From Adineta vaga (Eukaryota > Animalia > Rotifera): a stretch of 64,000 bases of DNA. The notes under the pieces were generated by a model. That model ran no database searches, had not been told where the DNA came from, and saw only the letters and a list, made by a program, of their open reading frames with translations. Below, one piece after another: positions 1-64,000 of the stretch; the stretch's first letter is position 1; each line of letters starts with the position of its first letter. The position numbers and the translations under genes were made by a program. The DNA lies in the NCBI GenBank assembly GCA_021613535.1, contig CP075492.1, positions 9,176,001-9,240,000 of the forward strand. The letters are read 5' to 3'.

Positions 1-3000
1 AACGAAATAAAATACTTATACTATCACTAAAATAATTTGCTGTAACAATATCTAATTGATTATCTTGATTAAAATCAGCAAAAGCAGCAAAAATTGGATT
101 TGTATTAAAACCAATGAGATAACTTTTTAAAACTGCAAATTCACCATTTCCAAATCCATATAAAACAGCAAGATTTCCCAAATTATCATTTGATATTCCC
201 CAATCAGTAAGAATAATATCAAGTGAATTATCATTATTTAAATCAATAATAAATATTGAACTTATAAATGGTTGAGAAATAATCGAATACGTAATCATTG
301 AAGAAAATGTTCCATTGGAAGAACCAAAAAAGATTCCAATATTTGAACTTGTATCACCACCAATGACAATATCAATATTATTATCTCGATTTAAATCACC
401 TAATGCTAATGAACGTGGTGTAATAGAATTATTTGTTGAATAAATTATCTGTTGTCGAAATGATCCATTACCAAAACCAAAGAAAATTCCAATATTCATT
501 GTACCTGGATTAGCAACAATTAAATCCAAATATGTATCTTGATTTAAATCATCAACAAGAACATAACTTGGTAAAGATGAAATACCAGTTGATAATGTTC
601 TTCGACTTATTGGTGAATAATTTCCATCACCAAAATAAATTTCCAAACGATTTAATTCATCATTTGCAACAATAATATCAAGATTTTTATCATTATTTAA
701 ATCAGCCGAAGCAATGGAACGTGGACTAAATACTTGAGGACTTGTCCAATGTATTTGAGATTGAAATGATCCATTACCAAAACCAAGAAATATTCCCAAT
801 GTTTGTATATTATAATTACTAAGAATTATATCAAGATTATTATCATGATTAAAATCAATTAGAAGAATACAAGTTGATGAAGATGATGTTTCTAATAATA
901 ATGTAATTTCATTAGTAAATGATCCATTTCCATTTCCTAAATAAATATCAATAGTATCACCAAATTGATTAAGAACAACAATATCACTAAAATTATCATT
1001 ATTCAAATCAGCAACAACAACATAATTTGGACTTGGTGTTATACCTGATATTGAAATATCTTCTTTTCTATATGTTGGATAATTAAATGCAATAAAAAGA
1101 GCAAAATTATTTGTTCCTTCATTTGTAATTATCATATCAATCCATTGATCATGATTAAAATCACCTAATACAATTGAATTTGGTAATGATTGAGTTCCAG
1201 TTGAATATTTTATTGATTTATCAAATGTTCCATTTAAATTTCCATAAAAGATCTCAATATTATCTTGTAGATAATTTACAATAATTAAATCTGATTGATT
1301 ATCATGATTTACATCACCTACTTGTACATATTGTGGATTTGAATTGATTTCTGTTGAATATTTCAATGTTTTTCTTAGATTTTCATTTGAATAATTATAT
1401 AAAATTTCAATATTATCATTTCCGGGATTTGTTACAATAATTTCAATTTGTTGATCAAAATTTAAATCAGCTAATACAATTGACGATGGATGTGGACCAG
1501 AACCAGTTGAATATGTTTGATTATTTTGAAAATCTGATATAAAATTAACAAGAAGAATTGCAATATTATTTGAACGAGTATTTGAAACAATAATATCGAT
1601 TTGTTTATCTTTATTTATATCAGCAAATACAATTGATGATGGTTCAGATAAAGATCCAGTTGAAAATTTATATGATAAAATAAATTCATTAGTTAATGTT
1701 CCTAAAAGAATTGAAACACTTGAATCCCATAGATTAACAACACCAATATCAAATATTTTATCATTATTAAAATCAATTATTGCTAATGACCATGGATAAG
1801 ATCCAATACCAATTGAATAACGAATTATATTTGTAAAATTATTATTATTTAATCCATAAAGTATTCCAATACAATAAGTTAATGGAGAAGTATAAATAAT
1901 ATCTAATTGATTATCTTGATTTAAATCTTTTACAATTAAATCTGATGGTTTATCATTATTTGTTGAAATATATTTATTATTTGAAAATATTCCATTCGAA
2001 TTTCCAAATAAAATACATAAATTTTGACTTTGATAATTTGCAATTATAATATCATTAATTTGATCATAATTAATATCATCAATTTTAAAAGAAATATAAT
2101 TTGAACCACTTTCAATTGAATAATTTCTTTCCTTAATAAATATTCCATTTCCATTTCCAATAAAAATCAAAATATTATTTGTAAGAATATTTCCAATAAG
2201 AATATCTAAATTTGTATCATTATTTAAATCAATTAAATTAATTGAATAAGGAAATGAATTTTCACCTGTTGAATAACGATTTCCATATTCAAATGTTCCA
2301 TTTCCATTTCCAATTAAAATTAAAATTTCACTTTGATTTGTTAAAACAACAATTAAATCAAGTTTATTATCATTATTTATATCACCAATTGCAAATGACC
2401 TTGGTTCACTGAAATCTCCAGTTGTATAAAATGTTATATTTCCAAATATTTCATTTCTTTCTCCCATTAATATTCCAATTGTATTTGTATCACGATTAAT
2501 AACAATCATATCTAATTGATTATCATTATTTAAATCAATAACATCAACACGTACTGAATAACCATTGGATTCTGTTGGATATTTTAATAAATTTATTATT
2601 GGATTTGATTTATATTGATTTAAAAATAAAAAATTATTATAATTAAAATTTGTAAGAATAACATCAGATTGATTATCATGATCAAAATCATTTATTATTA
2701 TTGATGATATTTCTGATTGATATTCTAATAAATGTTTTGTTATTAATGTTAATGTTTTATTATTATTTTGTTCAAATATTATTAAATTATTCATTTCAGA
2801 ATTAATTATAATTAAATCTATTTTATTATCACGATTAAAATCACCTTTATTTATTAAATTTGGTTTAGAATTTAATCCAGTTGAATAAATTATTTGATTT
2901 GTAAATGTTCCATTATTAAATCCATAAAATATTCCAATATTATCATTTCCTGAATTTGCTATACCAATATCCATATAATAATCATTGTTTAAATCAGCAA

Positions 3001-4052
3001 TTATTATTGAACATGGTTTTGATCCTTTTCCAGTTGAATAAACAAATTTATTAAGAAATCTTCCATCACCATTACCAAGTAAAATCATTAAATTATCTAT
3101 TCCATAATTAACAATAACAATATCAAGATAAAAATCATTATTTAAATCAGCAATATCCATTGAATACGGAATTGAATCATAACCCATAAAATATGAAGTG
3201 AAGATTTCAAATGATCCATCAAAAGAACCTAATAATATAAGTAAATTTGATGTTCCATTATTAATAACAGCAATATCAATATAACTATCATTATTAAAAT
3301 TACCAATGGATAATGATATTGGACGAGATGAACCAAGTGAAATCATTCGATGATTAGAAAAATATCCATTTCCATCACCATAACAAATACCAAGACTATT
3401 ATAACCATAATATGCAATTATAATATCAAGTTTATTATCTTGATTAAAATCTTCAATAGCAATGGAATATGGACGAGATTTATATCCAGTAAAATATGTT
3501 CTTTGATTAGTAAATGTTCCATTTGGATAACCAAGAAAAATACCAATACTATCAGTTTCAGAATTAGCAACGATTAAATCAATTTCAGTATCATTATTCA
3601 AATCACCACTAACAACTTGTTTTGGACGAGAATTATAACCTGTTAAACTTTGAATTGTTCGTTTGAATGTTAATTCACAAATTTTATCTAAATTAATTCA
3701 AAAAATTAACATTTTCTATACAGACAAATAAAACAGACAAACTTGTTTCTTTTTGTGAACCATAATAAACTGTCAGAATACCAATAATAATTGATATACA
3801 TACAAATATTCCAAATGCAATCAGAAGTATTCTATATAATCCTTTGGACCAAAATAAACTTCCTCTGAATACAAAAAGAAATTACATTTGAAAATAAAAA
3901 ATCAATTCATACTTAGGTAATAGAAATAAACCTTCTTTTTCTGACTTTTTATCAACTTTAGAAGTTACATTTTGCACCGGTCGTTCAATACCAGAATCAG
4001 ATATTCGAAAAATTTCATCATATTCCGATCGTTCGAGTTCAATAAGACTCAT
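1..4052 (-). CDS. Type II membrane protein with a long FG-GAP/VCBS (Ca-binding beta-propeller) repeat ectodomain; 3' end lies outside the window
   Basis: Exons 4052-3932 (MSLIELERSEYDE...), 3862-3743 (TM helix LLIAFGIFVCISIIIGILTVYY) and 3687-1, all phase-consistent. The last exon is one open frame of about 1230 codons with many repeats like RPKQVVSGDLNNDTEIDLIVANS and ADFNQDNQLDIVTAN. It is absent from the ORF track, consistent with no stop inside the window. Confidence 0.9.
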
Positions 4053-6353
4053 TTCAATCTACAAAGATCAATTGTATGCATATAAAAACATAGATATCAA
4101 AATAAATCCTTTCTCTAGATACGATGATAAGAAATCAGCGAAGCATACAGTAATGTAAATATATTTCATTATCAATTAAGGAAAAAAAAATTTTCTTAAA
4201 TATTTCTCGCTGACTTCCATCATAGTACTTAAATCTAATGTTGATTGGTATCGAGAATTTCCATTTCACTAATGAATACAATATCTGTACTTCGTATAAT
4301 ATATATATTATATCGTTAGATTATAGAATTTGTCGACAAGTGATCATTGAAATTATTTTGAAATAAAAATCAATAACTGGTTAAGTTTACATTTGACACA
4401 GATCTAAATAAGAATCTCTGTTCGATTTCTAAATTATATTTGATCAATAATTTTTATCTTTGGATCAAAATGCACTTATACTCGAATGAATGATATATAT
4501 GTTTTGCATCGAGGCACTTTTTTTATTTTGATATTTATCTAAAGAATAAAGGCTTGTCACTTGAAATTATGTCATAATATAATTAATGGTTGATGAGATA
4601 TTCATCTATCTAGTTATGTACTTTCCGCATCAATAAGGTCTGCTTTTGACCGGGTGAAAAATCCTGAAACATTCCCGATATTCATCATTTAAAAAGGGTA
4701 ATGTTTTTATGATTTTATTATCGATGATCTAGAAATAATTGTTTTTAATTAGAACGAATGTTTTCGTCATCACTTTCATCAATTGTGACTACTTATATCT
4801 ATTTCACTTCGCAATCATAAATTAATTCAGTGTCGTAATATAAAACATTTTAAAATATAATCTATTACTTTATGTTTATCTTTCGTGAACAAAACAGAAG
4901 TAAAGACATTGACTATCATAAAGATAAGTAACATTTTTCGAAGACTAATAATGAAAATATTATCCATAAATAACAGATATTTGATCGATATATCTAATCT
5001 CGGATACGCTCTGAATAACTTAAACATCTGATAAAAAAAAAGTTTCTTTGTCATTGAAAGTAAAGAAATGTATTAATCGAAAAACAGTTTAGAACATTTC
5101 CAGTACAGTTTATAATACTGATTAGACTATTATTTATTATCATACTTAGCGATAAATCTAGTTAAGGTAATATCTCATTTCGAGCACTGCATTACCTGAC
5201 AATATCATGACGAAGGTCATATATCTAGAGAAGAAAATATTTTGATTAACGATGAATGTATAATGTTTTTCGATTCATATCGATGTTGCTTGTGTTTCTT
5301 CGCAATCACTTTGAGATAATATTGAAAAAATATTTTCCGGTTCATAAATTTCATTAATTAGTTTCTGCATAATTAATAACGTCAAGTAAATAGCCGAAAC
5401 ATTGATTGAATGAATAATAAATATGCCCTTTAAGTCTAAGTGTTGCATATTTCGAGAAAACCCTAGAATATCTCAGTTTTTCGCAGATAGAAAATAGAAT
5501 AATTGTACTCAGCAAAGCTTCGCATTCGTTCGCGGAAGCGCAAATGTCGTGCCACTTTCTAATTTTCAGTTAACAGCCAAATAAGCTTGAATAGTCCGTT
5601 TTATCTTTCATCTTGTCCATTATATCGTTTATTTTATCACCAACTAAAATAAACATGATGCATTTTTTGCCTATCCTAAATTTTGGTGAAACTATGAGTT
5701 AGGGTAATCTAGTATGATTCATTAACTAGAAATAATGATAGAGTAACTTATTGTATTGAATTTTTTCGCGTTGAAAGGTAGTTGATGTATTTATTTCAAT
5801 TCGCACGTTAACGACTATAACTAGATGTACTTCTCTTTTAAATGTAAGCTCTTTATCTATAATTTATGTTTAAATAAAAGTTAGAAACGATGATTGATTG
5901 ATATAGTTACGAAAGATAAAACGTTTTTCCGATAGACGTCATTTATCGCTCGTATCATCATCATGAATCCTCGTATTTTGTTAGTTGAAAGATTCTATGG
6001 GACTAACCGATTTGCCATAGATCATGATTAATTCTCATAAGTTTATCAAAATACAACAGACTTCAATGAATTTCGAAATATCTCGTGACCTACCTTTGTC
6101 CTTTTTTTGATTATGCACTCGAAAATACATAGCAAATCAAATATATTTTCTTCTATGTCAGCTTTGGATGTATAACACATCAAAATATGAATGAAATCAA
6201 AACGTGATTGCATTGACTATTCATCTCGATTTGACGAAGAACGTTTGAGTAGAAGAATACTTGCTTTGCATAAATGATGTTTATAGTTCTATCCTATTGA
6301 TTCATTTTCTCTTTTTTAGGTGATTTCTCGAAAATCATTGTTCTTATTTGTTT

Positions 6354-9281
6354 ATGGCAACTACAAAACTTTCATTTGACACGGAGATGGATCTCATAGA
6401 GGTTGAAGAAGATGTTGAACCATCATTGTAAGTACGATTTTTATTTCTACAATAACTTTTGTAAGACAAAATCTAAAAGAAATCGTATTCATCGATGCTT
6501 TAATGAGACTACAAAGCTTAAAACAATAAGAAGTTCATTTAGTGATCAAGTAGATATATATTTATATACTGCTTAACTGACAGAAAGCAAGGCTAAACAA
6601 ACTGTTATGAAACATCGATTTATCGTCATATGCCGAAGATTAGTTACGAATAAAGGAATATATGAGTTAAAATTGGATTGAAATTTGTATCATTTTCTTA
6701 AATATACTTTTGTATCATTTGATAATGTTATAAGCGTACCTTTCGCTTCTTTCTTTCAATAAGTAATTTAAGCAGATATTAAATTATTGCTCTTTCGAAA
6801 TAATCTATTATTTTCATTTCATAGTTTGGAAAGACGATCAGGTGGATTAATCATCTGTGTGATATTTTTAATCGTCTTCTCTGTGTGCATTGTTTTGATT
6901 CCATCATTGCTATCAGTATATCTTTCTGATATTAGCGTCGCTGTCAAGAAGTCTAATGCAACTGGTATTTTCTTACGTTCCACTATATTACATGTATTCT
7001 CCTTTTTATTTCTTTTCATTACAGCTGGAGATCCATGGTCATTGAAATATCTGACAAATCTAACAAGTCTTCACTCAATTGTTACTCGTGGTATTTCACC
7101 ATACGACAAATCATCATTGGGTAGATCGGTAAGTAAATTGTTTACACACGGTTGACAACAGAAAACAAGATCTGGTCATTATTATTTGAGATAACTAGAT
7201 AAAATGACGCATGGAGAATGAATGAATTATTTGTCTGATATCACCTGAAGTGACAGATAAAAAACTTTCAATGTGTTTCATGGATTTATTTCAACTAAAA
7301 TGTCTCATACTGCATAAAAAAGGTCAAAACAACAGTTAATTATTCGGAAAATTACTTTTGAATAAAAATCATGTTTTAAAATTTGAGTTTTTTAGAGCTG
7401 ATCAATTTGAACATTTCTTAAATGAAATCAATGATTATTCTTCTTTTCATTTAGTTTGATAGATCTATGTCATTCAGATCCGGTACAGTAATAATTTTTA
7501 CATGTACCTTAGATGTAGAAGACGATCGGAAACGTCGTCGTCGTCGTCAGTAGGTTATCGTTATTTTATAATAATAAAGATTATATTAACTATCATTATT
7601 TTCATTTACTGACAGAGATATAACAGAGAAATCTTCCGCAATTTATATGAATCTTATTGTACGTGCACAATATCCTCAACAATGTGCTGGTGTTGTTCAA
7701 TGTCAAAAATCGTTTCAACAGCAGGTTTTTTCAAAGTTTATGAGTACTCGAACGCTTTCTCTCTCGCCAGAATTAATCAATGGTCGAATTCTACCTATTG
7801 AACTTAAACTTGTGACTCTCATTGAAAATTATGGTACGTATGAATGTAAAAGTACTCTTACGGTTAGAAAAAAAATTGTATAATTAGACATTATTGAATG
7901 TTCTGTTGAGTCATGTTAAAAAAAACTATCTATACAATGGAAGAGAAATTCTAGAGGAGCTTAGTGAATTTGAAATCGAGAAACTATATAAAAATCGTTT
8001 TTTCTAGTGTCCACGACAGCTGAAGTGCAATCATTATCTACCGAAACAAGTTCAACGCTAACCAGCACCATATCGACTACAATTACAACTACAACAACAA
8101 GCACAACTTCAACGTCAACAACAAGCACAACTTCAACGTCAACAACAAGCACAAGCACAACATCAACCACAACTGATACAACGACAGACACAACGACAGA
8201 CACAACGACAGACACGACAACGGATACAACAACGGATACAACAACGGATACAACAACAGACACAACAACAGATACGACAAACTATATGGCAGGAGGCACG
8301 ACAGGTAGGATAAGAACAATTAATAGTCGGTAGATTATGCTCATATTGGCTGAGGGTGTGGATTTACATGAGGCTATAATAACTGCTTTCGCTCTCACCC
8401 ATCTCCACACAGTCCAGAAGAGATGTTAATCAGTTAGAATTCTTTTCCATTCAATGTAACAAGTTTTTTTTTCGTAGGACCTACATGTTATAATGGCAAA
8501 GATAAAGTTCGATTAATAGATGGAAATGAACGTTCAATAGAACATTTACAAATTGGTGATCGTATTTGGACAATAAGTGCAAATGGTAAATTCTTAGTAG
8601 AAGATGAAATTATTTTAATGATGCATAATGGAACAAATATGCCAGGTATTTGATTTGATTTAATTCTGAAAAACTAACATTTTAAAAATAAATTTCTAGC
8701 ATTATTTTATACATTTGAAACAATCGATGGTAATAACATTAGTATAACAGAACGACATTATATTCCAGTTTATGATGAAAATTTGAAAGAAATTCGAATT
8801 CTACGTGCATCATTCGTTAAACGAGAACATTATTTAATAATGAATAATAAAAAAATCACAATTAAAAATATTACAATAAATACACAAATTGGTTTTTATG
8901 CTCCACTAACACTTTCTGGTTATCTAACAGTGAATAATATTTCAACAGTAGTCTTTTCAGATTGGTAAGCATCCTCTTGCTTCTGGAGTTCTGAATAATC
9001 AATCGATAATTTGTTTCTCTTTTTTAAGGTATAAAGTGTCATCTGAAACCATTCAAATTGTCTTTCTTCCAATTCGTATTTATTATCATTTAACTCGATG
9101 GATTTTTGGTAAGAATTATATTCCATTTAAAGAAATAACAGAAGGAGTTCATCCAATATCTCGATTTTATTCCGAAGATCTTGTCAAATTTCGATTTTTT
9201 ATTGAAATTCCTGTATATGTATACTTCACAATTATTCTTATTGCATCATTCTCATATTTACAAAAACATTCAATGAAATAA
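6354..9281 (+). CDS. Hedgehog-related Hog (Hint + SRR-like) domain protein with N-terminal signal anchor, polybasic site and Thr-rich stalk, about 537 aa
   Basis: Nine phase-consistent exons: 6354-6427, 6825-6964, 7025-7128, 7455-7549, 7616-7833, 8008-8304, 8478-8645, 8700-8964, 9029-9281. Hint motifs: CYNGKDKVRLIDGNERSIEHLQIGDRI, ITERH (TxxH), GFYAPLTLSGYLTVNN. SRR-like IVFLPIR...GVHP follows. Confidence 0.85.
8085..8281 (+). repeat. Coding tandem repeat: TSTTS units, then about 9 x 12-nt units encoding TTTD (mucin-like stalk)
   Basis: Repeats such as ACAACGACAGAC and ACAACGGATACA are read directly in the sequence. Confidence 0.9.
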
Positions 9282-10071
9282 AATTTCATTAATAACTTAT
9301 TCTTTTCAATAAATATATATATATATATATTCTTCTACGTGTATGTTCATTTTCAAAAATCGAAAATTTAGTTATTGCGATGAATAATCTCACGCAATCA
9401 AGTGATTAAGGTAATTATTCGATAGAAAATATATTTAAAAAAAACGTCAATTCGTTTTTTTCTTCTTCTTCTTCAAGCCACATTGTGTTATCATTACTGA
9501 AATATTTCTAGCACCTATATATGATTTCTTTATGAATGAATTTGTCACTCGTATTAAAGTGTTATTTATATTGAATATCATTCTTCATCCAATGTTGAAC
9601 ATGTTCATCTCTGCATGTGTTTGTTCTTTAATCATTGATTCGGAAGAATATAAAAATGAATGAATATTCTCTCTTTCTTTTCACCTTATTATTGTAATAA
9701 CAAATTTTATTGCTCAAACATTCAGATTCATGTTTTAATTTGATTGTATTTGCCATTCAACCTGATCTATATCATTTCTTTCTCTCTTTCGTTCTCAACA
9801 GGTGAAAAGTCTACAATACCCATGAGGTGGTCTTAACATTAAAAAAAGAAGGAAAGGAAAAAGAACGAACAAACAAATTGATGAATGAAAAGAAAAGAAA
9901 AGAAGCATTACTCCGATTGGATAAAACAAACGAGAAAAAAATTCACATTAATAACACCAATCAAATTGACGTCTTCTTTCCTTCTTTCTTTCTTCTTCTA
10001 TACTCTTCAACTCAGGTGTTACAATTCAATGTGTCGATAAGTTTATTACATTACAAACAAACAAAACGTCA

Positions 10072-11408
10072 ATGCCACGACCAGGAAAATCGTCATATTC
10101 AGATGAAAAACCTCCGTATTCATACATAGCTCTAACAGCAATGGCTATTCAACAAAGTCCAGATAAAATGTTACCACTAAGTGACATTTATAAAGTAAGA
10201 GAGATACATTTCTCAATTCAATCTATTCATTTTCTTTTTCTAGTTTATTACTGATCGATTTCCATACTATCGTACAAATACACAAAAATGGCAAAATTCT
10301 CTACGACATAATTTATCATTTAATGATTGTTTCATTAAAATTCCACGTCGTCTTGATCGACCTGGTAAAGGCAATTTTTGGGCATTACATAGCAAGTAAG
10401 TCATAGAGAATTTCTTTTTCCATATGTTTGATAATGGTTGACTTCTTTTATTTGATCATTGTGACTAAGTCTTTTAACAATATCAAATCAAAAAAACGAA
10501 TCACAGCATGAGCTTGAATCACTAAATAGATGGATATATTTACATACATTTACACTCTGAAGCAATGAGATGAAAAGAAATTGCTTTTTGAACACGTGTA
10601 TTTTGTAAATCGTTTTAATTGTCGGATGATTAATCAATAGAAAATGTTCAACTGAGTGAAAGAAGTTCAAGGTTTTTATGTTTAATAGATTTTATGGGAA
10701 AAAAATCAATAAAATCCATTTGTTTTCTCTTTTTTCGTAACATATTATCATTCAAATGATCTTCTTGTTGATCAAATATACTCATAAATTGAATAGAACA
10801 GAAGCCGTTATTTGAAGGAAAAAAAACAACAACACATCGACGTGTGAATGTACATCTTGTCAAACACTTAACGAATCGCATCTCTTTTCACCTGTTTTCT
10901 CTCATATACATACACATGTATCATTGAATGTAAACGATCTTGTTTTTGTTTGATCTTTGCGGTCTATATTGTTTGTCAAGTAGCATCTCTTACAATCAAT
11001 AAGATTTTTTTGTTAATTACTATAATTAGATCTGAATATATTTTGTTTTTCATTGATTAAAGGTGTCGAGATATGTTTGAAAATGGAAGTTATTTACGAC
11101 GACGAAAACGTTTTAAATTATTCAAACAAAAAATTGTTCACGAAGAAGAAGAAGAAGAAGAGAAAGATATTATACATACGAAACCTGTCCGTACAAAAAC
11201 ATCATTTTTTATTGATAATCTTCTTGCAAATGATACCAGTACAAATACAAGTTTTACAACAACTACAACTACGTCATCATCATCGCCAACAACAACAACG
11301 GAAACAATACATCCATCACCACCACAGATGTTTTATACAACTGATTTTGATCTAATACGTCAATTGGTTTTATTCACTGAAAGTCAACATCCAAAATCTT
11401 ATTGGTAA
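10072..11408 (+). CDS. FoxB: Forkhead box B transcription factor
   Basis: Exons 10072-10194, 10244-10395, 11063-11408 give [27 protein letters not shown]...[21 protein letters not shown]...[15 protein letters not shown]. The MPRPG start is typical of FoxB. eh1-like FFIDNLL lies downstream. Confidence 0.93.
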
Positions 11409-12109
11409 AAAAGAAACTTCACTTTAGTATGATTATTTTTTTTTCGTATGTTGTTAACTTGACACATCATCAATTTTTTTTTCTTGTGTAAAAGAAAATG
11501 CTGGCATGGTTCATTTACGTCTAATGACTTTCTTTCTTTCTTTCTTTATGTTCTTGACATCGAAATACGAGAAGTATATGTGATGAAGTTGTCAGAAGAA
11601 ACAACAATTGAATACATGTCACTACCTGAAAGACATGGCTTGATTGGAAGATGATGATCGATGAACATGAATCACCTGAGAATTTCAATATTGAAACATT
11701 TTTCTTTGTCATCATCTTCAGTTGGCAGTATCATTACTGAAGATTGGATAGCGGATGAAATCAAAGAGAAAAATGAACTCTCAAAAGAGAATTAGAAGAT
11801 ATGTCATTGAGATTTGACCGGAGAAGAAATGTGTCTTTATTTTTAATTACTTTTTCCTTTTCCGTATTTGAAGTTCCGATCGTTGAATTAATATCATGGA
11901 ATAATTTCTCAAGATAAGTTGTAAGCAGGAAATATTTTAACTATGAATTAAGCTCAATTTATTGTCATTCTTTCATAGTCTAATTTCATGTGTTCAAACA
12001 AAATGATAAGTATTTAATAATCATTCATCGACAGAGAAAGAATTAGTTCGTTAATGAAAATCTTTTATTATACAAATAATAACTAACGTAAGAAAAACGA
12101 AAAGTTTTA

Positions 12110-12830
12110 TCAACGAAACCAAGTCGATAGACCAGGTCGATGAATAGTCAACGCTTTTTGTTTCTCTACTGCTGTTGTCATACGTTTTTCGTCTTTAACA
12201 AGATCATCCGATGGCAATCGACCACGCCATAAATCAGGAAATGGAAATGTTTCATTCTTCTACAAAAAACAATCAAATTTCAATTAGTAAGAAAAAAAAG
12301 AGTTAATCAATTTTTACCAAAAATACATAAGCATATTTTCGATCTGGATCAGGATCAATTATTTCCGATGTAACTGGATGCCGATTTTCCTTTCCTAAGA
12401 GTAAATCATTTCTATAACTATCACACAAAACGACAATCCATGATTATTATTCAAACCTTGTTTAATAAGTGTTGTTATATCCAATGTTTCAATTTTATAA
12501 ATCTTTTCTAAATATTGTTTTATATCATTTTTAGTCATTCTAAAAGAAACACCAGAGAATTTGTTATGAAAGGAAAAGAAGCGATCTTACTCAATATGAC
12601 ATTCAAAACGAACAATGTTTGGTCTTAATGGACGATTTTCTTCGGGCCTCACAATTCGCATCCAAAATTGTGGAAAGAATATTCGATGTTTCGGATCACC
12701 TGGTTGCCATTTTGGATACCGAGGTGTCATTGATTTGTAAAGATATTGACTAAATTAAATAGCATTGTCTAAATAGTTACTTTTTGTTTTTTAATTGAAT
12801 TATTTCTTACAGATGTGCTGGTAAACGCAT
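12110..12830 (-). CDS. MRPL23: Mitochondrial ribosomal protein L23 (uL23m)
   Basis: Multi-exon gene encoding YPKWQPGDPKHRIFFPQFWMRIV...VRFECHIEMTKNDIKQYLEKIYKI and ending PGLSTWFR*. Confidence 0.88.
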
Positions 12831-13699
12831 TTCGACACTAGAGATGATAGTTGAAGAAAAAAAAATATTAATAAAAAATATACTACACTTCGGTAGAATC
12901 CACAGTTTACATCCAGGATATGTACAATATAATATGATTGACTATAGTTGTCACTAGTTGATGATTGTTATCTTTATAGATCTGAATTGAAGAAGTATTC
13001 ATCAATTGGAACCGTTCAATTCATATACATATCTTATTCATTCTGTAACGGTTCCATTCTCAGCCCACTGTAGTACGTACATAATTCACCATAAAATGCA
13101 AATAGCAAAACAACAAACTCTTAAACTATTTTGAACAATGACGAAGAGCAATCTGTAATTACCAAAGCTCGAGTCGAAAATTCTAGGACTTATTATTAAA
13201 GCTACCATCTATTCTTTATAAGTATCAATAAATAATGATTAAATCTTCCGTCTCCTTCTCGAATTTCTACTAATCGATTCAACATAATCTACGGTTTACA
13301 ATTTCACTGAAATCTTTTTCTACATGAAATTGTTTATTGTTATTCAATGTTCGGATGAATTTTTTTTTCTTCTAAATTTCAATTTTAAAATTAAATGAAA
13401 TTATATTTTTCATCATTTCAAAAGTTTAAAACAAAATTTTCATTGGTTTTCATTTCTCCAATGGTCATCATTGTTTGGTTTGAAAAAAAAACGTAACGTA
13501 ACATATACAACATACCTGACAAGATGTGACTTATTATAACAAAAAATTAATCTTTCGTTAAACTTGATGAAATATCAAACGAAACCTTGTCATTAATTGA
13601 TACTTAGTCACATGTTTTTCTCATTAGTTTTAGTATAAGAAACCAAAGGTGAAAAGGTCAGCTGATCAAAAGTTCATTCTGTTTCTCTATTGATTTTAG

Positions 13700-16600
13700 A
13701 TGGCATCCGATTCGAAAGCAGTTGGTAATCATGTAACAAAAGAAATCGAATCTCGGATAAAGTAATCAATTAACTAATGCATTTTCATTTCTTTTTATCT
13801 ATAAATATCGTTTAGGCAAATACCTGAACATATATTCGAAGCTTTCCTAGAAATTCGTGAACCAAATGATAATGAAAGTGAGTAAAATCTTCATGATTTT
13901 CTTGTCAATCTTTTTTTTATCGTATTATTTTTAGCACCGAAAGTTTTACTTAAATATCCGAATGATTGCTCCGAAGAAATTCTTAAAACTGTAACAAGTT
14001 TTGCTTATCCATGCAAAATACCATCGTAAAAATTTATATAAGAACACGAAAGAGAACGAAAATTCATATATTTTTATAGAGATGAACAAAGTGAACTATT
14101 CGCTTTCGTAGTACTTGATCCAACTAGTACATCATTTCGTTTTGGATATTGTCGACGATCGAATCGAGAAGCTACATGTCTCTGTATGATCAGGTAAACA
14201 AATTCGTTTTTTTCCTCTTCAAAATCTCGTTTTTTTTATTGTAAATTTTGAAGTTACTACCCATGGTTTGAAACATTTTATACAATTCTGAATGATTTAG
14301 CACAAATGATCAATTCAAAAGCAGTAAGAATTGTTTGCTTTATTTTTTCTTAACATAAATATCTGTTCATATGTACAGTTGGATGATCTTTCTGAGCCAA
14401 TGAGTTTAGTAGGTGTTTGCTGCTATGCACGCTTTATATTCTGATAGTTTTTCTTTTAAATACGAATGATTTATTGTTTCTTTTTCTCTACGACTAGACT
14501 TCAGATATGGAACAATTTCTATCATCATTATATAATTATAAATTAATGTCTAATGACGAATTTTTTAGAAATGAAGGAAAAGAAATCATTGAAATCAATG
14601 GTCTTTCAAAAGTAAATGAAATTTTGTTTATTTGAAATTCGTTCTTTTTCGAACGAGAGGAAATGTTTAGATTTATACATATACTCGACCTGATTCAAGA
14701 AAACTACCGTCAATGTTATCTAATGTAAGTATTTAGAATAGTTGCTTTATTGACGAACAAATTTTGAGTGTATGATGTTTCCTTTAGCGTAATTTCACTG
14801 TTATGTTTTCTCGATTGGGACCTGAGATAATGCTACGTCTCTTCGCTCATCTACTTTTCGAACGACGTATTCTATTTGTTTCATCGAAATTATTTCATTT
14901 GACTGGTTCGTCAATTCCCTTCATCATTAGTTGAATTTTGAGCAATTCTTTTCATTTAGCATGTGCCTATGGATGTTTACATTTAATCCATCCAATGCAT
15001 TGGTAAAAATGGGTTCTTTTTATTACTTAACAATCATGATCTTTTGTTCTATAGGCAAAGTATCTTTCTACCCATTGTTCCTTCGTCGATATTATGGACA
15101 ACATCATGTACTTCTCCATACATTCTTGGTGTACATTCAAGTGTATTTTCAACATTAAATATGGATGAATTAGGTGATGTTGTAGTCGTGAATATCGATG
15201 AACGAAAATTAGAATCACATTATGATGATCTGAATCTATTTCCGAAACATTTAATACGAAGTATGAAAAAAGGTATTCAACAATCGTCCCAACAAGCTGG
15301 TGATCATCTTGCTAGAGTTTTTCTTCGTGCAATGGCATTTTCAGTTGGTAAGTCAAAATATAAAAAGTTGAATCTTTCATCTAATGTGTTTGCGTCTATT
15401 TTAAAGGTAATTATGCGAATGGATTTACTTTTAAAAATGAAAAATTAGATTTTGATCGAGATCTTTATCTTGAACAATATCTTGGATCTCATGTGCATTC
15501 TTTCATGTTATCTGTTGCGAATACACAAATGTTTGAACAAGTTAGACTTCGATTATGAACCTATATTTTCCATTGCACGCATCAAATATTTTTATTTTTA
15601 GTTCTCACGATATCGTACTTATGCACAACTTGAACGTGAAACAGACATCGATGAATTTGATATCGAAGTGAAAAATTTACAACAACTACAACAATCCAAA
15701 AAAGTAAATATGAAAAGGAAATGAATTGAATTGTTTCAGTTACAGATACAGGAGACTGCACCTACTGAAATGCATAAGCTGAATCGAGATTAAGTCGTAA
15801 TTTGGATTCTTTTAAAGCGAAATAACATTTCTACCAATATATCACGAAATTATTGAGTTCGTCGATTATTTTTTTGTATGATTTCTGTCGATGATCGATT
15901 GCATGATGTAACTTCACTAGGGAAATGTTCAAGTCATATCTGATGAATCAAATATACCTCTTCAATTCCCATACGTTTCTGTTCTCTAATTAAATATAGG
16001 GATTCTCATCAATGAATACATTCTTTCTTTTAGTTCAAAACAAACAAAAAGATTTACAAACTTTTAGAAAAAGTAAGTTAATCAAGATTATTATTCATTT
16101 TTCTTTCCTGTTCATAATCGAAGAAATGATACATATAAACGATATGAAAAACTTTTATAGTACGTAAAAGATGGTACAATAATTCACAGTAGTACGAATG
16201 AAGAAAAAGATCGTACAAAATCACGAAAACGAAAATCACTTATCGATTCAAAAGATGAAAGGAATAAGGTATCATATATCGAAATTGTCAATGCTTTACA
16301 ATGCTCTTTGTGGTTTTCTTTGCTCTTTGTGTTCATTATTTCATTTTATATAGTTGACAGAAGTAGTATGAACGTCTCTTTCTCTCTTTCCTCTCTCTAG
16401 GCAGCCAATCCACTTCTTGAACAAGTTCAAAATAAAGCCGAAAGATTTCAAACAGTTGTAAGTTAAAAAAACCTGCAGTAATTGCATTATGTTTTATTGA
16501 AAATATCTTTTAGATTAATAAAGCGGGACAACGAGTAGCTAGTGAAGCATCTTCCGTAAGAAATAATTTATCATCCTTAGATGTAAGTGTAACGAATATT

Positions 16601-17785
16601 GATAATGGAAATAGAGAGTACATATATATTTTAAATTAGATCAATGATCCTTTTCGACGAAATCATAATTCGAAAATGAATGATTCAGTAAGTTATGAAG
16701 TTGAACATTTTCTTTTTGTTCACTCGTAATTTTATATTAAGATTGAACCAAATCACCTTAATGCAACGAAGACAACATATGTACGTTTTTATCTAATGAA
16801 ATATTTGCTTAGGATTCTTTTCTATTCTAGTCAAGCACACCTGATTTAGTGAATGAAAAGTAAGTGATTGTGCTCATATCTTTTTTTTGTTATTTTCAAA
16901 TATGTAGATCGATACCTTACGAAAGATTCAATCCTGGAAATTCTGAGCCACGTTTAATCAATGGTGATCGTGTCGTTTCTTCATCATCTGAATCTTCTCG
17001 TTCATCGACTCCTGAACTTGACCAATATAAAAGTAATCCATTGATCAATTTCGATAATGAAGATGTATGATAATGAATTTGTTGTTCCTCAGAATTTTTA
17101 CTTATTGTTTTTTCTTCTCTAGAATTTACTACTACCATCTCCTGTTATTTTGAATGTTATCAATACTCCACTTGCTACACCAACACCTCGTCAAACACCT
17201 CAAATCGATTCCAAAATTAAACAATTACAAACTGAACTTCAATTTAAAGTACAAACATTCGATGGCAAACGTATTGATCCTCGAAATGAATATGGTGAAC
17301 AACAAACCGAAATAAAACGACTTGTTCAACAATTTGACCCACTCAATGATTTGAATGACACACCTAAGACTTACCGACATCCAAGTACAACTTTTACTTC
17401 CGTGCCTCTTATTCATCGATCCGAACAAAAACCAACATCTAGTACGGTTAATCGTCATCCATCAATTTATGAGAGCATTCCAAGAAATCGTGTTACAGCC
17501 GTTCTACAAAATCTTCAAACAAATTATGGTACAACTAGTCGTAGTGCTCTACGACCAAGTGTTTCCCTACAACAACCCCAACAAAGTAAACCAGTGACTG
17601 GCTTTTCTCCAGGATCAACTGCGCCTGCTGCTCTCTTTCCAAAAATATGTATGCCGATTTCAGATGATCCAACATTAAGTTTTGATCCTTTAGCACCATC
17701 ACCAGAGAAAAGACTGTATTCAAATATTTCATCATCAACAACAAGTCCGGAGATCAATGGTTCGAATTTAATTGATTTTAATTAA
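13700..17785 (+). CDS. DENND1: DENN domain protein 1 (connecdenn-like Rab35 GEF)
   Basis: About 20 small exons. ESRIKQIPEHIFEAFLEI, FAFVVLD...FGYCR...CMISYYPWFETFY and LLFERRILFVSSKL...PYILGVH match DENND1. The tail has DPF/FDPL motifs and a clathrin-box-like end NLIDFN*. Confidence 0.9.
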
Positions 17786-18124
17786 TAGATTTTATCCTTT
17801 TTTCATCTCTTGCCGACGCATTTTTTCTTTTTTTTAATTTTTTCGTCTTTCATAATCTTATTGATCCTTTTCTGTCTTACATACAATCGATTTTATGCTT
17901 CTGAATGATGATAATATGTGTGAGTGTAGATTTTATGCAATTATTATTATTATTATTATTATTTCTGTATTAATTTTTGTGAATATAATAGTTGTTACGA
18001 AACGAAAGAATATTGTGAATTGATCTTTTTTTTTATATGCCTATTTTCTTCTATTTTAGACCTATTGGTCTTCCTTCCATCTTATGTCATTCCATTCAAA
18101 TCCAATAGAAATAAATAATCAACA

Positions 18125-21100
18125 ATGGACGATTCATTAATCAATCCTTTTTTACTCTCATCATCAGCTCATCTTGAAAATGTTGAACAGTTAATCAAAA
18201 ACATCGAAAAACAAACATTTATTGCTGATAATTTCTCAAATATATCTCACAATCATCAAACCAAAGAAACACTATTCAAATCATTCTCATCAATCTCACC
18301 AAATATTACATCTTTCGATAATCATCTTCATACGAAAAGTATCTCACTTCCCAATGGTGCTTCGATCAATGATGAACATCCTTCAATTGAGAATTTTTTA
18401 AGACAAAGTCAGTTATTTGATACAGATGGATCAAAACAACAACAACTACTACTTCCACCGTCAGTCAATGATCAAAGTTTATTTCATGAACAAGATGTTA
18501 CATATACATGGGATGATCAATATGATCCACGATCGAATTATCGTTTAACTTTCAGTACAGATAAATTACAACAGACAGATACAAAGTCAGATAAAGTTCG
18601 TCGATATAAGCATCGATCAACAAGTCAAAAGATAAGTCCGATGTATTTCGATGATGATGTTTCGTTAAATATTAACAATAATATGAACGATTGGTCCATG
18701 CGATCATCTTCCAATACGTTGGAACAATTAATGAATCCACCACCACCACCACCACACAATTCTTCACCTCGCCATACACCTCCTTCACAACAACCGCAAA
18801 CGAATCCAACTAATCAATCATCAGGATCATCGACAACATCATCCTCAACATCATGGCGTCAGATGAAAGAAAGTCAACGGACAATGGCCGGCATGGAAAC
18901 AAAAGATGCTCGACCACCATCACCCTTATGTTTATATAAAATTTTTCAACAAAAATCAAATACAAATTCATTGTCAACTGCTCGCGGTATTGTTCCATTC
19001 AATCGTCTTCAAAAAGATCTTGTCAATTCTAATCATATCAATGGAATAACAACAGATAAATCTTATTCATCTAGATCACGTTTGAGTGCTGATCAAGCAA
19101 ATCAAACATCAATTCATGCACATTGTTCATCGAATAATCGCCATCGTTCAACATCTGTTGCAGGTTTATTACAAAACTATCTCTAGTTTTTTATTTCTAA
19201 TTTTCTTTATTTATAGCACGCAAATCTGATTCCTTCGATCAACTTACCATTCCAACGGCAACACTCATTCACAAATCTCTACCAGATCTTTCTTTTATTT
19301 CTCAATATTCCAAAGAATTACCCCAATCTCGTGCAACATCACCTTCAACATTTCTTGTTAATAATACTCGAACAACACCATCTCCAACAATCGTTCAACA
19401 ACCAAAACAAGATTCTGATCGACCTCGTACATTAAAATCAATTAAACGCTATAAAAACAGTAAACATTCCACGGAACCTCTAGGTGTTTTCTACAGTCCA
19501 CAATTACGAAAAACATTTGCTGCTGTACCACTAATGACTGAATCAAGTACACCCTTACCTAGTGAAAATACGACTAAATCATCATTGTTATCCACATCTC
19601 AAACATCAAATCTAAAATCTTGTCTGAAATCTGTATCAAGAGCTAATTCTTGTGATATTCAAAACATTATTGAAGAATATAAATTACCATTCTCAATTTC
19701 GAAATCTACCGATAATAAAGTAAGAATAAAACAAAATGTAAAAATATATTCTCATGTGATCTATTCAGAAATTACTGTCTTTCTATTTTCTTTTCAGAAT
19801 TCAAACTTATCATCATCATCATGCATCCGTCGTAATCCTAGTACTGATAATGTCAAACATTTAGATACAGTTTGTTTATCACGAATTTCTTCGAATAAAC
19901 TTACTGCATACAATCTACCAGATTCATCTCGAGGTCATCATTCTGAACATGATTTAATCTCATTAATTCCTGATGATAATGCTACAAAGAAGAGTATTAG
20001 TTATTCGGAAGATATTTCCAAACAATGTCTATCACCTTGTAATCCTACGATTGCTTTTGATGATATACTTCCGTTGGAATTACATGAAAATAACAAACAA
20101 TTAATAAAACGAACTACAATACGATGTAGAGACATGCGTCGATGTCAAAGTAAGTTATTTGAGAAGGCTCATCTGATTTGTTTGATTCAAAAGAAAGAAA
20201 CTTAATCCCGACACGATAATGATTATATATATATATATGTTGCTATTAATCCGATACGATAAAATTCGTATTTATTCTTCTCTCCTTTTAGCTGACATTA
20301 TTGTTGTTGATCCTGTTCTTCACTTACATTCATTTACTGACAGTCCACCAAATGAATTTTGTTTGCAACGAGACGATAATGATGATGTTGATGATAATGA
20401 CGATGAATCAGTGATGAAAAAATCGACGATCAATATCATACCGAATCTTGACGAATCAGTACCTATCAAAGAAATTCCTTCACCTTCTTCATACGATAAA
20501 GAAAAGAAATTATCTATATCAATGAATACATCAACACTTGATAGTATGTCAAACTTTCTATGAATCAATAGTTCGTAAACTCAATCCTTTTCTTTTTAGA
20601 TATTGTTGAAACTATCAATAACATTATCAAACGTTTATTGGAAATAAAACAAACGAATAAAGTAAAAGAAATGAGAAATTTTGATAATTGACATTTGCTT
20701 GCTTTTTTTCTCTCTAATAGATCTTCTTTCTTGATAATGAACAGAATTTACAATTAGATGCAGTACTTAAAAATGATCTCTGTCCGGCAATTCAAACAAT
20801 TCTTGAACATGGTCGAAAAGATTTGAAAAAAACTACTCTTTGGAAAATAATTGAATCTTCAATTGATAAAAATCCTTCTACAATAGGTCAAATTCCTTTA
20901 GTCTATCAAGAAGCTAAACTAATCGCACAGAATACATCGTCCTATTGGTTATTCAAATTTCAAGCTTTTATCTTTTTCTTATTAAAGTATGTTTTTTTCT
21001 TCTTCTTCTTCTTCTTCTTTTACATAAAACTGAATTTATTTCATCTAGTAAAAATGAATTAATTAATTGGCTTTATTATTTCACTCGACAAAAAGATATT

Positions 21101-21736
21101 CTTCAACGTTATTATCAGTCACCTGATGCTTTAATACTCGTTTCAGTCTCAGCATCATTTAATCTTTTCGAACGAATTATGACTCAATTAGAAAAACTAA
21201 CAACATTGGCTTTTCGTTTAACATATCATACACCAGATCTATCATCGATCAATGACGATCAATTGAATACATCATTTATTAGTATTCATCCAACAAAAAC
21301 TTGTGCACGTGATTGGGTAATGACTATATCGAGACGTACACCAAAACCATTGACTCAACCAACCACACAAAATCTTTCTAATGATACATTTCGTTCAACA
21401 TTGTCAAAAAAATTTAATGCTCTATTCAATAAAACAAATCCATCACAGCAATCAAAATCATCGCCAGCAATCACTACCAAAGTATCTGGATCAAGAAAAC
21501 AAAGCAAATCACCAGCATCGATCCATCGCGCACGTTTTCCTCTGGTTTTCAGTAATGCACCAACAACAGTTACAACTAATATCTCCAGTCCAAAAATAAA
21601 ATATACCATAAGACCAAGTACATGTTCATCTAATGGTACAAATGTGATAACTCAATCGAAAATTCCACGTCCATCATTGAATGTTGATAAACCAAAATCA
21701 GCTCGATATTGTTCTACAGCACCATCATCAAATTAA
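18125..21736 (+). CDS. RUN-domain protein (RUSC/Iporin-like) with long Ser-rich disordered regions
   Basis: About 7 exons. RUN-like block LKNDLCPAIQTILEHG...LWKIIESS...FQAFIFFLLNKNELINWL...LQRYYQSPDALI at about 20720-21230. No SH3 domain seen. Confidence 0.7.
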
Positions 21737-22269
21737 ATTTTGTGATTCATTTTTTTTTCTTCCGTTTTGTTTTGTTTTGTTATCCTTCTTTTATTAATCA
21801 CTTTAATTCTATGCATTTTTTCTTTGTTTTATCCGGATTTTATGGGTTGTTATTCACCACGTTTTTTTCTAATTCATCTATGTACAAGTGCTCAGATTTT
21901 TAATATCGATAATTCAAATAATAATTTGATAAATTAATTTGTTTCCAATGGTATATGACATCGCGATTCAGTCCTATAGCAATAGATATATCGACTAAGT
22001 TGATGTATTGATGGTTCTAGCTCGTATCTAACTACATGCTAAGTTGTAATCTATCTGAATTAGCACTGATTCTAAACCGTACTGAAACAATATCGATCAC
22101 GGTAGTCAGATCTGTTTGGTAGTATATAAGATTTTGAAGCCGGTAGAATGATCTCATGAAGCATAGCGATAAGAGTGCATGAATATCGATCGCAGAAAGG
22201 ACACTACCTGATAGGAAATATTTCGTTGCTAACAAAATATTAACTTTTTTTTCTATTTCAGATTTGATC

Positions 22270-23021
22270 ATGGCAGAAGGAGGTCATCAAACAGCATCAG
22301 CTTCCACATCTTCATATAATGATGTCAATGAACAGTTTCTTGCAACTTTAATTGAAATGGGTATTCCTCAGGAAACAGCTCGCCAGGTTAGTCATCTATT
22401 AAATCAATCAATTCTTTGAAACAAATATTCTAGGCTTTGAAACGTGTTGATAATCGAAGTCTAGATGCAGCTTTAGCCATTGTTTTTGGTGAACCAACTC
22501 CGTCTACCGATCAAATCAACGTAGAGCGATCCACTCAAATCTCTCAATATGTCAGCACTTTTGCATATGTAAAAAATGACATTTCAAATGCTGTTTTCAT
22601 TTAGGATACAATACCTATCGATGATAGAGATGCTGAACCAATACCACATAAAATGTTATTTGTTGTTAATGGTACCCTACAAATGAGTTCAGGAAAAATG
22701 GCTGCTCAAGTTGCTCATTGTGCAATTAGTTTATATCAAAAACTTCTCGACAGACGATCAAAAGCTTTGGAATATTGGCAAGAATACGGTGAAACAAAAA
22801 TCGTTGTTCGTGGTCAATCAACCGAAGAATTACTTGATATTGAATCAAAAGCTAAAAGCAATCCATCTATCATAACAGCTATCATTGAAGATGCTGGTCT
22901 AACTGAAATTGCCAGCGGTTCAATTACATGTGTCGGTCTTTTCGGTACTAATGAACAATTAAAACCAATAACTGGTCATTTAAAACTAATGCAAGATTGT
23001 TTAAAATGTAGTGGAAAATAA
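22270..23021 (+). CDS. UBA domain plus peptidyl-tRNA hydrolase 2 (PTH2) domain protein
   Basis: Three exons. UBA: LATLIEMGIPQETARQAL...SLDAAL. PTH2: KMLFVVNGTLQMSSGKMAAQVAH...GETKIVV...DAGLTEIASGSITCVGLFG...ITGHLKL. Confidence 0.88.
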
Positions 23022-23104
23022 TCGGTTCTGCTAAACAACTACAAAATGTTTTATTTTGTTTTGAGAAAAAAAAAGAAAAGAAAAGAAAGTGTTTTCTGTC
23101 ATGA

Positions 23105-24229
<1,125 letters not shown>

Positions 24230-25827
24230 TATCGTGCTCTACTGTTCTTTCCAAAGTTTGATGATCAGTGAACAAAATGAGACTAACTAGACTGATTTGA
24301 AGAATTTTCTTCTTCGATCTTCGATGGAAACATTCACCAATCATATTTCTAACAAATCCATTGATTATCCAATGAGAGACTTTCTTTTCCTTAATTTTTC
24401 TACATTGATTTCAATTGACGAAAGATAGCATCCGGTACTTGATTATCAAAATGTTGTTCATTGTTCGAGCGATCCGGATATGCAAAGTGATTTATGAACT
24501 TCATTCGAATGAGTTTGTCTAGATAAAAATCATCAAGAACAGATGACGAAAAAAGACAAGAATGTTATTCTGTAGACTATTCATTGAAGAATAATGATGA
24601 CGATAATGGGACAAGTATACATTGAACGTTCCGAGAACGAATAATCAAGGCAGAAGAACAGGAAATATGTATGATGCTCAATGAATACAGATGCTTGTTG
24701 TTTAGTTGTATTGACGAAAGTAATGCTATTTCTTTTTTTCTCAAGCAAACGAACGAGACTTGATATAACAAGTGGATGTTGAGAATATAGAAAGAAATAA
24801 TTCTTCACTAAATAAACTAATCTTTGCATGTTGATATTGATGAATCTACACATAGTTTCATACCATTCATTTTTAGATGTGTCCTTTTGAAACTGATTAA
24901 GTGATAAGATTGCCTGTCATATACTTTGGTATGACATATCTTTTTTTGTTAAAAAAAGAAAAAAAAGAAAAGCTAAATATCGTAAGATTGTACTAGTCAT
25001 CATTAAATTATCTTTTCATTCGAAATCTCTACGTGTTAAATCAAATGTTTGTGACCTAGATAGATTTTTTCAATTGAAAACGAAAACGTTAAAGCCTTTT
25101 CACATTCTCTTTCTATAAATGAAAATCTTTTATCTCTTGTACATGTCTTAGATGTATATATAAATATATATCTATATACATCAATCCCAATAAGTCAAAA
25201 CAATCTCTTGCTTGTCTATTGACAAAACGTGTCAAACAACACTTAAGGATTATCGATAATAGAGAAGACATCTATCCTTTCTCCTCCTGGATTAATTGTA
25301 TAGAACAATAATACAGCGGTTGAAGAGGAAAAAGAACAAGAAGAATTCAATCCAAGCATGCGTAATTGTCAATTGTCAAAGAAGCAACAGAAAAGAATTG
25401 AGCCTCTTGTCACACGTGCTTGTCATTCATCGAAGAAATCAGTTATGTAACAATGATAACATTATCAAACTAGGATGTTTAGTTGTTGATCATCATTTTT
25501 ATTCAAGTAAGATTGGTCAACGGATGATTGATATATAGAACAAAAATCCGACGACAACGACGACAATAGATATGAGTGACATGATATAAATGACGGCACG
25601 TTCGGCGCATCATCGAGATCCGAGAAAATGTTATCGAATAATTTTAATTGCACAACGGATTTATAGTAAAGAATTAGAAGAGAAAAAAACAAAAAAACGA
25701 ACACATACACGTACAAGGAGAAGATCAGTCAGTCGAATAGTGATTGACTTTTATTCAGAACAATAAATCGAAAGAAGACGTAGAAGACCAAGACAACAAC
25801 AAACTTAACGATAACGATAAAATACTG

Positions 25828-26689
25828 ATGCATCCTTATACAGCAAATTATCCTATTCCAACATCTTCACTTTATCATCCATCATTATCATCTTTTGTTC
25901 ATCCACTTATGCCTTCTGTTAACACAAGTGTTATACCACCATTCCCTTTTTTTCATGGATCACCTGATCGATTTACTGGTAAGATTTTCAGATAGAAAAT
26001 GGAGTTCAAAGAAGAATAACATTTTCATTTAGAATTTCTTTTGGATTCTCGTCATCCACGAAAACAACGTCGATCACGTACTGCTTTTACCAGTCAACAG
26101 TTACATGCATTAGAACGATGTTTTGTTAAAACACATTATCCTGATGTTGTTATGAGAGAAAAATTAGCTCTTTATACTAATTTACCTGAAGCTCGTGTTC
26201 AAGTAATCAATTCGATGCGTATAATTTTATACAGATATGAATCTTTTTATTTAGGTATGGTTCAAAAATCGTCGAGCTAAATATCGAAAAAAACAAAAAA
26301 TCCTTGTTGACGCATCAAAAAAACGAACAACAGGTGTAACTGATGCTGAAACAAGTGACGATGAAGATGATAATGATACTGATTCAAATTCAAAAGACAA
26401 TTCAATGATGATGAAGACATCAAAAGTTGCAGGTAGATATTCTTTAGTCTGCAATATTGTGTTTTCGAATACTTTTGTTTTAGATGAAGGAATTACAACA
26501 ACAATACAAGCACCATCGAGTTTACTATGTCATCAATTATCACCATTAATTCGCATGTCATCATACACATTAAATACCGAACAAAATTTCAAAACTGATT
26601 CATCCATATACAATTTATCGACGAATGATCCACTATCAAAATGGCGTCCAAATGCATTAAAATATCATATTGAAAGTTTATTACAGTAA
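25828..26689 (+). CDS. Dmbx1: Paired-class K50 homeobox protein Dmbx
   Basis: Spliced homeodomain [48 protein letters not shown]|[30 protein letters not shown] and K50 fit Dmbx. Four exons. Confidence 0.88.
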
Positions 26690-29240
26690 CATAATCTTGA
26701 GATAAAAAAAATATTTATAAAAAGTAATTGTCTTTCATGAAAATAATAATCATCAATTCTCTAAGACAAAGAGAAAATTCTCGAATCATTAATTTATTAT
26801 TTTTCATAGACTTTTACCTCTAAGCAATTCGTCGTTTATTGAAAGAAGATATTTGAATAATTGTTGCGAATTTCAATGAGATAGATGTTAGAAAACATTT
26901 TCATTCTCATTATATGTTGACAGTTATTATTCTAGAATTGAATAAAAAAAGTTATTTTGTGAATTGAACGATTTTGATCAGATCCATCATTCTTCAAAAA
27001 TCTCATGTCAAGATTTCATCAAAATCATCATATTGTATTAAGCAGTAATTTGTAAGGTAGCCATTGACTTTTCATCCGTATAGCGTTGAGTAACACCTGA
27101 ACTTTGTCAACTGTGAATAGATGAATTTTCTCAGAGATAAAATATAATGGACATTCAATGATATAACATTTCCATTAATGCATACGCATTTATCGTGACT
27201 TGTATAATATGATAAATGAGTTGGTGTAGGCAATAAATTTCGACAAACTATACTTTTTCGATAGTCATTTCATCTTCACAGACCTGTATAGTGAAATATA
27301 CTATACAAAATTTGAGATCTTATATTAATTCACAGCTTTATGAAATCTGATCAATAAAAAGGCAAATAAGTAGACTGTTTTCATTTACAACCATCATTCA
27401 TTAACACTTAAAATTGAACAAACTCTTTCCACCAATGTGTCAGATCGTCACGAGTTGTATCGTATCACCTATATAACATAACTGTAATAAATACAAATTC
27501 ATCTATCCGTCATGTGTTACAAGCAAAATGAAGCGCATAATTATAATGGATAGAAAATGTCTACGGTTAGAACGAACATCGAACGAATATACATTTTAAT
27601 TAGATATTGTATGAATTCATTTGTTATTTATATGTAGACAAACATCGATCCTGATTCGCTATATTGTAATTATGCATTTCATCGCATCCATATACTTCTT
27701 GGAATACATAGCGTTATTTTCTTAGAATTATCTAAAAGTTTTAAATGACAATGACTTTCGTATATACTTTAAACAAAAAAAAAAAGAAATACTTTAAGAT
27801 AACATGAAAGTATTGATAGACAAGAAGAGACAAAAGAAAGGAAATGTTATCAATAATAGCATGACATATGATCAAAAAGAACGACGTGAGATGGCCTCAA
27901 GTCAAATATGTATGTATTAATTTAGAAACAAACTGTCCTCGAGTACATTTCAGCTATGTATTGTTTAGAAAATTGAACTACTTACAGTGCTTCGAGTTGT
28001 TATTGCAGGTATTTTCTCAGTTGGAAATCTGATATATGAAATGCTTGAAAATACCTCTTGCTATATTCGATTTCAATTGTAATTAATCGATTGTGAAGAT
28101 TCATTGAATATGTTAGGATGTTGTCTATTTACTTTTCGATGATTCTGGTATGATAGAGGTGAGAAAAGGATTGATAAAAGTCGAAGTATGTAAACACACC
28201 TGCTATGAGATTGAAATGAAAAGAAGCAGTATTCATTTTTCTTCGATCTATGGTTTAAGCTCAAAATTGTTGATATTCCCTGTCACCTTTTCACACCTTC
28301 TATGAATGAATCAATGAATGATCAATTTCATTTTGATCAGTTTTAATGATAGTATCGAGAGCAATGAATATTCGATTTTAAATCATGAGAAAATAACAGT
28401 GATGAAATGAGAAGGTTATGATTAGTTCTTTGTAGTAAAGTGTGATCAACATTATCGTATAGAAAATTCATTGAAGTAAAGAGATGATTTGTTTCGTTTC
28501 TCACACATATACAGTCTTGATGGTTATTCGTTTTCTTTTTCTTCTTCATTGAGTCGATCAAAGAATGTGTCAACAGATCGCTTGACTGATCTTCCATCTA
28601 AGACTAGATCTCAATCGCATAAGGTGACAATCATCACTTCGTTTGTGTTGTAACAGTCGGATTGTTCAAAGTCTATTGTTTTTTTTCAACATACGTCTGT
28701 AATCAAATTAGTATGTTGAAAAAATTCTTAACACATCAAAACAGAAAGCAAAAGAAACGAATGTTCAATGAGATTGAACTTTCATATTTTTATTGATTCA
28801 CCTTTGGTCAACAATGTATAGGATAACTCTTCCTTGTTAAGTCAACATCATTTAAATACAATTGTATCTATTTAACATAAACAAATATATGAATATGAAC
28901 GATAGAATAACAGGCAAGTCGACAGTTCATCGTTTGGAAGAAAAAAATTGAAAGCCTCAAGCATCATCTAACGAAGAAAATTTTAATCAGAAAACATTTC
29001 ATACCAGGTGTAGAGATGATTATCTAATCGAAGTGTTTATGTTCGAAGAAGATTGATTGTCGTTTCGTTCCGCCTCTTTCTCTCTCGCTTCCATTTCATT
29101 ACACCTGTACATTATGTCATCCCAAGTATTATATTGAAGAATCATTGAAAAACAAAAATTTATATACATAAATGTGTACTGAATAAATAGACTTTAGTCA
29201 ATGACAATGATCTCAAATTTCACATGAACGTGTAAAATGA

Positions 29241-29604
29241 TCAGTCCGTATTAGAGATATCTTGTAGTAATGATGAATCAGTTGACATATCGGATAATGA
29301 TGTACGAACTAAAACCAAAATGACATTTGTTTATGAAGAGAACATATATGCATATATATATATATCAATAGAAGGAAACGGAATTCTTACCTGATAGAGA
29401 AGAATTTATTTGAAAACGATCGATTAATTGATCTTCTAATTGTCGAATGTAACGAATAGTTTCAAGAACAATTTCAATTGGTGTTGAGGTTGGTTTTTGT
29501 TTTAATGTTGGTAAAATTGATTTCAATTTTTTCAATTCGACTTTCGCTAAATTGGGTTTAGTTTGTTTCGTTGATTCCATTGATGAAGCAGTTTTTCGAG
29601 TCAT
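29241..29604 (-). CDS. Id/extramacrochaetae-like HLH protein lacking a basic region
   Basis: Exons 29604-29391 and 29308-29241. HLH LKKLKSILPTL...IEIVLETIRYIRQLE, plus VRTSLSDMSTD, which resembles the RTPLTTLNTD tail of vertebrate ID proteins. Confidence 0.72.
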
Positions 29605-31019
29605 TTTTACTGGTATAACAAGAAAAATCGGTGTGTAACGAGTGTCGATGGATGTGTGTAGTCAGGTATATATTATATATGTGGACAGAAAGATTCGATG
29701 AATAGAAAGAGAGAGAGACAGAGGGAAAGAGCAAGAGGTGAGCGAAGAAGAAAAAAAAAGAACGAAAAGAGAACATACATACCGATTGGTTCGTTTGTCG
29801 CATCACATACTATCACCGAGACATGAAGAAAGCGAAAAAAGAATAATCGTCTGAATCACGTTTATGACACATCAACATCCCGTTTGCTTTATTTTTATCA
29901 CCGGTTAATTTGCATATAAATATATGTCAAGCTAAGACTTCAATACCACGTATATATGTTCTTTCTTTTCTATTCGAGTTACTTGAATTTTTGTTTCTCT
30001 CTTTTTTTTACGAATGATCATTAAATTCGATAAGTGTTAATGTGTATTGCAATCGCGTGATTCATTGTCAATGCTCATCCTTCTGTCTATTCACGTTCTA
30101 CATGAACAATACCAAATATATAGTTTCATTGACATGATGTCCTATTGATAATAATAATGATGAATTCATTATTCGATTATAGACAGGAATGAAATTCTTC
30201 TTTTTTCTTGTCATGCTCATTAATTTGAACAGCATGTCAAAGGATAAAGACAAATATTTTTCAACTTTAATTCAAAGTTATTGAAAAGGACATTCTTGAA
30301 ATATTTTCAAGCATCAGAACACCTTTGTCTTTCTTTTCATACGTCCGAATTAATTTACGAGTGGGTTTAACTTATCGGAATATAGACGTTCGTTTCGTTC
30401 TTTGTTGTTTATAGTAAAGTGAACTTGACATCGTCGTTAAAGCGGTATGATTTAAGTCTTTGTCTTTGATAAAATGATACGAAGAGAAATATAATCAGTT
30501 TTTCTTTTTCTTCTTCTTACCTTACATCTGCTCGCGATTCGAACAATAATCAGGCGGAGCATATTTTCAATATCATTCGGTATTGATTATCTCTTTGATC
30601 TTATTTGTTCAACTAATTAGGAAGTAGAACGAAGGACAATTGAAAGATGCATTTAATCAAACAAAAAGAAAAACAGACAGACAGGTTTACTACTATAACG
30701 ATGATCACAAAAGAAAAAAGGTCAAGAGCATGAATAAATAATTTACAGTGAACGAACCCTATTTCTGTACTACCTGCTGAGTTTATGATTTGAAGAGGAA
30801 AAGAAGAACTTATGTGAAACTTTTGTTGATTGAATTTCAACGATGTAAGATGAATTTCATTACTAACGTACGAATATTGAAGAACACGACGAACTGTTAT
30901 CATACAACATCTTTTGCTTATCAGCTGTTTTAAAAATAGAGTACATTATTAATCTAAACATCTTAATATAATAATGTTTATCACTTATATTGTTACGTTC
31001 TTACTCAAAGTTTGATAAC

Positions 31020-31025
31020 AAAAAA
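31020..31025 (-). terminator. Pol III oligo-T terminator of the tRNA gene
   Basis: T6 run on the minus strand, 11 nt downstream of the tRNA 3' end. Confidence 0.6.
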
Positions 31026-31036
31026 GACAAGTGTAC

Positions 31037-31108
31037 GGGTCTGACCGGTAATCGAAACCGGAACCTCACGCATCCGAAGCGCGAATCATACCATTAGAAC
31101 ACCAGACC
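31037..31108 (-). tRNA. tRNA-Pro(CGG), with non-canonical U53-A61, U10 and A37
   Basis: GGTCTGGTGTTCTAATGGTATGATTCGCGCTTCGGATGCGTGAGGTTCCGGTTTCGATTACCGGTCAGACCC is 72 nt and folds into a cloverleaf with a CGG anticodon. Confidence 0.85.
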
Positions 31109-32622
31109 TCAAACTCTTATTTTCACTAGTATTCGTTGAGATTATATTAATCATAACCTATGGATTCATAGAATCCGTTGAAGAAAAAAAAAGCAGTATC
31201 GAAATATACGCTTCACAGTTAAATCATCATATAAACAATCTATAATCAAGATATAAATAGTACCAAGTATCCATTGATTGATATACATATGATCGAACAG
31301 ATTTTTCTCGTCTGTTTAGTGATAGTATGATTTATATGCATTTTGAATGTATCATTGACAACAAGCCATATGTGACATCGGCAATTCTATATAGATTGTT
31401 TTTTGTTTATCAGAATACATCGAGCTAAAAGAGTGTACCCAGATATCTTCTCGTCATTATGTTGAATAAAACGATGGTCGAAAGTAATCTCATATTCGTT
31501 TCTCAACAAGGTAAGTGTTTCAATTACGTTATATGACATATATATATATATAATAATTAATTTATGATAAAATATATTTACCCTGAAGCTAAATATTACT
31601 TAGTATATAATAATACATAGTGTTACATGAGATTCTATATTCGACCATTCAAACTTCACTAGTGCAGGAAATGTTCTTCGCTGGAAAAGAATTTTCCTTC
31701 GAGAATATAAATTCATTGATCATTACGCAAATCTGTCTGACGTCAATAAGAATTAATGTGTGAGATAAGTTTGACGTTGCAGAAGAATGAGTTTTTTCTT
31801 TGTTTCTATAATTATATTCTGTTGCATAGAAAAACGATGTCAGATTAGATCTGAACCGATGCTTTTATGTTCGAAAGAATGTAAGTTCATCAATTGAAGA
31901 ACAACTTTAGTAGTAAAAAAAATATTTAACTTCGAAGCAAATATGATGAAGAATACAAAACCTATGAAAAATTGATGTTTATTATTGACAATTCTGTAAT
32001 TATTCTATCATTTTATTTTGTTAATTTAGTGTTAATTATATTCTCCTATTTCCATATTAATTCTGAAATTCTTGGAGAAAATAAATGAGATCGACTATGT
32101 GCTTCTTTGCCGGCAAGTACATCGATTTACTATCATTCATATTCCCAAAAGAACAAACGAAATGAGATGAAGATGAAGAAAAGAGAAAAGAAAAATGCAA
32201 AATTGTTTGAGAGGATTAATAACACATTGTTGAATGTTGCTCTATATTAACTACACTGATCTTGACAAGAGAGAAAGCAGAGTATCAACTTTGTAACAAA
32301 ATCTGTTAAATAAAACTTTTCTTTCGACGATTCTTTCAGTTGTAATACATGTGACCAACGATAAAAAAAACGAATAGATAAAAGCGAAGAATAGAAGAAC
32401 ACAGTCATCTCGTTCGGTATTTATTCGTGCGTAGAGAGAAAGAAGAAAAAAGTAAGCAAATGTATTCGAGTTTGATATATTGAGTACAAGTATATATTCC
32501 TTACACAAAGTGTACAGATTAGAAATACATTATTTCTTTTAACTAATCTTATTTTAGGATACTTATGAATCATAAATGACTTCTTCTTCTTCTTCTTATT
32601 ATTATTATTATATAATTTCGAA

Positions 32623-34069
32623 ATGTTTTTTCGTTTACGTTTGATTATTGTTCGAAGTTGTATTATTTCAACGATTATAATCGTCTTTTTACAAGTTGTG
32701 GCATTTTTAAAAAATGATTTATATGAATTACAAAAGACGAGAAGATTATTGAAAGCAGAAAAATTATTTTGGTTAAAACTTGAAGATGAAGATAAAGTTC
32801 TAACGACTATCAACGTATTCAACAAATAGAAGCAGTTAAAAAGACAAATGTCAATGAAAATATTAATTGGACGAATATATTTTTTGATAATTATAAAAGA
32901 AAATTACAAAAATTGAATGAAAGAAATGCACAAAACATGTATAAATATCGATTTAAAGATCATCAACAAAATATTTCTCAAAAAACTTACAAAATTTTCG
33001 AAGAAACTCTAGTAAGTAGATTATTTAGTTATTGAATATACAAAATTGTATGTTCATTTTTTAGGTCTTTACCCGTCCGAAGTTCTGCTCATCATCACGA
33101 GTATTTCATCCACAATGTCCATATACAAATTGTCATTGGAGTTGTAAAAAACCGTCCATTAATGAAAAGAATTTTCGTCGTGCCAGTGTATTTCATCATG
33201 TTGATATAAATGAAACGGAAATGTATGAAAAATTTCGACATCGTGCATATAACGATATTTGGATTCTATGGATTGATGAAGCTAATCGTTCGATTAGTCA
33301 TTTAAATCAATATAAATTCAATTGGACATTAAGTTTTCGTCAAGATTCAGAAGTATCCATTGGTACATATGGTATTTTAATCGCTCAAGATAAAAGTAAA
33401 TTCTCATCAAATGAAAATTTAATACTTGATCAAAGATATCGTCAACTTTTTATTGATCGAAATATTCATATATCTCATATGAAAATTGAAAATCGTATTT
33501 TACTTAACTATCGTTATCGTCATAAGCATGCTCTTTGGTTTGTTTCGAATTGTTCACCAAGACGTCGTTTTCAATATTATACCGAATTAAAAAAATTCTA
33601 TCCAATCAATGCTTATGGTAGTTGTGTTGAAAATAAATGTGATCGAAATCATCGTTGTGAATATCAACAATCTCATCTAGCATTATTCTATCTTGCATTT
33701 GAATCACAAAAATGTCAAGATTATATAACAGAAAAGTTTTGGCGTGCATTATATTATGGAATGATACCGATAGTTTTAGGACCATCAAAACAATCTTATT
33801 TAGATTTAGGTATACCACATACAGCATTTATTCATACGGATGATTACCCATCTGCTGAAGAACTTGCCGATCATTTACATGCGATATCAACGGATTATTT
33901 TCGTTATCGAACATATTTTCAATGGTTACATCGATATGAAGCATTCTTCGATATGGATACATTAGAACCAATACGAATGTGTGAATTATGTATGAGATTA
34001 AATATGCAAGATTATCAAGAACATAGTTTTTATACGAATATTCATGAATGGCATCGAATATCATGTTAA
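32623..34069 (+). CDS. Alpha-1,3-fucosyltransferase (GT10), with an apparent 1-nt deletion near 32794-32796
   Basis: N-terminal signal anchor, FNWTLSFRQDS, WFVSNC and the alpha-1,3 motif FYLAFESQKCQDYITEKFWRALYYGMIPIVLG. Exons 32623-33011 (frameshifted) and 33065-34069. Confidence 0.88.
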
Positions 34070-34595
34070 ACTTTGAGATTTTTATCTGTTTGTAAATCAG
34101 TTTCGTTAAAAAGAAATTTCTTGATTGATTAAGAAGAAAACTGTTAAGTTTTATTAATAATAATTTGATCTACATATGAAGAATGCGACACATACATACA
34201 AATTGAAAAAAAAGTTTCATTCTTGCTTGTTGCTATTGTTTACAATAACGATAACGATAACATTGGAGAGTCGAAAAGTTTGATTTGTAAGAAAAAAATC
34301 TACTCTCAACTCGTGCATTCTCTATTTACTTTTAACGCAGTCACTGTTATTAGAATTGCACTTCAATTAACAGAAAGGATTGAGTAGCAATAGAGAGAAA
34401 AGCAATGTTACTGAGAGTGTCTCTGTCATCGAAATCGTCCATAACGACGATCAACATCAATGGCAACCAACATGTGTGTATACACATCAGACATTTCTTC
34501 TTTTTCTTTTTCATTTTGTGTATTTTATCCATTCTTTGAACTGAAAATAACTTTTCAACGTTTTCTTATTATTTCTTCCTTGTAAAATTCAGATT

Positions 34596-36435
34596 ATGCC
34601 GTCTGAAATCTTTCAACCGTTGATACATGATCCATTAGGATGGAAACAATCGAAAACATCCTATACAGATCATTACAAATGGAGAAAAAATGGTTCGACA
34701 AATAAAGATAAACTTATTTCAGCTTATAGTCAACGATATCAACGACAATTACGTAAACAAAAGACAACAAATCAACGTGGACCATTAGTAACAAGTGCGG
34801 AGCAACCATTTAATCGTGTTATTGTATTAAGAAAATGTGGAGATAATCAAGAACAACAACCACCTTTAACGTATCGATATTTACCAACGAAAACACCAGT
34901 GTTTATTGTCGAACAGAAACCACGACCAGCAACAGCTAATGTAGTAAGAGATATACAAATTGTGAAATAACAGAGATTATTTTTTCTCTCCTTTTCAGGA
35001 TTCGATCTGTTGTACACAAGAATTACAACGTCCACCAACAGCTCCACCTGTTCTTCAAGGTGAATAAATATTTTTCGTCATGAATAGGAAATCTTATATC
35101 AAGTTGTTTTCATTTTTTCTTTGGTATAGAACAAACTACTCCACCGGCAGAAGTCGAACAAACTGAACAATCAGCAAAAGAAGAGAAGGTAAAAGAAAAG
35201 CGTCCTGTTAATGCAGATAATGACAATTCTCGACATTGGTTAACTTTTCTAAATCCGAAAACACCTCAAAAGATTATCGATGCTAAACAACGCTTAGGGC
35301 AATTAAATATTCCCTCTACACTTGCTCGACCTTCAACAGCATCAAATACATCAACGGAAAAACAACAAATAACTCAACCAATTATTCGACCATCATCGGC
35401 TTCTACTGCACAGAAAAAATCTAGTGATGATCAACATCATTTTCTTACTTTTGAAAAACGTGAAACACCTGAAGATTTACGAGCTAGTCGTTATCGTCTT
35501 GATAAACATCGATATAATTCATCCATAGATAATTATCCACCACGTCCACAAACATGTCCAGAACGTCGATATGATTCTCCTAAACCAATCACTCCACCTA
35601 CATGGAAAACTAATGCATATTCATCGCAATCACCTAAAAGTGATGTATGGGTTGTTGAAGATGAACGAAAACCACCGACATCAATTTCTCGTCCATCATC
35701 GAGTTACTTACAGATTGTTAATTGTGATAATCTTCCAAATGAATATGCCACTGCACTTGAAATATCGAATGCTGCACAGAATGAATATGAAAAAAATTTG
35801 AAAATAAATGCTGGCAGAAGACCTGATAATCATGTTTATCGTCTCTCGGCAATGTTACCTGACAATAACAACGTTTCATGCGTAAGTCAATAATCATTAG
35901 ATGAAGAGAGAAAAAAGAATGTTTAAATAAGGTTTCTTCTATATCTTTATATATATATGTTTAGATTACTTATCAAAATCCTCAACAATCAATCGGAATG
36001 GACAGCCAATTGCGTCAAGTTGTACGAACGTCTGACAATGATTTAGGTGCTTGGATTCGAAATGCAACAGATAAAGGTAAGTGAAAATAATGAAAGCTAT
36101 TACTAATCAATCATTTAACTAAATTTAGAACGAGCATCGGCGATGAAAATCGTTCAAGATGTTCTCAATCCAACACTTATTGGTCAAGGATCCAATCGAA
36201 CATTATCATCAACAAGAAAATTAGGTCGTACACGTACTCAACATAAATTTCCATGTGAAATATGTGAAAAACTTCTCATTAAACGTCATGTTTGGGATTT
36301 AAGCGGGTAAGTAATGAACTTATGATTTTCTTTTATATAAAAAAGCAAATCTTTAATGAAAAAAATTTCACATTCAACAGGTTAGAAACATTAAATTGTT
36401 CACATCATCCTCAGAGTATTCAAGATCGAGTATAA
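34596..36435 (+). CDS. Uncharacterised Pro/Ser-rich protein with RPxTA/RPSS repeats and a C-terminal CxxC
   Basis: About 6 GT-AG exons. Motifs TSYTDHYKW, RPATA, RPSTA, RPSSA, RPQTC and FPCEICEK. Confidence 0.65.
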
Positions 36436-36647
36436 GATCATAGGTTTGCACATGCATGATATTTTCTATTTATTTTCACAAGTGTTGATGTTGATTCACA
36501 AATAGTTTTCTTTTATTTTCTTCATAAATTTAAACATTGTTTTTATTTACTCTTCTAGATTTCAATGTCCACATGCGACAACGATCGAATAGAAAACTAA
36601 ATATTTGAACACTATTCTCTTTTTTTTCTTCTTCTTCTTCTCCTTCT

Positions 36648-37489
36648 TTATTGTTCATTTATTTTTGTAAAAATAAGGAGAAAGAATATATTGAAAGGAA
36701 AGATTTTTGATGAAGAAGAATTGAAGATTTTCAATGAATATGTTGTAGTATGAAATATTAAATCACGTAAATGTCGACGTCGAACTTCATTACAATGAAT
36801 TAGTAGGCCATGAGTTTGATTGATGACAAATTGTTCGATTTTATGTTTGTCACTCGTTAAAATATTTAACATTCGATTATTTCGACGGCGATGTTGATGA
36901 AAATGATTCTTCGGAGATTCTGTTGTGAGAAGAACAGGAGTGGTAGTTTGAAACATAGATGTTTGATTGAGTGTGTCGGAGATGATTAAATCTTTTAAAA
37001 ACTGAATTGAATAGAAAATCTATGAAATAGAATTTCTTTCTAATGAAACTAACTTTTTCAATCATTGAAATATGAACTAAATCAGATGAATTCGTAGATA
37101 ATACTCGAACTGGTTGTGTGGTTATTTCTGTCTGTATTGAATTTCGTTGCTTTCCGGATGTATGCATAAATCGATGGTTGATACACTTTACCTGAATATA
37201 TGAATGTATATATTTATTATTTTGACACAATTGATACATACTAAACTTGTTGCTTCACATTCTTTTAAATCACGATCAAATTGAGTTCCTGCTGGACATT
37301 TACGCTTCACTGCTCGCATGTACACTGGTCCACAAAGATACAATGCCAATAATAACGACAATCATCTGACTCAATCATGGGATGAAATGAATCATCATCA
37401 TGATCTGTACAGTCAAATGTATCTTCACCATAGATTTCCATTGATAATAAATGTAGCAAAATCGTTAGAGTTAGTGATGATACTATCAT
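36648..37489 (-). CDS. Secreted chitin-binding type-2 (peritrophin-A) protein, possibly GPI-anchored, with an apparent 1-nt deletion near 37331
   Basis: Signal peptide, then FDC...DDCRYYWHC...KRKCPAGTQFDRDLKEC...VKC (6-Cys pattern, complete only across the frameshift). C-terminus NSSSSKIFPFNIFFLLIF is hydrophobic. Confidence 0.8.
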
Positions 37490-38550
37490 TTCAAAGAATA
37501 ATTTGGGTAGACTAGATATATTGAATTAGGTGATTAGTGACTAGATAGACATGTTGCTTGTGTGTCGTTTGTCTTCTACCTCTGTCTGTGTGTACATATA
37601 TTTAGTAGAAGGAAAAAGAATTATCTTGATTTCATGTCATCAATCAACATTGAGAACTTTTCAGTCACATAATTCGATCGATGTTGGAAAGAAAAAAATG
37701 CAAATTATTAATATTTGGTTGGTAAATTTCAAATGAAAATAATGAGTATGATTATTTTTCTGCATGTGTATGTTACTTTATATGTCAATGCATTGAATGA
37801 CAGTGTCTTGGAATGATTTAATCTAGAGAAACGACGTCAATCGGCTTCTTTTTTTCTATCACTATTTTTTTATTAATATTTCGGCGAAGGTAAAATCGAA
37901 TATCCAGACATTATTGAAGACCAATAATCAATCGTCCTTTAGCTATCTTTTTCATTAAATGACAATGAAAGAAAACTAACAGCGCGTGTGAAGGAAACGT
38001 AATGTTAAAAAAAATATGAATCTGCTTTTTGATATTAATCACTACGAATAAATATAAATATTGGCTATAGATTTGCTATGCAAATATCTATTTGTAACTC
38101 TAGTATAGTTTACCAGTGATTAAAAAAAGATTACTTTGACTTTAAAGTTTGAAATAATAGAATGTGAACAGTTGATGTGAAAAAAAAACATGTCAACAAT
38201 TAGAAAGAAACTATTACATATTGTTGTAATCTTAGAATGTATATAAATAGAGTAGATTCGATTCATTTGAATCTATATTATTTAACGATCAAATTTATTT
38301 TAGTTAGACGAAAGATGAAAATAGGGCTTTCAAGGTCAATTTACTATCGTGTAATACGTATTAGTATGAGTTATAAATCCATCCTTACAATACTGACAAT
38401 ATTTATCTATAGTGTATGTTTTTCTTCTCATCCAAGGCGATAACGCTTGAATGATTTTCTACGTTGTCTAATCTTCTATCGTTGTATTATGTTCAGGGTC
38501 GAAAGCATTTACTATTTATCATCTAATTTTATCATAGTCTATTATATGAG

Positions 38551-40493
38551 ATGCAGGGAGTGGGCGTATACGGTGCTGCTCCTGCTGCATCCAGTGCTGC
38601 AAATTCAACGGGATTAATGGCTGCTGTTGCCACTGGTCTAGCTCTTATTGTTATCGGCACAGGTCTTGGTTTAGGCTTAGGTATTGGTCTTCATAGTGAT
38701 GATAGAAATCTTACACTTATCACAACAACGACTCTCTCAACATGTAAGATAAACACGTCTTTCCTTATTCCAAAAGTATTCGAAAGAATGATATTAACGA
38801 AGTTTCCTATCTAATGTTGTTTGAAAAGTGATTTCATAGCTGTGGCCTAAAATTTTCATTCAATTTGAGAGAATAATTGAACTTGAAAAGGCAATTGAAG
38901 AGATGACAATGCCGATAGATTCTGATCTTAAACATATACTTCAGTATGAAATCATTTGTTTTTCCAAAGGAAGGAGCCAGTGCCAGTGTGAATATAATTT
39001 CATATCTAATATTGTTCATATATAGAGTTTCTAGAAACCAGAAAACTATCTGCTTCATTTATTATTATATCTATTTTAGCATCAACTACTACAATAGAGA
39101 TATCAACGACAACAACAACAACAACTACAACTACAACAACTACTGTTACTGGTAAGTGAAAGAGTTCGAATTACTTCTGAGAACAGAAGTGTCTTTTCTA
39201 TGTAGTCTTGTCGGATAGTTGACAAAAACAGAAGACCATGAAATGTATTTTCGCGAATGATTCAATAGAAAATTATTTCATTTTATACATTACGAAAGTT
39301 TAATAAGATATGAACTATTTTTTTCTATTTAATTTGATTACATATAGTAACGACAGCAACAGTCAGTTCAGTATATGAAGGATCGTTATCAAGTATTAGT
39401 TCAATATATGGTGGTGTGAATCAATCAACAACTAACTTCACTTATGAAACTATTCAAGTGATCGCTAGTACAAATGACACTTATATTTTTACAAGTACTA
39501 GTGGTAGTAATTTGAAGTTCTTTGGATATCTGTACAATAATAGTTTTCTTCCTGCAAGTCCACAGACACATTTGATTGCAAGAGATGATAGTACAACAGG
39601 ATCATTACAGTTTAATCTTACGAGTACTCTTCAGGCTCTTACTGAATATGTCTTGGTTGTGACAACTGCAAATCTAACGTCAACAGGTCCATTCAATATC
39701 ACTGCAACTGGTCCAGGAACTGTAACATTTACGCGTCGAAGTACCACTTCACAAACAGGTGAGCATGAGCTCAATTTGCATACTATTAACTGAATGATCC
39801 AAAGATAACTTCATAAAAACAAACGTTGCTCAGATTTCATTGTTTTACTAGTAGAAATTTTAAAATATCCAAATAGTTCGTATGTTTATATAAGAAGAAA
39901 ATTTTGAGTAATTATCACTGTCAATTATTTTAACGTCAACGTTTTTAAATGTGTTAATCAGCTAGTATTTCTATGTGATCCATGTTTTCTTGTTTTCAGC
40001 ATCGTATGGAACTGTTTCCACGAATGGAACGGATGCTGCAATCAGCAATACTGCCGCTGTGAACCTCAATGATGTTGTTAGAGATGTAGATGGAACATCC
40101 ACTACTGGTTATGTAAACCAAGCTTCAATGTCATTTGTTACAGCTCCAACAGCTAGCACGGGTTTGATTTATATAATTGTATTGAATCGAACCGGTTCAA
40201 CATTCGTATTTACTCCAATTTCGACCTATCAAATACCTACATCAAATATCACTGCAACAACAGGTGTTCAAACATATGCAATTCCTCGTAATCAACTTCC
40301 TGTTATCACTGGTCAGTATGTTGGCGTAGGACTTGGTACAGGTGGTGGTAGTCTGGGTATGACACCACGTTTAACTGCTGCAACTCTTGCTGTTACAAAT
40401 TTCGCAACATTAGCTGCAGCTACGTACACCAATGTCTCGATTGGAGTAGCTTTTCAATATTCCGTTTTTTCTGCAGCAGCTGTTGTTGGTTAG
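38551..40493 (+). CDS. Type II membrane protein with Thr-rich stalk, PPC-like beta-sandwich and a C-terminal beta-rich domain
   Basis: Phase-consistent exons 38551-38743, 39080-39151, 39348-39758, 40000-40493. TM LALIVIGTGLGLGLGIGL; domain YIFTSTS...FGYLYNNSFLPASPQTHLIARDD...YVLVVTT...GPFNITATGP. Confidence 0.75.
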
Positions 40494-41037
40494 TCTCGTT
40501 ATCTCAGTTAAATAACATGTTTGATCTCTTATGTAATTGGATCATTAATTGTCTCTGCAACTATGCTCTGGTACTAGTGATAATTTATTGATTCGTATAG
40601 TTTCATTTTTCTTTCAAACTTCAATTTATCAGAAGTATATGTATTCTTTTCTCTTACTAATATTCATGTATTCGTAGTTGTTCTTTTCAACTAACTCTCT
40701 TTTTTTCCTCATTTCAATGTTCTTTCGTTCTAATAAAATAATTAACGCGATGTTGATCTTGAATGAAACTTCTAGTACTACAGAATTATGAAAAGAAAAG
40801 AAACTCGTTTTTTTTTTCTATTTCAAGGTATCGGTATTATTTTTCGAAAATGAACGAGACAGGAAAAAAAATAGCATATGAAAGAGAAAAGAAATGAGTG
40901 AACAAAGTTGGTGAATTTTGTCGTTCTATAGATCAGAAAATATCCTAAAATAGAAACTTTGATCATCTTCTAAATATTACGTTAAATAAAGGAACAAAGA
41001 AGAAAAATAAGTCTCGTTGATGAAAGAAAAGATTTCT

Positions 41038-42216
41038 TTAACTTTCAAGTTCAAGTCCTAGACCAACTTTGTGTCCGCCAGCATTCAAATTTCGAACTTC
41101 AAATAATCCTGATAAAGTTAATTTTACACCTAAATCAAGAGATATTAGTTCTATTTATATTCCTATTGAAGAAACATACCTGGACGAAGCAGTTGTTGAA
41201 AAGAAACACCGACTTGACAGACATTATTAACTTTAACGCCGATAGCAGTTTGAGAATCAAGTTGATATTTGGAAGCGAGTGCAAAACGAGTTTGATTTGT
41301 ATTCGCTGCCCACGCTAATTGCACACCAGTTTCAAGACGATTGTTAAGACGTTGATAAACACTACCACCAACTTCATTTCCATCATTTCTATTCAATAGT
41401 AACATGAAATATTGTTATTTTCTTTCAAAATATATAAATCTACTCAAACTAATAAACTATGAAATTGCAGCTAGGTAAAACTATATATTGATAGTCACTT
41501 CTGATAATAATGGAATGATTTCTAGTATCTATTCTTGGATAAATATACTTACAAATTTGCAAACAATGTAAAATCTCTGCCTTTAAATCCAACAGCTAAA
41601 TTATTCTTTGTTAATGCTGCTTTTGCTGTACTGTATACATATTGATAACCAGCTAACCAGCCTTGATGACCTAAGACAACAGATCCATTAAGAATTGGAC
41701 CAGCAACATCAAAACCAATATTTGTTTCAACATGAGCTTTATCATGAACAAAAGATGTACGAAGATCAGCTGTCTTTTTTCTGAAAAGAATATTAATTCT
41801 ATTTTTGATGTCTAACAAAACTTGATCTTACCCTGTATGAGGACTAAGACTTCCATCAAAAACGATTTTAAAGCCTTGAGCTAATTGATCATCAGCTGTT
41901 ACTTCAAATTTAAGTAAATTATCGGTATTCCATTTTTCCAAAAATGTCAATCCATATTCGGGAACAACATATTTCGTTTCCAAACTACCAACAGTTCTTG
42001 CTGTTTCAGTATTGTGTTCACCGATTACATTGAAGTTAACTTTATTTGCCGTACGAGTTTTAACATCAAGTTTAAGTACATTGAAAACTATGAAAATTAA
42101 AGGTATACGAGCGCATGAAAAGATAGTAGAAGAATTCAATGAATGAACATACAATAGCCTTTATTGAATATGTCTGTTGCTTGTTTATTAAGATCACCGA
42201 ATTTGGGTGGAGCCAT
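41038..42216 (-). CDS. VDAC: Voltage-dependent anion channel (mitochondrial porin)
   Basis: Five exons: MAPPKFGDLNKQATDIFNKGY...GSLETKY...YGLTFLEKWNTDNLL...GGSVYQR...GGHKVGLGLELES*. Confidence 0.96.
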
Positions 42217-42515
42217 TACTTAAATTTCAGCGAAAGAAGTCTTTATCTCGATAGCTGGTAGATATAGAAAGTAAAGTAAATAAATAATGGGTTGGTTGGT
42301 TGGTTCTTTCCGTAGATATAAGTTTTGATTGATGAAAATATGTACCAATCAGAAAATTTCTTTGCGATCTACTCTCTTTTCGTAATGTATTCGTCGTAAA
42401 ACTTTTGTTTTTACAAAAATGAACAAGATTTGCAGAAAAGAAATTCTATTGGTAAACACAAAGTATAAAACAGTATGAAACAACGGAGGCAGTCGCTCAG
42501 TTTAATCAGAGTGCA
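42217..42515. promoter_or_regulatory. Candidate bidirectional promoter between VDAC and MDH1B
   Basis: Divergent ATGs about 300 nt apart. CCAATC near 42346 and ATTGG near 42448 lie in opposite orientations. Confidence 0.45.
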
Positions 42516-45189
42516 ATGGCAAAATTCGTGATCGCTGGTAATGTCTAACAAATGATATAGAAAGTTCTTTTGAAAATCTCTTTTAAAATCTTTAGGAAAA
42601 GCAAATTGTCCACATTATGCTAAAGCTGAATTACTTGGAGATTATCTCCAACGTAATTTACCCAATTTTATCGTTCATAAATGGCCAGTTGAACCAAAAG
42701 TAAGAGCGTAGTTAAGACACATTTGTGTATAATATAAATTTAAAAAAAAAACATGTCGAATCAACTAGCGATTACCTCATATTGAATAGATCATCTTGAA
42801 TGAATTTAGGATTGGGAACAATGGTTAAAATCTACTTGTGAAAAAAATAAATGGAAACCACCCAAACAATCATCTCCACTTGTTTGGCGTGAATTAATTG
42901 ATCGTGGTGGTCGTGGAACATTAGTAGGTGATCTTGATGATTTTCAAGAATATGCTCATTGTTATTATGGAACAATTCTCAATCAATTCATGAGCAATAC
43001 ATCAACATTATTTCGTTCAATTGCTGATGAAAATGTTCAACAATATACAGCAGATCTGGAATTGAATAGACAATATATCAAACAAACAGTTAATCCATAT
43101 CATATATGTATCATTGGAGCAGACCATCCGTGTGCATATGCATTATTTCCGGATTTAATGTCATCAAAATTATTTCCTAATCGTGATATATATCTTCAAT
43201 TAACAACACACGATTCAGCAAAACTATCATCTTTACAAGCGATTGCGATGGAAATTGAAGATCTTGCTTGTAAACAGTTTCGTTCAATTGAAGTATGTTT
43301 ACAAGATAAGAACAAATCTTCATATGAAAATATGGATTTAATTCTAATACTTGATGATTATTTTTATGAAGAAAAAGAGAAACATTTTGATGCTTCATTT
43401 ACTGAAAAAACAAGACTTAACAAAGAATATGATGAACAAAATTTATTTACTGATGAACGTCCACAATTTAAACCAGAGAAAATGAAATATGATTTAAAAT
43501 CAGCTTATAATTACTATAAAACACTAGCTAATCATATTCAAACAAGTCTTAAACCAACATGTGGAATTCTTTTAGCTTGTTCAAATTCAATAATGATTGC
43601 AACACAAGCATTTACTAAAACAATTAAAACGATTCCAACAAATCATATTCTTGGTCTTGCTCGAACAGTTGAAAATCAAGCAAAAGCAAGAATTGGAAAG
43701 AAACTCTTCTTGGATATTAAAAGTAAGATTAACAAACGGAATAATTCTTTGAAAATAGTTGATAAGTTTAAATTTCTAATAAGTTTGACTTTGAGAAATT
43801 TGATGAATAAGTCTCACATCTTTGACGCTAATTATGTTTGTCATGGTTGATAATAGAGTGTCTCGTTTACGGTCTATGTTAAAGTGTACTGCCAAGGTGT
43901 TTAGCATGGTTTTTGATAGGACATTACTACGGTGTCTATCACGGTCTGTAGGACTAGATTGTTTCTCCTATAAGTCAACCTTCTCTCGTCTTCATGATAC
44001 ACACAAAGTTGTTTCTCGGTTAATTAAGAACAAGATTAAGTTTGAAACTGTAATCAATGTCTGTCTGTAGATAATAAATGAGTAAGAAACACATACATAC
44101 AGGATGTATGTTTTGCTATGTGATAGATGAGCATCTCTATACCAAAGGACAAGACATTCATTCTTTAGTAATTATAAAAATAATATTTTTTATATATACT
44201 ATTACCAAATGGAAAAAGAAGAAGTCAATAATTTGAGAAGAAAAGTTATTGATTACATAATATTAATCATATACATATGACCTTGTTTCGAATGAGAATT
44301 GAAAGATTTTTAAATTGATATGGTAAATATCAAATCGTTGATAACAAGTTTTATTACATATCCTATCTATCGCTCTTCTAAAGAGATTGCTTATGAATAC
44401 ATGATAAGATAATTCAAATAACGATCTATGAAAGTTCATAATCATTGAACATTTCGAATTCATATATTTGTAATGATATATCATAGATGTGGTTGATTTA
44501 CATATTGTTGGAGATGTCAATGGTGAATATATTATTGATACAAATAATTGTCAAGCAGTTGATTATGAAGGAGCTATTTGGGCACAAACATTCTTACGAA
44601 ATTCGACGGAAATGTTAGCTGATTCGAAATTTATTCGAGAAGTAATTCAAAAAGAAGTGGATGAACGAGGTTTAACTCATTCTATTAAGAATTATCTTCA
44701 TAAAATATATGTATGTAAATTTAGAATTTGAACTTTATACTCATGTTGAACATAATCGAACACTTGTTCAAACTCAAGCAAGAGCTATTCTATCATTTAT
44801 TAAAGGTAAATACTTTTAATTATCAATGTTAAAGATTGAAATCATATTTTATCTTAAAGATTGGATCAATGGTTCAAATGATGCACATTCATATTCATGC
44901 GTTATGTCCTGTTCAAGTTCTACTTTAGGTTTAATCGAAACAAACGACGACGAGCAAGCAGATAAGACTATCATTTGTTCTGTACCTGTACTGATGAAAG
45001 GACAAGACGAGATATTGCCTATTGATTTGAATCTATCAAATGATAATCGAACTGCATTCATTCGAATCCTCAAGGTATCGTTGCATTTTTTCACTCACTC
45101 TTTCTCTCTAATACATATCAATAAAATTCAATCAATTTTCTTCTTTTTCGTTTTAATAGGACATGCAAATGAAATATAAAATGGACTGA
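42516..45189 (+). CDS. MDH1B: Malate dehydrogenase 1B-like protein
   Basis: N-terminus [32 protein letters not shown]...[13 protein letters not shown] is characteristic of MDH1B, followed by a degenerate MDH fold. About 7 exons. Confidence 0.9.
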
Positions 45190-45725
45190 TTATCATGAAC
45201 TATTCGTATTTAATCGGGTTTTTCTTTTTCTGCACATTTTTGATCTTCTACACCTTATTAAAACAACATTTTCAATTTCTCTCTCTCTCCTCTTTCTTTT
45301 TCCTCTTTTTTTGCTCTGCTTTTATTAAACGACTAACATGATAATAATAATGATGATGGCGACGAACTTTTCTCTTCTTTTTCTCAAGATATGCATGTCG
45401 TGTTGTGCCCAATCGTGCATGACAAATTTTTTGTTCAGCGTTTTTATACAAAATATGGAGAGAAAACATATCGACATCTATTTCACCTAGTCCACAACGG
45501 TAAAAAGAGCGAGAGAGAAAAAAAATTGAATAAGATATGTATGCATACTAGTCACACGACCGGACTATACGCTCACGCTATCAAGACACAACTATTGCCC
45601 GAGCGTATCACACATACACATCAAAATGATTAATACAGGTGTTCACATTGTGTTCAGTCATGTGTACTCTAGTTTCTGAGTATAAAAGTAATCATAGAAA
45701 TATTGGAAACATTTAAATTACAATT

Positions 45726-47578
45726 ATGTATTATCCACAGTATTATTCAACACCATCACAACAGCAATCGCAACCAACCCCACCAACACCACTATCATCA
45801 CAACAACAACAGCAGCAGCAGCAGCAGCAGCAAAAACAGCAACAACAACCACATCTTTCTCAACAGCAGCAGCAGCAGCAACAACAACAACAACAACCAC
45901 ATCATTCTCAACAGCAACAACAACAACAACCACCACCACCATTGCATAATAGTCGAGATCCCCATCATACATATCGACCAGCTTATTCATCATTTTATCG
46001 GCCTAGTCCAGCACAAAATCGAAGTAGTCATAATCTTAATTTCAGTCGTGAATTTGAACGTTATCCTACGCCACCTCATGGCTATAGTTCAATGCCATCA
46101 GGTGCGTATCCATTCTATGATACTACGAATCAAAAACAACGTTGGCGAGCAGGTACAACTCGAATTCAACAACAATATCGTCGAACACCGGCATTTCATT
46201 TCCAAGATAAATCGACTTATTACTATATGTCTGATCCAATAATTAGTAATGATAATCGAATTACTGTAAAATAAAATAAAAAAATACTTTTCTTTACAAT
46301 ATGTATGTTTGTTCTTTTTTTTCATAGATTCAATTAACGAAAGTTCATATCGGCCATAATGGTGATCAACAACGTGTTTTTGTTGAACAAGAATTTAGTG
46401 ATGAACATGAATTAAAAAAATTCGTGAAAAATCTACGACATAATTTCGAAAAAACATTCAATAATCGTGCAACTGGTGTGCATAGTAGTAGCGAAAATAT
46501 TGATGAAAATCAAAATTCAAACAATAAAAAATCTGGGTAAATTAATCGATGCTTTTTATCTATTTATAACTTAAAAAGTTAACTAATTCTAGGGTCGTTG
46601 TGGTAGAAGAACCCGATGAAGAACCGAAAATTTACGAACAACAAGCCTATAATGAAAATATTGAATTGAAACAATCAGCAAATAATCGATGTTCAAATCC
46701 TAATTCTCCAAGATTAGATAGTTGTGAACATTGTCGACGTTCACCTGTTGATTCTTCGTGTTCGACAGCTCGAACTAATCGACGACGAAAACATAAAACT
46801 AAACATCATCGTGATAAAATTGATAATGATTTGCATATCGAAGAAAAAGAACCATTACCACCACAACAACAATCGCAACAACACAGTGAAAAAATGTCAA
46901 ATTATACCCGTCAATATGAACCTCCACCACGTTTCCCATCACATCGAACTTATCCAAAAGATAAAGATTTTCGATTAAGAAATGATTTTAGTGTTCCACC
47001 TAATCTTACTTCTCAATGGGTATGATATACAATTTAATATATTAAATAAAAATTCTTCTTTCATTCTCTAGAGATTTAATGGATATTCTCATTCATTAAA
47101 TAGTCGATCACGTTCATATATTCCAGCAATGAATGAAAACTATCCTCCATCAACTCCATCCCGTTTTCAATATACTAAAGATCCATTCTTTCGTTCTGGA
47201 CGTCCTCCAACTCCATCGCGTTTTATTCATTCCAAAACTCAACATAAATCGCAAGCATCTCCTCGTTTTCAAACTACATCCCAAAATCGACGAAATCAAC
47301 CTACAACCATTGCTGAACATTTTACCTTTATGAACAATGATCATCAACAACCACGTGTTCATCGTACACGATCCGAATGTCGACCTCAATTTCCTGTTCG
47401 AAGTCGAAGTAAAACTTTTCCCTATCTCGATTATAGTTCCAATTTTAATCAACGTTATTTCAATCCATACATTCATCCCTCAACACCGATGTTTTATTCT
47501 CAACGACGTTTCTTTCGCAATCCACAAAAACACTCATGTTTATTTAATTCTTATCGTCCAAATTCTAAACGTTTTTAG
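45726..47578 (+). CDS. Uncharacterised Gln/Pro/Arg-rich low-complexity protein
   Basis: About 4 long open exons with GT-AG junctions, a polyQ tract and repeated PPRF/PSRF/SPRF motifs. Confidence 0.65.
45800..45930 (+). repeat. CAA/CAG trinucleotide repeats (polyQ)
   Basis: Read directly in the sequence. Confidence 0.9.
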
Positions 47579-47581
47579 TTT

Positions 47582-50500
47582 TTATAATTTCTTATTTCTA
47601 TCACAATTTGTTTCAATACATAATATTCCCATGTTGGAATCTCCTATTGAACATGGCCATATATATTGATGATGAAATAATCCATTTAGACCATCGGGCA
47701 TTCGACTAGCCATGCCAGATAAACTTGAATCTTGACGACTCCAATCATGACCTAAAACGGGGGAAAAGTGAATAGTTATGAAAATATAAGAAGAAAATCT
47801 TCTCTATTTGAGGTATACATACAAGTCTCTCTTGATGCTGAACCATTAGCAGAAGTTCCATGCCACCAGTATTGAAATCTATAGATTGCCAATGAATTCA
47901 TATGTTTCATTCAGTTCTTAAACTTACTCAGGTTTGATTCCTTGTGCATCGAGAATTTCACTTTGTGGTGGTTTTTGTTCAAACATATCTCCAACTGAAT
48001 CGAATAGAATTTGTTCCTAAGAAAAAAATATGATTACTATTAAATTCTTTCGAAAGAAAAACTAACTTTCGTATTAACAATTTTGGCATTAACACAAATA
48101 CCAGCAAATAAATTCGATAGCCATTGTGTACTTGCAGACATAAATGCTCGATAATGACCTTTCAAATTACCTCGACCAGAAATAGTTGCACATAGATGAT
48201 CGTAATCCGCAAGTCTAGAACAAATAGCAGCTCCTCGATTCATATTGCACGATCGGCGAACATGAGGACCAATAGCAAACATATGAAGCTAAATACGAAA
48301 AATATAGTCATTTTAATTAATTGAGATATTTGAAGACATACTGTTGGACATGGAAGTGTAGTTCTGCATTGCTAAATAGAAACACAATATTATAAAAGTT
48401 AGAATGAATTCAAATGCATACTGTCGATGGAATGCCTATCGTTGTAGGTGGTATCGTTGGTTCTGATACAACGACTGGGTACTAATAATCAAAATAAATT
48501 GTATTTCTTTAGTGAATATAATTACAAAAATATTTACTTCGTTTCCTAATCGTATTGGTATCAATTGACCACGAACTCGAACATACACTCCTTGCAATCG
48601 TCCATATTCATTAACAATATGCACATAGGTATGATCAGGATATGTCGGTGATGCTGTTATAGCTTGTTGCAATGTTGTGAATACTCGTAAACTCAACTAA
48701 AGAAGAAGATAAATCAGTATTGCATCTTCTACATATCTAATCGTTTTTCTAACTTGAGTTGATTGCATACATGCTGGTGAACATGATGTACCTATTTCAC
48801 CTCGATCACCTTTTTCACCTTTGAACCGGATATACTAGAGAAAAAAAAAGAAATAAGACTTTTTTGAAAATAATGGAAATTAGTCGTACTGTATTATAAT
48901 CTAAAGTAAATTGGGTAGCTACGGTAGTCGTTGATGGTAGTGGTGGTGGTGATGTTGGACACACACAAGATATTCCTTGGGCATTTCGAAAAGCAATTTT
49001 CTATCAAAAGAAAATCAATTCGAAATTCGAGTTTTCGTATGAGTTTACTTTGGCATCAAGAATTAATTGACCAAGAGCTTCAGCAAGACGTTCGAGATTA
49101 ATTCGTGAACCAAGACATTCTTTTGTATATGTTTCGAATTTTTGACCACAATCTATCAAATTCAAAAATAATACGGACTAGCATAAGGGTGTGCGTAATG
49201 ACAGGATGTAATAATATACAATGTACTCATTTTCTGTCAAGTAAAAGGTATTGTGTGTTCTAGAAACAGGAAATTCTTTATTTGTACTCACTTGTTGGAC
49301 AAATACCTAAATCACCTTTTTCTCCACGGTCGCCCTAAATTAAATTTCTTCAATATTACTCTTTTTCTTTTCAATAATATCTTACTTTTTCACATGGGCA
49401 TGGTGTATAACTCTATAGAATAACAAAAAAACGAGTTCATTAGTCCTAACAATGAACTATCTTATATTACCTGAGGTGTATACTTAGCAAAAGCAGTTGT
49501 AGTACTTCCCTATAATAGACAAACAATTATAATTGTCAAGTGTGTCTGTATTGATACTTCATTATATCAATAAGTCTCACTTGAATAATGTAACAATACT
49601 CATTCATAGAAATCTGATCGAAAGCTATTTATAATTTATTATTATCTTTCGGAATGATGATAGAATATCGAGAAAGTATCTTTGTTTATATTTTATATAA
49701 GACATATCTGGATATAATAGATTACTTATGTTTACATAATTATTCATAAAACAAAATAAAAGAAGAAGTAATCACAATACCTGACAGATAAGACCTAACA
49801 GAAGTAAACTGAACATTTATACTAAAGATGTAATCAGCAAATAATCCGACATACGGAATCGAGAAAATGGTTTCTTTCTATATCCTTCTCTTATTCTAAT
49901 TCAATAAAGCAAAAAAATATTTTGGTGATATTAAGAATAATAGAACTAGAACACAAGGCTAGAGACAAAGTAATTATTCAATTGCTGTGCATGACTTACT
50001 AAGTCTATTGAATATATGAGATATAGTTTTCTATCACTATTGTTTATTTATCAAGAAAGACATATAGAAGCAAACTTTAACATTTGAAGAATAGATTTAT
50101 GACGGCAGTGACAAACGCATCATGCTGCGTATCGGACTACTTATATTGTTTGCTTGGAAGACCGGAAAAAAAACGAATAAGTGATTGGTTTTTCTTTTGA
50201 TGCAGCTGACTGATAATAGATAATAAAGTCGAAAAAATTAGCATGAAAAAGGGTAATTAGAAAACATTTATTGTTTGTCGAAAATATATTACTATCGAGA
50301 AAGATCCAGATGCTCATTAGACAGTTTTGATGTACCGATAATTAATTGCTTTTTTTTCCCAGAATACAAAAAAACTTACCATTGTAATAGTTACAAGGGT
50401 CATATTTGAATAGAGAGGTGGTAAGTCTTTATCTTCACTTATATCATCACCAGAACCATCAAAAATTCTTGTTTGATCTTCATCTATTGGATGTATTGAT

Positions 50501-50757
50501 CGTTGTTGTCGATCATTTAAACGAAATCCTTCTTCTCGTTCAAGGATACGACTCAATTCTTCAATTAACAATTCATTATTAATATCATCGGATGTATCTT
50601 GTTGAAGAGCTGAATCGACAATATGTTTAAGATTACGAACAATTGGATCAATCCGATTATTGTTGTTGTTGTTGTTTGTTGATCGACTCATTAAAACATC
50701 TGTACACAGACCATTGATAATGATCATTAGAATTAGTTGAGAACAAAGAACGTACAT
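47582..50757 (-). CDS. Miniature multiplexin (collagen XV/XVIII-like): signal peptide, GAG site, two tiny Gly-X-Y runs, trimerization domain and endostatin domain
   Basis: Exon 50757-50380 (signal peptide, DGSGDD) splices in phase to small exons at 49613-48750. Then LRVFTTLQQAITA...YVHIVNE...VYVRVRG...IRLG (trimerization) and LHMFA...YRAFMS...WWHG...TCHDW...GMAS...C...ILCIE (endostatin). Confidence 0.85.
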
Positions 50758-51167
50758 TTGCCGGTGCTTTCATTTAGTCAGTAATGTATAATAATAGTTT
50801 CTTCGTTTGTTTATCATTGTCGTTGACAAGAAACAAGAGAATGTCATTGTCTTATAGAGAATATGTCCTTTTGTTCTTCGATATCTTCTGATTGTCTCTT
50901 TCTCTCCATCTCTCTTTCGTTATCATATAGATTGTATGCCAAGAGAAGAAAAAAGGTTTCCGAAAAGACTCATTTTTTATTTTCTTTGTTTGTATTACAA
51001 ACATTACAAATAAAAAATAAAAGAGAAATAGAAGAATATAACAATTACACAGAAAATGGATAAAAAATTGTTATTAATGTTTATACGAACAGAATATATT
51101 GCACAAGATAGTAAAAAAAGAAAGGAAGAAGAAATCAGTCATGTTTTTGTTTGTTTGTCGGTCTATT

Positions 51168-54100
51168 TTATTTAGGTGCAACGAAGATTTCTACATCATT
51201 ATTTTGATTAGCAGCAGCCACTGCTGCTTTTCGTCGTTCTTGAATTAACTTCTTGAGATCATCATTAGGTGCTTTTGTGTTCGATACTTTCGCTTTATTT
51301 TGCTGTGGTTGTAATTGTTTAAGACGATCATCTATAATTCGAGGACGATTGTTAACTAGAAGAAGAAAGACGATATTAATATTCTAAGAACGAGATTCTT
51401 TGAAATAAATCTACCATCATTTGGATCGTATTCATCTTCAATTGGTGCCCATTGTTTCGCTTTACGTGTATCAAGTTTAGAAAATTTGACGTTAACTTTA
51501 TCAATTAATGGATATGTTATATCCCAAAAACCTTCCAGGTCACTATCGAGTGGTGTTGGTTCACCAGCAGATGTTTTTGATTTTGACTATTATATAGATA
51601 ATCAAGAATTGATTAGATAAACAAATTTTTCCTTACAACATTTGCTTGACATAAGCCGCGAAATTGTTTCAGTTTACCTCTTAATAATAAATTAACCTCG
51701 CCCGTTGCAGCATTTATGTCAGAACGAACTAAAGTTTTTAGAAGAAAAGCAATTACTTGATCGTTGAAAAATAGAACAAATCAGTAATACTAACTATCAT
51801 CTGTAAGACGATTATCATCAGTTTGAAGAAGTTTGCTGTAGATGTCTGCTTTAGATTTGATCACCTTTTCTTCTTCATCCAATTTGGCCAAAAATGCTTG
51901 GCCATTCTAAACGAGAGAGAGAGAGAAAAAATACACTCATGCAATTCGATGAATTTACATAGACACACAAACCCTTGTCATAACTGACTTCGACATCTTG
52001 AAAAATGAGTATGAAAATAGAAAACTAAGCAATTGTACACGTTCTCGTTACGGAAAATCATATTAGGCTTTACAATGCAAAGTTTTAATTCTACTTAATT
52101 GAACAGGAAACTTGTTGTTTTTTTTATTTTATTATGCTTACCATTTTATCGACGAGGAGAAGAAACTTGTAGTAATAATCACTGATGAGAAAGAGGACGC
52201 GACCAGCGTAATGATGAAAATGAACGAGAAGAGAAGAAGAAAAAGACGACGTCTATATGATCGAAACTGTTGTGTGAATTTCTTCTCGCGGAACTGACTA
52301 GTTTATTTACGAGATATGTGCGTGATTCGATAAAAGAAAGAAAAATCTAGAGAAATAAAAGGAAAAAAAACAACACAAGTCAGAGAAAGTAAATATGACT
52401 CATCGTCATCGTCACTCAGCACTTTCTATAAGACAGCCTACCATAACAAACTTGACATTATCAAAAGAGAGAAAGAAGAAGAAAAAAAATGGAGAGAAAC
52501 AACGAATGAAATTTTTTTCTCTTTTTCATCATCATCATCATCATCTGTCCATCCAAATAATATGATGGAGGGCACTAGCAAACAAAAAGGGAGCGTTTGA
52601 TGAAGAATAATTTATTCATTCTGGAGGGAATCTATATTGAATAAATATATTGGATTCAATTTCCCCCGATGGCACAATATGTCTATCACGCGTGTGTGCA
52701 TGCCCACAAAATGAACTGAATCATGGAGATATATGAACTAATCTCACACTCATGTACAAAAAAAGACTGAAAAGAAAAGATCAAAAAGTCATTTGTTAGC
52801 TCGTTTTTTTTCATTCGTTTTCTTCGACCATTGAAATAAGAACCTATTTAATAATATAATCATCACTTGTCAACAATCTCAAATGACAAAGATCACTGAA
52901 AAAGAAAAGTATTACTGTCATTTAATTACTTTCTATTTCATGAAAAATAGAAGATTTAAGCAACTAAGAATATTCTATCATGGAGAAATATGTTTTCGAA
53001 TTCATCTAGTTTCTTCTATATTGGTTTGTTTGATTATTGATGATACTTGATGTGGAAAGAATAACCATGAAGAGTCAATGAAAATTAACGAGTATCTTTG
53101 ATGTGAAGATCACCTAATAATATATATATATATATATATTGCATGCATTTACAAATACAATGTATGATTCATCGGCAGTATTCTATTCTATAGTGACAAA
53201 TAAATACATTTTATCAACTCAATTGATAGCCAAGGTTTCGTATTAACACATCATTGAAGATTTATTCGTATTCGATACTATTTATAAACTTATGTGCGAC
53301 ATACGTAAAAGACATTACAAAATGACAGAAGAAGATATCGTGTAATAGAAAACCGGATAAAATAGCAAAAGAAAATTTCTCACTTGATTCAATAAGCGAT
53401 CGACAGAAAACATCTAGCGGATAATTTAACTATTGTAAATTGAGAATATAAAACACTGAATCAATCGATATTCTGTCATATTATATATTTGTTTTTCATT
53501 CAAATAGTAATCAAACAAAAGTTTGATTAAATTTTATTTAAGGTTTCAACAAAATCTTATTTTCGTCCATATTGATGGTATTTATTAGACATCATGGTTT
53601 CTCATCGATTTTTATTAGCAAACGGTTAACTCGAAACACCAGAGCAAGAAAGAAAGAAAGAAAGCAAAGCATAGAGTGGATAAGCAAATTTGTTTGCGAT
53701 TATTTTGTATGTGATCGATTTCGTGTTAATTAGTTTGAAGAATATAAAGGGTGTTCAAGAAGAGAAGGACACAAAAACAAAAGGAAAGAATACACGCGCA
53801 CACACACACACACACACACACACAACAATCTGACACATGAGAGAAGTAAAGAAGAACAAAATACTGACAACAAACACTGAATATAGACATCGATCATCAT
53901 GCAAAGACGAAGAAGAAGGAGACAATAGGCCATCACCATATATGTATAACGTGCGTACGATGTTATTGATTGAATATATATATTTATATGTATGTATAGA
54001 TTTCAATTGAATGAAACTTAATTGTTTATCGCATTTACCTGTGGCTCGTTACATAATGATTCTTGCGTTTTTTGTGTTAAATCATCAACAATTGACCAAA

Positions 54101-57100
54101 CATGATCATCAATAGAACTATTTTCATCATTATCATGTGTTAAATGTTCTTGTTCATGATGGCCATTGGACGATTGATGATTGTAAACGGCAGATGATTG
54201 CCATTGAAGATTTTCACTTTCATATAATTCACCAGTACGATCAAATAATTCAACATTAGGTGATTCGTTGCCATCCATTCGATGTTCATCATCATCAGCA
54301 ATGTGTTCTAATAAAGAAAAAAACGAAAACTTTTTCGATTTTTTTATGAACAGATGGTTATATTCGGTTATTTCATGGTACATTAACCATGTGAGCCAGA
54401 CGAACAACTAAACATTCAGGCCTTCAGCAGTCTGACAGTTTGTCCTTGAGAAGACACTCGTTTTCTTTTGTCAATAGTGCTTTCAGAATCAACTTGAGTG
54501 ATCATCACTCGTTATTTTCAAGGAGAATTATTTCAATTCAACTAAAATATCTTATTTAATATGGACAAACAAATAACTGTTCGAATGTTCTTTTGATATT
54601 CGTCGTTTCTTTTTCCATATTTAATAAATATCATTTCATCAGATTGAAATGACTAATTTGAAGGTTACGCAAATAAATGAATGAATGAACGAACGAAGTC
54701 TTTATATAGTAAAATTTGTCATATCTGAATAGCTTAGACTAGTGATTGAATGATAATTGGCAGTTAATCTTGAAGAAATGCCTTACCAGTTTTTTGTTCT
54801 TCATCCTAGAAAATATATTCAAATAATTGATTTTGTTATGAAAACAAAAAATGAAAATTACCGTAAAAATTTTAATATTATTAAATGATGAAAGTGCTCG
54901 TTCAGTCATTTCGACAAGATTCATATCGGAATCTTCGGACATCTTCGGTATATCATAAATTGGTTGTAATAAATGATTTGGATCTTTTTTAACTACACCC
55001 AATGCTCGATCAACAGCACGTAGAAAATTCTTTTCAAATTCTTGATTATGTTCATCTGTATCTTTACCATTTGGTACATTTTCGAGTTCATCAGGTACAG
55101 CTGAAGTTGAGGAAGCAAATGTTTTTACATGAAGAGCTGCAGCTGGCGTGACATGAACTGTTGATGTACAAGGAATTTGCTCTGATTCAATAAGATCACC
55201 GTCTTCACGTATGATAAGTTCATTGTCACTGGATAAACTGGACGAATGTCCATTAGTAATAGGTTGATGATTATTAGTTTCAACTAAATATTAGAAAGAA
55301 AAAAAAACATCTTATCAACATGTTGTTGTATGAAGATTGAATTACAGATTTTTTTCTCAACAAAAAAGTCATTTGGTGTCAGTCGAGACTATGAGTGTCG
55401 ATATTGTTTTAAGTAAACAAAACCTGCCGAGATGAGAAAAGACATATGACGACGACTTCCCATGGGTTTTTTCATTTCAAGTTCTAATTATTTCAAAATA
55501 TGGTTGACGTAATTCCAAGAGATATAATCTACAAGGAGTAGCAAAGAATATCGATCTCATGACTGCCATTTCAATCGAAATATTCCAAGTATCACAACTC
55601 TGTTGATTGAATTAACGTATAATATTCAAGAACACATTGAAATTCAGAATTAAAACGTTCAATTTTCATTTTCTCTCATCATGCTACTATTTGAATCTGT
55701 TTCCCCTATCAATTCTTCAATTAATAGAAAAATTCCTATGAATATATCATAGTCAATCTATTCTCAATGTCGACCTAGCTACATCTACATTCTTAGTTTT
55801 ATGACCAAACATTTTTCTGATCAATTCTACATAGAGATCATCATCGATATGCTCAACGATACCATTGACTTTCATGTTTAATAATAACAGAGATAGTCAA
55901 ATCATTTACCTGTTGGATCTGTTGGTAAAACATCGTTTTCAACTAAACATAAAATTGAATAAAAAAATCAAATTTTCCAAAGACAAAAGAACATTTTTCA
56001 CATACGAGTAGTTGTTGCTCGTCTAAAACTATCGATACTTCTACTCATTGGTCTTGCTCTTAAACTTGAATACATTCGATTATTATTACTAGTAAAATTC
56101 CAATCAAATTTTCTCTTTCCAACATCATGATAATGATGAAATTTGAATAAATCATGTTGTTGATTTAACATTTTTTCATGATTACCAAATGGTGTTGTAA
56201 ATCCATAACCACTAAGCATACAATTTAATTTAATATTTGATTGTTTACGTGCTTGAAGTAATGGATCATCAGATGTTTTTGGTGGTGATGATTGAACATA
56301 TGGTTGTGAATTGTTTAAAAAGTCATGACTAAGTAATGAACCATTCATTGATATTGTACTTAATGAACGATTATGTACATCACCATTGGTTAAATTGGGA
56401 CGATCATAATAATCAATTGATGAAGTTGTCGTTGTTGATAACATTTCTTTTAAACGATCTGTTGGCAATGGTGCACATGGATGTTGTGATAAAATTCCTA
56501 TGCCATTTGGTTTTGTAGTACTATTATTATTATTATTATTATTATTATCGAAATATTTAGCTCGTATTTCATCATAACAAGCATTAATATGATCAACTTG
56601 ATCTTTATCATGAGTTGGTGGTGTTGGTGAATGTCGTGTTTGCTGTTCAGTTTCAATAGACGTATGTGTTGAACTACGAGTTAATTGTGCAAGACGACTT
56701 GTAAAGCGTTTCATTGGTGATGGATCACGTTTACGAATCTTCTTATTCTGGTCATCATCTGTTTGTGATTGTACTTTTTCCTGTTCATTTGTATATGCAT
56801 GATCGCCATTGATTTCAATAATAACTTGTTTGGCATTTTCACGAGATTTTGTACGAAAACGACGAAGAACAGCTGGAGAATTTAGTTTTGAACGTAAAAC
56901 ATTAATTAATGAACGAGATTTTTTTAGTGAAGGTGTATCATTATTCATTGTTGTACCATTGGTTCGACTTATAGTTGAAGATTTGCGAAATAATGATGTC
57001 GAATGTCGATGTTGAGGATGACCATTACCATTACCATTACCGTTTACATGATGACCATTAATCTTTTCTCGAAATTCCGGTTCATCAAGGTGGACAGGAG

Positions 57101-57227
57101 GTACTGTCGTTGATCCTGAACCACGTCCACCAAGTGTAGCCCATTTTCGTGGCCAACGATGACTTGTTGTGGTACGTGGTGGAAGTTGATTTGTTATCGA
57201 TGGCGGCACAACATCTGTGTCCGGCAT
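51168..57227 (-). CDS. DLGAP: Disks large-associated protein (GKAP/SAPAP/vulcan-like)
   Basis: C-terminal GKAP-homology domain TRNGQAFLAKL...GEVNYLLRGKLKQFRGLCQAN...PTPLDSDLEGFWD...VKFSKL...QW at 51996-51415. Upstream exons (57227-56005, ~55941-55909, ~55283-54862, ~54805-54787, ~54307-54038) join in consistent phase. Confidence 0.8.
53798..53824 (+). repeat. (CA)n microsatellite
   Basis: Read directly; intronic. Confidence 0.9.
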
Positions 57228-58128
57228 CTGAAAAAAAAGGAAATTAGCAATTATAACATAAGTATCGGATTTATAGAAAAAGAAATCACTTGAGACTATT
57301 ATTTCTATATAACGATCGAATGAACAGATGTAAAAGAATGTTTAGTTTCTATCTAACTTTCAGCATCATCATTTAGTAAATCTAGTCTTTCGAAGAAAAG
57401 CTGAAAGAATTCTGTTTATAATCGAAACATAGTAGATAACGATACGATGATTTTATTTACATTAGAATGAAGACAAAATGTGTGCATCGTCGTTCACGTT
57501 ATTACTGCCGATGTGATTATGTACAAAAGAAGAAGAAGAAGAGAGAGAGAGAGAAAGAAACGAAGAATAGATGTGAACGAACGTCCAAATGGGTAATCAT
57601 GATAAGACAAGACTTATAACGTTCGTCTGTCTATGTTAATACTTTACCTCCACTTCTACCAGATTTAAACCAAAAGAAAAAAGAAGAACGAATATAATAT
57701 TAAAACGGTCGACTTACATCACCGATATTAAAAAAAAGAAGAAAAGTTCACGAAATTCAATGGATGTAAAACAGAACGATAAGAAATTCATAGATGTAAT
57801 CAACCTACTGTTGCCAGTCATGTCGATGACATTGACCTCACTTCTTTACCGAACACAATCAATCTCACTTACGTGTAGCAAGGAAGAAGAAACACAAAAT
57901 TCAATTTTATAGCTGTCCGACTGCCCGCGATCGGTCACTATGTGAGTGTGTACGTATATATATGTGTGTGTGTATAACAACGACAATGGGCAAATGCATC
58001 GATTTTTCTTCTTCGTCTTCTCCTTCTTTTCCTTCTCTCCTCGTCCTAACTACAAGGGCTACTGCTTCCGTATACTCACACGAAGCAGACGGTGGTACCC
58101 TCCTCCATCTCATATTCCACTTCTTCAA

Positions 58129-58154
58129 CATATATATATATATATATATATATA
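58129..58154 (+). repeat. (AT)n microsatellite
   Basis: Read directly. Confidence 0.9.
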
Positions 58155-60637
58155 CGTGTGCGCATATCTGTCTGTCTAATACATATAAGAAAAAAAAATA
58201 AATGTTCGATTGGCAAGAAGAAAAAGAAGTATTCGATCGAGTTATAATGAGAAGAAAGAAAATGAGAAAAATGCTCTGTTCTCTTCTGTCTGTATTTCTT
58301 ATCAACTAATACAAAACAGATTCAATTAGATAGATCGATGACCATCATCATTACATTTACTACCAAGTCGACCTTTGGCCGTTACTCTCCTACAACATTG
58401 TATTTCTACTGTTGCGTTATTAGAAGAATAATATCGGCAATGATGTAATTTTAAGTTGAAGTACAAGAAAAAGAACAAACGTCAATTATATAGTTACTTT
58501 GTTGAAGTCGTTTCTGTTATACATACATACCTATATGTATATATATGCCATTTGCCTTGAACATAAAAATTTGTCATACTCACTTCTCTTTGTCTCGATT
58601 TTAAAGATTTTATACCAATATTTGTATGTTTCATTGATCGCATTTTAAAAGGAAAAGTTAACAAGGACAAGTTTCATGAAAATGGTTATGTAAAAAGTTA
58701 AGAAGATTTTTCGTATCGATTGGAGACAAAAAAAAAGAGAAAGAAAGAAAGAAAGACTAAATTGATGATTTTGAACGAATTTGTATTGATGATATAAAAC
58801 TTCTTTGGTATATAGTCTAGTTAATCCTCTATACACAATAGAAAATTTTAGCAGGATTAGTAAAAGAAATTTAATCGGATATATAGCGAAAAATTCTCCG
58901 ATTAACATAACGCAAGAGAGAATTAGAGAAATAACTAGAAAGAAAAAGTAATTTTCCACTTGTGAAAACCATTCAATTCATTTCCCCCTGCAGGTATTTT
59001 AATCTCTGAAGTAGAAAATACGTCCTTACGGTAATGCAATTGCTCTTTTATTGAAGAAAACTTTAGTAACGTTTGTTTCATTATATGAATAGGCGGAAAG
59101 CGTTAAATGTGCATGTATAAATCTGATTTGTGACATTAGTCGAGCTATTCTCATAAATCACTAGTCGGATAGAATAAAACTTATGTTCATTAGAAAAATA
59201 TGCTTCTTAATCTTAGAGAAATCGAGACACTATATATTGAATGTCCATCTGTATCGTTGTTTTTCTACATAGATAAAACGAAGTAATTCTTTCTTAAGAT
59301 ATGTACAAACCATATCATCATTATATCGGTCGTGTATATCAAGTTGAAGCAAAGAGAAGAGAAGAAAGAATCATCATCATCATCATCAACTAGTAACGTT
59401 GAAGATATAAACATTTGTCTTCCTTTGCTCGTATCCGGACAATGATCGATCAGTCAAGCCTGATAAAACTGTACAGATCAGAGACGTTCACACATGTGCA
59501 TCTCACTACGTACACGTAGAGATAGTCCATGTATATATACATCCATGATTATGATAGATGATAGACAAATTCGATTGATTGTTTGAAATAAAAACGAAAG
59601 AAAGAGAGAAAGAGTGAAAGATTTCATTCAACAACATTCAAAAGATCAAATAAAGTATATGTTCACTTCAAGAATATACCATTATACTGTTTGCAATGTC
59701 ATTCTTTTTTCAAAGATCTTTGAGTTGTCAAACATGATTTGCTTTCTTTTGTTTAACTATGTCTAGAACCTAGAGGCAAGTAAAAACGATTGCATTTGTC
59801 AAATGCAGTTATATGAGAACAATACAGATGATGTCAGATTGAATATTATTTTTAAATTTCGTTATATTAGAAAGGTAATTGAAGTATAGACGATTTCCGA
59901 TTAATGAAGTTAGACAAAAATGCCGTAGGAATCATCAATGACGTTAATGGAAATATAATGTGTCAGTATAAACAAACGAGTTCTAGTCGTTCATGTGGAC
60001 ATACTAAATGGCTCATTAGTTTTCGTTCAGTCTGGTGATGAACTCATTGATCGTACTAAAGAAAAGGAGAATATGATGTTTATCGATTTGATTTATCTAC
60101 TAATATAACATGACATTAAAATTAAATCAATTTGTTATGATTGACGAAGAAATCATGAAAGACAACTAAAAGCCTTGACATATCAGTTGTTTGACGTAAA
60201 GTAATGTTGTTATTGGTAGATTAGTGCTTATCAGTTGTCAAAAATGATGTTTTCCATCGAACATTTCAGCTTCTTCTTTATCATTCGTATGTTAAAATTA
60301 CTATTGAAATAGAAATATTAGTCAAGATCATTACTTCTTCTCATTTAGATTGGTTATTTGACCTAAACAAATGTAAATATTTAGAACTGTCTCAATTACT
60401 GATCTGATATATATTATTAGGTAAAATGATTTGTTCATTCGTTTCTGAATTACGAAATTTAAGTACTAGAATTTTAAATTACGTCATAGTTCATTCTTTA
60501 TCGATCGGTCCATCCCTACGTACTAATGCGATCTATGTGAAAGAAATCTTTCTTTCTTTCTTTCCTTTCTTTCCTTTCTTGTAAATATTTAAACGATGTT
60601 TACATCTTTTCATTCATTTTCCATTTAATCAACTTTA

Positions 60638-61535
60638 ATGGCGTCGTCGAATCATGAAGATAATCGGTGTAAATTGTTAGTTCTTGATATTGATAGTAAT
60701 CAAGTGAATTCGGATGATATTCGACGATATTTTCTTACATATGGTCCAATTGAATGGATTGAAATCTTTCCAAAACTTTCTTCTGCTGTTATTTATTTTG
60801 TTAGTTATCTAACTGTTAATCGTCTTGTTGGTGTTCGAACATGTTTCATTAATCAAAATCAACTTCGACTTCGCCATTTTCGACCGGATGAAACAAATTG
60901 GAATATCGATATTCGAACACTTCGAGTTAAATTTCATACGACAAATCAAATGAATATAAAATTCACTGAATCAACATTATTTCATTGCTTCAAGGAATAT
61001 CAATCTTGTATCATGAAAATGACTGTATATCCGAATAATCATGCATTACTACTCTTTTCGGATTATATTTATGTTGATCAACTACTTCTCTTACCTATCA
61101 ATAGATTTCAAATCGATAGTCAACCACTTATACTTGAACGATTGATACGAAAAAATCGATTACAACAACAACAACAACAACAAAAACCAATGCGAGATTC
61201 TGTGATTGAACAATTATGGGATCAAATTGAATATCTATCAAAACAACTTCGAGGTAAAAAGAAAAGAAAACTTATAAGGTTCTGGTCTTTCTCAATTGAC
61301 ATATTTCTGTTTCGTTTTTTTAGAAAAACCTGGAAATTCACGATGTGAAATCGAACGACTTCAAGCAGAATTATTCGTACTTAAAAATGAAAATGCACAA
61401 CTTAAATCCAAGCAAAATACTGAACAACATCGAACTGCACTTATTGACATATCGAATAAATGTTCTAATGAGCGATCCTATCAGAAACGTTGGCGTAGTA
61501 ATAGTAGTGAACGAGAAACAAAACGTCATTGCTAA
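60638..61535 (+). CDS. Protein with two divergent RRM-like domains and a C-terminal coiled coil
   Basis: KLLVLDI...DDIRRYFLTYGPIEWIEI...AVIYF is RRM-like, and a second repeat TLRVKF...LFHCFKEY...ALLLF follows. One intron at about 61254-61323, then EIERLQAELFVLKNENAQLKSK. Confidence 0.65.
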
Positions 61536-61918
61536 TTGTAATAATCGAAAACAATATTTTTAATAATAAACTATACTATTCAACCTTGATCTTTTGACGT
61601 CAATTGTATATGAATAATTAGACTTACCTTGGTCATGCATGATTGCATTTACAACGTTTCTATAGGTCCAGAAATATCTCGATTAATGAAAACATGATCG
61701 CAAAAGCCTCCTTCTCCTTAAATTTACTCATTTACATATTACTCATTTAGTTTCGAGAAGTTTTTAAACAAAGACCTTCGATGACTAAGAGACAGTGTAA
61801 CTATCTGCTTCATCTACATTACAAAACAAACATTTTATACTAAAACAAGTAAGTAGATTGGTTAAATAAAGACAATATATATTGATATTTGTATTATAGA
61901 TCACTTTCAAAATACATA

Positions 61919-62101
61919 ATGGGTTTCAGTAGTGACGATCTCTTTCGTGGATACGGTGGATACGGTGGCTATCCAATGTATGGTGGTGGCTATGGCGGTT
62001 ATCCATTTGGTGGATTTGGTGGAGGTTATGGAATGCCATATGGCGGATTTGGTGGTGGATATGGATATCCATATGGTGGATATGGATATGGTTGGTACTG
62101 A
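61919..62101 (+). CDS. Small Gly/Tyr-rich structural-type peptide (60 aa)
   Basis: MGFSSDDLFRGYGGYGGYPMYGGGYGGYPFGGFGGGYGMPYGGFGGGYGYPYGGYGYGWY. Synonymous variation among Gly codons, a splice acceptor just upstream and AATAAA about 40 nt downstream support a real gene. Confidence 0.75.
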   Translation: MGFSSDDLFRGYGGYGGYPMYGGGYGGYPFGGFGGGYGMPYGGFGGGYGYPYGGYGYGWY

Positions 62102-64000
62102 AAATGAACATTCTGATATGCTCTGTAATTTACTGTTTAAATAAATATACAATCGATTAAAAAACTCTGACCGATGTCATATAATCCTTTCAAATAAATA
62201 GTTTAATGACTGAATACATTCAGTCAAGTTGAATTAAGTCTCGATCACTTTGAAATCATTTCATATCCAATAGGGGAAACAAAAGAATCAGATTTGATTT
62301 TCATCATTAGACTCGAGTATGCATCTGTGCTTCTGTCTAATCAGCAATTGTTTAATAAGTGCAAAATAAGATATTTATTGATTATGTCTTAAAACGATCT
62401 TCTTTTTTTGTCTTTCTCTTGTACATTTTCAGTTAATCAAATTTGCCTTATTCGGTATTCTAGTGATCGATGGCACTGCTGTTTCTACTTCTCATTCTGT
62501 AGAATTCACGCAACAAGATTATCACATTAACAACATAGAAGGAAAGAGAGAGAGAGAGAGAAAGAAACTTGTCTCTCATGAGAATATTGCGTCTTGGTCT
62601 TTTTATTCTTTTCTTATGTGCGTTCAAACAATCGTCTTACTATTCTTCGTCTACCATGTCTAAGTGTATATACATGTGTTCTATATATGTTATCACTTGA
62701 TAACTATGGAATCGGAGGGTATGATGGTAGTAGACATTTATCCGACTAGTGAGTATAACAAACGGAAATTAAATTCAGTCGATGTTCGGTAAAACTTCAA
62801 ACGATTGATCACATACATTCATTCTAGAATAAATATTGATCTATTGCTTCTAGGCTACAAGACTGACTAGTTATTATTCCTTTGTCCAGTCAGCCTAGAG
62901 GAGAGAAAAAGTATGATGTATATTGTCTCGCATATGTAAATTGAATTAAACAATAAATGATGGAGAAAACGTTGCTTTTCTTTCTTTTTTTGACTTTCAC
63001 TTGTTCGGGTGGAACTTCCATACAGTCATGTCCGGTTGTTCAATGGATAGAAATAGTTCAACGGAAATTACGAGTTGCAACGATTACGACATAACAACTA
63101 GAATTAGTTAAGTGTTTCAAGAAAACGAGTCTAATAATGTCGACTTCTTTTCCACTTCAATAGCAACTCAAAGTTTGGCACGATAACGAAAAGAAAACTA
63201 ACTTCGCCGTAATCAGATTCGTTAATTGAGTAAGAGGAATTGTTCATTCGTTACAACTTAGATTGGTTGATTATAGTAATAATTATCCCTGCTGTTGTTT
63301 CGGTCTTATTTTTATCAATCATCCGTTTGGGGGGTAGGAGGAGAGGAAAATGACAAAGGCGGAGCGCGGGCACACTTATTAAATTAGAAAAGACATTTTC
63401 TATTGTCTGTGTGATGCTCATCATCGTTAGTTGATTTCAATGCAAATTTATCATTATTCAAATGATTTTGTCAGATGACTATGTGTGAAAGTAAAAGCGT
63501 TCTCGTCTATTCCGATTGATTGTCCAGATCACTATTTGACAAGAAAAAAGAGAGAAAAGAAAAAATTGTTCGAAGACATTCAAAGCTTCAGATAACATCA
63601 TGATTCGAATGAGAAAAAATATAAGCATGAGACAGCTGCAGATGGACATTCACACATCATCATTTATCGCCTCAAGGTTAGTTAACGACACTCAGAACAG
63701 GAAATGATAGTATTTCAATCAATATCTTTCGCATTGTTGATTAACTTGATCTCTTTCCTCTCGTTGACAAAGAAAAAGTATTCAAGCAAAAAAACTAACA
63801 CAATGACATCAGTTGTTGTATTCATGTAATATGTTCACCTGAAAAGATTAAGATCAGACACAGTAAGAAGTTTTACTATTATCTAACTCTAGTAATCGAG
63901 TTTTTTTTTAGCTAAACAAGAAATGACCGGTTAGTTTCAATCACGAATGCCACTGTTTAACATCACCTTGATGTATACATAAAGATAAACGCTTCGAACG

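Follow-up and report, generated by a model that had tools for sequence, protein, structure and literature searches.

An expressed Adineta vaga gene combining a predicted membrane anchor, a putative divergent SEA-like domain and a threonine-rich stalk with a Hog domain

The nine-exon reading frame at positions 6354-9281 of the analyzed window (a 64,000-nucleotide stretch of DNA from the bdelloid rotifer Adineta vaga) is a real, expressed gene. Its 537-aa product is probably a surface mucin or matrix protein that would be cut at two places and consists of a predicted membrane anchor, a putative cleavable SEA-like domain, a stalk and a Hog domain. Judged by its sequence, the Hog domain is genuine, and both its nucleophilic Cys and its TxxH motif are intact. 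The combination of anchor, putatively cleavable SEA-like domain and Hog domain is new, while the parts themselves are known. A new signalling system, as proposed in an initial annotation of this locus, was not supported, a surface mucin or matrix protein being the more economical interpretation.

The nine exons, all on the forward strand, are in phase and total 1614 nt (537 codons plus the stop); they contain no internal stops, and each of the eight introns has a GT donor and an AG acceptor. Searches were carried out exon by exon, with the joined 537-aa frame serving only to check the phase of the exons, to calculate hydropathy and to assess codon effects. Transcript evidence came from Logan contigs of four public runs (X1, X2, X5, and X13) belonging to three studies. 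Across these contigs, spliced joints were found for all eight introns, and the joint between the Thr-rich exon and the first Hint exon (8304|8478) was present in every one of the four runs. The RNA label of these runs is a guess; the RNA origin of the joints follows because exon joints from which a GT..AG intron is missing arise only from spliced RNA. Overlapping contigs, with starts near 6318, chain exon 1 to exon 9, such that the full-length transcript is pieced together from short contigs rather than seen as one molecule. Since 8304|8478 is spliced in all four runs and the other joints also appear among them, 6354-7833 and 8478-9281 belong to one gene, and the alternative of two separate genes is ruled out. 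Thus, the splice model of the initial annotation, namely a single transcribed gene with its parts in the order listed in Table 1, was borne out by the reading frame as well as by the transcripts. Eight polymorphisms were present in the transcripts: six are synonymous and located in the ectodomain and Hog domain, and the two non-synonymous ones both fall within the cytosolic tail.

Table 1. Exons of the A. vaga gene and sites within its product (positions are those of the window)
Feature	Position	Strand	Description
Exon 1	6354-6427	+	Start codon, acidic N-terminal tail; joint 6427|6825 in X1, X2, X13
Exon 2	6825-6964	+	Predicted signal-anchor TM helix, NAT sequon; joint 6964|7025 seen
TM helix (L33-L54)	6847-6912	+	Predicted from hydropathy
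Exon 3	7025-7128	+	Best-conserved part of the N-module; putative SEA-like fold: strand 1, helix 1
Exon 4	7455-7549	+	Strand 2 of the putative SEA-like fold, then polybasic RKRRRRR
RKRRRRR	7527-7547	+	Near the end of exon 4
Exon 5	7616-7833	+	C-terminal half of the putative SEA-like fold: strand 3, helix 2, strand 4/5
Exon 6	8008-8304	+	Thr/Ser/Asp-rich stalk; joints 7833|8008 and 8304|8478 seen
Exon 7	8478-8645	+	Hint start; Pfam Hint profile 12-59
Cys313	8486-8488	+	Aligned with Cys1 of Hedgehog
His359	8624-8626	+	Hedgehog general-base position
Exon 8	8700-8964	+	Hint core; Pfam Hint profile 67-161, 41.8 bits
T382-E-R-H385	8747-8758	+	TERH motif
Exon 9	9029-9281	+	Adduct-recognition-region-like tail, hydrophobic C-terminal segment, basic residues, stop
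Hydrophobic C-terminal end (F510-L531)	9195-9260	+	Followed by basic residues, then stop

The first 32 residues include nine acidic (D/E) and three basic (K/R) residues, and this tail is predicted to be cytosolic. The TM helix that follows has a Kyte-Doolittle 19-aa maximum of 3.4 and is preceded by RR and followed by D, the basic-before/acidic-after pattern being common to all paralogues. A signal peptide in place of the anchor was considered and rejected, the hydrophobic segment beginning only at residue 33, behind the acidic tail. The stalk comprises 99 residues, among them 58 T, 16 S, and 9 D (84% T+S+D); its coding DNA contains 12/24-nt tandem repeats, and the stalk itself is presumably O-glycosylated.

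Exons 3-5, encoding the region between anchor and stalk, appear to form one divergent SEA-like domain, with the basic site placed in the loop between its strands 2 and 3. The models behind this assignment represent homologues from A. ricciae, whose exons are each 36-62% identical, rather than the joined sequence of the gene itself, and the folding alignments omitted the rows of exons 2 and 4, which are short and had been misplaced by MAFFT. Two independent AF2 models of homologues (pLDDT 74 and 79, pTM 0.65 and 0.68) share a strand-helix-strand / loop / strand-helix-strand topology, and in both of them R-x-R-R falls in the stretch linking strands 2 and 3, a loop modelled with low confidence. 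For both models, the best two of 48,161 PDB chains were the SEA domain of Gpr126 (Z 7.9 and 7.3) and a MUC16-type SEA domain (Z 7.3 and 6.9), these scores all being below 8 and within 1 of those of other ferredoxin-like folds; the TMPRSS6 SEA (Z 5.6-6.1) and MUC16 SEA domains appeared lower in the fold search. A language-model feature search placed three SEA clusters first (0.85), which is to be taken as a lead only. Of the two structural approaches suggested in the initial annotation, prediction gave a SEA-like topology in the homologue models, whereas a Foldseek search of the PDB with the model of this N-terminal module (N-module) gave nothing below an E of 1e-3 and generic ferredoxin-like matches only. 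An ESM-atlas shape search with the same N-module model stayed below a TM of 0.5, neither exons 3-5 nor the A. ricciae N-modules matched Pfam SEA (PF01390) or any other Pfam family, and the GSVVV motif is absent from the SEA-like domain. Exon 3, with the motif W..[KR]YLTNLT..H...SP[YF]DKS.LGR, is 56-65% identical to paralogues and A. ricciae proteins, while exon 5 includes a conserved YP..C.....C pair and has relatives amounting to 31 representatives among 1.84 billion proteins. The Cys domain of about 75 aa in exon 5, earlier regarded as a separate payload, would according to the models be only the C-terminal half of this SEA-like fold.

The polybasic run near the end of exon 4 takes the form R-x-R-R-Q in all six full-length family members, suggesting that R-x-R-R before Q is a candidate proprotein-convertase site; its earlier description as a basic furin-type site is therefore matched by conservation in the family. 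Convertase P domains (P_proprotein) occur in the A. vaga genome. A point against this is that an intron splits the Q codon, and the Q after RR is perhaps partly held by the splice site. Cleavage of MUC1, Notch2, and human GPR126 takes place in the corresponding strand 2-3 loop (PMC6954182). By analogy with these proteins, a cut at this loop would leave the two halves associated, with no immediate release of a small domain.

The anchor, SEA-like domain, and stalk constitute a family of their own, with paralogues in the A. vaga genome and in A. ricciae. The C5 paralogue has a Laminin_G_3 head (E 1.6e-22) and the C6 paralogue a Cys-rich head, with no Hint domain near either of them, while A. ricciae N-module proteins have NHL, Apple, and Cys-rich heads. 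This variety of heads suggests that the N-module is an exchangeable carrier and not, as first proposed, a Hog-specific payload; in the present gene, the apparently exchangeable SEA-like module is joined to a Hog domain. The same fusion, that is, the TM-RRRR-domain-Hog layout that the initial annotation proposed to look for in other species, had no detectable orthologue in a search of 1.84 billion proteins. A protein homologue search with the A. ricciae N-module region 1-215 returned the query itself only, and a profile search of proteins with the N-module alignment returned two A. ricciae proteins only, its candidates being swamped, probably by the poly-Ala-Pro stalk. In a weakly resolved exon-5 tree (72 columns, too short for dating the fusion), the present gene forms a separate long branch that does not fall within the Adineta clade containing the C6 orthologue pair, and its lineage is therefore probably not very recent.

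The Hint domain recognized in the initial annotation was confirmed by Pfam profiles. Hint (PF01079) scored 64.9 bits (E 3.3e-16) in a six-frame search of the locus, and individual matches were obtained for exon 8 (E 1.2e-10, well above the cut-off of 29.7 bits) and, colinear with it, exon 7 (E 2.6e-6, 27.6 bits). No Pfam match to exons 1-6 or 9 rose above noise, and HH_signal (Hedge) had no Pfam match on any exon of the gene, in agreement with the reported absence of a Hedge domain. The coordinates originally assigned to the polybasic run, the Hint Cys, and TERH were all correct. When aligned with Drosophila Hh-C (6TYY, 1AT0), Cys313 falls on Cys1 and His359 on the general base Asp46, with T382 following 23 residues later. 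The best PDB match of exon 7 is 6TYY, the D46H mutant, while exon 8 had no match in a PDB sequence search. The engineered D303H/D46H enzyme keeps its structure and activity (PMC9163320), and His359 is therefore read as a variant general base rather than a loss. Cys1 is preceded by Thr instead of Gly, and the motif-J region ends in ...FSD, without an equivalent of Cys143, the residue that forms a branched intermediate according to a 2025 report (PMC12054796). The motif-J Cys is also replaced in the Hog domains of moss and red algae, and cholesterol addition by nematode Hog domains is unsettled (PMC2362128). Exon 9, for which no profile exists, is 48% identical to the C2 paralogue and has the tail motifs P.R.YY..W.FG..Y.P....HP and a motif-K-like F.P.R.YY; its hydrophobic end has a Kyte-Doolittle maximum of 2.03.

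About 39 Hog loci were found in the A. vaga genome, many of them apparently encoding membrane-anchored proteins that have stalks or arrays of EGF domains, and sister genes that combine anchor, stalk, and Hog are common. The present gene belongs to a three-exon Hog sub-family of about nine paralogues (42-77% identity in exon 7). Of 10 sub-family loci, 9 have an alignable exon-7 region, and all 9 keep Cys1; [TS]xxH is kept in every member with the aligned region, and His at the general-base position in 8 of 9 members. Conservation extends to the tail motifs and the hydrophobic end. An exon-by-exon six-frame search of the genome gave no HH_signal match at E <0.1, which does not prove its absence. 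The rotifer Hog set would represent a second, independent animal expansion beside that of nematodes, and no description of it was found in the searchable literature.

The favored interpretation, a two-cut surface mucin or matrix protein, would proceed from the order acidic cytosolic tail, type II signal anchor, SEA-like domain, 99-aa poly-Thr stalk, Hog domain, and hydrophobic end. The positive-inside charges and the extracellular-type heads of paralogues suggest N-in insertion, which would place the ectodomain in the ER lumen, while the C-terminal hydrophobic segment would probably keep the Hog tail at the membrane. As the conserved catalytic residues suggest, Cys313 would attack the carbonyl of Thr312 to form a thioester, and a His359-assisted nucleophile (a sterol, another lipid, or water) would resolve it; the Hog domain would thereby be removed, and an adduct may remain at the distal end of the stalk. 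A furin-type convertase would cut after RKRRRRR in the Golgi, as suggested by the invariance of the motif and by its location within the fold, and the SEA halves would probably remain associated until a pulling force separates them, as happens with other cleaved SEA domains. The product would be a sheddable glycosylated surface tether or matrix (glycocalyx) protein, the present gene belonging to a modular family in which the other proteins display adhesion-type heads. No machinery other than the Hog domain is known to ester-link a lipid to the C-terminus of a protein. A stalk and Hog domain with a natural His general base would offer a compact substrate for asking about non-Hedgehog adducts. 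It is conceivable, but rather improbable, that the two cuts create a tether, in which the far end of the stalk is fixed by Hog to a lipid of its own or a neighboring membrane and the furin-cut SEA-like domain at the near end is breakable by force. If true, this would yield either a lipid-anchored mucin that can be released mechanically or a hedgehog-like lipidated ligand set free by force, a mechanism as yet undescribed for any Hog protein.

Other readings of the same parts were weighed against the surface mucin or matrix protein. An unlikely one, though deserving of attention, is that the Hog domain undergoes simple hydrolysis or no cleavage and that no adduct is made; it would then act as a pro-domain to be removed, as a device for quality control, or as a head that stays embedded in the membrane permanently. 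The missing Cys143 equivalent, His in place of the Asp base, and Thr at -1 would fit this view, as would a tail that has no Pfam match and is unlike the sterol-recognition region of Hedgehog; cholesterol addition is likewise unsettled for the nematode Hog domains (PMC2362128). However, even where exon 7 is no more than 42% identical, the paralogues retain Cys1, [TS]xxH, the tail motifs and, in 8 of 9 cases, His, an indication that both catalysis and the tail are under selection; moreover, the D46H enzyme is active (PMC9163320), and the motif-J Cys is missing from non-metazoan Hogs as well (PMC2362128).

A ligand reading along the lines of the initial annotation, in which furin and Hint cuts free a small Cys domain on a mucin stalk with a C-terminal lipid, to act as a diffusible or short-range signal of a new hedgehog-like system, appears distinctly doubtful. 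Half a fold, such as exon 5 seems to be, is not a separate domain, and the unrelated adhesion-type heads on the N-module of paralogues argue for carrier behavior rather than for a ligand. In its favor, both cleavage motifs are present and conserved, and the genome combines no detectable Hedge with so many Hog loci that Hog-processed products of some kind would be abundant. A ligand role has been suggested for fragments shed from cleaved SEA proteins (PMC6954182), whereas the nematode Hh-related proteins proved to be apical matrix components (PMC10793445). Least probable by far is a young exon-shuffled chimera that is transcribed but idle, without a selected function. The N-module and Hog domain are each closer to different genes, and protein searches gave no fusion orthologue elsewhere, as such a chimera would predict; yet the 537-codon frame is intact over nine exons and correctly spliced in three studies, six of eight transcript polymorphisms are synonymous, and the long branch of exon 5, albeit in a weakly resolved tree, suggests a lineage that is probably not very recent.

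The initial annotation considered the architecture undescribed, which holds for the anchor, SEA-like, and Hog combination but not for a Thr-rich stretch joined to Hog, since the latter is catalogued in Hoglet of the choanoflagellate Monosiga ovata and T-hog of the nematode Xiphinema (PMC2362128). Like the present protein, both lack Hedge and have a long Thr(/Ser)-rich stretch directly before Hog. In contrast, they start with a signal peptide and Hoglet also has a cellulose-binding-like domain, whereas the rotifer protein has an internal anchor after a 32-aa tail (on hydropathy only), a putative SEA-like domain bearing a candidate convertase site, and a Hog tail ending in a hydrophobic segment. 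Warthog, Groundhog, and Quahog resemble the rotifer set as a lineage-specific Hog expansion with non-Hedge N-termini (no Hedge having been detected in the rotifer), and a link to apical extracellular matrix is a likely common feature (PMC10793445). No exon of the present gene had a Pfam match to the Wart, Ground, or Qua domains, and the rotifer proteins differ from the nematode Hedgehog-related ones in being apparently membrane-anchored and in having expanded independently. With Hedgehog proper, the rotifer protein shares the Hint sequence match, Cys1, TxxH, and a hydrophobic tail after Hint; it differs in having no HH_signal, His for Asp46, no Cys143 equivalent, Thr for Gly at -1, and a tail that is not recognizable as a sterol-recognition region.

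At the other end of the protein, MUC1 (autoproteolysis), the Notch2 heterodimerization domain, and human GPR126 (furin) appear to share with it a juxtamembrane ferredoxin-like sandwich by a mucin-like stalk and a cleavage site, a candidate one in the rotifer protein, in the strand 2-3 loop (PMC6954182), while the absence of a Pfam SEA match and of GSVVV, the type II orientation, and the middling scores set it apart. The type II serine proteases TMPRSS6 and enteropeptidase offer a further parallel, with a cytosolic tail, a signal anchor, a SEA domain next to the membrane, and additional ectodomains, but their head is a protease rather than Hog (or LamG, NHL, and Apple in the paralogues); the likeness to their stems is read as analogous, with no sign of common descent.

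The gene is assembled from nine exons that splice in phase, as initially annotated: every intron is GT..AG, and the 1614 nt comprise 537 codons plus a stop, with no internal stops. The RKRRRRR stretch (7527-7547), the Hint cysteine (8486-8488) and TERH (8747-8758) also lie exactly where they had been placed. The assembly holding the window comprises 100.8 Mb in six pieces, the G+C content of the window is about 30%, and the closest proteins from elsewhere are from Adineta ricciae. Contigs of public sequencing runs were placed on window positions 6100-9500 as transcript evidence; the RNA label of these runs is only a guess, but contigs without introns can come only from spliced RNA. All eight joints, GT..AG, were present at the predicted positions in contigs of four runs from three studies, with the joint of exon 6 to exon 7 (8304 to 8478), where the Thr-rich stretch meets Hint, present in all four. 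Overlapping contigs form a chain: run X1 covers exons 1-5 and 63 nt of exon 6, and X5 covers both the step from exon 6 to exon 7 and exons 7-9. No single contig spans the full gene because the exon 6 repeat breaks assemblies. Therefore, 6354-7833 and 8478-9281 are parts of one gene rather than separate genes. The transcript contigs show eight polymorphisms: six synonymous ones in the ectodomain and Hog, and two nonsynonymous ones, both in the N-terminal tail.

Coordinates of the exons in the window and of the two carrier-module paralogues within their loci
Feature	Position	Strand	Basis or content
Exon 1	6354-6427	+	splice-site reconstruction
Exon 2	6825-6964	+	splice-site reconstruction
Exon 3	7025-7128	+	splice-site reconstruction
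Exon 4	7455-7549	+	splice-site reconstruction
Exon 5	7616-7833	+	splice-site reconstruction
Exon 6, Thr-rich	8008-8304	+	splice-site reconstruction
Exon 7, first Hint exon	8478-8645	+	splice-site reconstruction
Exon 8, Hint	8700-8964	+	splice-site reconstruction
Exon 9	9029-9281	+	splice-site reconstruction
C5 paralogue, L046 (G000:C5:6247000-6256999)	5158-7906	+	Laminin_G_3 head; heuristic gene model
C6 paralogue, L047 (G000:C6:12208000-12217999)	7337-5547	-	Cys-rich head; heuristic gene model

Three further features of the transcripts were observed. Intron 2 (6965-7024), with a length of 60 nt, keeps the frame and contains no stop, so that a long ORF (6787-7155) reads through it; its retention would insert 20 residues after the TM helix, and every contig seen has it removed. 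One X1 RNA contig lacks 65 nt (8124-8190) within the Thr-codon 12/24-nt repeat (8076-8280), with 5 other letters in between, reflecting either repeat-length variation between strains or assembly collapse. A much deeper contig (146, 110, and 90 in X1, X2, and X13) touches only 8603-8625 and 9069-9091, its joint from 8625 to 9069 is TA..TT, and beyond these stretches it diverges from the window. This contig probably represents mRNA from a paralogue with higher expression that has short conserved words in common with the gene.

Exon 5 is matched by two paralogues elsewhere in the genome, one at C5:6.25 Mb (45% identity) and the other at C6:12.21 Mb (38%), neither with a Hint domain within several kb. 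Part order and intron positions in both are identical to those of the window gene's N-half: a TM exon is followed by the strongly conserved segment of exon 3 (64-65% identity), by an exon that closes with RYRR or RFRR ahead of a split Gln codon, by the segment of exon 5, and by a stalk rich in Thr. The C5 head matches Laminin_G_3 with an E value of 1.6e-22. An exhaustive search of 1.84 billion representatives with a profile of three exon-5 segments returned only 31 proteins, none combining this segment with Hint. Three of them come from A. ricciae and are full or partial proteins: the head of P0001 is Cys-rich, P0002 carries NHL repeats, and P0003 is short, the longer form in its cluster (P0032) having a poly-Ala-Pro stalk and a head named Apple domain-containing in its UniRef record. 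The remaining matches (P0004-P0031; also loci L049 and L050) are open frames the size of an exon, found in environmental metagenomes of JGI and ENA, presumably bdelloid DNA called as prokaryote-style genes; these frames run into apparently the same donor site (..ENY G[EK]Y..).

R-x-R-R-Q occupies an identical position in each of the six full-length members, whose TM helix is flanked by basic residues immediately before it and acidic residues immediately after, a pattern that indicates a type II (N-in) orientation, in keeping with the extracellular nature of the heads. The module is an exchangeable carrier for Laminin_G_3, Cys-rich, NHL, Apple, or Hog heads. The window's gene thus fuses two families, this carrier module and a Hog; no orthologue of the fusion was found in the protein collections searched, which seemingly lack the proteins of this genome.

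The fold was predicted for the ectodomains of two A. ricciae homologues rather than for the joined exons of the window, whose exons 3 and 5 entered the folding alignments as separate rows. Both models (P0032:44-214, pLDDT 74.4, pTM 0.65; P0001:62-212, pLDDT 78.6, pTM 0.68) form a single domain, strand-helix-strand, a long low-confidence loop containing R-x-R-R, and strand-helix-strand(s); thus, exon 5 is not the separate small Cys domain initially proposed but part of a larger one. Foldseek matches to these models were not significant. For both models, the exhaustive VIA-align search had the zebrafish Gpr126 SEA domain at rank 1 (Z 7.9 and 7.3) and a SEA domain of MUC16 type at rank 2 (Z 7.3 and 6.9); both also matched MUC16 SEA, the TMPRSS6 SEA region and, at lower Z, the membrane-adjacent domains of Trop2 and PCDH15. 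These Z values are in the tool's middling range, and the hits are interspersed with RAMP and other ferredoxin-like folds. The top three hits of a language-model search were SEA clusters (scores of 0.85-0.83, enough for a lead only), and Pfam SEA did not match the module. Given top SEA ranks with middling Z and no Pfam match, the domain is called SEA-like with moderate confidence. MUC1, Notch2, and human GPR126 undergo cleavage, autoproteolytic or by furin, within the loop that links strands 2 and 3, and the halves remain associated until separated by force (PMC6954182); in both models, this is the loop that carries the conserved R-x-R-R. Convertase P domains are encoded in the genome.

Searches with the Hog half were run exon by exon. 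Its identity was borne out by Pfam: the Hint profile is matched by exon 7 at positions 12-59 (E 2.6e-6) and by exon 8 at positions 67-161 (E 1.2e-10; 41.8 bits, cut-off 29.7). Exon 9 had no Pfam match; it encodes a segment resembling motif K and a hydrophobic C-terminal stretch (F510-L531). Against PDB sequences, the exon 7 alignment begins at Cys1 of Drosophila Hedgehog-C, and the top match is the D46H mutant 6TYY because rotifer His359 replaces the Hedgehog general base Asp46; with this mutation (D303H), structure and activity are preserved and a wider range of substrates is tolerated (review PMC9163320). T382 and H385 are spaced as expected. The equivalent of Hedgehog Cys143 is missing (..FSD instead), as in moss and red-algal Hog domains, where the motif-J cysteine is replaced by Ser, Thr, or Asp (PMC2362128).

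Whole-genome searches gave 54 Hint matches (e.g., L001-L030), counted as about 39 Hog loci, and no HH_signal (Hedge) match at E < 0.1 in a six-frame exon-wise search, which does not prove absence. The pattern suggests that this rotifer, like the nematodes, has lost Hedgehog and expanded its Hog proteins. About nine loci, the window's Hog among them, form a sub-family with a common three-exon structure; the closest paralogue of the window's Hog (C2:15.877 Mb) is 76%, 70%, and 48% identical to it in exons 7, 8, and 9. Conserved throughout are Cys1, GDR[IV]W, [TS]xxH, VNNISTSV[FY]S, and a tail of P.R.YY..W.FG..Y.P....HP with a hydrophobic C-end followed by basic residues; His occupies the general-base position in eight of nine members. 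That these motifs persist even where exon 7 identity drops to 42% argues for selection on catalysis and on the tail. In a heuristic scan, most sub-family loci are preceded by a TM-like open frame and a T/S-rich stretch or EGF-like Cys exon array (putative gene models). At one locus (L052, G000:C3:7016000-7023000, minus strand), the Hog follows a TM-like frame and about 20 consecutive small exons, each a single 6-Cys EGF-like unit. Two near-duplicate Hog loci, L055 (G000:C3:18691500-18698700) and L054 (C3:17135000-17142000), lie 1.56 Mb apart; L055, with exon 8 alignable only in its last third and a stop in the exon-9 region, may be a decaying copy.

The gene product is best read as a type II surface protein. 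We infer that the Hog domain would remove itself in the ER, possibly leaving an adduct at the far end of the stalk, and that a convertase would cut the SEA-like domain without immediate release. A Hog domain limited to hydrolysis, or one that fails to cleave, is unlikely, and an idle chimera is highly improbable. The initial annotation had proposed a diffusible lipidated signal and, with it, a new signalling system. Such a signal is rather improbable. Components of the apical matrix are what the Hh-related proteins of nematodes have proved to be (PMC10793445), and the paralogue heads are of adhesion type; together, these points make a matrix or glycocalyx role more economical than a new signalling pathway.

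The initial annotation had also regarded the architecture as undescribed, which holds in part. None of the papers searched contained both "Hog domain" and "SEA domain" or connected rotifers with Hog domains; a Thr-rich stretch plus Hog, as in the window's gene, has been described in Hoglet and Xiphinema T-hog (PMC2362128). Added here are a SEA-like, predicted cleavable module, the independent family of this module with its exchangeable heads, a natural His general base, and a conserved hydrophobic end of the Hog tail.
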